Source: Candidatus Hydrogenedentota bacterium
GTDB lineage: Bacteria > Hydrogenedentota > Hydrogenedentia > Hydrogenedentales > SLHB01
Assembly: GCA_963745075.1 (NCBI GenBank)
Contig: CAVUWV010000015.1
Span: 64,001-128,000 of the forward strand
Reading direction: 5' to 3'
Length of the DNA stretch: 64,000 nt
Within the stretch, counting starts at the first letter, position 1. Each line of letters begins with the position of its first letter. A program made the translations under genes and the position numbers. Positions 1-64,000 of this stretch are shown piece by piece. The notes under the pieces are model-generated. The model was given only the letters and a program-made list of their open reading frames with translations. It was not told the origin of the DNA and ran no database searches.

Positions 1-1
1 T

Positions 2-784
2 ATGACTCCCGAACTTGTCATATTTGTCGCCTTTCTCGTGGGCGGAATCGTCCATACCACCGCCGGTTTTGGGTCGGCGCTCGTCGCCATGCCGCTGACC
101 ACGCTGGTCATCGACGTGCGCGTCGCAACCCCCCTGCAGGCGCTGGCCGGACTGTCGTTGTGTATCCTCATCTTCTACCAGCACCGCGAACACTGGCTCT
201 GGTGGGAATCGCTCCCGCTCATTCTCGGCGCGCTTGTAGGCATTCCCATCGGCACCTATGCCCTCACATCGTTGCCGCAATCCACTGTGCTGGGCTGTCT
301 TGCCTTCGTTGTACTCGGATACGCGTTTTTTGACCTGATCGCAACCGGACGGCGTGGGAAAGAAGAGTTACTTGACGAAGGTGCTGACGAGCCGTCCGCA
401 ACGAAGATACAGGCCGGGAGCGCCTGCGTGGTTGGGCTCTTGTCCGGAATCTTGGGGGGCGCCTACGCAACGGGTGGTCCGCCGGTGGTCATTTATGCGG
501 CCATTCGCGGTTGGCATAAGGAACGATTCAAATCCATCGTTCAGAGCCTGTTCATTTTCAGCGGAAGTTTTCTGCTCGTCTGGCAGGCCGCGCACGGACT
601 CATCACCCGGGACGTCGGTCGGTACGCGATCTTCGCGTTTCCAGGGCTATTCTGCGGCATGCTGATCGGACGCGCCGTCGATCGTTACATCGACCACGCA
701 CGCTTTCGAAGACTCGTGCTGGGCATGTTGGTTTTCCTGGGCACCGTGCTGTTGTTTCGGTCATTGTTCGGGATGATCGGATAG
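2..784 (+). CDS. Sulfite exporter TauE/SafE family membrane protein
   Basis: 260 aa, about 8 hydrophobic helices; N-terminal GIVHTTAGFGSALVAMP and second-repeat GILGGAYATGGPP motifs typical of TauE/SafE. Confidence 0.85.
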   Translation: MTPELVIFVAFLVGGIVHTTAGFGSALVAMPLTTLVIDVRVATPLQALAGLSLCILIFYQHREHWLWWESLPLILGALVGIPIGTYALTSLPQSTVLGCLAFVVLGYAFFDLIATGRRGKEELLDEGADEPSATKIQAGSACVVGLLSGILGGAYATGGPPVVIYAAIRGWHKERFKSIVQSLFIFSGSFLLVWQAAHGLITRDVGRYAIFAFPGLFCGMLIGRAVDRYIDHARFRRLVLGMLVFLGTVLLFRSLFGMIG

Positions 785-786
785 AC

Positions 787-2178
787 CTACGCATCATCAC
801 TGCCGGGAATCAGACGCGCGCGGCTCTCCAGGTCCACGCCCGCGCGCAGTAACCCGCGTCGTCTCAGTGCGTGATAGGCCGATGCTGCGACGGTCAACAC
901 CAAATAAGCGACGGCCACGCTTGGACGTTCCAACGCGATGAGCGCCACGAATCCTACCGATGCGGCAATCGTGATGACCGTGCAGAGGACCAATGACCAC
1001 CGGGGAAAGCGGATGTAAGCCGCTCGATATAGGTCCGGGTGGCGTGCTTGCAGTCGCAAGGAAGCCAGACAGATTGCGGACGTCATGATCTGAATCCCCA
1101 CGGCGGCCATGTATCCGTAAAAATCCAGATCGCGATGTGCCAGCATCAGTACGAGGACCAGTCCGATGAACGCGGTCAATGCTACCAGCGGCGCTTTTGC
1201 GTGGGGCGCGATACGTGCCAGCGGCGCAGGCAAGACACCGTCGCGAGCCTGCGCGTAGATCTCGCGCGGCAAAGCAACCGCGGCGGCGTTCAACGATGTG
1301 AGGCCCGCCGTGACCGCGCCAAAGTTAACGAACGCGACGAGTGCCGGCGGTAACAAGAGGGCCCCCGACGCGCTCAAAGGGGCGTTAATGGACTTGTAGG
1401 TCTCGGAATCGAAGGGCAGCGAGTTCACGAACACGACACCGACGAGCACGTAGATGACGGCCACGACACTCCCACCGATGAACAAGGCGAGCGGAATCGT
1501 TCGGCGAGGCTGCTTAATCTCTTCGCCCATTTCGGCCAGAATCTGGAATCCGAGACAGGTGTTGTAGCAGAGAATCACTGCCATCAGGAATCCGGCAGGT
1601 CCTCCCCGCGGGGTGGTAGAAACCTGAAGATCCACCTCAACAAGCCCCGCGACGATGTAAAGCGCCAACGCTGCGATCATCTGGGCCGCCATGACAACTT
1701 GCAGCCCAATCGCGAACCGCACGCCCAGCAGCAGCACCGCATAGAAACCGGCAATGACCGTTATCGCAGCGAGGTGGGGATGCGCGGCCAGACCGCCCGG
1801 CAAGGGAAGGTAACTGACCAAGGCGAGCGACACCACACAAGTCGAGCACGCGCCTCCCAAAAGGACCCAGGCCGAGGTCACGGTACCCGCCATCGGCGAT
1901 AGCATCCGGCTGGCGTATAAGTACCCCGCGCCCGCCCGTGGCAGTGCACTTGCCAATTGGATGATCGGAATCGCGCCCATGAGCGAGACCACCATGGCCA
2001 GGAGAAACGCCAACCAGATAGCCGTCCCCGCCTGCGCGCCGATGGGACCAATCAGCGCGTAGATTCCCGCACCGACCACCCCGCCCACGACAAAGGCAAT
2101 CGAGCCGCCCAAGCCAATCGTCCGCGCGAGATGGGGAGACGACGCCGGGTAAGAAGCGCTATGCGTGGAGCCCATCAC
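787..2178 (-). CDS. APC family amino acid permease
   Basis: 463 aa, about 12 TM; VVGAGIY, PRAGAGYLYA and GEEIKQPRRTIP motifs of APC transporters. Confidence 0.88.
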   Translation of the reverse strand: MMGSTHSASYPASSPHLARTIGLGGSIAFVVGGVVGAGIYALIGPIGAQAGTAIWLAFLLAMVVSLMGAIPIIQLASALPRAGAGYLYASRMLSPMAGTVTSAWVLLGGACSTCVVSLALVSYLPLPGGLAAHPHLAAITVIAGFYAVLLLGVRFAIGLQVVMAAQMIAALALYIVAGLVEVDLQVSTTPRGGPAGFLMAVILCYNTCLGFQILAEMGEEIKQPRRTIPLALFIGGSVVAVIYVLVGVVFVNSLPFDSETYKSINAPLSASGALLLPPALVAFVNFGAVTAGLTSLNAAAVALPREIYAQARDGVLPAPLARIAPHAKAPLVALTAFIGLVLVLMLAHRDLDFYGYMAAVGIQIMTSAICLASLRLQARHPDLYRAAYIRFPRWSLVLCTVITIAASVGFVALIALERPSVAVAYLVLTVAASAYHALRRRGLLRAGVDLESRARLIPGSDDA

Positions 2179-2185
2179 GGGCGTG

Positions 2186-3845
2186 TCAGTCCTGTCCGCG
2201 CCAATGTACCGCGGACGGCGGCACGTCGTCCTTCAGTGTGATTGACTTGCCGGTGTCGCCGCTCATGGGAACGTCTACGCGAATCTGATCCGTTTGGTCC
2301 CCGGCGACCTCGATCAATGGGCCGGAATCCTTCGAGGTCATGATGCCGGTGAGCAGTGCGTCCCGCACGTTTACGAACCGGATTTGCGGCGTGCCGTCGG
2401 CGTCCATCCGTGCCTGGAACGCGTCTATGCGAAGATCCTGCACGTCGTCGCAAACCATCGCCGATCCGGGTATCCCTGGTCCGGACGGCTTCGGCGCGCC
2501 AAGCTCTCCCTCCGGCCACTCGAGACGTGTGTCGCCTTCGTTCGTCTGACGCCAATAGCCCTCTTCATAACGCACGTCGATATTCCGCATGGTTACACCA
2601 TCCGCATGACGGCAATACCAGGCGTAAGCGGGGAGTCCTTCAAACATGTCCGCCTCGGGGTATCCACCCGGATACTCGGGCACCGGTTCGTCCGCGGCGC
2701 GAAACGGACCGCCGCCAATATAGCTGATGCGAACATCGGACACGCTGACGTTTTCGACGTTATGACCCGGGATTCCGACAATCGAGCACGCCGTCGACGC
2801 CTCCGTCGCCACGACATTATTGATACTGATATTGCGAACGGTCCCGGGTACGGGCGTTTCCATATCGCGCCCCCGATTGCCGAGCCGGATAAAGATCGGC
2901 GCGCGGACGCGGACCATCGTAATGTTCGTCACCACGACACCATCTAGATTGGAACCGTCCACACTTTCCAGTGCAATCCCGGAAATCGCGGGGCGTCTAC
3001 CCTTCAGCCCCGCCATAACGCAGTTGCTCACCGCGATCCGTTTGAAATCCCCCCCTGATTCCGTCCCCAGCTTAAACGCGTTGCACGCGGTCGATAGATA
3101 GCAGTTCGTAACGGTGATATTCTCGGTTGATCGCCGTTCGCCCAGGGAAAAACTGGCTTTCGGCACAATAGCGTCGTCCCAGGACTCGATGTGGCAGTTC
3201 GAAATGCGCACGTTGCGGCACGAATCCGGATCGATACCGTCGCAATACGCGTTGAGAATGGTTACACCGTCGATAGTGACGTAGTCCGTGCCCAACATGC
3301 TGATGCTATAGTTCGGCGCATTCAGGATGCGGATACCCCGGATCTCGACATAGCGGCAGCGCTTCAAGGCAATGGGCTTCGGCCCGCCCCGGCGTTCAAA
3401 ATTCGCGTCGATGGTGCCTTGGCCGACGATCGCGACGCGTTCGAACGTCCTCGCCCCAAATCAGCGCCTGATGGAAGAAACTCGTCTCGCGGTCGGAGTC
3501 ATTCTTGAATCCGAGTTCCTCGTAGGGGTCGTAGTCCTTGAACTCGCGGCTGCCGAGGATGGTCGCGCCGTTGTCCAGGAACAGCGTGACGCCGCTGCGA
3601 AGATGAAGGCTACCGCAAAGATACTTCCCCGGGGGCAAGAAAACCGTACCCCCGCCCGCATCGGCGCAGGTGTCGATGGCACGCTGAACCGCCTCGGTGT
3701 CCTTCGTGACACCATCCCCCACAGCCCCAAATGCGGGCACGCGATAGGGCGATTGTACGTCCACCGGTTCCGCGTGCCCACAGCACAGACCGCCTAACAC
3801 GATCAATGCGCTCACATAGGCCACTGCATTCCGCGCGCAGCGCAT
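2186..3845 (-). CDS. Secreted GH28-like right-handed beta-helix glycoside hydrolase; split by one +1 frameshift near 3445
   Basis: ORF 3396-3845 has a signal peptide and FGAVGDGVTKDTEAVQRAIDTC...GGGTVFLPPGKY (pectate_lyase_3-type start); removing one base in GACGTTCGAACGC joins it to ERVAIVGQGTIDANF and ORF 2186-3367 with DGIDPD and WDDAI motifs. Confidence 0.82.
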
Positions 3846-3867
3846 AGTTCAGACCTCCCCGGGTTGG

Positions 3868-4788
3868 CTATTCCGATTCCGGTGCTTCGCCCGCCGCAGT
3901 CAGGCGTTTCTTGGCCTCCTCGTACACGTCATCAGGCAACGGACCCCGTTCGGCCACCGCGACGTTTTCCTTGAGGTGTTCCGGTATCAGGGTCCCGACA
4001 ATCGTCGTATGGCAATGGGGGTGGCTAAGCGTGAAACGCAGCAGGAAGGCCGTGCGCGACTCATTCGGTTCCCGCAACTCGTCCAGCTTGGCCGCTTCGA
4101 ACTTCTTCCACCGCTCCTCGTTACTGCCGCCCTGCGCAACACCCGGTTCGCCGCGGGCCGCGCCGCCGCGGATGATAATGCCTGCGCCCGCTTCCGCCGC
4201 CTTCGTGATCAGATTCTCATGCCGCCGTTCCAGGGCAGAGTAGGGGATCTGAAACACGTCAAACACGCCCCAGTCGATATACGTCGCAAGATGCGGGCTG
4301 GTACTGGAGCATCCGATGAATTTGGTGGCGCCCATTTCCTTGATCTCGTTCAGGGTATCCACCAGCTTAAATTCCTCCGCCTGTTCCACCGTCGGATTGT
4401 GGAGCTGCAGAAGGTCCACATAGTCGACCTGCATCTTCATCAGCGAATCGGCGATGTTCCGCAGTAAATTGTCCCTGGTCCAGATATGCGGGGTTTCGTC
4501 GTGATCGCCCGCGTAGGTTACGTGACACCCGCATTTGGTCGCCAGATAGAATTCGTCGCGTCGGCCGGACAGATACCGCCCGAGATACATCTCACTTTTG
4601 CCGTAATCGTTGGCCGTGTCGATGAAGTTGATGCCGGCGTCGACCACAGCGTTGAGGATGACCTTGGCCTGATCGTCGGTGCACGGGCGGCCGCCCCAGA
4701 TGCGTTCGCCCCGGACTTCCATGGCCCCATGGCCCAACTGCGTAACTTCCAGCCCCGTTCGTCCGAGGGTTCGTTTGGGTAAACTCAT
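3868..4788 (-). CDS. Aldo/keto reductase
   Basis: RTLGRTGLEV, GINFIDTANDYG, ATKCG, DLLQLH motifs; start placed at ATG 4788 behind AAGGAG. Confidence 0.92.
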   Translation of the reverse strand: MSLPKRTLGRTGLEVTQLGHGAMEVRGERIWGGRPCTDDQAKVILNAVVDAGINFIDTANDYGKSEMYLGRYLSGRRDEFYLATKCGCHVTYAGDHDETPHIWTRDNLLRNIADSLMKMQVDYVDLLQLHNPTVEQAEEFKLVDTLNEIKEMGATKFIGCSSTSPHLATYIDWGVFDVFQIPYSALERRHENLITKAAEAGAGIIIRGGAARGEPGVAQGGSNEERWKKFEAAKLDELREPNESRTAFLLRFTLSHPHCHTTIVGTLIPEHLKENVAVAERGPLPDDVYEEAKKRLTAAGEAPESE

Positions 4789-4939
4789 AGCGGCACTCCT
4801 TTTGGTTACACGCACTGCGATTGTGAATCAGTGGGCTCGACCCCATTCTAGCGATTCAGCCCGCGCGAGCAAATCGAGGCTTCTTTTACCTTTCGGCGGA
4901 ATATGGTTAGACTGTTTCCGGCTGACAAGGAGGATGACT

Positions 4940-6445
4940 ATGGCAGTCTATCTACTCGCGGCGGTACTTTGCATGGCCGACCCGCCCAGCGCCGGTGTGG
5001 ATTCGCCACACGTGAGTTTCCGCGTCGTAGACAGCGCGACCTTGGAACCCATTCCGTGCCGTATTCACCTCTTGAACGCCGACGGTGAGGCGCAAAATCC
5101 GGATGGCCTGCCCTTCTTTCGTAATCATTTTGTGTGCGAGGGTACGGTCACCGTGGGTGTCGCGCCCGGGGTGTATACCTACGAAATCGAACGCGGCCCC
5201 GAATACGACACGGCGCGAGGCAAACTCACACTGACCGCAGGCCAGGAGTACACGCAGGAAACGAAGCTGCGACGGATTGCAGACTTACCGGGTCGCGGCT
5301 GGTACCCCGGCGATCTACACGTCCATCGTCCCGTAGAAGACATTGAACTGCTCATGCGCGCCGAAGACCTCTACGTCGCGCCGGTCATCACGTGGTGGAA
5401 CCAGAAGAACCAGTGGTCAGACCGCGCGCTTCCGAAAGACCCCTTGGTACAGTTTGACGGACAGCGGTTCTACCACCTCATGGCCGGCGAAGACGAGCGG
5501 AACGGAGGTGCGTTCCTCTATTTCAACCGAACAAGCCCCCTCGATTTCGGCGATGCCGGCAAGGAGTGGCCGTCGCCCATCGCGTTTCTCGAAAAGAAAG
5601 GCCCGGACACGTGGATCGACATCGAGAAACCCTTCTGGTGGGACGTGCCGGTAGCGCTGGCCCACGGATTCGGCGATTCCATCGGCTTGGCCAACAACCA
5701 CATGTGTCGCAGTTCCATGTACGAAACTGAAGCCTGGGGACACCCGCGCGACGACAAACGCCTGCCCCCGCCGCGCGGCAATGGCTTCTGGTCCCAGGAG
5801 ATTTACTACCACATTCTCAATTGCGGGATTCGAATTCCGCCATCGGCGGGCAGTGCGTCGGGTGTGTTACCAAATCCCCTGGGATATGACCGCGTCTACG
5901 TCCACGTCCCCGGCGAGTTCACCTACGAGAAGTGGTGGGAGGGACTGCGTGCCGGACAGTGTTTCGTCACCAACGGCCCGTTGATGCTGGTCCGCGCCAA
6001 CGGGGAGCTTCCCGGACACGTGTTCCAGTCGGATGGCCCGATCGAGATTGCGCTTGCCGCAGAGATCACCACGCGCGACCCGATTCCGGATATCGAGATT
6101 GTGAAGAATGGCGACGTCGTACAAAGCGTGCCGTTTGAGGATTGGAAGAAGAACAATTCTCTCGGCTCGCTGCGGTTCGACGAGAGCGGCTGGTTCCTCA
6201 TTCGTGCGATTGCCGACGTTCCCGACACATTCCGCTTCGCGTCCTCGGCGCCGTTCTACGTGGAAATCGGCGATTCACCCCGGCGCATCAGCCAGGCTTC
6301 CGCGCAGTTCTTCCTCGACTGGGTTCGCGAACGCGCCGCCGCAATCAATCTGAAAGACGTACCCCATCAGGTCGAGGTCATGCGCTACCACGACGAAGCG
6401 GTGAAATTCTGGGAAGCCAAAGTTGTTCAGGCCAACGCCGACTAG
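4940..6445 (+). CDS. Secreted CehA/McbA-type (PHP-like) metallohydrolase
   Basis: AAGGAGG RBS 4927-4933, signal peptide, GWYPGDLHVH metal motif, SAGS...GYDRVYV and GQCFVTNGP motifs. Confidence 0.75.
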   Translation: MAVYLLAAVLCMADPPSAGVDSPHVSFRVVDSATLEPIPCRIHLLNADGEAQNPDGLPFFRNHFVCEGTVTVGVAPGVYTYEIERGPEYDTARGKLTLTAGQEYTQETKLRRIADLPGRGWYPGDLHVHRPVEDIELLMRAEDLYVAPVITWWNQKNQWSDRALPKDPLVQFDGQRFYHLMAGEDERNGGAFLYFNRTSPLDFGDAGKEWPSPIAFLEKKGPDTWIDIEKPFWWDVPVALAHGFGDSIGLANNHMCRSSMYETEAWGHPRDDKRLPPPRGNGFWSQEIYYHILNCGIRIPPSAGSASGVLPNPLGYDRVYVHVPGEFTYEKWWEGLRAGQCFVTNGPLMLVRANGELPGHVFQSDGPIEIALAAEITTRDPIPDIEIVKNGDVVQSVPFEDWKKNNSLGSLRFDESGWFLIRAIADVPDTFRFASSAPFYVEIGDSPRRISQASAQFFLDWVRERAAAINLKDVPHQVEVMRYHDEAVKFWEAKVVQANAD

Positions 6446-6458
6446 GGCTGGACCTGCA

Positions 6459-8226
6459 TTACTTTCCTTCCGCGCAGTACCGCAGCCAGACAGCGAAGGT
6501 CGCGGGCTCGTGCCGCGTTGCTTCCGATAGTGGCTCCAGCACCACGTGCTGTGGATCCGGGTAGCCACCATGGATGTAGGTACAAGCCACCCGGGCGGCT
6601 GGTATCGCGAGAGGCTCCGTGCTACCCCATTGCCCGCTGACCGTAGCCGGTAACAGAACTCGGTTTTCCTGCCAGGGCTCGCCGTAAAACAGCGGGGCGT
6701 CCACTTCATTTGCCCCTAGAATCCATGGCCCGCGCAACAGGACGGCCTCCGTCGGTTCGCCGGTGAGTTGGTCCGGCGTGATGGTCGAACCGTCACGCTT
6801 CAGGAGCCGCGTGGCCAATTCCATGTGGATTGCAAGCCCGTCTCCGGTGTGTAACGTCGCTTGCGGCACGAGGTATTCGCCGTCTACGTGCGACGAAACG
6901 TCACATGCCATTGAACAACACCGTCATTGCGGTAACCCAAGACGGTCGCCGGATCGCCACACGCAATCCCTCCTGCGGAGCTTGATCCACCGTAAGCAGG
7001 TATGCCGGGCTTGTCGATTCTAACGTGACCGTGCGCGAACCGTCGGACCAATGCGCCCCGAGGAACAGATTAACCTTCAGTACGCCCGCATCGTCGGTGA
7101 TGATCGCGTCGGTGATATCACGAAAGGCGCGCAGCCCATGCATCGTGCAGCACCACCACGCACGGCCCTGTCCCAGCGAAGGCGCTACGCCTTGGGAAAA
7201 GAACACGCGGTGACCGAAGTCGCCCGTAGCGTACTGGCCGTCGTAAAATTGGTTAAGCAAACACCATTCCGCCCGCTCCAGGTAGTTGATTTCGCCGGTC
7301 GCGCGCCACAACTGGAGACTCAATCGAATGAAGTCGGCTTCCGAACAGCCTTCATCGCGGTCGTACTTCGTACCGAAATACTCCCGCACGCCTCCATACA
7401 CCAGAAGATCGGGAGACGCAACGAGGTCATCATAGAGCCGCTTGGCCAAATCGAGGTATTGCGGGTCCTTCGACGCCTCGCTGAGATCGACGAGACCGCG
7501 AAGCGTGGTTAAGTAACCGTGAGTGTGTTGGGCGCCCCGTTCCTGCGGAAACCAGGGCAGAATGGCTTTTGCGTCGTCGATATACGCCGTATCACCGGTC
7601 GCCTCGGCCAACATCGCGAAAGGCTCGATCAACTGGCTCAAACAAATCATGCCCGCCGCGCCCAGGTCGTTCACGTGCTTGACTACCGACTCCGACATGC
7701 AGCCCTCGGACGCAGCGGCGAGAAAGTCGCCTGACCGCCGCGCGGCTTCGAGTACCTTAGGATCGGACGTCGCCGCGTGGTACTCAAGAAGACCGACCAG
7801 CAGGCGGCCATTCCCCCAGAGGAGCGCCATGTGGTCCAGGCCAATCGCGTCCGGTGCAAATTCCAGGTCGGTACTCCCGAACCGGCCGTCCGGTTTCTGA
7901 TAAGTCAGTATCTCATCCACGACGCCGGCCAGATGTTGACTGTCGTCCGATTTGGGCATACACGCGAACGCGCCCACGTACCGCCCCGAGAGATCGCCAC
8001 TGTAGTTGGCGAATCGCCGGGGATAGTCCGGCCGCAACGCGACGTCCGCCACGATGAAATCGTCGGTGTATCGGGGATTGTCGCCGGTTAGCATGCGGTT
8101 TTGAACCATCTCCACACGCTGCAACAATTCACCGCGAGGTTCCGCCATGGAACTGTCCCCCTGGGTTGGCGCTCCGCCGAGAGCTACGGCACTCAACAGC
8201 ATCAAACACGATATCGCATGTAACAT
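6459..8226 (-). CDS. Secreted GH127/GH146-like (beta-L-arabinofuranosidase-like) protein; split by one frameshift near 6905
   Basis: Signal peptide; EGC...YLERAEWCLLNQF and WWCC cysteine motifs; C-terminal RRPSW...NG...DGEYL...AVLLRGPWIL beta-sandwich continues in ORF 6459-6911 in the adjacent frame. Confidence 0.78.
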
Positions 8227-8274
8227 TTCTTAAAAACCTCCCCCTTCTTCAAAACGCCGGTATTCGATCGAGTA

Positions 8275-10554
8275 CTATTCCGGTGTGTTTGACATCGCTT
8301 TCAACCGTTGCCGTTGCGCCGGCAGCCAATGCTCCTGCAAGTCGCGGCAGTTGATCACTTTTTCCACCAGGTCGATGGGCACATAAAAATACTGGTTGGA
8401 CGCCTCGAACCCGATTCGCGAGTCCCGCGTCTGGATGGCATGCAGCCGGGTTGCCAAATCGATTTCGTTGGCCAGCACATCCTCCAATGTGGCGAATGCA
8501 TCTTCAGCCCCTTCCAACGATGTTGCGTTCAACACCACGTCCCGCGCTTGAACGAAGCGAGACTGGTTCGCGACGCTGCGGAAGTGAATCGCGGCCGCTT
8601 CCATCACGTTAAGCTCACCCTGCAGCGCCTCGGAAACGGTGTCCCCGGCGGCATTGCGCAGGCCCGCAAGGGCCGCGTCGAATCCGTCGGCCATCTTCGT
8701 GAACTGGCCGATGAACACGTCCGCGGGATACATGGCGCGCCAGCCCTTGAGGTCGTCATAGGGAATCCCCACCATGGTTGAGGCGTATCCCGTCGGCTCG
8801 CCAAAGAGCGGATTTGCCGGGCCCATTTGCATGGGGGCCCGATACACGACGCTTCCGTTGTACGGAAACTCGCTGAAGGCTGTACTGCACTGCTTCCACG
8901 CCGTCACGACCGCCGGTGCGAGATCCACGCCGTAGCGACGCGTCGCCACCGCCGTCATGGCCTGATCCGGCGTGATGTCCGGTGTGTCCGCCCGGCCCAT
9001 TTCCGCAACAACTTCCAGGTTCGGGGATGGATACCCACCGAGGGTCCAGCCCAACATGAGGCCGTCCACGTTCGCTTTCCGTAGGTTGGCCGCGTGCTGT
9101 GCGACGTTCTCCAGCGCCGGGATATACGGCACGGCGGACAATTCCCACGTATTGCCCGCCTGAATCTTCGCGATGGTTCGCATGCCCCGCGCATGGGCCG
9201 CTGCCCAGTGTTTTGTCGCGCGCGGGCCCGGACCGATCGTCGATATGGAATACTCGCCGACGGCGCTGTCGACGCCGCCCCGCGAAATCGGAATGCTCCA
9301 TTCGCTGACGCTCTGCAACGTGACTTCCGTGGGCAGCGCGTTGATCGCGTCAACGGCCCAGTCATCTTGCCATCCCCAATCCCAGGCAATTAGCCGGGTG
9401 TCCGTACCGGCTTTGTCGATGCCCGCCTGGATGATCGCATTGACCTCCGCGATGACCTCGGCAGCAGGCCGTTTGCTGCACCGCGGGCAGCCGCCGCCAT
9501 TGTGGTGAGACCAGCAGTTGGTCAGGTTTTCCGACGCAGTGATCGTGAAGAATCCAGCCAAATCCGGCACCGCCGTGCAAATAGACGCAATCGAGTCCTC
9601 GATATACGCGCGGACCTCAGGAGCGCTCGTACACATGGCAGCATGGTCGCCCTCGACAACCCCCTTTAGGTCCGGGTGCTCCTCGAAAAACGCAAGCGGC
9701 ATGGCGCGCGGCTCATTCAGGTAGAGATAGATGCCGACGCCATGTTCCTTGGCCCGTGCGACGAGGGCGCGCAAGTTCTCCAGCCGCTCCTCGTATCGGT
9801 CGCTGAGCGCGGGATTCCAGGGAAAGGGCGCCAGCTTATACAGCACCGCCTGCAACCAGACCCCATTCGCGCCGGCACCCGCCATGCGCGCCAACAACCC
9901 GTCGGGATAGGGGTCCGCCTCGGGTTCCAGCAGGGGATCGCCGTACAACGCAAAATAGGAGTAGCAGTAGCGTGGATTGAAGCCGCTTTCGACGGGTTTC
10001 GGCAGCTCCTTTGGCGGTTCGGACAGCCGCGCGACAAATCCAAACAGGGGATCGTTGAATTGCTCCGTCCCATCCGGAAACGCGTGCCGGACTTCATGGG
10101 CGATCAACCGTTCCTGCGCCAGCGTGTTTACATCCGGCGGCGTGTAGTGTAAAGGCTCGCAATGGGGTTTGAGACTGCCCAGCTTGATGTACAGAAAGTC
10201 GTCCTCGCGAAGGGTGAACGCGAGTTGCTCCTCGGTCCAACCCAACAGATCCAGCAATTGGTCGTATGGTAACAAATGCCAATTCCGCCGTATGACGGTG
10301 ATGTAAGATCGCCGGCGCAGGTCTTCGGTGATCGCAGGGGGATCGCCCAGCCCCATCGCCTTGCCCATACGAACCACGTCGGCCGGTTTCGCGCCGATCA
10401 CGCGCGCCATATCCTCCGCGGGTATGAGTTCCCAGTTACGCCACACGAAGGCGTGCACCGTGTCCGGAAAATGATGGTACGAAAGGGCCTCGGGTGCGGG
10501 ACCTTCCGGGAGTTGAGCGGCTGCGACCATCGCGCTAATCACGACAAACATCAT
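8275..10554 (-). CDS. Large secreted hypothetical protein, probable TIM-barrel glycoside hydrolase-like
   Basis: 759 aa, N-terminal signal; GANGVWLQ, GVGIYLYLNEP, VPDLAGFFTITASE strand pattern resembles GH-A-like barrels; family not recognised. Confidence 0.6.
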   Translation of the reverse strand: MMFVVISAMVAAAQLPEGPAPEALSYHHFPDTVHAFVWRNWELIPAEDMARVIGAKPADVVRMGKAMGLGDPPAITEDLRRRSYITVIRRNWHLLPYDQLLDLLGWTEEQLAFTLREDDFLYIKLGSLKPHCEPLHYTPPDVNTLAQERLIAHEVRHAFPDGTEQFNDPLFGFVARLSEPPKELPKPVESGFNPRYCYSYFALYGDPLLEPEADPYPDGLLARMAGAGANGVWLQAVLYKLAPFPWNPALSDRYEERLENLRALVARAKEHGVGIYLYLNEPRAMPLAFFEEHPDLKGVVEGDHAAMCTSAPEVRAYIEDSIASICTAVPDLAGFFTITASENLTNCWSHHNGGGCPRCSKRPAAEVIAEVNAIIQAGIDKAGTDTRLIAWDWGWQDDWAVDAINALPTEVTLQSVSEWSIPISRGGVDSAVGEYSISTIGPGPRATKHWAAAHARGMRTIAKIQAGNTWELSAVPYIPALENVAQHAANLRKANVDGLMLGWTLGGYPSPNLEVVAEMGRADTPDITPDQAMTAVATRRYGVDLAPAVVTAWKQCSTAFSEFPYNGSVVYRAPMQMGPANPLFGEPTGYASTMVGIPYDDLKGWRAMYPADVFIGQFTKMADGFDAALAGLRNAAGDTVSEALQGELNVMEAAAIHFRSVANQSRFVQARDVVLNATSLEGAEDAFATLEDVLANEIDLATRLHAIQTRDSRIGFEASNQYFYVPIDLVEKVINCRDLQEHWLPAQRQRLKAMSNTPE

Positions 10555-10663
10555 GGTATCTTCCTTTCCATTTCACTACAGCCTACTCCATGAATGGATA
10601 GCAAAGAAACCCTGCAAATATTCCGTTGAACGCAGTTCGTGGAACCAGTACACTCGCGCGATT

Positions 10664-11920
10664 ATGTTTGGTCCACACGTTCGCATATGCCTTGTCGCCT
10701 TTGCCACCGACTTCTCCATCATGGTCGGCCTGACCGCAACGCCCTTCTTCGTCTACAATCAACTGGGCGGGACGGCCACGATGTCCGGGGTCATCGGAGC
10801 GTCCCAGGCCGCTGCATATGCCATCGCGTGCCTGATATCGGCGGGTTTTGTGTCGCGCGCGAAAAACGGGCTTACCTTGGCACTGATCGGTCTGGTGCTC
10901 TATACGGCCTTCTTTTGTATGATGCCGATCTTTCGAAATGCCTTCCTGTGCGGGACGGTATCCACCCTCGCGTGCGCATCCCTCGCCCTCGTGTGGCCCG
11001 CCTTGCATTCCTGGGTCGGCGGGGAGCCCGACCCCGCCATACGCTCGCGCAATATGGGCTGGTTCAATATCTCTTGGAGTTTCGGGTTCGCCGTAAGCCC
11101 CCTGTTTGCGGGACCGTTGTACGACATGGACTACCGGTTGCCCTTCGTGTTGCTGTTTGCGTTCGGTGCCGTGGCATTTGTGCTGGTGCGAACCATGCCC
11201 CACGAACGCATCCACTTCGCCGATGCCACCGAGGAGATGCTCCTCGCCCGCGCCGATCACGACCGATCCAGCGAAATCTACTTGACCTGCGGGTGGACTG
11301 CGGTACTATTCGCCAACGTCCTCGCGGGCATTACCCGGTCCGTCTATCCCAAACGCATCGACGACCTCGTTTCGGCAGGGGATCTGCGCGTGCTCTTCGA
11401 ATCGACTCCCTCCGATTTTCTGTCGTCTGCCCCCGCGACCAAGTATTCCTGGATGGCGTTTCTACTGGCATTCTCGACGGCCATGACCTTTCTCGTGATG
11501 GGACGCACCACCGGATGGCGGCACCGGTTTTCCGTGCTGTTTTGGATTCAGGTCGCCTCGGCTGTCGCGTTCTGGACACTGGCCTGGACCAAGAGCCTTC
11601 TCATCATGCTGGCCTGTTTCAGCGTGGTTGGCGTCTACGTCGGGGTCGCATTCTTTTCCGGCGTGTATTACAGCCTCGGAAACCCAGCCCTGAAACATCG
11701 CCGGGCCGCCATGAACGAGGCCGCTGTCGGCACGGGCGGCTTCACAGGCAGCCTGGTCGTCGGCTACCTCGCCGGTCACTACGGGCACTTTGTGGCGTTC
11801 CGATATACGCCCGTATTTATGATCCTTGCGATCGTCCTCCAGTTCGCCCTCATCCAGCGCGGGAAGTCGCGCGCCCGTCGAATCGAAGCGGCTCGTGCCC
11901 GCGCCGCCGCACAACCGTGA
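10664..11920 (+). CDS. MFS transporter
   Basis: About 12 TM helices; GWFNISWSFGFAVSPLFAGPL resembles MFS motif C; start placed at ATG 10664. Confidence 0.85.
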   Translation: MFGPHVRICLVAFATDFSIMVGLTATPFFVYNQLGGTATMSGVIGASQAAAYAIACLISAGFVSRAKNGLTLALIGLVLYTAFFCMMPIFRNAFLCGTVSTLACASLALVWPALHSWVGGEPDPAIRSRNMGWFNISWSFGFAVSPLFAGPLYDMDYRLPFVLLFAFGAVAFVLVRTMPHERIHFADATEEMLLARADHDRSSEIYLTCGWTAVLFANVLAGITRSVYPKRIDDLVSAGDLRVLFESTPSDFLSSAPATKYSWMAFLLAFSTAMTFLVMGRTTGWRHRFSVLFWIQVASAVAFWTLAWTKSLLIMLACFSVVGVYVGVAFFSGVYYSLGNPALKHRRAAMNEAAVGTGGFTGSLVVGYLAGHYGHFVAFRYTPVFMILAIVLQFALIQRGKSRARRIEAARARAAAQP

Positions 11921-12041
11921 CCGGTCGATATCGTCCAGATTGTCCATAACGTCCATTGCCGCAATACTGCAAATCCCCCTGCAAAACATGTAGAATGCCG
12001 GCTTCTGTTCTCTTGATCTTGGTTACCCTTTGGAATATCTC

Positions 12042-13907
12042 ATGGCCTTATCCGAAAAGAAACGAAAGCTGAACGCTTCCGACGTGTGGCGCGAAGCGCG
12101 CACGCTGATCTGGCGCCATCGTCACCGGTTGTCCATCGGTATGACGCTCATGTTGATCAACCGCGCAGCGGGATTCGTGCTCCCCGCGTCCTCCAAGTTC
12201 GTCGTGGACGCGATCACCGGGAAACCCGTATCCTTGGGTTTCGCAACCTTCGACGTTCTTCAGGGTCTCGGTGAGGCACAAGTACTGTGGTTCCTCGCGT
12301 TGGCCATCGGCATTGCGACATTGATCCAGGCGATTACATCCTTCGCCAACTCGCTGATCATCAGCGTCGCCGCGCAGAAGGCTATTACCGATATGCGCCG
12401 TCGCGTGCAGCGCCACGTCTCGCGCCTGCCGATCCGGTTCTTTGACTCCACTCAGTCCGGCATCCTAATCTCGCGTATCATGACCGACGCGGAGGGCATT
12501 CGTAACCTGATTGGGACCGGCCTCCTGCAAATGGTGGGTGGGTCCATCACCGCATCCGTCGCCTTGGCCGTGCTTTTCTACATCAATTGGCAACTCACGA
12601 CCTTGATCATCATCACATTGGGTGCCTTCGGTATCTTCATGGCCTTCACGTTCAGACGGCTGCGGCCCATCTTTCGGGCCCGCGGACAAATCAATGCTGA
12701 AGTTACCGGCCGCCTTGCCGAATCGTTGGGAGGCATTCGGATCGTGAAAGCCTATACGGCCGAACGTCGCGAGCAACTCGTTTTCACCCAGGGTGCCCAC
12801 CGCCTCTTCCGCAATATCGTCAAATCCATGGTCGGCGTATCGAGCACCACTGCCGTCTCGACCGTGGTCGTTGGTGTCATCGGCGTGGTCATGATCGTAG
12901 TGGGCGGCAACTCGATTCTTTCCGGCAAAATGGACATTGGCTATTTCTTCATGTACATCGCCTTTACCGCCATGGTCGCAGCGCCCGTAGTCCAGATCGC
13001 GTCCATCGGCACGCAGATCAGCGACGCATTTGCCGGGCTGGACCGCATTCACGAGATCTTCTCCATGGCCACCGAATACGAGGAGGAGCAGGATAAGGAA
13101 CCCGTTACACGGGTCGAAGGCGACGTCCAATTCGAGAAGGTCTGGTTCGAGTATCTCCCCGATACCCCCGTCATACGAGGTGTATCGTTCCATGCCCCCG
13201 CCGGTTCCACGACCGCGTTGGTTGGCTCCAGCGGATCGGGAAAGAGCACGCTCATATCGCTCGTCATGGCTTTTGTGCGACCGACGGATGGCCGCGTTAT
13301 GATCGACGCCAAGGACCTGACGAGCATCCGGCTTCACGACTACCGCGACCACATGGGCATCGTCATGCAGGACAACTTCCTCTTTGACGGGACCGTTGCC
13401 GACAATATTCGCTTTTCCAAGCCCAACGCGTCCATTGAGGAAGTCATTCGCGTCAGCAAGATCGCGCACAGTCACGAGTTCATCAAAGGGTTCGAGAATC
13501 AGTACGACACAATTGTCGGCGAGCGGGGCGTGCGCCTTTCCGGTGGGCAACGCCAGCGTATCGCCATCGCCCGCGCCATCCTGGCCGATCCCAGCGTCTT
13601 GATTCTGGACGAAGCAACGTCCAGTCTCGACAGTGAGAGTGAGGCACTCATCCAGGATGCCTTGCGTTCCCTGCGCCGGGGCCGGACCACCTTCGTCATC
13701 GCCCACCGGTTGTCCACGATTCGCAGCGCCGACCAGATCCTTGTCCTCGAGGAGGGGGAGATTGTCGAGCGTGGCACGCACCACGAACTGTATGAACTGA
13801 ACGGCCGGTACCGGCAGCTTCATGACAAGCAGTACCAGTTGGAGGCCGATACCTTCGTCAATCCCGGCGAGGACTTCACCCCGGAACTGGGAGCGGATCG
13901 CGAATGA
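12042..13907 (+). CDS. ABC exporter, fused permease/ATP-binding (MsbA-like)
   Basis: N-terminal TMD; Walker A GSSGSGKS, signature LSGGQ, Walker B ILDEAT, IAHRLST. Confidence 0.95.
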   Translation: MALSEKKRKLNASDVWREARTLIWRHRHRLSIGMTLMLINRAAGFVLPASSKFVVDAITGKPVSLGFATFDVLQGLGEAQVLWFLALAIGIATLIQAITSFANSLIISVAAQKAITDMRRRVQRHVSRLPIRFFDSTQSGILISRIMTDAEGIRNLIGTGLLQMVGGSITASVALAVLFYINWQLTTLIIITLGAFGIFMAFTFRRLRPIFRARGQINAEVTGRLAESLGGIRIVKAYTAERREQLVFTQGAHRLFRNIVKSMVGVSSTTAVSTVVVGVIGVVMIVVGGNSILSGKMDIGYFFMYIAFTAMVAAPVVQIASIGTQISDAFAGLDRIHEIFSMATEYEEEQDKEPVTRVEGDVQFEKVWFEYLPDTPVIRGVSFHAPAGSTTALVGSSGSGKSTLISLVMAFVRPTDGRVMIDAKDLTSIRLHDYRDHMGIVMQDNFLFDGTVADNIRFSKPNASIEEVIRVSKIAHSHEFIKGFENQYDTIVGERGVRLSGGQRQRIAIARAILADPSVLILDEATSSLDSESEALIQDALRSLRRGRTTFVIAHRLSTIRSADQILVLEEGEIVERGTHHELYELNGRYRQLHDKQYQLEADTFVNPGEDFTPELGADRE

Positions 13908-15358
13908 GCCTGGCCGCGTCTCGGCTGCTGCTCGTCGGCTTTGTCGCGGTGCTGACATTCGTTACGTTCCGATCGCCGCGGCGGGCAGTGGAAACATTCC
14001 GCAAGTTCATCTTTGTCCCAGCGGCTCCGTTGAACCTCGCGGTATTTCGCATTGTCGTGTTTGCGGCCGTACTGCAGAAGCTCAATCTGGGTACGGCCGT
14101 CTGGCTTGCCCATATCCCCGAAGATCTGATGGCTCCGCCGTGGGGCATGAGGACCATCGTGGATATCGTTCCCCTGACTCCGGAATGGGTCTGGTGGGCG
14201 GGATGGTTGCTCGGGGCCGTTTGCACGGCCGGTATTCTCGGGATCTTGACGCGAACCAGCGCGGCACTTGCAGCCTTATTTGGCCTCTTTGTACTTGGCG
14301 TGCCCCAGTGCGTGGGCAAGGTCAGCCATTACAATCATCTCGTTTGGTTCCTCGCGGTGCTCGCGGCTTCACCCTGCGGCGACGCACTGTCGGTGGACGC
14401 ATTACTGCGATCGAAGTCGCGGACCGCCACCGGCTTCATGGGTACTAGACGAGCCGATCTGGCCTACGGCTTCCCGCTGCGGGTGGTGTGGCTGACTATC
14501 GGTATCATCTACTTTTTTCCGGGATTCTGGAAAGTGTGGACTTCCGGTTTGGAATGGGTTCTGGGCGACAACTTGCCGAACTTGGTTCTCCGATACGGAG
14601 CCTTAATCGAATCCGATCGGGCACTATGGTTGGCCACGGTCCCCATGGTGCTCAAGGCCGGCGGCGCGGCCGTTCTGCTATTTGAAATGGGATTCATTTT
14701 TGCGTTGTTTTGGCCCCGGTTCCGTTTCTTCGCGATGGGATCCGGTGTCTTCTTTCACCTCGCCAACTGGTACGCCTTGGACATTCTATTTCATCCACTT
14801 TTGGCATGTTACGTTGTCTTCGTCGACTGGGCGGCGTTGGTTCGACGGGGTCAAAAGGATCGTCCGGCGGTTGTGTCGAGTGATGCAAAGCAAGAACAGT
14901 TGCGTGCAGCGATTCCTCGAACGCTAATACTGGTGTGTACCGTGGTGATTGTCGGCGCCGTCTATGCCGGCGCCCGGGGCATCACCCAGGGCTGGCCCTT
15001 CGCGTGCTACCCGACGTTCGACGAAATCGCGCAGCCCTACATGCGCACCGTAACGCTCGATCGAATCGACGATAGCGCGGCAATACCCATCGATTTGGAC
15101 CCGCTGCGTCACCGGCTGGGGGCCGTCCGCTGGGAACGCTGGATCGCGTGGATGGTGGAGACGCAGGACGAGGAAGCGCGTTCCGGTCGATTGACCGCAT
15201 TCGCCCAATGGTGTGCTCGCGAATCGGGTCTGAGCGGAAAAGATGGCATGCTGCGGCTCAGCACGACTATCCTGGATGTCAGCCAACAGGAGCCGGGAAC
15301 GGTATCCCACGAAGTTCTGATTCGCTGCGCTCTCGGGCGTACGGGTAGTGAGCGATAG
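13904..15358 (+). CDS. HTTM-domain (vitamin K-dependent carboxylase/SdpB-like) membrane protein
   Basis: LAVFRI, PCGDALSVDA, IYFFPGFWK, FH and WPFACYPTF motifs; ATGA overlap with ABC gene stop. Confidence 0.7.
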   Translation: MSLAASRLLLVGFVAVLTFVTFRSPRRAVETFRKFIFVPAAPLNLAVFRIVVFAAVLQKLNLGTAVWLAHIPEDLMAPPWGMRTIVDIVPLTPEWVWWAGWLLGAVCTAGILGILTRTSAALAALFGLFVLGVPQCVGKVSHYNHLVWFLAVLAASPCGDALSVDALLRSKSRTATGFMGTRRADLAYGFPLRVVWLTIGIIYFFPGFWKVWTSGLEWVLGDNLPNLVLRYGALIESDRALWLATVPMVLKAGGAAVLLFEMGFIFALFWPRFRFFAMGSGVFFHLANWYALDILFHPLLACYVVFVDWAALVRRGQKDRPAVVSSDAKQEQLRAAIPRTLILVCTVVIVGAVYAGARGITQGWPFACYPTFDEIAQPYMRTVTLDRIDDSAAIPIDLDPLRHRLGAVRWERWIAWMVETQDEEARSGRLTAFAQWCARESGLSGKDGMLRLSTTILDVSQQEPGTVSHEVLIRCALGRTGSER

Positions 15359-15424
15359 CGGTGCCATTAACGCGGCGGGAAATTCCATCACAAACCGGTT
15401 TGCCCGCGACTGAGTCGCGTGCGC

Positions 15425-17641
15425 TCAATCCGGCACGCGATTCGCCAACCGGTCAGCCAGGCGCGAATTCCGCTTAGTCGCCTGGACGTTATGCACGGCC
15501 CGTGCCACCGCTCGTGGATCCCCGACGATGACCACCATCTGTTTCGCCCGCGTAATCGCCGTATAGAAGACGTTGCGTTGCAGCATCATGTAGTGCTGCG
15601 TCGCCATCGGCAGGACGACCACCGGATACTCGCTGCCCTGCGCCTTATGAACTGTGCTCGCGTAGGCCGGCGTCAACTCATCCAGTTCGTCAAAGGCGTA
15701 AAGCACATCGCGGTCGTCGTAATGTACGATGACTTCCTGCAGCACGTCGTCTATCTGCGTGATGATCCCGACATCTCCGTTGTAAACGTCAAGCTCGTAG
15801 TTGTTCCGAACCTGCATCACCTTGTCGTGCAAACCGAACGGACGCGGTCCTATGGTGGGCGTCTGCGCATTCAACGCTTCGCGCAACGCGACATTGAGTC
15901 GCGTTACGCCCACCTCGCCCCGGTGCATCGGCGCCAAAACCTGGATATCGCGCAGCGGATCCACCCCGAACTTGTCGGGGATGCGCGTCGTCACCAATTC
16001 CCGCACCGTCTCCAACGCCTTCTCCGGATCTTTCCGGTCTACAAAGAAGAAGTCTCGGTCATTATATTGGGGAAACTCGCCTGCGTTAATCCGATGCGCG
16101 TTCGTAATGATCCCGCTCTCGGCCGCCTGCCGGAACACCGTCTTCAACCACACCACCGGGATCGCTTGGCTCGCGATGACATCCATCAACACGTTCCCCG
16201 GCCCCACGGAGGGCAACTGGTCGACATCGCCCACGAGGAACAAGCGCGCCTGCGGCGGCAGCGCCTTCAGCAGGCTATGCATCAAGCTGATATCCATCAT
16301 CGAGCATTCGTCGATCACCACCAGATCGGCGCTCAACGGATTTCCTTCATGCCGCGTAAACCCGCCCGCTTTTGGGCTCCACTCCAGGAGCCGGTGAATG
16401 GTCTTCGCCTCGCGGCCGGTCGCGGAAGACATGCGTTTCGCGGCCCGTCCCGTAGGCGCGGCCAACAACACCTGCATGCCCTTCCGCACGAAGATTGCCA
16501 AGAGCCCGTTTAACAGTGTTGTCTTGCCCGTACCCGGACCGCCCGTGATTACCATCGCCTTCGCGGTGACCGCCGTACGGACCGCCGACCGCTGCTCTTC
16601 GGACAATTCAATGCCGCGCGTTTTCTCCACCCACGCGATGGCCTTCTCCACCTGGATGGGGAACTCTTCCTTGGGAACGCTTATCAGTCTCTTGAGCAAC
16701 TTCGCGCAATTCGTTTCGGCCTGGTGCAACGCAGGAAGGAAATACTCGGTCTGTTCGTGCACGATCCGGTCAGTATCAACCATGGAACTCAGTACGGTTT
16801 GCACGATGTCGGAATCCACCTCGAGCAATTCGGCGGAGTCCGCGATCAAGGGTTCCTCGGGCAGAAAGGTATGGCCGTCGCTGGTTGCCCGTCGCAGCGT
16901 ATGCAACACCCCTGCAGCGACCCGCTTGGGTGACGCCGGTTCAATGCCCATTTGCGCGGCGATTCCGTCCGCAATCTTGAACGAAATCCCGGGGATGTCT
17001 TCCGCCAGCCGATAGGGATTATCCCGCAACACGGCGACCGCCTTGTCGCCATAGTGCTTGTAGATACGCACCGCCTGCGACGACGCGATGCCGTGCCCTT
17101 GCAAGAACAGCATGATGGATTGAATGGCCTTTTGCGCCTGCCACGCTTCCCGAATCTGTGTCGCTCGCTTTTGCCCAATCCCCTCGACCTTCCGTAATCG
17201 CTCAGGCTCTTCATCGATGACGCGCAGCGTCTCGACGCCGAAGGCCTTGACCAGTCGTTTGGCGTAGGTGGGGCCGATGCCGTTGATGAGTCCTGAACCC
17301 AGGTACTTCTCGATCGCGTCGGCGGTAGCGGGGAGGACGGTTTCGTAGCGTTCGACGCGCAGTTGCCGGCCAAACTTCGCGTCGTCGACCCAGCGGCCCC
17401 AAAGCCGTACCGTTTCCCCCGGCGACACGGCGAGGCCCGATCCGACAAACGTCATCAGTCCACGCGGTTGCGGTGCTTGCAGCCGGCCTACTAGGAAACC
17501 GCTGTCTTTCCCCTCAAAGACAATGCGCTCGACGGTGCCTTCGACGCAGTCCGCCGGCACCTTCTCCTCCGACTCCCGGAAGGTCGTCTGGTGGTCCGCT
17601 TCCCTGTCTTCGTTCAACGCCCCAAAGCCCTTAATTCCCAA
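15425..17641 (-). CDS. recD2: ATP-dependent RecD-like DNA helicase RecD2
   Basis: N-terminal OB/HhH region (YLGSGLINGIGP), Walker A GGPGTGKT, APTGRAAKR, DECSM, GDVDQLPSV, TVHKAQGSE; exact start uncertain. Confidence 0.93.
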   Translation of the reverse strand: MGIKGFGALNEDREADHQTTFRESEEKVPADCVEGTVERIVFEGKDSGFLVGRLQAPQPRGLMTFVGSGLAVSPGETVRLWGRWVDDAKFGRQLRVERYETVLPATADAIEKYLGSGLINGIGPTYAKRLVKAFGVETLRVIDEEPERLRKVEGIGQKRATQIREAWQAQKAIQSIMLFLQGHGIASSQAVRIYKHYGDKAVAVLRDNPYRLAEDIPGISFKIADGIAAQMGIEPASPKRVAAGVLHTLRRATSDGHTFLPEEPLIADSAELLEVDSDIVQTVLSSMVDTDRIVHEQTEYFLPALHQAETNCAKLLKRLISVPKEEFPIQVEKAIAWVEKTRGIELSEEQRSAVRTAVTAKAMVITGGPGTGKTTLLNGLLAIFVRKGMQVLLAAPTGRAAKRMSSATGREAKTIHRLLEWSPKAGGFTRHEGNPLSADLVVIDECSMMDISLMHSLLKALPPQARLFLVGDVDQLPSVGPGNVLMDVIASQAIPVVWLKTVFRQAAESGIITNAHRINAGEFPQYNDRDFFFVDRKDPEKALETVRELVTTRIPDKFGVDPLRDIQVLAPMHRGEVGVTRLNVALREALNAQTPTIGPRPFGLHDKVMQVRNNYELDVYNGDVGIITQIDDVLQEVIVHYDDRDVLYAFDELDELTPAYASTVHKAQGSEYPVVVLPMATQHYMMLQRNVFYTAITRAKQMVVIVGDPRAVARAVHNVQATKRNSRLADRLANRVPD

Positions 17642-17657
17642 TTCTTAACTCAGGATT

Positions 17658-18383
17658 CTACCCCCCGATCGGCACACTCCCAAATCGCCGCACCACGATC
17701 TCATCGGTGGTCGCACGCGGGCTGAGCGACGCCAGATACAGACAGGCGTGCGCGATATCTTCCGGCGTCATCCAATCGCTCTTGTCGCGGTCCGGCATGG
17801 CCTTCTGAGCGAGCCGCGTGTCCACGCCCCCCGGGCAGATGCTGTGGACGCCGATCCCGTACTCACGCAGTTCCATGGCGAGCACCTTGCTCAGGCCGTT
17901 CAAACCGTGTTTCGACGCACAATATGCACTCTGGCGGTTCAGCGGCTTTAATCCCGCGACGCTGGAGATATTAATGATCCGGCCGGTTCGGCGTCCCATC
18001 ATCGAAGGCAACACAGCTTGAATGCACAGAAACGGACCGGTCAGGTTGACGTCCAGGGTGGTTCGCCATTCGTACTCGCTGAGTTCCGTGAAGGGTTTGA
18101 ACTGCGCGTAGCCTGCGTTGTTCACGAGAATGTCGATGGCGCCAAGAGAACCGAGCGTTTCCTCGACCATCGTGTGGACGGCGTCCGAGTGTCTCACGTC
18201 GCATTGCAGGGCGAGGGCCCGGCGCCCGGTAGTTCGGATTGCCTCCGCCGTTTCCCGTATCTCCGCTTCCGTACGCGCTGCAACGGCCACGTCACACCCC
18301 TGTTTGGCGAACGCTAATGCAATCCCGCGGCCGATCCCACGGCCGCCGCCCGTGACAAGCGCAACTTTACCTTCCAATAGCAT
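17658..18383 (-). CDS. SDR family NAD(P)-dependent oxidoreductase
   Basis: TGGGRGIG, NNAG and YCASK motifs. Confidence 0.93.
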   Translation of the reverse strand: MLLEGKVALVTGGGRGIGRGIALAFAKQGCDVAVAARTEAEIRETAEAIRTTGRRALALQCDVRHSDAVHTMVEETLGSLGAIDILVNNAGYAQFKPFTELSEYEWRTTLDVNLTGPFLCIQAVLPSMMGRRTGRIINISSVAGLKPLNRQSAYCASKHGLNGLSKVLAMELREYGIGVHSICPGGVDTRLAQKAMPDRDKSDWMTPEDIAHACLYLASLSPRATTDEIVVRRFGSVPIGG

Positions 18384-18414
18384 GATGCCTCCCGAGTGAG
18401 TCGGGAGGCATCAT
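18382..18414 (-). promoter_or_regulatory. Perfect 14-bp hairpin covering the SDR RBS and start codon
   Basis: ATGATGCCTCCCGA (18382-18395) / TCGGGAGGCATCAT (18401-18414) with a 5-nt loop; on the minus-strand mRNA the 3' arm contains GGGAGG and the AU of AUG. Confidence 0.65.
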
Positions 18415-18444
18415 AACATAGGGCGTTAGAGAGCGCGTTAAACG

Positions 18445-18801
18445 CTATTTGATTAGGCGAATAGCAAAAGGATAGCGATACGCGTTCCCTTGCTTCGCCT
18501 GCAATCCGGCGATGACGACAAACAGAACATTCACGAAGAGCAGGACAAACCCCAGCAACCCGATAAATGGTATCAAGTACCCAAGGATCATCAGCACCAA
18601 CCCAATTAAAACCATGGTGATCTGGAAATTCATCGACTCCTTGCCCTGATCCTGGACGAAAGCAAATTCTTTGCCCTTTACCAGCCAAACGATGAGGGGT
18701 CCAAGGATGTTTGCAAACGGAATGCATGTAAACATTGCAAGAGCACTGAGATGGCAAAGCATCCCCCACGTACGGGCTTGATCATCAGTTTCAACGGACA
18801 T
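18445..18801 (-). CDS. DUF4870 domain membrane protein
   Basis: WGMLCHLS...GPLIVWL...QGKESMNFQIT...YRYPFAIRLIK pattern. Confidence 0.9.
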   Translation of the reverse strand: MSVETDDQARTWGMLCHLSALAMFTCIPFANILGPLIVWLVKGKEFAFVQDQGKESMNFQITMVLIGLVLMILGYLIPFIGLLGFVLLFVNVLFVVIAGLQAKQGNAYRYPFAIRLIK

Positions 18802-19023
18802 CGGCGTACCCTTTCCCTTCGGTTTAGGACCAGTCTTTCGAGACGATGATAGAACACCCTGCGGAACTACTCTGCACGCGACACCCCGGACCTGTCAATC
18901 AAATTGAGAAGGGGAACTTAGGAAATAGTACGCTGCTAGGGGCCGATGTGTTTTGCATACGCCCCGGTGGGTTCTGCTTCACAGGCGATAAGCGAGCCGG
19001 CGGTCGCCTTCTGGGGACGGCAG

Positions 19024-19509
19024 CTATGCCCGGATCTCATCCAGCAACGAATGCAGCGCGGCCATCTCGCGCTCGGCCCCCAGGCACCGGTAGAACTCCA
19101 CGCAGCCGGAACACACGAATGGGTTTTCAAGTACCAACGCACAATCCTGCTTGTACGTTTGGGGCGCAAAGAGGCATCGTGACGGGGATTCGTGGGTAAG
19201 GTCTTCTTCTACCAATAGCGGGTTCAACACCAGCGCCCGCCACTGGATCTTTCCCAGTAATGCGCAGAGCCGGAAATACGCATTCCGGTCCAACTTCGCG
19301 TATTGGCATAGACCTTCACACTGGTACATGGAAACGGACACGCCACGTGCACGGTCCACATTAAAGAGTGCCGGTCGCCGGTCGCCCGTAATGGTGAGCC
19401 GGAAGTCGGCGGCAGAGGTGCCGCAGTGCACCTGCGTGACAAGAATATCCGCTTCATCGCCCAACCGGCGAAAATCGGGATAGGGAGCTTGACCTTCAAC
19501 ATGAAACAT
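19024..19509 (-). CDS. Cys-rich hypothetical protein with C-terminal H..CLF..CxxC motif
   Basis: 161 aa from ATG 19509 behind GAGG; THESPSRCLF...KQD...CSGC. Confidence 0.6.
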   Translation of the reverse strand: MFHVEGQAPYPDFRRLGDEADILVTQVHCGTSAADFRLTITGDRRPALFNVDRARGVSVSMYQCEGLCQYAKLDRNAYFRLCALLGKIQWRALVLNPLLVEEDLTHESPSRCLFAPQTYKQDCALVLENPFVCSGCVEFYRCLGAEREMAALHSLLDEIRA

Positions 19510-19744
19510 CACGGGACACCTCGCTTCCTTGCGGCGCAGTTGCCGATTCCGTCCCAATCCTCGACATGCTGCCAAGCAGGGGTGCCCTTGTGAGGTTCAA
19601 GGTATCACGCGGATAGGCTCCGGGACACCTCCTCACGCGTTCAGTTTATCACGGGAGAGCCCATTCTGTCCCGAAAAAAATCACATCTTTGCCTGACTTA
19701 CGTGATTTTCACAGATTGCCGGCGACGGAATCTGCTCAGAGTTC

Positions 19745-21628
19745 TCAAAGCGGGATGTTGTATTCCGAAATCTTGTTGTAGAGCGTGCTGCGCCCGATAT
19801 CCAGGATCTTTGCGGCGTCGCGGATGTTGCCGCCGCAATGCTGTAAGACACTCATGATGTGGCTTTTTTCCACTTCCTGGAGACTGATCATCGACTGGTT
19901 CGCCTCCTCTCCTCCCATGGTGGAGCAAGCTTCCAAGGAATCTACATCGATGTACTCGGTGCGGGCCAGTGCAACCGCGCGCTCCACGAAATTTCGAAGT
20001 TGCCGAACATTCCCCGGCCACCGACGCGCGCGTAAGAAGCCGAATGCGTCGTCGGTGAACCCAACGATTGGCCGCTTCGCATGGTCCAGGCTGTGCTTCA
20101 AGAAAAACTCGGCGAGGATCGGAATATCTGAAGGTCGATCCCGTAACGGCGGCATTAGTACCTCCAGCCCGTTGAGCCGGTGATACAGGTCGGCCCGGAA
20201 CGTGTTCTGCTTGACTAAGTCCGAAAGCCGCTTGTTGCTTGCGGCAACAACACGAAGATTCACGTGTGTTTCGCGATTGCTGCCTAGACGCGTAAAGGTG
20301 CCGGACTCGATCACCCGGAGGAGCTTCGCCTGGTCTTCGGACGTAAGATCGCCAATCTCGTCCAAGAACAACGTTCCCCCATCGGCTTCCTCCACACGGC
20401 CGATCCGCCGTTCCGTGGCGCCGGTAAACGCGCCTTTCTCATATCCGAACAGTTCGCTTTCCAGCAACTGTGAAGGGATTGCAGCGCAATTCACCGTAAC
20501 GAGCGGCCCATTGGCCCGGTCGGACATCTCGTGAATCATGATCGCGGCCAGCTCTTTCCCGGTGCCCGTTTCCCCCTGGATCAGAATCGACAGTTCCGAC
20601 GGCGCGGCATTGCGAATCAGATTCCGCACTTGGCGGATGGCACGGCTGTTGCCGACCAAGGTCTTCGCCGAGCGCGTCATGGCGCGCAACCGCTGCAAGT
20701 CCTGCCGCAATAATTCCACGTGTTCCATGGCACGGAAGTACGGCGCCACGGTGTTCGCCACCGAGAGCAGGCGGCGAAGTTCGTGTTCGCCGTACTCCTG
20801 CTCGTTCGCTTCGCTCCGTACCAGCAGGGCCCCGATTCGCTGTTCCCCGAGACCCATCGGTGCGACCAGCAGCGTGCCCAATCGTTTTTCGTCAAATTCC
20901 TTGTTGAAAATCGGAACCACCAGGCCACCCGGCCGACTCAATGCCTTTTGCGTCTTGCGCTCGATATCAGTGGGAGGCTGGACGGTTTCCCCCGCCAGGC
21001 AACTCGGGCGCGTGTAAAACTGCAATTCCGGGTTGCCCGGTCGCATGCGAACGATCCATGCACCCGTGGGACGGAACAGTTCCCGTAATTCACTGAAAAC
21101 CGTCGTCATCAGTTCCTGTACGGTCAGCACGCGGCTGCACTTTCGGCCGATGTCGTACAGCGCCGCCAGGTCTTGCACCGAATTGGGGTACGCCATCGCC
21201 ATGAGTTCGGCGGTCTTTTCGCCAGGCACCGCCGACTGATCCTCCGCCAGCCGGATGGTCGTCAGATCGTCGGGTGACGTGGCGTGCCCGGCCAGTTCCG
21301 GGCGCTCGGCCGTGCTCGACACCAACAGCACCGTCCGGCCCACCGCGAGTTCATCCCCTTCCCGGAGGGCGCACTCCGTCACGGAGCGTCCGTTCACAAG
21401 CGTGGCATTGCTGCTGCCGAGGTCGCGTACAACGAGACCGCCATCGCCCGGCACGATTTCGCAGTGCCGCCGCGACACGAGGGAATCTTCAATCGCGATC
21501 TGGCACTCGCTGCCGCGGCCGACCAAGACCGGGTCCTCTCCCACCGCCCAAGTTCGCCCCTTCAGCGATCCCGTTTGCGCGTTGAGATAGAACAACGCTT
21601 CCTTTCCTCTCGATACAGATTCGTTCAC
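19745..21628 (-). CDS. Sigma-54-dependent enhancer-binding protein, FHA-GAF-AAA+-HTH
   Basis: FHA (GR...SRRH...DLGSSNAT), GAF-like middle, GETGTGKE, ESELFG, intact GAFTGA, WPGNVRQL, C-terminal Fis-type HTH. Confidence 0.93.
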   Translation of the reverse strand: MNESVSRGKEALFYLNAQTGSLKGRTWAVGEDPVLVGRGSECQIAIEDSLVSRRHCEIVPGDGGLVVRDLGSSNATLVNGRSVTECALREGDELAVGRTVLLVSSTAERPELAGHATSPDDLTTIRLAEDQSAVPGEKTAELMAMAYPNSVQDLAALYDIGRKCSRVLTVQELMTTVFSELRELFRPTGAWIVRMRPGNPELQFYTRPSCLAGETVQPPTDIERKTQKALSRPGGLVVPIFNKEFDEKRLGTLLVAPMGLGEQRIGALLVRSEANEQEYGEHELRRLLSVANTVAPYFRAMEHVELLRQDLQRLRAMTRSAKTLVGNSRAIRQVRNLIRNAAPSELSILIQGETGTGKELAAIMIHEMSDRANGPLVTVNCAAIPSQLLESELFGYEKGAFTGATERRIGRVEEADGGTLFLDEIGDLTSEDQAKLLRVIESGTFTRLGSNRETHVNLRVVAASNKRLSDLVKQNTFRADLYHRLNGLEVLMPPLRDRPSDIPILAEFFLKHSLDHAKRPIVGFTDDAFGFLRARRWPGNVRQLRNFVERAVALARTEYIDVDSLEACSTMGGEEANQSMISLQEVEKSHIMSVLQHCGGNIRDAAKILDIGRSTLYNKISEYNIPL

Positions 21629-21814
21629 GCTTTGACCCCGAGTGCTAGCACAAAATTAACTTCATCGTACCGAATTTGAAGTCCCCGGATCACACCACGC
21701 GCGTCTACGGTCCGCGTTGATTTGGCACCGGCCCGTTTCCGGATTCCACGGTTTCCATGATACGATAGCCCCTCACGCTAGACGTATGGGGGATATCGGG
21801 GAGGATTTTGAACC

Positions 21815-22897
21815 ATGTCGCATTCGAACGCAGCTTTTGGGCCGCCCTCACGCCGTCAATTCATGCAGGTATCCGCGGCCGTCGGCGTCGCGGCGGTCGG
21901 TTCTCTGGGTTCGCAGCCGGCCGGCGCTGCCGAGCAATCCGGCGCTGCCGAAGGAACCGGTGCCCAGCGGCTCTCTCTGGACCAACTCAAGCAGTGGGAA
22001 TCTTGGCGGTATGGCATGTTCATCCACTTCGGCATGAGCACCTACGTGCAAAACGAACTGCCCGATGGCAAAGCCCCCGCCACGACCTACGCCCCCACCG
22101 CCTTGGACGTCGATCAATGGGTTTCCGTTGCGCGCGACGCGGGCATGAAATACGCCGTGCTCACCACGAAACACGTCGCGGGCCACTGCCTCTGGCCGAC
22201 GAAGCTTACAGACTACTCCGTCGTCAATAGCGGCGATACGACCGACGTTGTCGGGAGATTTGTCGAATCCTGCCAGAAGCGCGGCGTCCAGCCGGGATTC
22301 TATTACTGTTCGTGGGACAACCACAACCGGTTCGGCAGCCAGACGCCTTCCGACGGAAAGCAGGAACTCCCGGCGTATACCACGTCGCTGTACCAGACGT
22401 TCCAGACCGCACAGATTACCGAGTTGCTTACCGATTACGGACCCATCGCGGAAATGTGGATCGATATCCCCGGCGTGCTCGGCCGCGGCTACCGGACCTA
22501 CCTCTACAACTACGTGGCCTCGTTGCAGCCCGACACAGTCATCATGATGAACAGCGGCATTTCCACGGGCGAGAAGTACAACGTCGACTACGCCTGGCCC
22601 TCCGACCTCATCGCCATCGAGCGCCGCCTGCCGCCGGATCAAGGCCACAATCCCTGGCGCGATATCGAAGGGAAGCGCTATTACATGCCCGGCGAAGTCT
22701 GCGATCCCATCGGCAAGGACTGGTTCTACGTCGAAGGTGACACGCCCCGGCCGGACGCGGATCTGCTCGAACAACTTCAATCTTGCCAGGCACGCAATGT
22801 AAATCTGTTGCTCGACGTGCCGCCCGACAAGTCCGGCAAAATCCCGGACATGCACGTCCAAGCCCTGAACCGGCTCGCCAAAAACGCGGGACTGTAA
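21815..22897 (+). CDS. Tat-exported GH29 alpha-L-fucosidase
   Basis: SRRQFM Tat signal; YGMFIHFG, AGMKYAVLTTKH, EMWID nucleophile region, NLLLDVPP. Confidence 0.88.
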   Translation: MSHSNAAFGPPSRRQFMQVSAAVGVAAVGSLGSQPAGAAEQSGAAEGTGAQRLSLDQLKQWESWRYGMFIHFGMSTYVQNELPDGKAPATTYAPTALDVDQWVSVARDAGMKYAVLTTKHVAGHCLWPTKLTDYSVVNSGDTTDVVGRFVESCQKRGVQPGFYYCSWDNHNRFGSQTPSDGKQELPAYTTSLYQTFQTAQITELLTDYGPIAEMWIDIPGVLGRGYRTYLYNYVASLQPDTVIMMNSGISTGEKYNVDYAWPSDLIAIERRLPPDQGHNPWRDIEGKRYYMPGEVCDPIGKDWFYVEGDTPRPDADLLEQLQSCQARNVNLLLDVPPDKSGKIPDMHVQALNRLAKNAGL

Positions 22898-23107
22898 GAA
22901 AAGCCGACGTACGAAGTGCGAGGGCTTGTCTTTGCTTTAGTGAAACAGGCTTGCTTGTCGCGTAATGAAGGCATAGTTGACGGAGTGATGGACCTCCGGG
23001 TCGCCGCCGAAGTACAGCGCCGCGCAGGGGGGGCAGAAGAATGCGCAAACGCCCCGGCGGACGCTGCCGCACTCAATTCGAGAAACCGCCTCCGCAAAGC
23101 GTGCGCT

Positions 23108-24913
23108 CTACTCGGCCAACTCCAGCTTGGCCATCGGCGACCCGGGAATCGCATCGCCCACACCAGGCGTCAACTCCGCCCAGTGCCGGGGCCGCTCGGG
23201 ATGAGACGGGTCCAGGTCGTTTGCCACGATGGAAAAGGTGAACGACGAACCCGGCTTCAATTCCACCGGCGTGAGTTCCGACTTCGGAAACACCGCTTCA
23301 TACACCGTATCCAACCCGTTGCGCGTGATTCCGAGATTGACGGTCGTATTCACGGTTTCCCATTCCCGGTCTACGCCTTTATACAGGAAGACCTCCGGCC
23401 CCGATTTGGTCAGCGTCAAGCCCCACTCCCACTTGCCCGTCATGAACAATTGGATGCCGTCCGCCGACCACACGACGTCCCCGGCATAGGGCTGATAGAA
23501 CTCGTCGTCATGGGTTTCCACGGCCAGATACAAATTGTCCTGGTCCCACATCAATCGGCAGCGCGCACTCAGGTCGTCGGTATCGGCGATGTCGAATTCC
23601 CAGGGATAGATCAAGGGAATCGGCACGCTGTTTGCCCATTCCGAGAGGTCGCCGTCCGCCGTCACGGGTCTGGTAGCCTTCGGAACCGTGTACTCGGGTA
23701 CGAGGTCGAGCCGCCGTTCTACGCCGATCGGTCCGCCGTGCTGGCTGGCCTTAAACGTCGTCTGCAACGTGGGTACAGGAAACCGGACCGCTTCGGGACT
23801 GTCGGCCCGGATGTGGAAATCGAGATACGTAATGTCGTTGGACTTCGCGTGGTACGTCATTTTGGTTGGTTCAACATGCCATCCGGCGGGGACGTCCCAC
23901 GTCATCTCCGAGTCAAAGGCTTTGTCGTAAGGATTCTGCACGAATGCCGTCACATTCCGGTCAAAGCCCTGGCCTTGTGCCACATCGATCGTCTCGGTTC
24001 CCACCCAGTTCCGGCGTACGTTGTGCATCTCGTCGATGCGCGCCTGGGTCACCACATCCGGCGGTAATACCGACCCGGGCTTGATGACCGACCACGTCAC
24101 ATCGTCGCCGCGGACTCGCACGAGGCAAAAATGGTGGAACCCGCCTTCGTCCAATGGAGCCCGGATTTCAGCGCCGCCGCCCGCGGAGATTACGTAATCG
24201 ACCCCGTCGCGACGGCCCATGTAGCGGTAAAGGTGATTGTCGCCCCCAAACACGATTCTCACGGGGTGCCCCTTGATGATCTCCGCCACGTTATCCCAAC
24301 TCGGCGACCAATTGGGATCGTTCCAACCCGCGACGAAATACGGTTTGTGCAGAAACAGGAAGATGTTTCTTGCGTGGGTCGACTCCAGATCGTCTTTCAA
24401 CCAGGCGATCTGATCGTCCGATAGCCGTTGTCCCGCGCCCACTTCTTCGCTGTTCAGCGCAATAAACCGCGAATTGCCGTAGGAAAAGGCGTAGCACGTC
24501 GGACCCACCCGCTCCAGCCAGATCTGTTCCGTCGCGGCGTCGCTGATGTCGTGGTTCCCCGTGACGGGGAACAGCGGAACCTCGAGGTCCGCCGCCACCC
24601 GGGAATACTCGTCCCACTGTGCCGGGAGCAAATCGGCCGCCCCGCCGAGGATCAAATCGCCCACGTCCACTAGGAACGCAGGTCGGAGGGCGTTGACATC
24701 TTTAATGATCTGCTTCCAAGTCTCGGACTGTTCCGTCACGGAAAGGGACCGCGTGTCGGCCACCACGACGAAGTCGAAGGACTCCGGACTAATCGGAGGG
24801 CTGGCACGCAGTTGATTGAGCGCCTTTTCGGCCAAGCTTTCCGCCGATGCGGTATGCGGCGTGACGACGCCAGTCAGGGTAAGCAGTACAGCCGTCAGGA
24901 TGAACCGGTACAT
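23108..24913 (-). CDS. Secreted calcineurin-like metallophosphoesterase with C-terminal CBM9/DOMON-like domain
   Basis: Signal peptide from ATG 24913; VADT, GDL, GNHD, HKP, GGDNH motifs; C-terminal DGDLSEW...MWDQDNLYLAV...YEAVFP. Confidence 0.82.
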   Translation of the reverse strand: MYRFILTAVLLTLTGVVTPHTASAESLAEKALNQLRASPPISPESFDFVVVADTRSLSVTEQSETWKQIIKDVNALRPAFLVDVGDLILGGAADLLPAQWDEYSRVAADLEVPLFPVTGNHDISDAATEQIWLERVGPTCYAFSYGNSRFIALNSEEVGAGQRLSDDQIAWLKDDLESTHARNIFLFLHKPYFVAGWNDPNWSPSWDNVAEIIKGHPVRIVFGGDNHLYRYMGRRDGVDYVISAGGGAEIRAPLDEGGFHHFCLVRVRGDDVTWSVIKPGSVLPPDVVTQARIDEMHNVRRNWVGTETIDVAQGQGFDRNVTAFVQNPYDKAFDSEMTWDVPAGWHVEPTKMTYHAKSNDITYLDFHIRADSPEAVRFPVPTLQTTFKASQHGGPIGVERRLDLVPEYTVPKATRPVTADGDLSEWANSVPIPLIYPWEFDIADTDDLSARCRLMWDQDNLYLAVETHDDEFYQPYAGDVVWSADGIQLFMTGKWEWGLTLTKSGPEVFLYKGVDREWETVNTTVNLGITRNGLDTVYEAVFPKSELTPVELKPGSSFTFSIVANDLDPSHPERPRHWAELTPGVGDAIPGSPMAKLELAE

Positions 24914-25347
24914 GATACACTTCCTTCCAAATGTGGACGCGTTCGGTTTCGTGTCGCACCAACGAAATCCGGAACATCCAGTATAGCGAACGAAACACTG
25001 GCATGCATGATCGGCATGGAGAAGGGTTCTGGTGGACGGGGCCGAGCACAAGAAGGAACGACTGGGCTCTGCCGTGGGGCTGTGTCGTGCTTGCATTCAC
25101 GCTCGTTCCATCCAGCACCCGCGTGGGGGCGACGCGTACTGGCGTTGCGGCCTGTCGGATTCCGACAAACGCTTTCCCAAATACCCGCGATTGCCCGTGC
25201 TCGAGTGCCCGGGATATACGCCGCGCGACGATTTGTAAATGTTGCACGTGGAACCTTCTGCACGCCCCATGTGCTATCCTTTGCCGGGATGACGGTTTGC
25301 CGCGTTGCACTGCGCGATTGTTTTGGACGATAGCTGGAGCGATGAAG

Positions 25348-25509
25348 AACATCCCCCTTGATCCCCCTTCAAAGGGGGAATTGCTCGCAACGCTTCGCGT
25401 TGCGTTAGAGGTGAACGAAGATTTCGTATCAAGTCGACTGATAGCATCTATCACCATAAGTCGAGTGCACGCACGCTTCCCCCTTTGAAGGGGGATCAAG
25501 GGGGATGTT
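25348..25509. repeat. Perfect 33-bp inverted repeat pair (REP/MITE-like element)
   Basis: AACATCCCCCTTGATCCCCCTTCAAAGGGGGAA (25348-25380) and its exact reverse complement (25477-25509), 96-bp spacer. Confidence 0.9.
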
Positions 25510-25582
25510 TCTTGGGTCTTCTGTGTTCGTGGTCCTATAGCTGCGACACTTCTTGTCGTGTTCATGAAGAGGGGGGAGTCTC

Positions 25583-27574
25583 ATGATTCTTGTTGCACTG
25601 ATGGTATTGACGGCGGCGGGCGAGACCCCCGCGCAACCGGCGGCGACCTGGCCGGAGCATGCGTTCTTCGGATTGCATTACGATCTGCACGCGAACGCTT
25701 CGGACACGGAACTCGGCCGTGAGACTACGTACGAACACATCCGAGAGCAGCTCGAGAAAGTGCACCCGGACTTTGTGCAGTACGACTGCAAAGGGCACCC
25801 GGGTTACGCCGGATATCCAACCGAAATCGGTTCGCCCTCGCCGGGTATCGTCAACGACGCGCTCAGAGTCTGGCGCGACGTGACGCACGACATGGGCATA
25901 CCCCTGTCGATCCACTTTTCCGGCGTGTGGGATACCCGCGCCATCGAGTTGCACCCCGACTGGGCACGCATCGGTCCCGACGGGAAGCCCAGCCCAAACA
26001 ATACCGACCCGCTCAGCGACTACACGGAATCACTCATGATTCCTCAACTCATCGAAGTGGTCACCAAATACGACCTCGACGGGGTCTGGATCGACGGCGA
26101 AAACTGGGCCAGCCAGCCTTCTTGGAGCGAGCGATGTATCGCGGAGTTCACGCACCGGACGGGGATCGAGGAGATCCCGCGTAGCGCGAAGATCCTCACT
26201 GGTTCGAGTGGCTCGCTTTTCAGCGCGATCTCTTCATTGAACACGTCACGAAGTATGCGGACGCCCTGCACGCTGCCAAACCGGACGTGGCCGTCTGCAG
26301 CAACTGGATGTACAGCGTGCGTCAGCCCGAGCCCATCGTTGCGCCGGTCGACTACCTTAGCGGCGATTTCAATCCCTCCTTCGGGGCGGAACGGGCCTGC
26401 GCCGAGGCCCGCTTTCTGGCCAGCCGCGGAATGCCGTGGAACCTGATGGCGTGGTCCTTTCTGCGGACCGGCGATGAATTCTGGACGTTCAAGACCGTTC
26501 CGCACCTGTGCCAGGAAATCGCCGTCTCGCTCGCCCAGGGCGGAGCCGTATTCATCTACGACCAACCGCAGCGGTCGGGACGTCTGACAAGCTGGCACCA
26601 GGATATCCTTGCGGACGTGGCCCGGTTCTGCCGGAAACGCGAGGAATACTCGTTTCAGACCGAGACCATTCCCCAAGTTGCGCTGCTGCACAGTGAATCC
26701 GTCTACTACCGGCACAACGATCCCCTGTTCAACTTCGGTTCCGCCAACGAACCCATGGAAGGAGCCCTACACGCCCTGCTGGAGAACGGTTACTCCGTCG
26801 ACATCCTCAACGAAGAAATGCTGCTGAAGCGGATGGACCAGTATCGAGCCGTCGTGGTCGCGGAGCAGGAGGGACTGCCCGACACGATAAAGGCGGCGCT
26901 CGCGGAATACGTTCGGAAGGGCGGCAGGCTTCTGATCTCCGGTTCGAGTGCCGCCAAGGATTTCACGGACTTAACTGGTTGTACGCCGGTCGAAGGAAAG
27001 CAACAGGGGAACTCCTACGTTCCTGCCGGGAACGGCTGTGTCAGCGTTTCCGGCCCGTGGCAAACGTAACATTGAACGGCGCAGAGGAACTCGCGCCGCT
27101 CTTGAATCAACAGGAACCCGAACTCAATCAGGCCGGAACACCCGCCGCAACGCGCAATCGCGTCGGTGACGGCGTCGTCGTGGCGATTCACGGCCCGTGT
27201 TTCGCGCGTACCACACGGCGCACTACCCGATGCTACGTCAATTCATCGGCGACTGCTTCGCGAACCTCGACGCGGAGGGGTTAGCACATGTTGACAGTCC
27301 CTGGTGGATCGAAATGTCCGCCCGCAAGAAAGGGGACCAGCGGCTCTACCAATTTGTCAATCGTTCCGATGGCGGATACACCGCGCCCAACCGCCACATG
27401 GTCGAGCACGTGCCCGACGCGGGACCTTTCACCGTCACCATCCCGTTGGACGCGAAACCTACGCGCTGCTATCTGGCCCCCGACGAAGAAGGGCTGGAGT
27501 GGGCCTACAACGACGGTCTACTCACGGCGAATATCGCCGGTGTCAACATCCACAACGTACTCGTTGTCGAGTAG
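25583..27574 (+). CDS. Secreted GHL6/GH29-like hydrolase with GATase-like trimerisation domain; split by three -1 frameshifts (~26186, ~27064, ~27195)
   Basis: FFGLHYDLH, VQYDCKGHPGYAGYPT, YDLDGVWIDGE; frame hops restore RSxEDPHWFEWLAFQR, WQxVTLNGAEELAP and HGPVFRAYH into one continuous product. Confidence 0.75.
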
Positions 27575-27664
27575 ACGCGGCTTCCAGCCGCGTCAATTCT
27601 TCAAGGCTTACTCCCAATCGCGCCAAGAGGGGAAAGAGCCGAAGCTGCTGGAAGCTGCTTCTGC
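27571..27664. repeat. GTAG-type REP palindrome with degenerate inverted partner
   Basis: GTAGACGCGGCTTCCAGCCGCGTC (27571-27594) overlaps the stop codon; 27641-27664 matches its reverse complement at 19/24 positions. Confidence 0.65.
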
Positions 27665-27775
27665 TCTCCCCTCGCCTTCATGTGCGGACAGGGTCTTTCT
27701 GTCTAAACACTGCATTCTTAAGGTATTTATTCATAGTACCTTACAACTCGAACGACGAAGAGTCCGTGATTCTTT

Positions 27776-27807
27776 TGTTGCATTGCAGACAAGTTTGTGA
27801 TACAAAC
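27776..27807 (+). promoter_or_regulatory. Putative operator palindrome upstream of the membrane protein-HTH operon
   Basis: GTTTGT-GAT-ACAAAC (27793-27807) preceded by a weaker related box TGTTGCATTGCAGAC. Confidence 0.45.
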
Positions 27808-27845
27808 AACACAGATAAGGTTTGGTGGGAACGAGGAGACCGACG

Positions 27846-28598
27846 ATGGTACCGACAAAACAGAAACCACTTGGCCCCGCCGATTTTGACAATCTCCGGG
27901 ACACCGTTCATTGGAGCCGTACCTACGCCCAGAACCGGAGTCTGCCGGTCTTGCTCTACCTGCTCGCATACGGCGGCATATTCCTCTTGTTGTCCGGATT
28001 GGCTGCAGGAGGTGGCATGGCCACCAAGGCGGGATACCCTGTGCTTGGCATCCTTGCGTTGATCGGCTTCTTCGTGGTGTACGGTCTTCTGATGTATTTC
28101 GTAATCTCGAAACGGGGCCGAGGCTGGGTGGAGCAACAGTTGCAGCGGCCCTATGCCAAGGAAGGCACGGTGCGTATCAAGTCGGATCGCCGCGCACAGC
28201 ATCCCTATCTGGGCTACGTCGTTGGCCCGCTCTTTGGGATTTGCATCGTCGGCGAGGTCCTCCTGGGATTGTGTGGCTATCTGCCAATCCGGCTCATGCA
28301 GCCGGTCTCCGCACTATATTGCGTCCCGTTCTTGGTGTTTTTGTGGTGGTGGCAGCGCCCCGCATCAACCTGGGTCATGTTGTTGTGGCCTGCGCTGTAC
28401 GGGGCACACGCGGTGGTCCTAATCAGCGGGTTGCCGATTCCGACAGATGGTTCGTGGGCAATGTTTCACTCGATGGTACCAATGGTGGCTTACGGAGGTA
28501 TCGCCGCATTCCTTTCCCATCTATACAGCCGCTACGCGTTGCGCCGGCTCCGACGTTTGTCTCCGCCGGAAACGGATGCTGAAGACGTCGGGGGGTAG
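27846..28598 (+). CDS. Hypothetical multi-pass membrane protein
   Basis: GAGGAG RBS; about 6 hydrophobic segments; 2 bp upstream of the HTH regulator. Confidence 0.75.
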   Translation: MVPTKQKPLGPADFDNLRDTVHWSRTYAQNRSLPVLLYLLAYGGIFLLLSGLAAGGGMATKAGYPVLGILALIGFFVVYGLLMYFVISKRGRGWVEQQLQRPYAKEGTVRIKSDRRAQHPYLGYVVGPLFGICIVGEVLLGLCGYLPIRLMQPVSALYCVPFLVFLWWWQRPASTWVMLLWPALYGAHAVVLISGLPIPTDGSWAMFHSMVPMVAYGGIAAFLSHLYSRYALRRLRRLSPPETDAEDVGG

Positions 28599-28600
28599 TC

Positions 28601-28930
28601 ATGAAGCCGGTAGACAAGACCTTACACGAACCGGCCCGGCTGCGGATCGCCATGGTTCTGTCGGGCGTGGACGTGGTGGATTTCAACTTCCTCTTGACGG
28701 CGTTGGGGTTGACGCGGGGGAATCTCTCGTCTCACATGGATCGCCTCGAAAAGGCGGGTTATGTTGCAATCGAGAAAGGGTACAATGGAAAAATTCCACG
28801 GACAGAGTACCGGTTGACGGATGCGGGCCGGAAAGCCTTGGACGGCTATTGGACAGCGATTGACCGGATTCGCGCGATTCCGGAGAACCCGAATCCCGAT
28901 TGGATCGGTGACGGTGCAACGGATGACTGA
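28601..28930 (+). CDS. Winged-helix transcriptional regulator (HTH_34/MarR-like)
   Basis: LHEPARLRI...DFNFLLTALGLTRGNLSSHMDRLEKAGYV...PRTEYRLT pattern. Confidence 0.9.
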   Translation: MKPVDKTLHEPARLRIAMVLSGVDVVDFNFLLTALGLTRGNLSSHMDRLEKAGYVAIEKGYNGKIPRTEYRLTDAGRKALDGYWTAIDRIRAIPENPNPDWIGDGATDD

Positions 28931-29031
28931 CTCGAATTGATCGGCCGCGTCCGGCACCAGGTGGCGGTCGCGGATGTACAACCGATTTTAGGGAGGCTCA
29001 GGTCAAATACAGGCAGCATGGGGGAACGATC

Positions 29032-30017
29032 ATGCAAAAGTCCGCTGTTTACTTTCTTTCTGCGCTCTGCATCGTATTGGTCGTTGGATTTGTGATCGTC
29101 ACCATGAAGACGATGGACTTACGATCCGAAGTGAACCAGCTGCGGCAGGAAAGCGCCCGGCTTCATTCCCAAACCGAGCTAATGGCTGCCCTGGAAACGA
29201 ATCAGGAGTCGAGCAACTTCGCGCCGAATTGGAGGACGTAAAACCCAAGCTTGCCGAAGCGGAACAGGCCCTGGCGAAACGCGAAGAGGATCTCGCCGCC
29301 CTTCAAACCGACCAAACTCAGCCCGTGGAGTCCGGGCAAGAGGGCAAGAAGAAAGACGTGCCACCTTTCATGCGCATGCTGCAGAGCGACGAAGCCATCG
29401 AGGCCAACGCGAAGATGCAGGTCAACATGCAATACGGGATTCTTCTGGCCGACCTGAAATTGCCCGCCGACGTCGAAGAAGAAGTTCGCGCGATCCTGGC
29501 CGAGTCATTGACGGACCAGCTTCGGACGGTTATGAAGGCTATGCAGGACGGCACGATGAAAGATCTCAAAGCGAACCAATCAGAAGAGGCAATGACGGAG
29601 GCACTCCGCACGAAGTTGAGTAACGTGCTGAACGCGGACGAAATGGCGGTTTGGGAAGATTACGAGGCCAACAAGAACTACTACGTGTTGGAGCAAAGCT
29701 ACGACATGCAATTAGGCATGTATGCGCCTGCGATGTCGCGGGAAACGCGCGATACGGTGAAACAAGTCCTGGCCGAAGAGATGATCGTTGCGCAGCAGGA
29801 TCAATCCAAGGCGGGCGATTCCAACGCGAATGACTGGATGACCGTACAGTCGGAAGCCATGAACCGGGGTCTGGAGCGCCTTTCGACCGTGCTGAACGAA
29901 GAAGAGTACACGCAAGTCGAGCGATTCATCGAGCAGCAAAATGAATCGTTGCGCGCGTCGCAAGCCATGATGCAGTCCATGATGGGAACCGAAGACGAGA
30001 AAGACGACACACCGTGA
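29032..30017 (+). CDS. Membrane-anchored coiled-coil hypothetical protein; split by one frameshift near 29208
   Basis: N-terminal TM helix in ORF 29032-29241; frame hop gives VEQLRAELEDVKPKL continuing into ORF 29229-30017. Confidence 0.7.
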
Positions 30018-30061
30018 TCTCGGTTGAAGGCGCCGGCGCGAATCCGTATACTCTCGCCACT

Positions 30062-30604
30062 ATGAGAAATGCACACGCCCATATCCTGCAAAACGTACGA
30101 ACCACAGACAACTGGACCGTGGCCTGTCTTGAAGCCACCGCCGTCGCGGGCGTCATCATGCTCGCCGCACTGGTCAAGATTCCCCTGCCGTGGACACCGG
30201 TGCCGGTGACGTTGCAGACTTTGCCCGTATTGGCTGCGGCTTACGTCGTGGGTAGAGAACGGGCGATGGCCGGAATTCTGCTGTACTTGGCGCTCGGTAT
30301 TGCCGGGGCGCCGCTGTTCGCCGTATCGTTCGGCGCCACGATGGGGTATCTCTTGGCCTTCGCCTTCGCGCCATACGTGACGACGGCCTTCAAACGACCC
30401 GCATTGGGAATGATAGCCGCCACCGCCGTCATCTACGCTTTGGGCACGACGTGGCTCTGCTTGTGGGCCGGTGTTGGCCTGTGGGCGGCGTTGGCGATGG
30501 GCGTGTTACCCTTCGTTCCTGCCGACGCAGTCAAGGCCGGCATGGCCTACCTCGTCGCCCGGCGCGCACAACCTACCGAGAAATCTACCCAGTCTCTCGC
30601 GTAA
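30062..30604 (+). CDS. bioY: Biotin transporter BioY
   Basis: IPLPWTPVPVTLQTL, YLALGIAGAPLF, TMGYLLAF, GVLPFVPADAVK motifs. Confidence 0.9.
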   Translation: MRNAHAHILQNVRTTDNWTVACLEATAVAGVIMLAALVKIPLPWTPVPVTLQTLPVLAAAYVVGRERAMAGILLYLALGIAGAPLFAVSFGATMGYLLAFAFAPYVTTAFKRPALGMIAATAVIYALGTTWLCLWAGVGLWAALAMGVLPFVPADAVKAGMAYLVARRAQPTEKSTQSLA

Positions 30605-30613
30605 TCCTACGCC

Positions 30614-31642
30614 CTAATCCAGCGTGATCGTGCGGCCTTCGCGGGCCGAGTCGTATACTGCCTGGATGACCTGCATGTATTTCATCCCGTCGTAGAAGTT
30701 TGGGTGGTATTCCTTGCCTTCGCGAATCGCGTCGATGAAATCCTGCTCGACTCGCCAGTTGGCGATGTCGTATTCCTCCTCGGTGTCGAGCGTTGCGCTG
30801 CCCATGTGTTCGCCCCGCGCAGCGCCGTAGAGGATGTCTTCATTGACTTCATACTGGAGCGTCCATTCGCTTCCGTGAATCGCTATTTGATCGGTTCCGT
30901 GATGCACGGCCGAACTGATGACATACTGAACGGGCGTTCCGCTCTCGAGGGTCGTGTTGAACAGGATCTGGTCTGGTATCTCGACCTTTACGCGGTCGCC
31001 GGTAGTGTCGGTCCGCTCCGGTACGAAGGTCTGCGTTATTGCGCTAACCGACCGTGTCCACCCAAACCAGCGGTGAATGACCTCGATGTACATGCCCAGG
31101 GTGTGCATGTTCAGGCCCGAGAGCCGGTGATCCTTGCGCCACGTCATGGACTCGTCCGGATTTGCAAACGCGCCGCTCATACTTTGCACCCGGATCAATC
31201 GCACGTCACCCAACCGGCCGCTGTTCACGTACTGTTGGATGGTCGAGTCCTTGGTCAGCCCGATGGGGACCGGGCAAAGCATCGCAACGCGTCCGGATCT
31301 TTCCGCAGCAGCGTACATTTCTTGTGCCTGCTGATAATCCATCGCCATCCGGGCCTGGCAAAACACATGCTTGCCGGAATTCAGCGCTGCGATGGACACA
31401 TCGCGGTGCATGTAGGGCCACGTGCCGACAAAGACCGCATCAAGGTCATCCCGCGCGATCAAATCCTCCCACGGATCGCAAACGTTGGGGATGTTCAACT
31501 CATTCGCGGCGCGTTCACCGGATTCCCGGCTGCGATTCGCAACGGCAACGATTTCGACGCCGGAAACGTTCCGAAGCCCCGGCACGTGCCGTTGCCGGCA
31601 GATGCCGCCCAATCCCACAAATCCGACCCGGATGGGGTTCAT
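30614..31642 (-). CDS. Gfo/Idh/MocA family oxidoreductase
   Basis: IRVGFVGLGGI Rossmann start, DLDAVFVGTWPYMH, GKHVFCQARMA. Confidence 0.9.
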   Translation of the reverse strand: MNPIRVGFVGLGGICRQRHVPGLRNVSGVEIVAVANRSRESGERAANELNIPNVCDPWEDLIARDDLDAVFVGTWPYMHRDVSIAALNSGKHVFCQARMAMDYQQAQEMYAAAERSGRVAMLCPVPIGLTKDSTIQQYVNSGRLGDVRLIRVQSMSGAFANPDESMTWRKDHRLSGLNMHTLGMYIEVIHRWFGWTRSVSAITQTFVPERTDTTGDRVKVEIPDQILFNTTLESGTPVQYVISSAVHHGTDQIAIHGSEWTLQYEVNEDILYGAARGEHMGSATLDTEEEYDIANWRVEQDFIDAIREGKEYHPNFYDGMKYMQVIQAVYDSAREGRTITLD

Positions 31643-31667
31643 TCCGACATGCTCCTCTGCGTTCTAA

Positions 31668-32486
31668 TCAGCCCCTGTCATTCTCATTATGTAGCAGAAA
31701 CTGCTGGAGTTGGGCCAGATTGTCCGTGTTGATGAGGTCGACGCCCGCTTTGCGCAAGGCCTTCCATAAGTCGTCCCGCGGCGGGATTCCCCAGAACCGC
31801 ACGATACACCCGGCATCGTGGGCCTTCTTAGTGATGTCATAAAGTTTCTCGTGGACCGCTTCCGGCATGGGGCCGGACCCGAACCAGTCGAAATGGCTGC
31901 GCCAGTTGTCGCTGATGAGCGGGATTAGATTGGCGTTGATCGGAGCATCCAGGTCGGAAAGGCGACCGTCAATTGCGGCGTACCGTTGCGCTTCCGCCGC
32001 AAGCACCGTTGTCGGCCGGTCGCCGGAGAGAATCACCGTGACGGCACCTTTTGTCGTGCTCGTCGGTGTGAAAGAGGTCAACATTTCCTGGTACTTGCTC
32101 AGAACGTCTCGCAATACGGCATAAACGGCTTCCGCGTCATCTTTGATATCGATCAGGAGGGTGAACTCGGGACCGTCGGGGTAAACGCGTCCGCCGTTTG
32201 CGCGAACCCGTTTCAGGAGCGGATCAAGGTACAGGGCTTGCAGCGTCCGCCCGGGATCCACGGCTTCGCGATTGTGGGCCACCAGGAGTTGCCCGTCTAC
32301 GAGATAAATGTCCGCCTCCACACTGCAAAACCCATGGTCCAGCGCATCCAACAGCGGCCGTTCGTGGTTGTAATCGTTGTGGGCGTGGGCATGTACCAGC
32401 GGCGTGACCGGCGTCTCGCCGAGCACCGGCGCAACGGTCGCACACAGGACCGAAAGGTAACCCAGAAGCTGGATACATATGCGCAT
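31668..32486 (-). CDS. Secreted PI-PLC/GDPD-like phosphodiesterase (AIM6-like)
   Basis: Signal peptide; HAHNDY, SVEADI, LLVAH, LLIDIK, GVDLINTD. Confidence 0.85.
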   Translation of the reverse strand: MRICIQLLGYLSVLCATVAPVLGETPVTPLVHAHAHNDYNHERPLLDALDHGFCSVEADIYLVDGQLLVAHNREAVDPGRTLQALYLDPLLKRVRANGGRVYPDGPEFTLLIDIKDDAEAVYAVLRDVLSKYQEMLTSFTPTSTTKGAVTVILSGDRPTTVLAAEAQRYAAIDGRLSDLDAPINANLIPLISDNWRSHFDWFGSGPMPEAVHEKLYDITKKAHDAGCIVRFWGIPPRDDLWKALRKAGVDLINTDNLAQLQQFLLHNENDRG

Positions 32487-32512
32487 GCTGAAGGTTCTCC
32501 TCGCAGCGCGTT

Positions 32513-32541
32513 AGACTACGGATCTCCCGAATACCTGTCAA
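32513..32541 (-). promoter_or_regulatory. Sigma-70-type promoter
   Basis: TTGACA-17 bp-TAGTCT upstream of the phosphodiesterase RBS. Confidence 0.65.
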
Positions 32542-32580
32542 ACGGATTCGTGCGGCGCAACGGGTGTCCGCAGGAAATAC

Positions 32581-32622
32581 AAAAAACCGATCGGACGGAT
32601 CCGTCAGATCCGTCCGATCGGT
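32581..32622 (-). terminator. Intrinsic terminator after pfp, built from a GATC 9-mer palindrome
   Basis: Perfect 16-bp stem ACCGATCGGACGGATC / GATCCGTCCGATCGGT followed on the minus strand by a T run. Confidence 0.75.
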
Positions 32623-32664
32623 CTGGAATTAGCTGCCTATTTGCCCACGCTACACGCCCTGGGG

Positions 32665-33879
32665 CTATTTCTTGTTCAACACCTTTACGACGCCGGGCGC
32701 GGCGATGCGCTCCATGACCGGCATGGAGCCGACCAGCGGACGCACATAGCTCTTAAACGCTTCCGTGACGCCGTTGCCGTCGGCGTTGAGGAATTCATCC
32801 GGCATTTCCGTAGCTTCCCGGGCAACGTCCTTCAGGTCGGCCAGGAAGTACTCGACAGCGTAGTCGCCGATGCGGCGAATGCAAACCGAGCCGTCACGGT
32901 GGTGCCAAATCGCGTATTGAGCGGCCTTCTCGCCGACTTCCCGCGCCTCGTTCTGATCGACCGTGCTCACGCAGCCGAGGAAACTCCGCTGCAAGTAGCC
33001 GAGCGTATCGGCGCGCACGCGCTTGATGTCGGTGCCTTCTTTGACCCAGGAGCTGAGCAGGTCGCCGAGGGCGCCCGTACCGGAAAGCTGCACGTTGCCG
33101 TGCGAATCCTGCTCCTTCGTGAATTCCGCCGCGATGGCCTTGCCGCTTGGTCCCACAATGCCTTCCGACGCCGCGACGATGCAGCGGCCATTCTTCTCGT
33201 AGGCGGTCTTCACGTCGGCGATGAACTTGTCCTTCGTCAGTGAACGCTCAGGCACGTAGACGAGGTGCGGACCATCGTCCGGATATTTCTTGGCGAGGCA
33301 GGACGCGGCGGTCAGGAAGCCCGCGTGTCGCCCCATGACCACCCCGATGTACACGCCCGGCAGGGCCCGGTTGTCCAGATTCACGCCCGCAAACGCTTGC
33401 GCGACAAATTTTGCCGCGGAACCATAGCCCGGGCAGTGGTCCGTGACCTTCAGGTCGTTGTCGATGGTTTTCGGGATGTGAATGACCCGCAGTTCATAGC
33501 CTTCCTTGTCCGCTTCTTCGTTCACGATGCGGCAGGTATCGGCGCTGTCGTTTCCGCCGATGTAGAAGAAATACCGGACGTCGTGGGCTTTGCAGACCTT
33601 GAAGATTTCCTGGCAATACTCGAGGGTCGGTTTATCGCGCGTCGACAGCAGGCCCGACGAAGGCGTCTGGGCAACCGCTTCGAGGTTGTGGGTGGTCGCT
33701 TCCGTGAGGTCCAGAAAGTCCTCGTCCACGATGCCGCGGATGCCGTGCTGCGCACCGTATACGCGGGTGACCTGCGAAAATTTACGCGACTCCAACACCG
33801 CCCCGACGAAACTCTGATTGATGACTGCGGTGGGTCCGCCCCCTTGCGCCACCAGTACCTTTCCTTCCAACTTCGACAT
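32665..33879 (-). CDS. pfp: 6-phosphofructokinase, probably PPi-dependent
   Basis: QGGGPTAVIN, GGNDS (Asp at the phosphoryl-donor position), PKTIDND, MGRHAG. Confidence 0.88.
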   Translation of the reverse strand: MSKLEGKVLVAQGGGPTAVINQSFVGAVLESRKFSQVTRVYGAQHGIRGIVDEDFLDLTEATTHNLEAVAQTPSSGLLSTRDKPTLEYCQEIFKVCKAHDVRYFFYIGGNDSADTCRIVNEEADKEGYELRVIHIPKTIDNDLKVTDHCPGYGSAAKFVAQAFAGVNLDNRALPGVYIGVVMGRHAGFLTAASCLAKKYPDDGPHLVYVPERSLTKDKFIADVKTAYEKNGRCIVAASEGIVGPSGKAIAAEFTKEQDSHGNVQLSGTGALGDLLSSWVKEGTDIKRVRADTLGYLQRSFLGCVSTVDQNEAREVGEKAAQYAIWHHRDGSVCIRRIGDYAVEYFLADLKDVAREATEMPDEFLNADGNGVTEAFKSYVRPLVGSMPVMERIAAPGVVKVLNKK

Positions 33880-34315
33880 GGTCCTTTTTCCTCCATCGGC
33901 TTTCGCCGTCGCTATCCGGGAATTCAAGGCGCCAGGCACATTTCCCCCAACGAATGATTACCGGCTTGGGATTGATTGCGTCTCCGATCAATACACCGGA
34001 TGAGAATGAATCGCCTGATTATACACGGGGGATACGGGCGCTTTCCACGCGCGGCCCCCTCGTATGCCGCCAATGGGCATGAATTGCGGTCAAGTCAGAG
34101 GCGTGTTTTGCCGATGGATATGATATAATCGAACATGCAATAAGAATACCGTAAAAACCGCCGATAACAGCGAGGCACTGTAAGGAATTTCAGCAATTGG
34201 GAGTAAGCCGCGCGGGGTCGGTGTTGGTAAAGACGGAAGACAGTTTAGCCGCGGATGCCGGCCGCAGCCCGTTCAGATTCAACCCACGGACGGCCGGTGG
34301 AATGGACGGAACGTC

Positions 34316-35020
34316 ATGAAAGTCGAACTTCATTGCCACACGGACACCTATTCCCCCTGCTCGCGGATTCCCCCGCGCGAATTGGTCGCGATGGCGGATG
34401 CCGCCGGATATGACGCCATTTTCATCACGGATCATGGCAAGGTCTGGTCTCCGGCGGATTTGGCCGCCCTTCGTGAGTTGAGCGACCGATTGCGGGTCTT
34501 TCCGGGAATCGAGATTTCGTTCCCCAATGGGCGGGATCTCCTCGTTCTGGGGGCCGACAGCCCCATCTACGAATCGCTTCAGACCCCGAGCGAAGTGTTT
34601 GCACAGGCCTGCGCCGATGGGTATCTGACGGTCATCGCCCATCCTTACCGGTGGCATGACGACATGCCGGATTACTTCACGCTCGCCGACGCCGCGGAAA
34701 TCCTGACCTGCAACCACCCCGACGAGGATATGGCGGAACGCGCTCGTACCTACGTGGACGAGAATCGGATGGCCGGTGTTTATTCGTCCGACGCGCATGG
34801 GCTGAACTTCATGAACAAGTTCTGGATCGAGACCGAAGAGTCCTTCGATACCCCACAGGAATTCCGGCGGATCATCGTCTCCGGTCGCTTCAAGAATCGG
34901 AGCCGCGAAATTGTGGAACCGCTTCCGCCGAATCACAAGGCCGCCGTCTTTGGCGAACTCTCCGAAGCGGACATGATGGCCCTCTACGTGCAGCCGACAC
35001 AGGAACCCACCAGCTTTTAA
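34316..35020 (+). CDS. PHP domain protein
   Basis: ELHCHT, ITDH, GIEI, AHPYR, SSDAH motifs. Confidence 0.9.
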   Translation: MKVELHCHTDTYSPCSRIPPRELVAMADAAGYDAIFITDHGKVWSPADLAALRELSDRLRVFPGIEISFPNGRDLLVLGADSPIYESLQTPSEVFAQACADGYLTVIAHPYRWHDDMPDYFTLADAAEILTCNHPDEDMAERARTYVDENRMAGVYSSDAHGLNFMNKFWIETEESFDTPQEFRRIIVSGRFKNRSREIVEPLPPNHKAAVFGELSEADMMALYVQPTQEPTSF

Positions 35021-36273
35021 TTGCGTTTGCTGGTCACCTGTTCCTCATACGCGAGCACGTCGTCTATCCACTTGCCGCCAGGCGGAACGCCCAGGGATTC
35101 GCAGTAGTAATCCCACACCGCGCCGAACGGCAAAGCCTTGCACGTCTCCAGAAGCGCCATGCGCTTGAAATGGTTCCCACCTTCTTCCGCATCGAGCAAT
35201 AGCGCACGGGGCTCAAGCAACGCCAACAACAGCCCCTGCAACGTGGCCCGAGTGCCCGTGACGTAGGCACCGATACGGTTGATGCTGGCATCGAAGAAAT
35301 CGAGCGCGATGTAGATGCGCTTGTCCACCCCGCAGCGGACGATTTCCTGGGTAAGGTCTCGAATTGGGTCATCGAGCAGTACGACGTGATCGCTGTCCCA
35401 CCGAATGGGCCGGCTGACGTGGAGCAGCAATTCGTCCATGAACTGAAGCATCGCGGAGACCTTGTCGGCGACCGATTCCGTGGGGTGGAAGTGGCCCATG
35501 TCCACACAGAGCAACTTCCCCCGCGAGAGGGTGTACCCCAGATAGAACTCGTGGGAACCCACGACGAACCACTCGCTGCCGATGCCGAAAAGCTTCGATT
35601 CCACCGAGTCCTTCAAGAGCGCGGCGTCGTGCGACGGGGCAAAACAGGCATCCAGCGAGTCTGCGAGGATGCGGCGGTATCCGGCCCGGTCCACGGTGAA
35701 GTCTTTGGCCCCGTCCGGAATCCAGACGTTGTGGATGCAGGTGTCGTTCAGTTGCCGCCCCATTTCCTCGCCGATTTCCCGGCAGCGCTTCACATGTTCG
35801 ATCCAAAAATCGCGTATGCCCTTGTCCTTGCTGCTCAGGGTATAGCCGGAATCCGCTTTGGGGTGGGAGAAGCACGTCGAATTGAAGTCGAGCTTGATGT
35901 CTTGCGCCTTGGCCCAGTCGATCCAGCCTTGGAATTGCCCGATGCCGATGGCGTCCCGATCGACAAACGTGTCGAACTCTCCGTAACTGGCATGCAGGTT
36001 CAACCGGTGTTTCCCCGGCAGCAGTGAAAGCGCCTTCTCATAATCCTGCCGCGCCTCGGCTACATTTCGAGCCTTCCCCGGGTAGTTGCCTGTCGCCTGG
36101 ATGCCGCCTCCCCCAAGGGCCGCATTGGGCCGTTCAAAACCGCCCACATCGTCGGCCTGCCAGCAATGAAGCGATATGGAATACGTTTTAAGCGCTTCGA
36201 TCGCCTTCTCGGTGTCCACGCCGAACCCGGCATATTGTTCCTTGGCGATACGGTATGCTTCTTCACTCTTCAT
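35017..36273 (-). CDS. rhaA: L-rhamnose isomerase
   Basis: ISLHCWQADDVGGFE, GIQATGNYPGKAR, ESKLFGIG, GHFHPTE, HVSRPIRWDSDHV, LDFFDASINR. Confidence 0.96.
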   Translation of the reverse strand: MKSEEAYRIAKEQYAGFGVDTEKAIEALKTYSISLHCWQADDVGGFERPNAALGGGGIQATGNYPGKARNVAEARQDYEKALSLLPGKHRLNLHASYGEFDTFVDRDAIGIGQFQGWIDWAKAQDIKLDFNSTCFSHPKADSGYTLSSKDKGIRDFWIEHVKRCREIGEEMGRQLNDTCIHNVWIPDGAKDFTVDRAGYRRILADSLDACFAPSHDAALLKDSVESKLFGIGSEWFVVGSHEFYLGYTLSRGKLLCVDMGHFHPTESVADKVSAMLQFMDELLLHVSRPIRWDSDHVVLLDDPIRDLTQEIVRCGVDKRIYIALDFFDASINRIGAYVTGTRATLQGLLLALLEPRALLLDAEEGGNHFKRMALLETCKALPFGAVWDYYCESLGVPPGGKWIDDVLAYEEQVTSKRN

Positions 36274-36297
36274 GGAACGACTCCCCTGCGGCCCGCG

Positions 36298-36471
36298 CTA
36301 ATGTGCTTTGCGTTTCATCCAGAATGGCGCCGTGACAAACCAAAGCACGGTCGCCGCGAACATCCAGTGCTTGCACGTGGCCAATTCCATTTTCTGCAGG
36401 TAGACACCTACCGGCGCGACGACGAGTATCGCCAGCGCCACAACCGAGATTATGACGAGAACGGATTTCAT
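36298..36471 (-). CDS. Small 57-aa two-TM membrane protein (not in ORF track)
   Basis: MKSVLVIISVVALAILVVAPVGVYLQKMELATCKHWMFAATVLWFVTAPFWMKRKAH; ATGA overlap with permease stop; AAGGAG RBS. Confidence 0.8.
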   Translation of the reverse strand: MKSVLVIISVVALAILVVAPVGVYLQKMELATCKHWMFAATVLWFVTAPFWMKRKAH

Positions 36472-37880
36472 GACGTTGCTCCTTCAAGCGCTGTGGATTT
36501 CTGGTACAGCTTGCTCAGCACGATGTAGAGCGCGGCGGCGATGAACCAGCCGGGCAGGCCCAGGAAGAAAATCTCGATGCCCACGAACTTGTTCAGGGCC
36601 ACGCACAATCCGAGTGTCACGAACCAGGTGAGACCGGCCGCCCAGTTGAACGCGATGCGCGCCTTTTCGGCATAGAACTCGTGAAAGCCGAATTTCCCGG
36701 CGAAATAATGATCGATGAACACAATCGCACCCATGGGCATCAGGATAAGCCCGTAGAGCGCCACGAAGTCCAACAGTTTCATGACCAACGCGGGGAAACA
36801 CGCTCCCAGTGTGGCCACGAGCCCCGCCGCCATCGTCACTTTGAAGCGCGACCATTTGGGGCGAACGCCCTGAAACGCGAGACCGGCTCGATAAATGGTC
36901 GGATTCGCCGTGGTCCAGCCCGCTACGATGACGCAAATGACGCCCGTCAGCCCCGCGATCTTGAATGCCATCGGTCCCGGTGCCACTCCCGTGTCCGTGG
37001 GATCCGCATTGAGCTGGATTGCGTAGAGCAAACCGGCGGCAATCCAGGCCATGTAGTGGCCCAGATACATGCCCGCGGCCGACGACAAACCGTAGCGGGC
37101 CTTCTTCGCATACCGGAATATCGTGAGGTCCGACATGCCGATGTGCATGGCCATGTTGCAGAACCACGCAAAGAACATGACGTGTAAGAACGTGAATTGG
37201 GTTTGCCCCTCCACCGGTACGCCCGTCCAGACCTTCTGGCTCGCCACCGTATAGAAGTCGCCGAGCGAGTGAATGCCGAGTTCCGGCAGCGCCGCGACGC
37301 CGCAGGCCAGGAACACGAGCACCATCCAGGGCGCCGCAATGTTTGCGACGTGGGCAACCGTGTCGTATCCATACGCTGCGACCAGCGATATCACCGCGCC
37401 CACTGCGAACACCGCAATGATCCAGCCGATGCTATTGGGAAGCATGTCGCTGAGCCCCGGCATGGGCATGTTGAAGGGAATTCCAACCGCCGTGGCAGAC
37501 ACGGAAATCATGGCGCCGGCCAGGAAGCAGAACAGCACGCCATTGGCCAGGTTGTACAGATCCACCAGGCGAGGACCGCAAATCTTTTCGAGTTGATAGT
37601 AGAGGGTCAACCGCTTTTTTACCGCGATGGGCGCGCACAAAAACGTCCAACTTAGTACCGCGAGCAGGTTGCCGACCAGCAGCCCGCCCAGCACATCGAA
37701 CACACTTACACCGTGCGCCACAAAGAGCGGTCCGATCATGAACTCTGTGCCGGCGGCGTGCTCTCCGGCGTACATCCCGATGAAACTGCGCCACCCCTTG
37801 GTTTGGCTCTCCGGAACCGGTTCGCGTTCAAACTCGCCGCCGGCCGGCTCTTCGGGAGCAGGTCTTGTTTCCTCTGCCAT
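36468..37880 (-). CDS. NCS1/purine-cytosine permease-like transporter
   Basis: About 12 TM; EFEREPVP, AGEHAAGTEFMIGP, AGWTTANPTIYRAGLA. Confidence 0.8.
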   Translation of the reverse strand: MAEETRPAPEEPAGGEFEREPVPESQTKGWRSFIGMYAGEHAAGTEFMIGPLFVAHGVSVFDVLGGLLVGNLLAVLSWTFLCAPIAVKKRLTLYYQLEKICGPRLVDLYNLANGVLFCFLAGAMISVSATAVGIPFNMPMPGLSDMLPNSIGWIIAVFAVGAVISLVAAYGYDTVAHVANIAAPWMVLVFLACGVAALPELGIHSLGDFYTVASQKVWTGVPVEGQTQFTFLHVMFFAWFCNMAMHIGMSDLTIFRYAKKARYGLSSAAGMYLGHYMAWIAAGLLYAIQLNADPTDTGVAPGPMAFKIAGLTGVICVIVAGWTTANPTIYRAGLAFQGVRPKWSRFKVTMAAGLVATLGACFPALVMKLLDFVALYGLILMPMGAIVFIDHYFAGKFGFHEFYAEKARIAFNWAAGLTWFVTLGLCVALNKFVGIEIFFLGLPGWFIAAALYIVLSKLYQKSTALEGATS

Positions 37881-38220
37881 GGTTCTCCTCCCCTGCCGCA
37901 GTCACGCGGCAATCTCCTCGCTGGTAAGCCGCCGAGTATACCCCCTTGGTCTGCCCGCGGATCGTGCAATGAAACGCCAATCCGCGTGCTACGCCCAGCG
38001 GCGGTCTCGTGGGGCAGCCTTGGATGGTTCCGCCGTGATAACGCCCGGGATTGTGCCTCGCAGTGGCGGCGGTCCGTCGCAGTCCTTCCGAGCGGAAATC
38101 GAACCGAATAGGGCTCTCCCCATGGCGTTGAATCATAGAGCGACAGCGCCAACGGTTCAACCAGGCGATTGCGGATCTCGGAAGGTGAAATAAAGAAAGG
38201 GTCTACTCAGCCCCTGGGCC

Positions 38221-38420
38221 GGAATTCTCACACGCACCGGACGTTGGATCTGTAACCCCAATCCGCTCGGGGGTTTCACATGTCGATCCGAACTCTTTGG
38301 GTTCACAGAGCGCGTGTGACAATTCCTCAAGAGTGAGCCGACGGTTTTTCTCGAAAGCATTTCTCACCGCACCCACGGTACCGGTCTGCAAGACGACGTT
38401 TTTCGGGCGGTGAGAAATGC
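38221..38420. repeat. Two adjacent long-range inverted repeats with related arms
   Basis: GGAATTCTCACACGC 38221-38235 / GCGTGTGACAATTCC 38312-38326 (14/15); GCATTTCTCACCGC 38357-38370 / GCGGTGAGAAATGC 38407-38420 (14/14). Confidence 0.75.
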
Positions 38421-38538
38421 GGACTTGGCCGGATCTCCCGAAGCTTTCCCTAACACGGCGTTCACGTCGAATTACACGTGAAAATGCGAGCGAACTGCCG
38501 AGTGCGGCCGCGAACTCCTCGTGACGTTGAATCGCGCG

Positions 38539-39540
38539 CTAATTCGTCACCAGCGCCACATCCGCGTACTTGGCGAGTTCCCGTTCGCGGAGGCCCTTGA
38601 ACGTCGCGTAGTCCTCTTCGGTGAGCGGTTTGGGCGTCGAGAAGCTGGCGTTATCCTTCTTCATCGCGCGGTGGTACGGTTTGACCGGGTACCCTTGTTC
38701 GGCGGCGTACCGCTTCAACCACTCCACGGGCGCTGTGCTCACGTCGCACAGGAAGTTCAGGGACCGCTGCGCCTCGATGGCGCCGGACCGGTCGTCCGCT
38801 ACAAAGTAATCCTGCACCGCCTTCACGATGATCGGATTCACGGTACATCCCTGCCCGATACACGCCTTGGCGCCGGCGTACAGCGCGGGCAGAAACGAGG
38901 TTTCGGCGCCGGCAATCATCCCGATGTCTTTGTCTTTGACGGCGTAGTAAATGTCGTAAATGTATTTGGCATCGTCGGTGGAGAGTTTCATCCCCTGGAC
39001 GTTGGGCAGGTCGGCCAGCTTGGCCACCAGGTCCATGTCCACCCAGTAGTCCCGGTGCGTATTACCGGGTTGGTAGATGAAAATCGGGATGTTCACAGCG
39101 GAATTGACGGTCTCGAAGTAGCGGAGCGTGACGTCTGCCTCCGTTTCACCATCGTTCGGAAGAATCGCCTCCGGCATCGTGTGCACGACTCCCGACGCGC
39201 CCGCGTCTTCGGCGTGTTTGCTCAGCTCGACGGCCTGCTGCGTGAACACTGCCGGGTCGGGGCGTTTGCCGTAATTCTTGTCCCAGATGCCCGCCGTGCC
39301 GACCAGAACCGGCGCTTTGCCGTTGAGGTGCGCACATGCCACGTCCGCCATCGCGACGACGTCTTCGTATTCAAACGCGTACATCTGGCCCATGCCGGAC
39401 CGCACAAAATACGCGCTGATTCCTCCGGAACCCATAAGAAAGTCGAGCAACGCATGCTGACCGTCGGGGTCAAACCGGCCGTCTTCGTGCCACGCGGTAA
39501 ACACATTGGAAATCGCACCGTAGACATACTTCGGGGTCAT
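38539..39540 (-). CDS. DHDPS/N-acetylneuraminate lyase family class I aldolase
   Basis: FTAWHEDGRFD start, SGMGQM, IPIFIYQP, NVQGMKLS with Schiff-base Lys. Confidence 0.85.
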   Translation of the reverse strand: MTPKYVYGAISNVFTAWHEDGRFDPDGQHALLDFLMGSGGISAYFVRSGMGQMYAFEYEDVVAMADVACAHLNGKAPVLVGTAGIWDKNYGKRPDPAVFTQQAVELSKHAEDAGASGVVHTMPEAILPNDGETEADVTLRYFETVNSAVNIPIFIYQPGNTHRDYWVDMDLVAKLADLPNVQGMKLSTDDAKYIYDIYYAVKDKDIGMIAGAETSFLPALYAGAKACIGQGCTVNPIIVKAVQDYFVADDRSGAIEAQRSLNFLCDVSTAPVEWLKRYAAEQGYPVKPYHRAMKKDNASFSTPKPLTEEDYATFKGLRERELAKYADVALVTN

Positions 39541-39543
39541 CGA

Positions 39544-40008
39544 CTAATACCTTCCTTTCGGACCCGCGCTGTGGCCCGGTGGCCGGACCTGGGGCGCAAC
39601 GCCTTTGCGCAGCGCTTCCCGCTTGGGGCCGGACTTTTGTGTCGTCATAGGCCGAAGCCGAACCATGAGAATGAAGGCCCCGACGACAAACACGACTTCA
39701 ATCCAGAATACCCAGCCCGGCTTATACAGGTCCCGCCTCCAGAATTCAATGAGGGGGGTTTCCCAACCCGCGTGCACGCGCTGGTCCTTGAGCATTTTCA
39801 TCTGCGATTCGAAGTTAAACCACTCGGCGACCGCGATGATGTAATGAAGCACGATGTGAAACGCCGCGGAGTACAAACACAGCTCAAGCCCCCACTGGAT
39901 CACGGGCAGGGTCCATTTCCGCGTAAAAAAGATGAGGGTTACGACGAATGCCGCACCGGCGCCGTACTCCACGAGGTGCTCTTGGATGTGGGCAATTAGA
40001 GATTCCAT
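39544..40008 (-). CDS. Hypothetical membrane protein
   Basis: 154 aa, about 3 hydrophobic segments, GAGAGG RBS, 3 bp upstream of the aldolase. Confidence 0.7.
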   Translation of the reverse strand: MESLIAHIQEHLVEYGAGAAFVVTLIFFTRKWTLPVIQWGLELCLYSAAFHIVLHYIIAVAEWFNFESQMKMLKDQRVHAGWETPLIEFWRRDLYKPGWVFWIEVVFVVGAFILMVRLRPMTTQKSGPKREALRKGVAPQVRPPGHSAGPKGRY

Positions 40009-40145
40009 GGTCCTCTCCCAAGCCTTAGTCCCAAGCGCGATTGTACCACGAAGCGCGAATTCCACAAAATGTACGGTTCTGTAACGTGTTGTCCTGACGC
40101 GGAATTCGCCGCCGGCACTTGGCCTTGCCTCACCATGCGATCGGA

Positions 40146-40175
40146 TTGGGAACTTCCCAACCTATCTGGTATAAT
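40146..40175 (+). promoter_or_regulatory. greA promoter with overlapping palindrome
   Basis: Extended -10 TGgTATAAT (40167-40175); palindrome TTGGGAACTTCCCAA (40146-40160) over the -35 region. Confidence 0.6.
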
Positions 40176-40275
40176 GTGGCTCCGACAGCGGATTAAGGTA
40201 TACACTCCCTGGTACCTTTGGGAGTAAGTCACGTGCGGCGGTAGCTCCGTCAAACCCCAGGAATCGATTGCTCTC

Positions 40276-40743
40276 ATGGATAAACTCTACGTATCCGAGG
40301 ACGGCCTTGCGAAAATGAAGGCGGAACTGGCGAGCTGTAAATCGCGGCGCATGGAAGTCGCCGCGATTATCGAACATGCGCGCGAGTTCGGCGATTTGCG
40401 GGAAAACGCGGACTACCACGCGGCCAAAGAAGAGCAGGCGATGCTGCATGCCCGCATTCGCGATATCGAAGATAAAATCGCGCGTTCCGTCACCTTGGAA
40501 GGTCATGATATCGATACGAGCAAGGCATACGTCGGGGCGACGGTCCGTGTGCTGAATACGAAGACCAAGAAAGAGTTCACCTATATTCTTGTGAGCGCGG
40601 TCGAGGCGGACATGGCGAACGGCAAGATTTCCGTTCGTTCGCCCGTTGGAAAAGCCCTCCTGGGGAAGGCCGTCGGGGAAGTGGCTACGGCCAAAGTTCC
40701 CGCGGGCGCCATCGATTTTGAGATTTTGGAAATTACCCGCTAA
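40276..40743 (+). CDS. greA: Transcription elongation factor GreA
   Basis: AREFGDLRENADYHAAKEEQ, ISVRSPVGKALLGK. Confidence 0.97.
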   Translation: MDKLYVSEDGLAKMKAELASCKSRRMEVAAIIEHAREFGDLRENADYHAAKEEQAMLHARIRDIEDKIARSVTLEGHDIDTSKAYVGATVRVLNTKTKKEFTYILVSAVEADMANGKISVRSPVGKALLGKAVGEVATAKVPAGAIDFEILEITR

Positions 40744-40838
40744 CGCGGAATGAACCCCCTGCCGCCGGGACCGGGGAACAGCTCCGTCGCTGTGTCCGAG
40801 GTTGGACTCCCGGAGGGGAATGACGCACTCGAGGATCC

Positions 40839-43800
40839 ATGCCGAAACGAACCGACCTACACAAGATCTTCATCATCGGCTCGGGGCCCATTGTCATTGG
40901 ACAGGCCTGCGAGTTCGATTACTCCGGCACACAGGCCTGTAAGGCCCTTCGCGAGGAGGGATTCGAGGTCGTCCTGGTCAACAGCAACCCCGCCACGATC
41001 ATGACGGACCCCGAGACGGCGGATCGAACCTATATCGAGCCGCTTACGGTCGAAATCCTCGAACGGATCATCGAACGGGAGCGTCCCGATGCACTGTTGC
41101 CGACCGTCGGCGGACAGACCGCGCTGAACCTGGCGGTAAAACTCGCCGAATCGGGCGTGCTCGACCGGCTTGGGTGCGAATTGATCGGAGCGAAGCTCCC
41201 GGCAATTCAAAAAGCCGAGGACCGCGGCCTGTTCAAGGAAGCGATCGTGCAATGTGGCCTCGAGGTTCCGCGCAGCCAGGTGGTTCGTACCCTGGACGAA
41301 GCCCGCTCCTTTGGCGCCGAACTCGGGTATAAGGCGATCATCCGGCCCGCGTTCACGCTGGGGGGGAGCGGTGCGGGCGTTTCCTTCAATAAGGACGAAT
41401 ACGATCGCGTGGTCTCGTGGGGGCTCGAGGCCAGCCCGGTCACCGAGGTGCTCGTCGAGGAATCCGTTCTCGGGTGGAAAGAATTCGAACTCGAGGTTAT
41501 GCGCGACTTGCGCGACAACGTCGTTATTATCTGTTCCATCGAAAACGTCGACCCGATGGGTGTACATACGGGCGACAGCATTACCGTCGCGCCTGCACAG
41601 ACGCTGACCGACAAAGAATATCAGCTTATGCGGGACGCGTCGATCCGGATTATCCGCGAGATCGGCGTCGAAACCGGTGGGTCAAATATCCAGTTTGCCG
41701 TCGACCCGAAAACCGGGCGCATGGTGGTTATCGAAATGAACCCGCGCGTGTCGCGGAGTTCGGCCCTGGCATCCAAGGCCACAGGATTTCCCATCGCCAA
41801 GATCGCGGCCAAGCTCGCGGTGGGCTACAGCCTGGACGAGATCCCGAATGACATCACGCGCGAAACGCCCGCCTCCTTCGAGCCCACCATCGACTATTGT
41901 GTGACCAAGATCCCGCGCTGGGCCTTCGAGAAGTTCCCGGGATCGAGTACCGAGCTGACCGTGCAGATGAAAAGCGTGGGCGAAGCCATGAGCATCGGCC
42001 GCACCTTCAAGGAGTCCCTCCAAAAGGGCCTGCGTTCCCTCGAAATCGGCCGCTTCGGTCTCGGAGCGGACGGCAAGGACAAGACCTTTACCGGCGACGC
42101 GGAGTCGCTGGCGGAAAAGGATGCGCTGCTGAAGTCTATCCAGACGCCGGTGCCGGACCGCATTCTCCAAGTCGCCCGCGCCTTCCGGGCGGGAGCGACG
42201 GTTGACGAGATCTTCGCTGCGACCATGATCGATCCCTGGTTTCTGCGGAACATGCGCGAGATTGTCGAGGAAGAACGGGCCTTGGCCCAAGCCAATCCCG
42301 ATGACGCCCTGACGCTGCGCCGCGCCAAGGAACTTGGTTTTTCTGATATCCAGTTGGGGCATTTGTGGAAGATGGATCCTCTCGCGGTTCGGGCGTTGCG
42401 CAAAAAGCACCACGTGGTTGCCACCTACAAGCTGGTTGACACCTGCGCCGCCGAGTTCGAGGCGTATACGCCCTATTACTATTCCACGTACAGCGACGAG
42501 GACGAAGTGCGGCCGACGGACAAAGACAAGATCATGATCCTCGGCGGCGGTCCGAATCGTATCGGCCAGGGTATCGAGTTCGACTATTGCTGCGTCCACG
42601 CCGCCTTCGCGCTGAAAGAGGATGGCTTCGAAACCATCATGGTCAACAGCAATCCCGAGACCGTATCCACCGACTACGACACCTCGGACCGGTTGTACTT
42701 CGAGCCGGTTACGCTGGAGGACGTGCTCAACATCAACGACCGGGAGAAACCCAAAGGCGTCATCGTGCAGTTCGGCGGTCAGACGCCGCTGAATCTGGCG
42801 CAGGCGTTAGAGAAGGCTGGGGTCCCCATCATCGGTACATCGCCGACCAGCATCGCCCGTGCGGAGGATCGGAAAGAGTTCCGGGAACTGGTCCAGAAAC
42901 TGAACCTGCTGCAACCCGAAAACGAGACCGCCGTCTCCGCCGAGGAAGCCCATGCCATCGCGGATGACATTGGATTCCCCGTCGTTGTGCGGCCTTCATT
43001 CGTCCTGGGTGGCCGCGCCATGGAAATCGTTTACGACCACACGGCCCTCGACCGGTATATGACCCACGCCGTGGAAGCGTCTCCCGAACACCCCGTTCTG
43101 ATTGACAAATTCATCGAAGGCGCCATCGAAATTGACGTCGACGCCTTGTCCGACGGAGAAGACGTGGTCGTGGCGGGTATCATGCAACACATCGAAGAAG
43201 CCGGCGTCCATTCCGGGGATAGCGCCTGCATCCTGCCGCCGTACGACCTCGATCCGGAGATTGTCGAGCGGATCAAGGAACAAACCCGTGCCTTGGCCCG
43301 GGAATTGAACGTCGTCGGGCTGATGAACATCCAGTTTGCCGTGCTCGACGACCGGATTTTCCTGTTAGAGGTCAACCCGCGGGCATCGCGAACGGTTCCC
43401 TTCGTAAGCAAAGCCACAGGCATTCCCGTCGCCAAGATTGCGGCGCGGGTCATGGCGGGCAAGACCCTGCGCGAACTGGGCGTCACCGAGGACCCGCAGC
43501 CGGACAGCGTCAGCGCGAAGGAAGTCGTCTTACCCTTCATCAAGTTCCCGGGGGTCGACATCCTCCTCGGTCCCGAGATGCGGAGCACCGGTGAAGTGAT
43601 GGGAATCGATACGTCCATGGGCATGGCGTATGCCAAGAGCCAGATCGCCGCGGGCAATCGGGTGCCCACCGAAGGCACGGTGTTCTTGAGTCTCAACGAC
43701 CGCGACAAAGAGTTGATGGGCGATTTGCCGAAGGAACTGTCGAGTCTCGGATTCAAGATTATCGCCACGGAAGGCACGGCGGCGAAATTGCGCGGTCTGG

Positions 43801-44087
43801 GCATCGAGGTCGAAGAGGTCTATAAGGTCGGTGAACGGCGGCCGCATGTGGTGGATCGTATGATCAACGGCGACATCGATTGGATTATCAACACGCCCAT
43901 GGGTGTAGAATCCAAGTCGGATGAGCGGGCCATTCGACGCACGGCCTTGGAGCGGGGGCTGCCGACCATGACGACGCTGGCAGCGGCGCGCGCGGCGATT
44001 CTCGGGATTCGGGCCATGCGCAAAGGAACGGCGACGGTACGGTCCCTGCAAGAGTACCATGCCGACTCCGGGTGCGCTTTGCACTAA
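40839..44087 (+). CDS. carB: Carbamoyl-phosphate synthase large subunit
   Basis: MPKRTD...[17 protein letters not shown], duplicated ATP-grasp domains, C-terminal MGS domain; 1082 aa. Confidence 0.98.
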
Positions 44088-44129
44088 CGCGCGGCGAGTC
44101 CTGCGCCGGACGCTGCGAATGGGGTGGTC

Positions 44130-44972
44130 ATGACAACCGGACGTTTGTTCGTGGTCGCGACTCCGATCGGAAACCTGGGCGACATGTCCCCGCGCGCGGT
44201 GGACGTACTGCAGAGTGTCGACCTCGTCGCGGCGGAAGATACACGCCACTCCAAGAGGTTGCTTACCCACTTCCACATTCACACGCCACTTACCAGTTAT
44301 CACGAGCACAACGAGACAACGAAAACGGAGACGCTAGTCGCGACACTGGTCGAAGGCAAGAATCTTGCCCTCATCAGCGATGCGGGGACTCCGTGTATCT
44401 CCGATCCTGGATATCGCCTCGTTCGCGCCGCACAGGATGCCGGAATCGACGTGGTGGCAGTTCCCGGCGCTTCGGCCGTATTGGCGGCATTGGCCATCAG
44501 CGGTCTTCCAACCGACCGGTTTTCGTATCACGGGTTCTTCCCCCGAAAACCGCGGGCGGCAGAATCGCTGATTGAAACGATCGTGCGAATGGGAGGGACC
44601 CATGTTGTCTTGGAGGCGCCCAACCGTTTGGTGGACACCTTGAACCTGATTGTCCGGGTTGCCCCGGCCGATACGGAAGCCTGCGTAACCCGGGAACTCA
44701 CCAAAGTCCACGAAGAATGCCGGAGGAGTTCGCCCCGGGAACTTGCGCAACATTTCGCCGCAAACCCACCGCGCGGCGAATGCGTGCTTCTGATGTACAT
44801 CCCCGCGCGTGAAGCCACGGCCGCCATGCCCCCGCCCGAGCGCATTCGGGAAATGGTCGAGTCGCTCATGGCGGAAGAAAACCTGTCGCGCCGCGATGCC
44901 GTTCGCAGGCTCGCAGCCGAGTTGGGGCTTCCTCGAAATGCCGTGTACGCGGCCGCGCAGGGGACAGAATGA
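44130..44972 (+). CDS. rsmI: 16S rRNA (cytidine(1402)-2'-O)-methyltransferase
   Basis: VATPIGNLGD, AAEDTR, SDAGTPCISDPG, RELTKVHEE, RGECV. Confidence 0.96.
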   Translation: MTTGRLFVVATPIGNLGDMSPRAVDVLQSVDLVAAEDTRHSKRLLTHFHIHTPLTSYHEHNETTKTETLVATLVEGKNLALISDAGTPCISDPGYRLVRAAQDAGIDVVAVPGASAVLAALAISGLPTDRFSYHGFFPRKPRAAESLIETIVRMGGTHVVLEAPNRLVDTLNLIVRVAPADTEACVTRELTKVHEECRRSSPRELAQHFAANPPRGECVLLMYIPAREATAAMPPPERIREMVESLMAEENLSRRDAVRRLAAELGLPRNAVYAAAQGTE

Positions 44973-46207
44973 ACGAGGCCGCGCGTATCGGGATTCCGTT
45001 GGCGATCGAGCGGATGGCGCTGGCTATCCGGTACGTCACCTATTTTCTACTCATCGCGCTCGTCGGGCTCGGGTACATTACTGGAAACCGCCAAGATATC
45101 GCCACCATCACGGCCTTGCTGGTCTTTCATCATGCGTTTGTGCACACCGTATTGTGGACCAAGCGGTACGACCTGCTCTTCACTCGCTTTAATTTCCTCG
45201 TGAATTTCATCGAAGTGTCGGCCGTCGTGGTATTAACCGGGGCCGATACGAGCGCAGCCTATCTCCTCTATTTTCCCTTCATGGTCGGGTTCAGCGCCTA
45301 CGAACGCCGGTTCCGGCGCGTACTCTTCAATGCCTTTCTCTGTATGCTCAGCTACATTCTTGCGGTCCTGTTCGAAACATGGAACGTCGGATTGGAAGAG
45401 CAAACCGGCGTTCTGATAGTGAAGGTTCTGTACATTCTCTTCACTGGCTGGTTGGTTGCCGTGCTGTCCGAGCGTTTGCGCAAAGCAGAAGAAAATGAGT
45501 CTAGCCATGCGGCGCAGTTGGCCTCTTCGGAAGCAACACTTCGAACGATCCTGGACAACGCCGGCGATCCCATAATCGTCTTCGATGAAAATGAATTCAT
45601 CGCCGAAGCCAACGCCCGTGCCTCCGAGTTCTTGATGGTGCCGCCCGATAAACTCGTGGGGCAGCGCATACGCGCATTCATCTTCGACGACGGCACCCTG
45701 GCGCACAAGTTCGCGAATCTTCGGGTGCGAGGAGAGGGACAAAGCGAGGAGGTCTTCCTCAACGCGGAAGGCGAAGAACGTTCCGTGGATATGGTCGTTC
45801 GCACGTACGTTCGCGCACGCAATCGGTACTACGTCGCGATAATTCGGGACGTGACGGATCGCAAGGAACTGCAGGAGGCGACGCGGCTCGCAAACGCACA
45901 GCTCGATCGACTGAACAGCGAACTGCGGCAGGTGGAGCGCCTGAAGACCAATTTCCTGACGTCCATCTCCCGAAACATGCGTTCGCCGCTCTCTGCGGTG
46001 TCGGGGTACGTCGAAATGCTGTTGGAGGAAGAACTCGGTGAGATCAACGTCGAGCAACGAAAAGCCCTGCAAACCTGCCGGCGCGGCTTGCTGCGCGTGT
46101 TCCGATTGATTGACGAGGCCCTCGACCTACACCGGCTCGAAACCAAGCGGTCGCAAATCGCCGCATCGCGCGAGGACACCGCACCGCGCGATAAGGTGGA
46201 TCGCTGA
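44969..46207 (+). CDS. Membrane PAS + HisKA-like protein lacking the phosphoacceptor His and the ATPase domain
   Basis: About 5-6 TM, PAS (LRTILDNAGDPI...IIRDVTDRK), H-box-like FLTSISRNMRSPL, then stop. Confidence 0.8.
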   Translation: MNEAARIGIPLAIERMALAIRYVTYFLLIALVGLGYITGNRQDIATITALLVFHHAFVHTVLWTKRYDLLFTRFNFLVNFIEVSAVVVLTGADTSAAYLLYFPFMVGFSAYERRFRRVLFNAFLCMLSYILAVLFETWNVGLEEQTGVLIVKVLYILFTGWLVAVLSERLRKAEENESSHAAQLASSEATLRTILDNAGDPIIVFDENEFIAEANARASEFLMVPPDKLVGQRIRAFIFDDGTLAHKFANLRVRGEGQSEEVFLNAEGEERSVDMVVRTYVRARNRYYVAIIRDVTDRKELQEATRLANAQLDRLNSELRQVERLKTNFLTSISRNMRSPLSAVSGYVEMLLEEELGEINVEQRKALQTCRRGLLRVFRLIDEALDLHRLETKRSQIAASREDTAPRDKVDR

Positions 46208-46217
46208 TTGCTTCGGG

Positions 46218-48671
46218 TTAAAAAGTTCCGTATGGATCGAGGTCGATCTTCAGCCGGACCCGTGCGGGAGGCTGGGTCTCGAAAGCATCGCGCACCGCAC
46301 GGCTCAGTTGATTGATGCGTTTGGCGCTCTTCGATAGGACCCCGAGATTCCATCGATACTTTTTCTTCACCCGGCGAACCGTCGCAGGCGAGGGGCCCAG
46401 AATCTCGATACCCTGGAATCCGAGTTCGTCGATCGTGTTCTTCACCAGCCGATGGAGAATCGCCACGGCACGGGCGGCTTCCTCAGGGTCTTCACACTCG
46501 ATCATTAAATTTGCCATCCGGCGAAACGGCGGATACTGCGCGTTTCGCCGTTCGACAATTTCGCGTTCGTAGAAGACCGCGTAATCATGCTGCGCCGCGG
46601 ACTGAAGCGCGTAATGGTGGGGGCGATACGTCTGAATCAATACATTGCCGGGACGCTCGCCGCGCCCGGCGCGCCCGGCCACTTGTGTCAGCAACTGAAA
46701 CGTATTCTCCGCCGCACGAAAGTCCGGAAGCGCCAGCCCGGTATCCGCATTGATGACGCCGACCAGCGTAACCCCCGGGTAGTCGTGACCCTTCGCGATC
46801 ATCTGTGTGCCGATTAAAATGTCGATGGCCCCCTCGGCCAACCGGCCCAGTATTTTCGCATGGCCGCCTTTTCCTGACGTCGTATCCGCGTCCATGCGTT
46901 CGACCCGGGCGTTGGGAAAAGCCCGCATCAGGTAATCTTCGACACGTTGCGTGCCCGTGCCGAGGTACAAAAGCGGATTGAAGTGACACTCGTCGCAAAC
47001 GAGCGGAATTTGCCGGCGCCCGTTGCAGTAATGGCAGTTCAGGTACGCCCCCTTCGCGTGGTACGTGAGCGTGACATTGCAGTCGGGACACTCCGCCACC
47101 CAGCCGCATTGTGGACACAGGACGAACGGGGCGAACCCTCGGCGATTGAGCAACAGCAACACTTGTTCGCCCGCTTTCACTCGTCCCTGAACCGCTTCTT
47201 CGAGCCGTCGGGACAGGATAACGTTCGAGCCGGTTTCTCGCGATTCCACCCGCATGTCGATCAGTTGAACGTCGGGCAGTTTTGCGCGCGTGGCCCGTTG
47301 GTTTAGAACGAGGCGGTGTGATTTCCCCGACTCGCTGTTGTAGTGCGACTCGATAGAAGGCGTTGCCGACCCAAGCACGCACACGGCGTCATTGCGTTGC
47401 GCGCGCATGATGGCCACATCGCGCGCGTGGTACCGCGGCGTTTCCGACTGTTTGTACGACGAGTCGTGTTCCTCATCGACGACGATAATGCCCACATTGG
47501 GCAAGGGAGCGAAAATCGCTGATCGGGCCCCCACCACGATCCGCACTTCGCCACGGTGGGCGCGCCGCCATTCGTCGTACCGTTCGCCCGCGCCCAGGCC
47601 GCTATGCAACACCGCGATATCGGTGGCAAAACGGGCTTTGAACCGGCCCACGGTCTGTGGAGTCAACGAGATCTCCGGAACCAGAATGATGGCGTCGCGC
47701 CCCTGCGCCAACACGAATTCGATGGCCTGCAGGTACACCTCGGTTTTACCGCTTCCCGTGATGCCTTGCAGGAGAAACGTGCGAAACATCCGCTCGCGTA
47801 CGGTTCCGGCAATCGCGTCGAAGGCCGCCATCTGCTCCGAATTCAACTGGTGTTTGTGCCCGGCGTCCCCGGCCCCGGCGTAGTGAGGCGTCCGATAGTA
47901 CTCACGTTCCATGCGCTCGATGAGTCCGCGGGATTCCAATTGGCGCAGAATGGACGCATTGACCCCGTGCTTTTCGTACAAGTGGGCGGCCAACCGCTCC
48001 GGTTCGCCGTTCAACAGGTCCAGGTAGACTGCGGCCTGCTTTGGCGCGCGTCGTTGCAGCCGCTCCAGGTCCTCCTGAGAAGGTATGGTGCCTTCGATCA
48101 GTTGGACATAGGTTTCCGTCTGTGCGGATACCCCGGTGCTCCCGGCCACTATTTCGGCGCGCACCACGTTCCGGTTTACCAGCGTGCGCAGCGTGTTGCT
48201 CAGCGCCGTTGCCCCGACGGTTTTGGCAAGTTGCTTCTCCGTGAGCGGACCGCGGCGGTGCAATTCTGCGATGACCTTGCGCTGCCGGTCGGTGTACCGC
48301 CCGGTCGCGATCCGATCGAGTTGGAGGACGTAGCGAACCTTGCTGCGCACGGCGATGCCGGCAGGAACGGCACTCTGAAGCGCTTCGCCCCAGGAGCAGC
48401 AGTAGTAATCGGCCATCCACTTGCAAAGTGCGAGCAACTCTGGCGAATACAGGGGCCCTTCGTCCGGCAGGTCGATCAGGGTGCGAACCGATTCCAGTTC
48501 GCAGTTCGCATGCAAGCCGACAATGGTGCCGGTTTCCACGCGTTTCCGAAAGGGGACGACCGCACGCATTCCGGTGCAAATCCGGTGACGCAGCGATGGG
48601 GGAACTCCGTAGGTGAACGGATTGTCTACGGGAACCGGCAGGATCACGTCGGCGAACGCGTTATCGCTCAT
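46218..48671 (-). CDS. priA: Primosomal protein N'
   Basis: GITGSGKTEVY, LVPEISLTPQ, DEEH, NRRGF with four CxxC pairs, GTQMIAKG, QVAGRAGR. Confidence 0.97.
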   Translation of the reverse strand: MSDNAFADVILPVPVDNPFTYGVPPSLRHRICTGMRAVVPFRKRVETGTIVGLHANCELESVRTLIDLPDEGPLYSPELLALCKWMADYYCCSWGEALQSAVPAGIAVRSKVRYVLQLDRIATGRYTDRQRKVIAELHRRGPLTEKQLAKTVGATALSNTLRTLVNRNVVRAEIVAGSTGVSAQTETYVQLIEGTIPSQEDLERLQRRAPKQAAVYLDLLNGEPERLAAHLYEKHGVNASILRQLESRGLIERMEREYYRTPHYAGAGDAGHKHQLNSEQMAAFDAIAGTVRERMFRTFLLQGITGSGKTEVYLQAIEFVLAQGRDAIILVPEISLTPQTVGRFKARFATDIAVLHSGLGAGERYDEWRRAHRGEVRIVVGARSAIFAPLPNVGIIVVDEEHDSSYKQSETPRYHARDVAIMRAQRNDAVCVLGSATPSIESHYNSESGKSHRLVLNQRATRAKLPDVQLIDMRVESRETGSNVILSRRLEEAVQGRVKAGEQVLLLLNRRGFAPFVLCPQCGWVAECPDCNVTLTYHAKGAYLNCHYCNGRRQIPLVCDECHFNPLLYLGTGTQRVEDYLMRAFPNARVERMDADTTSGKGGHAKILGRLAEGAIDILIGTQMIAKGHDYPGVTLVGVINADTGLALPDFRAAENTFQLLTQVAGRAGRGERPGNVLIQTYRPHHYALQSAAQHDYAVFYEREIVERRNAQYPPFRRMANLMIECEDPEEAARAVAILHRLVKNTIDELGFQGIEILGPSPATVRRVKKKYRWNLGVLSKSAKRINQLSRAVRDAFETQPPARVRLKIDLDPYGTF

Positions 48672-48717
48672 GGTTCAGACCCTGCAACGTGCGGCAATGC
48701 GGTTCGATTACGGTTGA

Positions 48718-49332
48718 TTACGATGCGCTCGGCACGGCGTGCTTGCGGGTGCCGCCGCTCCAACGGCTCGCGTCGACAAAGCGTTGCCATACCACCAATT
48801 GGTCTTGCGGCACGCGGGCGCCGAAGTGCGGCATCCAGGCGGGTCTCGCGGGACGTCGCAGCAGGGGCATCCCGGCTTCTTCCGGCGTTCGGTTGCCTTT
48901 GCGCACGTTGCAGTGCAGGCAGGCGACTACCAGGTTCTCCCAGGTGTCGGCGCCGCGCCGCGATTGCGGTATGACGTGATCCAGCGTCAACTGCGATTTT
49001 GGAAAACGCTTGCCACAGTACTGGCAGATTCCCGCGTCCCGCTCGAAAATGCTGTGCCGCGAGAAGCGCACCTCATGACGGATAAACCCGTTGAAGAGTG
49101 TCAGGAGAATGACTTCCGGAATCCGAATGCGTGTCGTCGGCGTGTACACGTACCGGCCGCCGAGTCCATCCTGCGAAAGGACCAACCAGTCCTCGAAGTC
49201 GTGGAGGGAATAGTCGTGCGGATGGACGGCCCGTGCCGCGCCCAGGTAAAGCAGGGAGAGCGCGCGCCGGACGGGGGCGATATGAACCGCCGTCCAGGAC
49301 TTGTTCAGGACAAGTACACTGCCTTCCAACAT
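48718..49332 (-). CDS. HNH endonuclease
   Basis: VLVLN start; RD..CQYCG, TLDHVIPQSR, WENLVVACLHCNVRKG. Confidence 0.93.
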   Translation of the reverse strand: MLEGSVLVLNKSWTAVHIAPVRRALSLLYLGAARAVHPHDYSLHDFEDWLVLSQDGLGGRYVYTPTTRIRIPEVILLTLFNGFIRHEVRFSRHSIFERDAGICQYCGKRFPKSQLTLDHVIPQSRRGADTWENLVVACLHCNVRKGNRTPEEAGMPLLRRPARPAWMPHFGARVPQDQLVVWQRFVDASRWSGGTRKHAVPSAS

Positions 49333-49525
49333 TGCGCCGACTCCAATTTCTACATCAACTACTTCACGTCATCCTCATGCGCCCGTTCCGCTTCGTACCG
49401 CTTACCCAACCGTACAAGACCGGAGGGGCCTCACAAGTATAGGTTTCTTGCGGTGTTCAGTCAAACTGCCATACACGGAATTGTATTGAGCCGATGCACA
49501 TGCGGCGTCGTATAATGCCTCCGAA

Positions 49526-50104
49526 ATGACCGACGAGCACCCGGATAGCCTTATCGAACGATTCACGGCGCAATACCGTGCGCTGGCCGGACACGCCCAT
49601 GTTGTCGCCGATGCCGCGGCGGCCGCCGTGACCGCGCTCGAAATTCTTCGCGACGCGGACGTGGAACAGGTGGCGCTCGCGGCGCTGCCGGCCGCGGTTC
49701 AGGGACCACTGCGTGATGCGCTCGACGCAGCAGGCGTGGCATTCGTCGCCGAACCCTTTCCGGCACATGATCTGCCGGGGCTAATCGACGGGGTTCAAGC
49801 CGGCATCACCGGCGCAACGTTTGCCATTGCCCAGTCCGGCACCCTCGTCGAAGCCTCCACGGATGACGCCGTACGCCTGACGTCGAGTCTCCCGCGCATC
49901 CACATTGGCCTGGTTTTCGCTCGCGACATCGTGCCATCCTTCGAAGACGCGGCCCCACGCTTGCGCGACCTGTTCGCTGCCGAAGCCGGCGGGTGCGCGA
50001 TTACATTCATATCCGGACCCAGTCGAACGGGAGACATCGAACTGAAACTGACTCTGGGCGTGCACGGTCCCGAGACGGCGCACGCCATCGTCATACGGAG
50101 TTAA
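49526..50104 (+). CDS. lutC: LUD domain lactate utilisation protein C
   Basis: AIAQSGTL, SSLPRIH, ISGPSRTGDIELKLTLGVHGP. Confidence 0.88.
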   Translation: MTDEHPDSLIERFTAQYRALAGHAHVVADAAAAAVTALEILRDADVEQVALAALPAAVQGPLRDALDAAGVAFVAEPFPAHDLPGLIDGVQAGITGATFAIAQSGTLVEASTDDAVRLTSSLPRIHIGLVFARDIVPSFEDAAPRLRDLFAAEAGGCAITFISGPSRTGDIELKLTLGVHGPETAHAIVIRS

Positions 50105-50115
50105 GAGGACCACCG

Positions 50116-52236
50116 ATGCCGGAAGGACGCTACGAGCGGTTGTGCGCCAGGATCACCGAAGCGCTGGACACGCCCGAGCGCAGCAACGCGCTGTTCCGGT
50201 GCATGCAACGCGGACGGGACAATCGTACCCGTGCGATCACATCCCTTCGCGACGGGGCCGCGTTTCGCACCCGGGTAAAGGCCATCAAGGACCGGTGCAT
50301 CGAGCAGCAAGAAGTGCTGCTCGATACGTTTATTGCGAACGCGCGGGCGCGGGGCGCGAAGGTCTTCCTCGCTTCCGACGGCGCCGCGGCCATCGAGTAC
50401 GTGTTGAACCTCGCCCGGGAACGCAACGCCAAGACGATCGCGAAGTCCAAATCGCTCACAACCGAGGAGATCGACATCAACGATCCCCTGATGGAGGCCG
50501 GCCTTCGGGTTATCGAGACCGATCTTGGCGAACTCATCATCCAACTGGTTCATGAGCGGCCCTATCATCTGGTGTTTCCGTCCGTTCACAAGATGACCGC
50601 AGAAGTGGCGCAAATCTTTGCGCGCGAGACCGGTCAAGAAATCTCTCCCGATATACCGTCGATCATGAAAGTGGTGCGCGCGTACCTGCGGCCCATCTTC
50701 CTGGACGCTGAAATCGGCATGACGGGGGCTAACATCGGTGTCGCGGAGAGCGGCGCCATTGTCATCGAAACCAATGAAGGCAATGGGCGGCTCGTGTCCA
50801 GTATCGGCGATTGTCACGTATGCGTGATGGGCGTGGAGAAGATCGTCGATTCGATTGAGGATGCCCTCGAACTCATCCTGGCCCATCCCGTGAGCGCATC
50901 CGGTCAACTGCCCACCACCTATGTGACGTGGATGGGAGGCCGATCGCCCCTCGGGGAAGGCGCGGGCAGGGCGCCCCGGGAATCGCACATCGTGATCCTC
51001 GACAACGGCCGTACCGCGATGCGCCGGGATCCCGAGATGCGCGAGGCGCTGAACTGCATTCGTTGCGGCGCGTGCATGAACGTCTGCCCAACCTACGGCG
51101 TCGTCGGCGGGCACACCTTCGGCCACATCTATCCCGGGCCGATCGGCATCCCCTGGACCGCCGAAGTGCATGGCCTGGACAACGCGGGGGACTTCGCGGC
51201 GCTGTGCATCTCCTGCGGATTGTGCAAGGAGATCTGCCCGGCAATGATCGACATGCCGATGATGATCGCGGAAGTGAAGGAACGGGATTCCCGGAAGCAT
51301 GGCTTCTCCCGGGCCGAGCGAACCATGATGGCAGCCGATGGCTATGCAGAGCTTGGAAGCGCGGTCGCGCCCCTGGCCAATCGGGCGATGCGGAGCCGTA
51401 TAGTCCGCCGGGTGATGGAGAAGACCTTGGGCGTGGACGCCCGGCGTCAGCTACCGGCGTTTTCGCGCGACACGTTCAAGCGGCAATTTGCTCGCCGCCC
51501 TTCCCGATCCGGCCTCGGCCAACGAAAAGTCGCGTTCTTTGTGGATGTCTTCGCCAACCACAATCGGCCCGACTTGGGAATGGCGGTTGTCGAACGCCTG
51601 GAAGCGTTGGGCTGCGACGTGGCGGTGCCCGAGCAGCGATCCAGCGGATATCCCTTTATCGCCTACGGCGATCTGGACCGCGCGCGCGAAGTCGCCGCGT
51701 ACAATGTGGCCCGATTTGCGCCCTGCGCCGAAGAAGGGTTTGACATCGTCGCGGTCGAGCCGACGGCTGCCTATTCGTTGCGCGTGGCGTATCCGAAACT
51801 GCTGCATGAAAGCCACAAGTCACTCGCCGTGGCCGGGCGATCCCAGGAACTCTTCGCCTATCTCCTCTCATTGGAACGGGACGCGCCAACGACCGCGACG
51901 CAGTTCCTGGGCCGGCGCTACGGTTTTCACGTGTCTTGCCATCAACGTCCCCTCGGGGCGGGGAGCGAGGCCATGGAATGGTTGCGTCGCCGTGGAGCGG
52001 ATGTGACCCTTATTGAAACGGGCACTTGTTGTGGCATGGGGGGGACCTTCGGATTGAAAGCGGGTCCCTTGGGCTATGATCTGTCCAAGGCGGCGGGCGA
52101 AACGCTTTGCGCCAAATTCATCGAATCGGGAGTGGATGCCATCGTCAGCGAGAGCAGCGTTTGCGCGATTCAGTTGCGGGAAGGGACCGGCCTGCCGGTC
52201 ATGCATCCGTTAGAGCTTTTCCTCGGCGCAGTCTAA
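50116..52236 (+). CDS. lutB: LutB-type Fe-S protein fused to GlpC/LutA-like CCG domains
   Basis: KSKSLTTEEI, ETDLGE, TNEGN, CIRCGACMNVCP, CISCGLCKEICP, then HVSCHQ and CCGMGGTFG. Confidence 0.85.
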   Translation: MPEGRYERLCARITEALDTPERSNALFRCMQRGRDNRTRAITSLRDGAAFRTRVKAIKDRCIEQQEVLLDTFIANARARGAKVFLASDGAAAIEYVLNLARERNAKTIAKSKSLTTEEIDINDPLMEAGLRVIETDLGELIIQLVHERPYHLVFPSVHKMTAEVAQIFARETGQEISPDIPSIMKVVRAYLRPIFLDAEIGMTGANIGVAESGAIVIETNEGNGRLVSSIGDCHVCVMGVEKIVDSIEDALELILAHPVSASGQLPTTYVTWMGGRSPLGEGAGRAPRESHIVILDNGRTAMRRDPEMREALNCIRCGACMNVCPTYGVVGGHTFGHIYPGPIGIPWTAEVHGLDNAGDFAALCISCGLCKEICPAMIDMPMMIAEVKERDSRKHGFSRAERTMMAADGYAELGSAVAPLANRAMRSRIVRRVMEKTLGVDARRQLPAFSRDTFKRQFARRPSRSGLGQRKVAFFVDVFANHNRPDLGMAVVERLEALGCDVAVPEQRSSGYPFIAYGDLDRAREVAAYNVARFAPCAEEGFDIVAVEPTAAYSLRVAYPKLLHESHKSLAVAGRSQELFAYLLSLERDAPTTATQFLGRRYGFHVSCHQRPLGAGSEAMEWLRRRGADVTLIETGTCCGMGGTFGLKAGPLGYDLSKAAGETLCAKFIESGVDAIVSESSVCAIQLREGTGLPVMHPLELFLGAV

Positions 52237-52247
52237 TCGGTCGCCGG

Positions 52248-52284
52248 AAAAAGAAAAAAGGCGGGCATGTATTCCATACCCGCC
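52248..52284 (-). terminator. Intrinsic terminator downstream of the small peptide gene
   Basis: GGCGGG..ATG / CAT..CCCGCC hairpin with adjacent A-rich run (T run on minus strand). Confidence 0.7.
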
Positions 52285-52310
52285 GGATCGCTTACTGAGA
52301 ATCGTCGTGA

Positions 52311-52406
52311 TTAGTTGGGCTGAACGAACAGCAAATCGGGCAGACCAAGGCCGGCACCGACGAACGCCCACAGGAACCACCAGAACAACCACAAGAGGAA
52401 AAACAT
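52311..52406 (-). CDS. 31-aa Trp/Phe-rich hydrophobic peptide (not in ORF track)
   Basis: MFFLLWLFWWFLWAFVGAGLGLPDLLFVQPN; AAAGGAGG 9 nt before ATG; own promoter and terminator. Confidence 0.72.
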   Translation of the reverse strand: MFFLLWLFWWFLWAFVGAGLGLPDLLFVQPN

Positions 52407-52467
52407 AGCAGGAGACCTCCTTTCTCGTTACCCTTTTCTTACCCCCGACGGACCAGAGGCTAGCCGG

Positions 52468-52496
52468 AGTCTAGCATAGCGGTTTAGGGTTGTCAA
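52468..52496 (-). promoter_or_regulatory. Near-consensus sigma-70 promoter for the small peptide
   Basis: TTGACA (52496-52491), 17-bp spacer ending TGc, TAGACT (52473-52468). Confidence 0.75.
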
Positions 52497-52602
52497 GGAA
52501 GCGAAATCTTCGACAACCGTTTTTTGCGGAACATACGGTACACGGAGAAAATCCTCGCGGCACATGTGGTAGGTGCACGGACGGCGCCAAGCGCCGCCTG
52601 GC

Positions 52603-53181
52603 TCAGCTTACCTCAATGCCCACCCGGGCCAACACCCGCCGAAGGTCATCTGGAGTAAATGGCTTGCTCAGCGAAACCGCCGCGCCATATTCCAGGGCGC
52701 GCGCCGCCAAGTCCCGATCTTCAGGCGCCGCCATGGCAACAATACGCACGTTCGGAAGGTCGGGGAGGTCCTTAATCCGGCGGCACACATCCAGTCCGTC
52801 GACGCCCGGAAGGCGCAAATCCAGGAAAACGACATCCGGCAAGAACGAGGCCGTATGCCGGCCGGCATCAAATCCATCGAGCGCGCTTTCGACTTGGAAA
52901 TTTCCGCGCGACCGCTCCAGAAATCGGCGGACCACGGTGACAACCGAGTGCTCGCCGTCGACCACCAGTACCCGCAACCCCGCGGAGTTCAAGTCCCCGT
53001 GAATGGGGATGTTGTTTTCCCGGAGAAACTGGATCAGGTCTTCGCGGCGAATACGGCGATGGCCGCCGGGGGTCTTGAACACGTGGATTCGGCCGGCCTC
53101 TGCCCACTTGCGAATGGTGTCCGCAGTGACGTGGCAATACTTGGCTACTTCGGACGTGCTATAGGATTGCTTCATTTCCAT
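52603..53181 (-). CDS. Excisionase-type HTH + receiver domain regulator
   Basis: YSTSEVAKYCHVTADTIRKW...KTPGGHRRI then REC (VLVVDGE, FLDLRLP, SKPF). Confidence 0.88.
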   Translation of the reverse strand: MEMKQSYSTSEVAKYCHVTADTIRKWAEAGRIHVFKTPGGHRRIRREDLIQFLRENNIPIHGDLNSAGLRVLVVDGEHSVVTVVRRFLERSRGNFQVESALDGFDAGRHTASFLPDVVFLDLRLPGVDGLDVCRRIKDLPDLPNVRIVAMAAPEDRDLAARALEYGAAVSLSKPFTPDDLRRVLARVGIEVS

Positions 53182-53326
53182 AAGGTCGAAGACTGTGGTC
53201 CTGTGAAGCGCGCAAAAGCCGGATCAAATCCAACTGCTGCACTTGGCCGTCGTACACCCCCCGCGGAAGGCAGGTCAGCAAGACCCCCGGTCGTCTTCTC
53301 TCCTTCCACGAGAGCAAATAACTAGA

Positions 53327-53402
53327 TGGAGCTGGATCGGGGAGTCGAACCCCGGACCTCATCATTACGAGTGATGCGCTCTACCAACTGAGCTAATCCA
53401 GC
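53327..53402 (-). tRNA. tRNA-Thr(CGT)
   Basis: 76-nt cloverleaf GCTGGATTAGCTCAG...CT-CGT-AA...GTTCGAC...CCA. Confidence 0.97.
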
Positions 53403-53410
53403 AAGAAAAA

Positions 53411-53486
<76 letters not shown>

Positions 53487-53545
53487 ACGCGCGCAAATAG
53501 CATACGCAACGTATCGGACCGAAGTCAAGCAGCGGCCCATATTCA

Positions 53546-54463
53546 CTACTCGATTCCCGCACGGCGGTCGGCAAAAATGCCGCCCTCAGACGATGTCAAC
53601 GCCGTGTTGCGAATTTGGGAAAGGACCTCGAAAATCTGCTGCGGCGTGGCCGTTTCCTTGCGATCGTGCTGCGTGATACAGAACATCACATCCAATTTCT
53701 TCTCCTCACCGTCCGCCGTAGGTTTCGGGCGCGGGCTACCCGTGGTCGCCATATACAGTTTCTCGATCTGGGCCAGCCACACTTTTCGCGCCCACCGGCT
53801 GAACGCCTGGATGCGCTTGGGCGACATAATGATCATAAAATGGCCGCCGCCCATATGGCCCACAAAGATCGATTCATCCTTGAGTTCTTCCGAGCACCGG
53901 GCAAGGGCCTTTCCCAAATGGCGGACTGCCTTCGTGCGTGCGTCCGCGCCGTACTTTCTTCCGAACTCGCGCACGTGGAGCAATTCGCAGTGGGCCAGGG
54001 CAAATCCTTCGCGCAAACTGACGCGGCGTTGAATCTCACGCTTCGTCGCGTCGGCCGCCGGTAGCGACGTGAGTTCATCTACGCCGCTGCTTCCCGCTCC
54101 GATCCGCAACAGCGCCTCGATTCGCTGCGTAAGGTTCGCAATGTCGAAGGGTTTGGCGACGTAGTCGTCCGCGCCTTGCGCCAGCCCGTGGAACACTTCC
54201 TCTTCGTTGTTCATCGCAGAAAGGAACAGGATGGGGAGCGTGTAAAAATCGGGATTGCGCCGGATTTGGCGGCAGACCTCGAAGCCGGACGTGTGCGGCA
54301 GCATAACATCCAGAACGAGAAGATCGTACTTCGCCGCCTGCAAAGTCTCCAAGACTTTTTGTCCGGACGTTTGGATGGTACAGGTATGGCCGTTCTTGAC
54401 CAGGTGATCTTGGACAAGTCGGTTCGAGCGTTCGTCGTCGTCTACAATCAGTATCTTTGCCAC
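53546..54463 (-). CDS. Response regulator with degenerate GGDEF-like domain
   Basis: Intact REC (ILIVDDD, LDVMLP, LSA, AKPF); DELTSLP...VGHMGGGHF; GTG start at 54463 preferred over TTG at 54505. Confidence 0.85.
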   Translation of the reverse strand: MAKILIVDDDERSNRLVQDHLVKNGHTCTIQTSGQKVLETLQAAKYDLLVLDVMLPHTSGFEVCRQIRRNPDFYTLPILFLSAMNNEEEVFHGLAQGADDYVAKPFDIANLTQRIEALLRIGAGSSGVDELTSLPAADATKREIQRRVSLREGFALAHCELLHVREFGRKYGADARTKAVRHLGKALARCSEELKDESIFVGHMGGGHFMIIMSPKRIQAFSRWARKVWLAQIEKLYMATTGSPRPKPTADGEEKKLDVMFCITQHDRKETATPQQIFEVLSQIRNTALTSSEGGIFADRRAGIE

Positions 54464-54507
54464 CCGCCTGTACCTCGTCGCGTTGCCAAAGGAAAACACC
54501 GTCAAAG

Positions 54508-54593
54508 TGGTGGGCGAGGAGGGATTCGAACCCTCAAGCCCGTTGGGGCAGCGGATTTTAAGTCCGCCGTGTATGCCATTCCACCACTCGCCC
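54508..54593 (-). tRNA. tRNA-Leu(TAA)
   Basis: 86 nt with long variable arm; CT-TAA-AA loop; encoded CCA. Confidence 0.96.
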
Positions 54594-54685
54594 TCGAGCG
54601 CGAACTAGCATGAATATCGCCCGCACCTGAAATGGGAAGCGTTCCGACCGAACCACCCACCCCACGCGGTGGTATCAAATTGTAA

Positions 54686-54761
54686 TGGAGGCGGCACCCG
54701 GACTCGAACCGGGGAATGGAGGCTTTGCAGGCCTCTGCCTTACCAACTTGGCTATGCCGCC
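54686..54761 (-). tRNA. tRNA-Cys(GCA)
   Basis: 76 nt GGCGGCATAGCCAAG...CT-GCA-AA...CCA. Confidence 0.97.
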
Positions 54762-54771
54762 ACAGAAAAGA

Positions 54772-54801
54772 ATTCTAGCCAACGAGCGCCGGGCATGTCA
54801 A
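54772..54801 (-). promoter_or_regulatory. Promoter of tRNA-Cys/Leu
   Basis: TTGACA-18 bp-TAGAAT, 10 nt before tRNA-Cys. Confidence 0.7.
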
Positions 54802-54996
54802 GGAATGTCCCCCTTCAGTCGTACGCAAGTCGGTGTGGCAACGGGATATTCGAGATCCCTTCCCGGCCGGGATGAAAGATATTATCCCGAAAAACCAGTC
54901 CCCGCGGACTCGGCTCGGGCGTGATATAGACGGCGTATTCGTAGCGCGGCCCAATGGTTACCGGAACTCCATTTTCGAAGACTGAACCGTCAGCCC

Positions 54997-57623
54997 TTAT
55001 GCCGTAGCCGTGGCTTCGACCCGCGCGTTTTCGTTGGCAAGAAACGTGTCGCGCTTGAGCACTTTTGTGGATTGCGCGTCGAGCCCGAGCAAGGGTAGCA
55101 GTTCCCGCATTCGCACGGAGCGGCCACCCACCAATTCGACTTCCAGGTCGACCACGGCCTGATGTTCGCCCGAATCAATCAGTTCCAACCGGCGAATCAT
55201 GGGGCGGATATCCACTTCGATTCGGGGCGCCGGTCGTTTCCGGCCCCGCATCTTCTTGGCTTTCCCACTCCGCTCGACGACAATCTCGGGCGCGCCCATA
55301 ATCTCCTCGATGCGCTCCTGCAACGTCACCGGATCCGCCGACGAATAGATCGTGTAGGCAAAGCCTGTCGTACACGCCATGAGCGCCGGGGCCTTGAGCG
55401 GAACCTCCTCTGCTTCAAATGCGCGAAAACCCTCCGGCAAGGTCGCGCGGATCCGTTGCAGCAACTCGTTTGGCTCGACGCGCTCCTTCAATACGACATC
55501 CATGTAATCACCCAGGGATTCCTCACCCACCGGCGGCGCCGTCGCGAAGGTCACTTTCGGATGTGCATGGAAGCCTTGTGAATACGACAGCGGCGTGCGC
55601 GCCCGCCGCAAGGTGCGCACCCACGCATTGACCAATTCCAGATGCGAAAGAAACCGCGCTTCGCCGGTCCGCCCAATACGAAAACGTACCCGTTGGACGG
55701 CTTCGGGCTCCTCGTACTTCGGCAGGGGAGTCGGCTGCCAATCCTTTTCCTCGATGCGGCCCCGCTTTTGCCGTTTGAGCATGTGCTTGCAGAGTTCCCG
55801 TTCCCGGTAGATGACCCCGCACAGGTGGCACTTGCCGGCACGGCAGTCCTGGGCGTGCTTCAATTCCATCGCGCGCTGCCAATCCTCCTGAAACCATTTC
55901 TTGGGAATCAGCATGTCGATATGGTCCCAGGGCAGTCGTTCGTCCAACGTCGCGGGCGCGAAGCGTACCATGCACGTCGTAGTTCGTCTGTTCGATGGCG
56001 TCCAGCCAAGCCTGGAAATTGAGATGCTCGCCCCAAGACTCCAGCCGTGCGCCGTTGCGCCACGCCGCTTCCAGGAGGTCCGCTCCGCGCCGGTCCGCCC
56101 GGGTCAGCAGGCCCTCGATAAATGTGATTTCGGGCTCGTGTTTACCAAACTTGATTCCGCCGTTGCCTTTGAAGCCTTTCTCCAAAATGCCTTGCCGGCG
56201 ATAGGCCTCCTCCAATGAGATTTGTTCCGCCCATTGGAATGGCGTGAAGGGCTTCGGAACGAAAGTGGACACGCCGGTATTGACCTTCGCCCGCGGGCGT
56301 GATGCTGCGCCCCAATTTCAGCGTGCGCAGGCACAGATCGACGATGGCCTCGACGTCTTCGTCGCGTTCTGTCGGCAGGCCAATCATGAAATAGGTCTTC
56401 ACATGGCCCCAGCCGCGCCGGAAGGCCTCCGAGGACATGTTTAGCAGATCCTCATCGGGGATCCATTTGTTGATGACCGCCCGCAACCGCGGCGTAGCCG
56501 CCTCCGGGGCGAAAGTCAGTCCACTGCGACGGACTCCCGCGACCATGTCCGCGAGTTCCACTGAAAAGGAATCGAGCCGGAGGGACGGCAACGAGACACT
56601 GACGTTGTTTTGCGCGGCGCGTTTCGCGGCCTGCTCGACCAGCATGCGCGGCCGAGAGAAATCGCAGGTCGACAACGACACCAGGGACACCTCTTCGTAA
56701 CCCGTGGCGTCAAGCGTGCGCTCCATCAGTTCATCGACCTTTTCCAGGGACCGTTCGCGTACCGGTCGCGTCACCATGCCCGCCTGGCAGAAGCGGCATC
56801 CCTGGGTGCAGCCTCGCAACACCTCGAGGCCAACTCGGTCATGGACCTGCTGCGTGTACGGTACAATGTAATTGGTCGGAAACGTCGCGCCGTCCAGATC
56901 CTGCAGCGTACGCTTCACGATCTTCGGCGTGTCTTCTTTGGGGAGAATGCGTCCGTCCGGCAACGTTTCGAAGGGGTACAATTCCGGCACGTAGACGCCT
57001 TCAATCTTCACCAACGCTTCCAGTTTCGTCCGGCGCGGTTCGTCTCGCACGGATCGCAACACCTCGGCGATCTCGACAATCACTTCTTCACCATCACCGA
57101 TGACGAAGAAATCCATAAACGGCGCGAGGGGTTCCGGATTGAAGACGGAAGGCCCGCCCGCCATGGTCAAGGGGTGCGATTCGTCGCGATGTTCCGTCCG
57201 CAACGGGATGCCGGCCAGATCGAGCAGATTCAGAATGTTCGTGTAGTTTAATTCGGTCTGGAGCGTGAACCCGATGAGGTCCATGGCGCCGAAGGGGTCT
57301 TTGGATTCATTCGTAAATGCCGGGAACCCCCGTTGTCGAAGGATCGCTTCCATATCCGGGGCCGGCGTGTAACCCCGCTCGCACCAGCACCACGGGAGCT
57401 TGTTGAGGATTGCGTAAAGTATCAGGATTCCGAGATTTCCCAGCCCCAAATCGTAGAGGTCAGGAAACACGAGCGCAATGCGCAGTTCGACTTCCGCCGG
57501 GTCCTTGTGCGTAGAATTCAATTCCGTACCCAGGTACCGGGACGGTTTTTCCACACTCGGCAGAACCTCGTTGTACAGCACATCCCGCAACGACACAGTC
57601 TTTCCCTGTACGGATGCCATCAT
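54997..57623 (-). CDS. TIGR03960-type radical SAM protein fused to TIGR03936/DUF2344 domain; split by two +1 frameshifts (~56296, ~55951)
   Basis: VEKPSRYLGTELN, RGCTQGCRFCQAG, FAPEA, YFMIGLPTE; then FVPKPFTPFQW; then LPWDHID and RFLSHLEL...YSQGFHAHPK. Confidence 0.88.
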
Positions 57624-57679
57624 TTCTCCCAAGTCTCTTGCAGCAGTTTGTAGCGCAGGCGTCCCGCCTGCCATGGGGC

Positions 57680-59002
57680 CTACGTCGCGGGCGCGCTCCA
57701 CGCCGCCAACGTACCGTCGTAGTCAAAAATCTCGTGCGCATTGCCGCGCATAATCCGGTCCACCAACGCCGGCATTTCGCCGTCGGATACCCATCCCTCA
57801 GACACCAATTCGCTGACGGCCTGCGCCAGCCCCTTTCGCGCAATGGCCGCGTGTCCGGGAACCATCTCGACCGGACCATAGTCGCCGCCGAAGGTCAACA
57901 GCTTCGTGTGCGCTGCCGCCATGAGGTACTCCTTCACAAAGCGAACACCGGCGAGAGGATTGATAATCCAGGCCCAGCACATATCCACGTAGACATTGTG
58001 ATAATGCTTGGCCAGCGCAATTGCCTGGTCTTGATAAGGATATGAGATATGCATAATGACGAATCGCGCGTCCGGGTGCGCCTTGATGATGGGGCAAAGG
58101 TCGCCGTCATTCTGGCCTACCCGGTGCAGCGGCATCTGTCCCGTGCCCGCATAGTACCCCGTGTGTAACTTCACGGGCAGGTCGTATTCCACCGATTTTT
58201 CAATGCAGTAATGGAATAAATGGTCCTGGATCGCTTTCTTTTCGAATTCCGCGGAACCCTCCGGGTCCTTCAGATGGCGGGCGAAAAGCGGCGCCGCATC
58301 CTCGGCGCGTACCGGTTCATAGTCCAAACGCCGCGCGTAAGCGCTCTGATTCTTCATCGCGATGGCCTTGGGTCCGTAGGTGTCGAAGACCCAGTCAATG
58401 ACGTCATGCCAGTCCTGCAACGACCCTACCTCGCGGTTCGCCTTTTTCGCGTACGGCTCGACGTTCAGGCCCGAACTCAAACCAACGAAGCTCAGGTCCT
58501 GGCACAGCAGGTCCGGCTGGTCCGTCTCGTTGAAAACCGAATCCTCGAAGCTATTCACTTGGGCGTACTCGACGTTGGCGGTTTCGCGCAGCAGCCGTTT
58601 GACGTACCCCGGTTGAATCTGGTTATGGATCAATTCCGAAATACGCCGATAATTGCCATCATTGATATCATCCTCGCCGAACATCAATCGCAACGATTCG
58701 CGCACGTTTTGCAGGTAGCCCGTATACCGGGTCCGCGCATAGACGGGGCCGATGAGTTTCCATTTTTCCGCTACGTCCGTATGCGGATCGACCATCTTGT
58801 TGCGATCGTCCGCACTGAGGCCGGCCGAAACCAAATCCGAATCGGCGTAATGATAGAAAAGGATTCCCAAGTCGCTGGGAATGGCGTGCTTATCCGGCTC
58901 CGTCAGGGTCGCCAGACGCGTTCGCTCTTCCCATAAATGCTCGTGGCTGTCGACGAACGGCGTAGTGTTGACGAGGTCGAGGATTTCCGGATGTATGGTC
59001 AT
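57680..59002 (-). CDS. Amidohydrolase family protein
   Basis: FVDSHEH, PVKLHTG, IMHISYP, NVYVDMCW, FGGDY. Confidence 0.87.
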   Translation of the reverse strand: MTIHPEILDLVNTTPFVDSHEHLWEERTRLATLTEPDKHAIPSDLGILFYHYADSDLVSAGLSADDRNKMVDPHTDVAEKWKLIGPVYARTRYTGYLQNVRESLRLMFGEDDINDGNYRRISELIHNQIQPGYVKRLLRETANVEYAQVNSFEDSVFNETDQPDLLCQDLSFVGLSSGLNVEPYAKKANREVGSLQDWHDVIDWVFDTYGPKAIAMKNQSAYARRLDYEPVRAEDAAPLFARHLKDPEGSAEFEKKAIQDHLFHYCIEKSVEYDLPVKLHTGYYAGTGQMPLHRVGQNDGDLCPIIKAHPDARFVIMHISYPYQDQAIALAKHYHNVYVDMCWAWIINPLAGVRFVKEYLMAAAHTKLLTFGGDYGPVEMVPGHAAIARKGLAQAVSELVSEGWVSDGEMPALVDRIMRGNAHEIFDYDGTLAAWSAPAT

Positions 59003-59105
59003 GACAACAAGCTCCACGTAAGACATTCAATGTCTTGCAGTCCAATAGGATAGCGAAATGCGGGCGTGGAGGCAAGCGGAGGGGGGGGCTGATCGGGATA
59101 GTTCG

Positions 59106-59136
59106 GATCGGACCGATCACTCCGATCGGTCCGATC
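59106..59136. repeat. GATC 9-mer palindromic repeat
   Basis: GATCGGACCGATC-ACTCC-GATCGGTCCGATC, perfect 13-bp stem. Confidence 0.8.
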
Positions 59137-59148
59137 TGTTGTGCATAC

Positions 59149-59185
59149 AAAAAAAGCGCCGGGGTCCCCGATGAAGCCCCGGCGC
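59149..59185 (-). terminator. Intrinsic terminator after the FKBP gene
   Basis: GCGCCGGGG / CCCCGGCGC stem followed by T7 on the minus strand. Confidence 0.8.
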
Positions 59186-59207
59186 GATGTTTTGCTCCTG
59201 GACCTTA

Positions 59208-59960
59208 CTATTTCGGAATCGCGATGCTGTTGTCTTTGACGATGTTGAGCAGCTCGATGTCAAAGATCAAGGTAGCGTTTGGCGGAATCTGTCCGTTACC
59301 CGCACCCCGTTCGCCATAGGCCAGATCGGCCGGAATGAACAGCTTCCACTTGTCCCCGACGTGCATCATCTGCAGGGCCTCGGTCCAGCCGGGGATGACA
59401 CCGTTCACGGGGAATTCCGCAGGTTCGCCACGGTCGTACGAACTGTCGAATACCGTTCCGTCGATAAGGGTCCCGCGGTAGTGCGTCCGAACAACGTCCG
59501 TCGCCTTGGGCACTTCGCCGTCACCCGTCTTCTCGACGATGTACTGCAAGCCGCTGTCCGTCGTCTTCACGCCCGGTTTGTTGGCGTTCTCGGCAAGGAA
59601 TTTTGCCCCTTCGGCGCCGGCTTTTTCACCGGCCGCGGCGCGTTCGGCCTGCATTTTTTCCATCATCTTCTGCTGGAAGGTTTGCATGACCATCTTCATT
59701 TCGTCGGCGCTCAAGGCAAATTCGCGCCCGGCGCGGGCATCTTCGATTCCGCGAATGAAGGTTTTCATATCAATGTCCAGCCCGTCGCCTTTCATGCTGG
59801 TGCCGACTTGCGTGCCGATCGTATACGACAGTTTCTGCGCATCGGTATTCAGCGCGATCGGGTCCGGGGCGGCTTCGTCTTTCTTCTCTTCCGCGGCGAA
59901 ACCAACGAAAGGCGCCAGAGTGACTGCGACAAGCATCGCAAGTACGAGAGTCTTTTTCAC
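59208..59960 (-). CDS. FKBP-type peptidyl-prolyl isomerase (FkpA/Mip-like), exported
   Basis: Signal peptide, KLSYTIG, SGLQY, HYRGTLIDGTVFDSSY, VIPGWTEALQ, LAYGERG. Confidence 0.95.
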   Translation of the reverse strand: MKKTLVLAMLVAVTLAPFVGFAAEEKKDEAAPDPIALNTDAQKLSYTIGTQVGTSMKGDGLDIDMKTFIRGIEDARAGREFALSADEMKMVMQTFQQKMMEKMQAERAAAGEKAGAEGAKFLAENANKPGVKTTDSGLQYIVEKTGDGEVPKATDVVRTHYRGTLIDGTVFDSSYDRGEPAEFPVNGVIPGWTEALQMMHVGDKWKLFIPADLAYGERGAGNGQIPPNATLIFDIELLNIVKDNSIAIPK

Positions 59961-60095
59961 GTTTTGCTCCTTATGGGGTTATTTCTTGCGCGCTTCAGTC
60001 TCGCGACCGTATTGGGGGCGCGGACGCGCGAAGCGCTTATTGTACACGGAAACGGGTGGTCACTTCCGCAAATTTCTGCTGCAAAGGTTTCCTGG

Positions 60096-60467
60096 TCACA
60101 AGCCTCGGAGGAACTGCTCGACGGCCGCACAATGATCGCCTTGGATTTCCACCTCGCCATCTCGAAACACACCGCCCGCGCCGCAACGCTTTTTCAGCGT
60201 CCGCAGCAGTTCCTGCGCGTCCCCCGTGACGTTACGTATAACCGTCACAGTCTTGCCTTTGGCTCGTTTCTCCACGAAGATAGGCAGGCCCCCCTTGCGA
60301 GTTTTTGTGATCTGAAACGGCAACTCCGATGGGGCGGGTTGCATCCGGTCGGTGGAACTCGCGGTCGGCGGCTTCGAGTCCGTGGCCGCACGTTCCGCCA
60401 GCGAAGCGAAAGGATTGTCAGTCAACGGCTTAACGTCGCCCGAGCGGTCAATTCGTTTCTTGCTCAA
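60096..60467 (-). CDS. Translation initiation factor SUI1/YciH family
   Basis: EKRAKGKTVTVI, LKKRCGAGG, VEIQGDH. Confidence 0.9.
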   Translation of the reverse strand: MSKKRIDRSGDVKPLTDNPFASLAERAATDSKPPTASSTDRMQPAPSELPFQITKTRKGGLPIFVEKRAKGKTVTVIRNVTGDAQELLRTLKKRCGAGGVFRDGEVEIQGDHCAAVEQFLRGL

Positions 60468-61476
60468 ATTCTACTCCGGTCAGATTCTTCAAGGGAATTG
60501 GACCAGCCGCGCCTGATTTCGGTGCCAAAACACTCGCGATTTCGTTGAGAAACAATCTCCGAAGGGCATCGTACCCGCGATGGTTCGGGTCTTCAAGGTT
60601 GGAGAAATACCAATAGTGCGGGTCATCGGGGTGGTAATGCTCGCGCCACCACTGGACACAATAGACGCCATGCCCGAGGAACGGTACCCGGATATCCACG
60701 AGGTGCACGTTGTCGTGGCGCTCGGCGACATCCGCGATGACCGTGTTATACGCGCTGTGAATGGCCAGCAAGTCCTCCCAGGATGGAAGACCGGCGGCCC
60801 TCGGGTTGCCAATACCATCCGAGGGATCGTAGATGTTTGCCAGGAAGATGTGGCACCCGCCGGGGAAGACCGACGTGACTTTCGCGAGCGTCATATCGAG
60901 CCGAGTCCGGAAGTTTTCGATCCACGGCTGCGCCTCCTCGAGGCGCGCCCCGTACATCGCGCCTTCCTGCGGTTCACCCTTTCCGTACCAATGAATGAGG
61001 TCGTTGCCGCCGGTCGTCATGACGACGATCCCAAGCGTATCTTCCGGGAACGGTTTCAGGTTGGACACTTGATCGTCCCAATGCTGAAGCGAGGTAGAGC
61101 CTGACACGGAAATGTTCATCGGCGTGAGATTGGGCAGAACCGCGCTGAGACAAATGCCCTTCATGCGGTCAAACTCGTCTTTTGGGTTCTTCACGAGGCG
61201 CTCGAAATACGAGTATCCGCGATCCGCGCCGAATCCGGCCGTGACACTGTCACCGATGCCAAGCAAGACGGCCGGCCGATCCGTCCAAACTCGTTGAAAT
61301 GGTTCGCGGGGGACGGGCGGCCCCGCGGGTCCAGACCCCACCGGCGGCGGGAGCCAGAACCGGAAGGTCGCGAAATACCGGAGATACCCGAGCGTGCCGG
61401 CCATAAAGACGACACCCGCGAGCAGGAGAATGATGAGCCGCCGGCCGCGATGGATTGGGGACGCTGTCTCGTTCAT
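60448..61476 (-). CDS. SGNH/GDSL hydrolase, membrane-anchored
   Basis: GIGDSVTAG block I, SVSGSTS, TTGGND block III, DPNHRGY block V variant. Confidence 0.87.
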   Translation of the reverse strand: MNETASPIHRGRRLIILLLAGVVFMAGTLGYLRYFATFRFWLPPPVGSGPAGPPVPREPFQRVWTDRPAVLLGIGDSVTAGFGADRGYSYFERLVKNPKDEFDRMKGICLSAVLPNLTPMNISVSGSTSLQHWDDQVSNLKPFPEDTLGIVVMTTGGNDLIHWYGKGEPQEGAMYGARLEEAQPWIENFRTRLDMTLAKVTSVFPGGCHIFLANIYDPSDGIGNPRAAGLPSWEDLLAIHSAYNTVIADVAERHDNVHLVDIRVPFLGHGVYCVQWWREHYHPDDPHYWYFSNLEDPNHRGYDALRRLFLNEIASVLAPKSGAAGPIPLKNLTGVEFEQETN

Positions 61477-61494
61477 AGGTCGATCTCCTGCTTT

Positions 61495-61530
61495 CGATTA
61501 CGATTACGAGCACGATTACGATTACGAATC
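61495..61530. repeat. Hexamer tandem array (CGATTA/CGAGCA)
   Basis: CGATTA CGATTA CGAGCA CGATTA CGATTA CGAATC. Confidence 0.8.
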
Positions 61531-61633
61531 GAGATCGGATTACCCTCAAATGCTCGGTTTCTCTGGGTGCGATCAGGATACACCCTCAAATTTTCCCTTG
61601 GCGAATCGGGTATGCATGGGGTAAGGTATATTC

Positions 61634-61885
61634 AGTGAATGACACGTGGCGGCAAAGAGACTCATTGGGGAGTCGTCGGGATACGCCGGCGTCGTCGGAA
61701 AGGAGGTGGTCCATCTATGAGTAGTCCGAGTACGAATCCTGACGCCATAGTTGGACATGCCGTAGGTATGACCAAAATGGAGATTCTTGTCAAGGAGATC
61801 CTTTCGTAACTGTGGCGTTAGGAGCTACAGCGGACTGTATCTAGCACGGGGCGGCGTCCAACGGATGCCGCCCCGCGTTCCTGTT
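61634..61885 (+). ncRNA. Candidate structured RNA with extended SD-like tract and embedded short ORF
   Basis: 5' three-way junction, GAAAGGAGGTGGTCCA, 16-bp and 8-bp long-range stems whose mismatches are G-U on the plus strand, 13-bp terminal hairpin; ends estimated. Confidence 0.55.
61717..61809 (+). CDS. Possible 30-aa peptide
   Basis: MSSPSTNPDAIVGHAVGMTKMEILVKEILS behind AAGGAGGTG; lies within the paired region. Confidence 0.4.
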   Translation: MSSPSTNPDAIVGHAVGMTKMEILVKEILS

Positions 61886-61901
61886 GCGGGGGGGCCGTAT
61901 C

Positions 61902-62588
61902 ATGGGGAATGGGGATCGGAGTTACCAAATTCGCCGGGCCGTGGCACGCCCGGGATTGGACGGGGATTGGGACAGCGAGGTGTGGATGAACGCCGCGACG
62001 GCCCACATCAATCTGTTCCGTTCCGAAGGCAGCGACCATCACCCGGACGCTCGCGCCCGTGTGTTGTATGACGACGAGGGGTTGTACCTCATCTTTCGAG
62101 TCTACGACCGCTACGTTCGTTGCTTGACGACCGAGTACCAGGGGCCCGTGTACCAAGACGCTTGCGTCGAGTTTTTTGTCCAGCCTCATCCCGGTAAGGG
62201 GTATTTCAATTTTGAGATGAACTGCGGTGGCGTGCTGCTGCTGAAGTATATCGAGGACGCGACGCGCACCGACGGCGGCTTCGCGAAGTCTGTAGACGTG
62301 CCAGTGGACCTCGGATCGGACGTGGTCGCGTACCATTCGCTAAACGCGCCGATCGAACCGGAACTCGAGAACCCCCTCGAATGGCGCGTCGAGTATGCGA
62401 TCCCGTTCAGCCTCTTCGAGCATTACGTGGGTCCCTTGGGGGAGGTCGCGGGCCAGGCGTGGCGCGGCAACTTCTACAAGTGCGCGGAGAACAATTCGCA
62501 CCCCCACTGGGGGTCCTGGGCGCCCGTCGGGCGAGAGCTGAACTTCCACGTTCCGGAGCGCTTTGCCCCACTGCGGTTTGGGATGTAG
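61902..62588 (+). CDS. Carbohydrate-binding family 9-like (DOMON-like) protein
   Basis: LDGDWDSEVW, LYDDEGLY, VYQDACVEFF, YFNFEMN, WRGNFYKC, FHVPERF. Confidence 0.88.
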   Translation: MGNGDRSYQIRRAVARPGLDGDWDSEVWMNAATAHINLFRSEGSDHHPDARARVLYDDEGLYLIFRVYDRYVRCLTTEYQGPVYQDACVEFFVQPHPGKGYFNFEMNCGGVLLLKYIEDATRTDGGFAKSVDVPVDLGSDVVAYHSLNAPIEPELENPLEWRVEYAIPFSLFEHYVGPLGEVAGQAWRGNFYKCAENNSHPHWGSWAPVGRELNFHVPERFAPLRFGM

Positions 62589-62715
62589 CACGGGGATAAA
62601 GAAGGCAGCCTGCTGGCTTGCGGAGTAGTCAGGAGTCAGTCTTCCTCTCGGCGGTTCTCAAATTTGCCAAGTCCTCCGATGGAATGGCGGAAACCTCGCA
62701 CCGTTCTGTGACGCG

Positions 62716-62740
62716 TGTGGCACGGCCGCCCTCGGCTGTG
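62716..62740. repeat. Short REP-like palindrome between convergent genes
   Basis: TGTGG-CACGGCCG-CCCT-CGGCTGTG. Confidence 0.45.
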
Positions 62741-62817
62741 AATCTATTCGTACGAAAGCCAAATTGGGCAGGCACTCTGCTGGAGCACCTGCCCGGATGT
62801 CTCATATTCCTTAACGG

Positions 62818-63741
62818 TTACGCCGCTTGCCGCTTCCTCCACCGGCGATACATGACGAGGAGAATAAGCGCCGGCACGATCCACACCGGGCTCCACACGA
62901 CGATCCAGATGACCCGGGTCCAAATTCGTTGGGCAAAACCGACCAGGGACCGCACGGCCTCGGAAAACACCTTGCCGGTGCTGTAGGTTTCCGCCGGTAC
63001 GATGGGTTCGGTCCGAGCCGCTTCCTGGAGCGTGATGTTTATTGTCGAGTACGAAACCCGGTTGCCCAAGAATCGCAATTGGCCTTCGAGCCGTTCAATC
63101 TGTTCTCGGGTCCGGGTGAGTTCTTGCTCGACGCGCAACACGTCTTCCAACACCCCCGCGCGGTCGAGATGTTCGAGGAGGCGCTCCTCCGTTCGCTTCA
63201 AGTTGCGGACGCGCGCGTCCGTGTCCACGAATTGTTCGGTAACATCCTCGGTCGTCACCTGCTTGTTCAATACCTTCCCAAGGCTCTCGACCTGCAACAT
63301 GGAATGGTCGAACTGGTCCGACGGAATGCGAATCTGCATGACGACCGTTCGTTTGCCGAAGGCATTGACGGTTTCGTTCAGACCCGAAACGTATCCATTC
63401 ACCTGGGCCAGTGCCGCCGTAAGCTGGTCGGTCGCCGCCCGGGCGTCGTCGGTTTCGATGATGACCGTCGCATTCTTGATGAGGTAGCGGTCCGGCGCGC
63501 TCTGGGTCAGCAGGTCTAACCCCGTACCGCCGGATGCATCCGATGGCGAGGTGACCTTACCCGTCACAGCCGGTTCCTCTGCCGGGGCTTGGTATCCAAG
63601 CGCTTCGGCGGCCATTTGGTGCCTGCGCCCCACGTCCGCCACTGGCGCTTCCGCCTGCGTGGACGGATAGCTTCGAGGCCCTCCGCATGCCCCAACAATC
63701 AGAGCGCAAACGATTTCCACCATCAAGAGCTTCCATTTCAT
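62818..63741 (-). CDS. DUF4349 domain lipoprotein
   Basis: IVGAC lipobox; IRIPSDQF, TEDVTEQFVDTDAR, IERLEGQLRFL...YSTINI; C-terminal TM. Confidence 0.9.
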   Translation of the reverse strand: MKWKLLMVEIVCALIVGACGGPRSYPSTQAEAPVADVGRRHQMAAEALGYQAPAEEPAVTGKVTSPSDASGGTGLDLLTQSAPDRYLIKNATVIIETDDARAATDQLTAALAQVNGYVSGLNETVNAFGKRTVVMQIRIPSDQFDHSMLQVESLGKVLNKQVTTEDVTEQFVDTDARVRNLKRTEERLLEHLDRAGVLEDVLRVEQELTRTREQIERLEGQLRFLGNRVSYSTINITLQEAARTEPIVPAETYSTGKVFSEAVRSLVGFAQRIWTRVIWIVVWSPVWIVPALILLVMYRRWRKRQAA

Positions 63742-63859
63742 GGCTGCGTCCTCCCCTTGTGCCTTGCGGCATTCCGGTGTTCCTGTGCCCTTGGACACCG
63801 GGCCGGTGGGAAGGTTCGGGAATCGGGGAAGGTGAGGGAATCTTTAGCCGCTGGCGCTT

Positions 63860-64000
63860 CTAGTCTTGCTGCAACGCCCGCTTGTCGATCTTGCCGGTGG
63901 GCAGCATGGGGAGCTTGGCGTCAATCTCGAAGCGCTTGGGGACTTTGAAATTGGCGAGGCGGTCGCGGCAGTGGGCGGCCAGGGCGTCGGCGTCGACGTC
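63860..64000 (-). CDS. C-terminus of an AMP-binding acyl-CoA synthetase (partial, runs off window)
   Basis: HCRDRLANFKVPKRF...LPMLPTGKIDKRAL* (A10 motif). Confidence 0.88.
   Translation of the reverse strand, partial: DVDADALAAHCRDRLANFKVPKRFEIDAKLPMLPTGKIDKRALQQD

What the first reader, a model, noticed from the sequence alone, without database searches (positions are those of the whole stretch)
61634..61885. Unannotated structured RNA with a 16-nt complement to the 16S rRNA 3' tail and an embedded 30-codon ORF
Seen in sequence: possible promoter TTGGCG-18-TAAGGT (61598-61627). A 5' three-way junction is formed by P1 61647-61653/61691-61697, P2 61659-61663/61670-61674 and P3 61675-61679/61686-61690. 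Immediately after comes GAAAGGAGGTGGTCCA (61698-61713), then a long rod (61721-61728/61831-61838 and a 16-bp stem 61737-61752/61808-61823) capped by two small hairpins, and a 13-bp terminator-like stem (61847-61875). Every non-Watson-Crick position in these stems is G-U on the plus strand, which points to selection on RNA structure on that strand. Established: the tract pairs with the conserved 16S tail (UGGAUCACCUCCUUUC) over 16 nt with one G-U, far longer than a normal RBS. Inference: a stand-alone RNA that binds or stores 30S subunits, or a dual-function RNA whose 30-aa ORF (61717-61809) is structure-gated; TCCTTTC at 61799-61805 offers an alternative anti-SD pairing. I do not recognise it as a named family. 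This is the best candidate in the window for an undescribed system.
Basis: partly seen in the sequence, partly recalled or inferred. Interest (0 to 1): 0.8.

Follow-up and report, generated by a model that had tools for sequence, protein, structure and literature searches.

The report
Ribosome-docking mini-RNA with extra leader
A small stand-alone RNA gene, kept across a poorly known bacterial phylum, can pair with the whole free tail of the ribosome's 16S RNA and keeps a short reading frame whose peptide hardly matters; it is a new, more elaborately folded version of a known but unexplained class of ribosome-binding mini-messages.

Summary
Real and conserved, but not categorically new. The element (about 61634-61880, +) is the genome's strongest match to its own 16S tail outside the rDNA. 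A covariance model finds it strongly in 69 of 135 genomes of the phylum, nearly always once; named homologues are Ca. Hydrogenedentota. Neighbouring genes vary in family and orientation. It works like the published rreB mini-mRNA (17-nt SD, 30S-bound, weakly translated; PMC5711450) and shares its core with Rfam CC2171 and Ms_IGR-5, but passes neither cut-off. This scan already found the class on other DNA, but not this sequence. Expression and ribosome binding are untested here.

The parts
61598..61627 (+). sigma-70-type promoter, -35 TTGGCG, 18-nt spacer, -10 TAAGGT (predicted)
   Evidence: In sequence. The best -10 ends 66-74 nt upstream of the SD in 42 of the 54 homologues that score 7 or more of 12 (63 examined). 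Score of 8 or more on the sense side in 32 of 63, on the antisense side in 8 of 63. Start near 61634 is inferred.
61641..61696 (+). Leader hairpin: outer stem 61641-61645 with 61691-61696 (variable), core 61647-61653 with 61680-61688, internal loop, upper stem 61657-61663 with 61670-61677
   Evidence: Core and upper stem: 86.3% of cells paired, 121 double changes vs 43.7+-7.4, 0 of 500 shuffles; slid controls 34-50% (on 28 sequences). The outer stem comes from single-sequence folds only.
61652..61684 (+). Conserved motif within the leader: invariant C61653, A61655, G61679; pair 61652:61683 exchanges G.A / A.G / C-G
   Evidence: Invariant in 63 of 63. Pair types GA 38, AG 19, CG 5, AC 1; APC-corrected MI z 11.2; about 5 changes on a weakly resolved tree.
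61698..61713 (+). Extended Shine-Dalgarno, 16-nt complement of the 16S 3' tail with one G-U
   Evidence: Strongest non-rDNA duplex in the genome. 16-21 contiguous WC/GU pairs to this genome's tail region in 63 of 63 homologues kept by the filter. One dropped homologue (L219) has a degenerate tract.
61717..61809 (+). 30-codon ORF, AUG 10 nt after GGAGG; frame conserved, peptide not
   Evidence: Open 23-44 codons in 62 of 62 complete homologues; other frames median 16 and 4. pN/pS 0.67 in 12 independent close pairs vs 0.10-0.22 for the neighbouring gene.
61749..61757 (+). Internal anti-RBS element able to pair with 61708-61716 (7 of 9 pairs here); in the finished RNA its 5' part is held in the rod beside the stop codon
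   Evidence: Long-ORF subtype: 92% paired, 12 double changes vs 4.0+-1.5, 0 of 500. This window's subtype: 85% paired, double changes not significant (52 of 500), covariation score 10 of 500. Predicted in the nascent RNA in 52 of 62, in full-length RNA in 2 of 62; shuffled control 27 of 248.
61721..61838 (+). Long rod: ORF 5' part paired with the 3' UTR (61721-61728/61831-61838; 61737-61752/61808-61823), capped by two variable hairpins
   Evidence: 25 homologues of this subtype: 77.5% paired, 52 double changes vs 27.6+-4.3, 0 of 500; slid controls 34-43%. RNAalifold alone kept only 6 of these pairs.
61847..61885 (+). 13-bp terminator-like hairpin and tail
   Evidence: A hairpin of 7 bp or more follows the stop in 61 of 62 homologues; 34 of the 61 have 5 or more U in the next 10 nt.

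Best explanation
A Hydrogenedentota version of the rre class of ribosome-docking mini-transcripts, in which binding and passage of a ribosome matter and the peptide mostly does not. Shown by comparison: own promoter and terminator, a near-invariant 16-nt complement of the 16S tail, a start codon at fixed spacing, an always-open frame of 23-44 codons with near-neutral amino-acid drift, a covarying leader hairpin and rod, and an ORF-internal element complementary to the 3' half of the long SD. Inferred: (1) during transcription that element closes the ribosome site, so ribosomes do not load co-transcriptionally; (2) when the 3' strand is made, the rod takes the element away and frees the site; (3) a 30S subunit binds through the long duplex and initiates slowly, as rreB does; (4) elongation opens the rod and exposes the RNA to decay, as rreB decay needs its start codon. 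The RNA's level and fold would then track the supply of initiation-competent ribosomes. The leader sits just 5' of the SD duplex and its conserved loop is most likely a protein contact at the 30S platform; what it binds and what the output is are not shown.
For: spread, invariance, open frame; pN/pS 0.67, differences at codon positions 1/2/3 = 34/43/45, control gene 0.10-0.22; SD-to-stop 97% identical to a same-genus genome whose neighbouring gene differs at 70% of synonymous sites; covariation; nascent 52 of 62, full length 2 of 62, shuffled control 27 of 248; neighbours differ in family and orientation; strongest duplex; rreB experiments; rreB 5' end equals the CC2171 consensus; same core in Ms_IGR-5.
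Against: No expression, binding or translation data for this lineage. The anti-RBS helix is weakly supported in this window's own subtype, and only 28 of 62 ORFs beat their own shuffles at p<=0.05 (this genome p 0.285). The element resembles the 16S tail by construction, and homologues are related, so shuffle counts overstate. Modelling a ribosome at the stop restores the helix in only 17 of 62. The element is not found in 64 of 135 genomes, including most of three families (f11 2/23 weak only, f13 0/10, f5 4/15), so it is not essential phylum-wide. In rreB and rreR the peptides are reported as conserved within their clades, unlike here. pN/pS below 1 leaves room for weak peptide constraint.
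Confidence: 0.6

Rival explanations
1. An mRNA for a functional small peptide, with the long SD and folds only keeping expression low.
For: Frame open in 62 of 62, and in 5 of 5 dropped homologues; N-terminal M-x-S-P common; pN/pS 0.67 is below 1; RreB and RreR peptides reported as conserved in their clades.
Against: Length 23-44 aa, differences spread evenly over codon positions, pN/pS three to six times the neighbouring gene's; conserved residues coincide with paired or invariant nucleotides; no Pfam hit.
Confidence: 0.13
2. A 30S/70S storage or hibernation RNA that holds ribosomes idle in bulk under stress.
For: Strongest 16S-tail complement in the genome; strong conserved promoter position; rreB stays on 30S through a sucrose gradient.
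Against: For rreB, 20-fold overexpression did not change growth and ribosomes far outnumber the RNA. Storage does not need an always-open 23-44-codon frame. Abundance unknown.
Confidence: 0.12
3. A decoy for a protein, either a platform ribosomal protein recognised by the leader loop or CsrA recognised by GGA motifs, with the ribosome site controlling the decoy's lifetime.
For: Invariant loop and non-canonical covarying pair; the leader resembles a sense stretch of the genome's 16S rRNA (profile score reached by 13 of 2998 genome controls and 6 of 1000 shuffles; best hit there for 27 of 63 leaders); csrA and rpsU are present; ANGGA 1.79 per RNA vs 1.14 shuffled.
Against: The resemblance was noticed by eye, so the test is post hoc; nhmmer gives E 1.6 and 13 for the two halves; only 6 of 63 leaders reach p<=0.01 and one of those hits elsewhere; this window's leader is not significant (77 of 300); the pairing differs from the rRNA's (recalled). 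GGA enrichment is small and not loop-specific as tested.
Confidence: 0.09
4. The mRNA of a type I toxin-antitoxin pair, kept silent by metastable folds as in H. pylori aapA3.
For: 30-codon ORF and a predicted co-transcriptional RBS-closing helix, as in the title and abstract start of PMC6733600.
Against: Peptides are not hydrophobic (GRAVY median -0.55) nor conserved; no conserved antisense promoter (8 of 63 vs 32 of 63 sense); single copy; the final fold frees rather than locks the site.
Confidence: 0.03
5. A leader or attenuator controlling the downstream gene (here a CBM9-family gene).
For: Co-oriented CBM9 gene begins just after the hairpin; weak U tail.
Against: Of 37 downstream frames scanned, 15 had a Pfam hit: 7 co-oriented, 8 opposite, from 13 different families. 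Neighbours are shared only within genera.
Confidence: 0.03

Closest known systems
rreB / rreR small mRNAs of Alphaproteobacteria (Hahn et al., PMC5711450; read parts 1-4 of 6 of the text, abstract to Discussion, plus a search of one supplementary table)
   Same: Stand-alone small transcript; 16-17-nt complement of the 16S 3' end; short ORF; terminator; 3' part of the long SD predicted double-stranded; context not conserved across lineages.
   Different: About 250 nt vs 165; leader of about 64 nt with a covarying hairpin vs 8 nt; AUG 10-11 nt after GGAGG vs GUG whose first base is inside the duplex; 23-44 codons vs 14 or 18; peptide not conserved; G-U in the duplex; other phylum (their search reported only Alphaproteobacteria).
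Rfam RF01867 CC2171 (Caulobacter sRNA; Northern-validated in Methylorubrum, function unknown per passages of 10.1101/2022.01.24.477521)
   Same: Same long-SD core at the 5' end; its consensus matches the rreB 5' primer, so CC2171 and rreB look like one family (inference); SD, start, rod, terminator order.
   Different: 18.9 bits vs cut-off 75; only the SD tract and terminator align; the model has no leader hairpin.
Rfam RF02471 Ms_IGR-5 (Actinobacteria; validated but uncharacterised per passages of 10.1101/2021.12.14.472595 and PMC8079986)
   Same: Same core with the G variant (GGUGGUCC) and a downstream GGAC able to pair with it.
   Different: No match at E<=1 in this genome; transcript starts a few bases before the SD; 11-15-codon frames in the loci seen.
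Metastable SD-closing hairpins of type I toxin mRNAs (H. pylori aapA3, PMC6733600; search listing and start of abstract only)
   Same: Predicted co-transcriptional helix that blocks the ribosome site.
   Different: Here the finished RNA frees the site; peptide neither hydrophobic nor conserved; no antitoxin seen.

Membership tests
rre class (rreB/rreR) | At least 16 nt complementary to the 16S 3' end | tested here: met
   16 bp with one G-U, not perfect; 16-21 WC/GU pairs in 63 of 63
rre class (rreB/rreR) | Short ORF directly behind the long SD | tested here: met
   23-44 codons in 62 of 62
rre class (rreB/rreR) | GUG start whose first base ends the complementary tract | tested here: not met
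   AUG in 63 of 63, 3 nt after the tract here; one dropped homologue has GUG. The paper notes an ATG case in Azospirillum.
rre class (rreB/rreR) | Stand-alone unit with own promoter and terminator | tested here: met
   By prediction only:
rre class (rreB/rreR) | Peptide conserved within the clade | tested here: not met
   pN/pS 0.67, variable length
rre class (rreB/rreR) | Co-sediments with 30S; weak translation; start-codon-dependent decay | not testable with these tools
   Needs experiments
Rfam CC2171 (RF01867) | Score at or above 75 bits | tested here: not met
   18.9 bits
Rfam Ms_IGR-5 (RF02471) | Score at or above 45 bits | tested here: not met
   No match at E<=1 in G000
6S RNA, SRP RNA, tmRNA | Model match at this locus | tested here: not met
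   No hit in the window; each found elsewhere in the genome
Type I toxin mRNA | Hydrophobic conserved peptide and antisense RNA | tested here: not met
CsrB/RsmY-type sponge | Many ANGGA motifs in hairpin loops | tested here: inconclusive
   1.79 vs 1.14 per RNA outside the SD; loop position not scored

The most novel reading that the evidence does not exclude
rreB, CC2171, Ms_IGR-5 and this element are one overlooked, multi-phylum RNA device: long SD, open peptide-independent frame, internal anti-RBS switch. In Hydrogenedentota it has gained a leader that imitates part of the 16S platform and binds a platform protein, so the RNA samples or sorts a particular class of 30S subunits and reports on it through translation-coupled refolding.
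Probability: 0.15. Interest if true: 0.85.

Novelty: new variant of a known kind. Interest (0 to 1): 0.55.

Why it matters
The function of the rre/CC2171 mini-genes has been open since 2016-17. This family separates the two possible products: the frame is kept while the peptide drifts, which points to ribosome passage rather than the peptide. It also supplies compensatory pairs that define a testable folding switch and a conserved leader loop to use as bait. It extends the class to another phylum, and the pattern scan links three separately named RNAs by a shared core.

Tried and rejected
Rfam at gathering score on the whole window: four tRNAs only. Permissive scan of 61400-62000: CC2171 at 18.9 bits only. 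6S, SRP, tmRNA: present elsewhere. Paralogues in G000: none beyond short chance matches. Three-way junction: rejected. TCCTTTC gate: rejected. Ribosome-at-stop switch: 17 of 62, not supported as general, although the element ends 28-61 nt (median 43) before the stop in both subtypes while lying 24-37 or 61-70 nt after the AUG. Viral contigs: 0 exact matches to one strict pattern. Literature: 'rreB'+'Shine-Dalgarno' 1 paper; 'CC2171'+'Caulobacter' 1; Ms_IGR-5 terms 7 listed; 'Hydrogenedent'+'noncoding RNA'+'motif' 0; long-SD searches. Term searches inside two RNA-discovery papers found no mention; their supplements were not searched and those of the preprint are closed, so a listing there is not excluded. 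Rows dropped from the 63-sequence set by my filter: L033, L206, L211, L204, L219; all five have open frames of 26-41 codons. L012 is cut by a contig end. Several genomes with strong hits were duplicates or not re-extracted.

Full report
Observation. The region folds better than shuffles on both strands, more so on + (z -4.42 vs -3.34). The tract 61698-61713 pairs with the 16S tail of this genome over 16 nt with one G-U. Among 27,076 SD-like sites it is second only to the antisense of the rDNA itself (-30.3 vs -31.0 kcal/mol; next -26.2). Rfam gives no hit at gathering score. The only permissive hit is CC2171 at 18.9 of 75 bits, aligned over the SD tract and the terminator. 6S, SRP and tmRNA lie elsewhere.

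Homologues. BLAST found matches in 41 of 61 related genomes at E<=0.1, some of them chance. A covariance model of leader, SD and first codons, built from 28 of them, matched 71 of 135 genomes of the phylum: 69 at E<=1.1e-12 and 2 weakly, with one genome holding two strong copies. The 28 match by construction. It was not found in 64, including most of families f11, f13 and f5. Three titled records scoring 75-90 bits are all Ca. Hydrogenedentota. Neighbours are shared only within genera. Of 37 downstream frames scanned, 15 had a Pfam hit, from 13 families, 7 co-oriented and 8 opposite. The unit is stand-alone. The best -10 hexamer ends 66-74 nt before the SD in 42 of 54 scorable homologues, and a hairpin follows the stop in 61 of 62.

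Leader. The three-way junction is the minimum-energy fold of this one sequence, but across 63 homologues its P1 pairs in 53% and P3 in 70% of cells. One extended hairpin pairs in 86%, with 121 double changes against 44 in shuffles and 34-50% in slid controls. The top three covarying column pairs are 61658:61676, 61652:61683 and 61650:61685 (z 11.9, 11.2, 9.7). The second exchanges G.A (38), A.G (19) and C-G (5), about five times on a weakly resolved tree. C61653, A61655 and G61679 are invariant. This looks like a protein-binding or tertiary motif (inference).

ORF. All 63 sequences have AUG 10 nt (56) or 11 nt (7) after GGAGG. The frame is open for 23-44 codons in 62 of 62 complete ones; the other two frames are shorter than 20 codons in 37 and 55 of 62. 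Five homologues that my filter dropped also have open frames of 26-41 codons; one starts with GUG and one has a degenerate SD. There are two subtypes, about 27-35 and 37-44 codons. In 12 independent close pairs pN/pS is 0.67, with differences at codon positions 34/43/45; the neighbouring CBM9 gene gives 0.10-0.22. From SD to stop the DNA is 97% identical to a same-genus genome in which 70% of the neighbour's synonymous sites differ. So the nucleotides and the open frame are selected, and the peptide little. Stops are UAG 42, UAA 14, UGA 6, against 822/703/1243 for long ORFs of the genome; relatedness and pairing may explain this.

Rod and switch. The rod holds in 25 homologues of this subtype (77.5% paired, 52 vs 28 double changes, 0 of 500), though RNAalifold alone kept only six pairs. 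An element inside the ORF (61749-61757) is complementary to the 3' half of the long SD and the spacer (61708-61716). In the long subtype the helix pairs in 92% of cells with 12 double changes against 4.0+-1.5 (0 of 500). In this window's subtype it pairs in 85%, but double changes are not above shuffles (52 of 500) and the covariation score is reached by 10 of 500. Each ORF pairs better with its own RBS than with permuted ones (0 of 10,000; within subtype 107 of 10,000), but only 28 of 62 beat their own shuffled ORF. Folding predicts the helix in the nascent transcript in 52 of 62 and in the full-length RNA in 2 of 62; the same procedure on shuffled windows gives 27 of 248. Blocking the stop region to imitate a ribosome restores it in only 17 of 62.

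Resemblance to 16S rRNA. By eye the leader consensus resembles a sense stretch of the genome's 16S rRNA (about nt 710-780 of my cut; 'helices 23a and 24, platform' is a recalled label). A profile scores 21.4 bits there against 14.5+-1.8 in controls (13 of 2998 genome pieces, 6 of 1000 shuffles), and 27 of 63 leaders have their best 16S hit there. The test is post hoc, nhmmer gives E 1.6 and 13, and this window's leader is not significant. It is a lead only.

What is known. Hahn et al. (PMC5711450) described rreB: 165 nt, 17-nt SD, 14 codons, co-sediments with 30S, weakly translated, half-life 10 min rising to 37 min when the start codon becomes a stop, no growth effect on overexpression, function elusive; similar genes in four alphaproteobacterial orders. 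Its 5' primer matches the CC2171 consensus. A pattern scan of named genomes returned long-SD mini-genes in Alpha- and Gammaproteobacteria, Acidobacteriota and Actinomycetota; of 20 scanned, many match CC2171 or Ms_IGR-5, three above the Ms_IGR-5 cut-off. Many carry a downstream GGAUC or GGAC able to pair with the SD extension (seen by eye and in folds; not counted). In those the promoter lies right before the SD and this leader is absent. Cryo-EM in S. aureus shows that start-proximal extension of the SD helix is physically possible by two pairs, and bS21 is proposed to hinder it in E. coli (passages of PMC13009471); this genome encodes bS21, so how much of the 16-bp duplex forms on the ribosome is open. 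Earlier notes of this scan report the same class on other DNA and no look-alike of this sequence. I reached rreB through my own paper search.

Verdict. The element works like rreB and shares the core of the class. It fails the CC2171 and Ms_IGR-5 cut-offs and differs from rreB in start codon, leader and peptide conservation, so it is a new variant, not a filed member. Most likely mechanism (0.6): the ribosome site is closed during transcription, opened by the finished rod, bound tightly by 30S, translated slowly, and the RNA is turned over in step with translation; the leader contacts a protein near the platform. Steps of sequence, frame and pairing are shown by comparison; binding, translation, switching in vivo and any output are inferred.

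Noticed in passing
L247-L271 (G135 and relatives), about 80 nt upstream of the SD: A second lineage has a long-SD mini-gene (mostly 12 codons) with its own long structured leader, apparently unrelated to this one; found in 25 of 61 genomes searched; in G135 it lies between a GluQ/GluRS-like gene and prfB.
   Followed up: partly
L044, L047, L061, L064, L112-L114, L124, L125, L129, L143, L151, L155: Ms_IGR-5-like long-SD genes outside and inside Actinomycetota often carry a second SD-like GAGGTGG about 30 nt downstream, near the end of the short frame.
   Followed up: no
L049, L052, L058, L070, L107: Gammaproteobacterial long-SD mini-genes (22-26 codons) score 34-43 bits with CC2171 in the four scanned, below its cut-off; outside the range reported for rre genes.
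   Followed up: partly
window 60096-60467 (-): SUI1/YciH-like translation-initiation gene 1.2 kb upstream, below NCBIfam cut-offs; linkage seen only within the genus.
   Followed up: partly
window 61490-61535: Short tandem repeat of a GATTAC-type hexamer between the GDSL gene and the promoter.
   Followed up: no
L219 (G029:C249), L033 and G027:C318: G029 has a degenerate SD tract with leader and open frame intact; G027 has two strong copies.
   Followed up: partly
long-ORF subtype, e.g. L023, L026, L035: The spacer and start form a palindrome (CCATCGATGG) that could fold the AUG into a small hairpin; many homologues also have a second purine-rich SD-like stretch a few codons before the stop.
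   Followed up: no
window 53327-53486 and 54508-54761 (-): Four tRNA genes (Thr, Phe, Leu, Cys) in two pairs.
   Followed up: no
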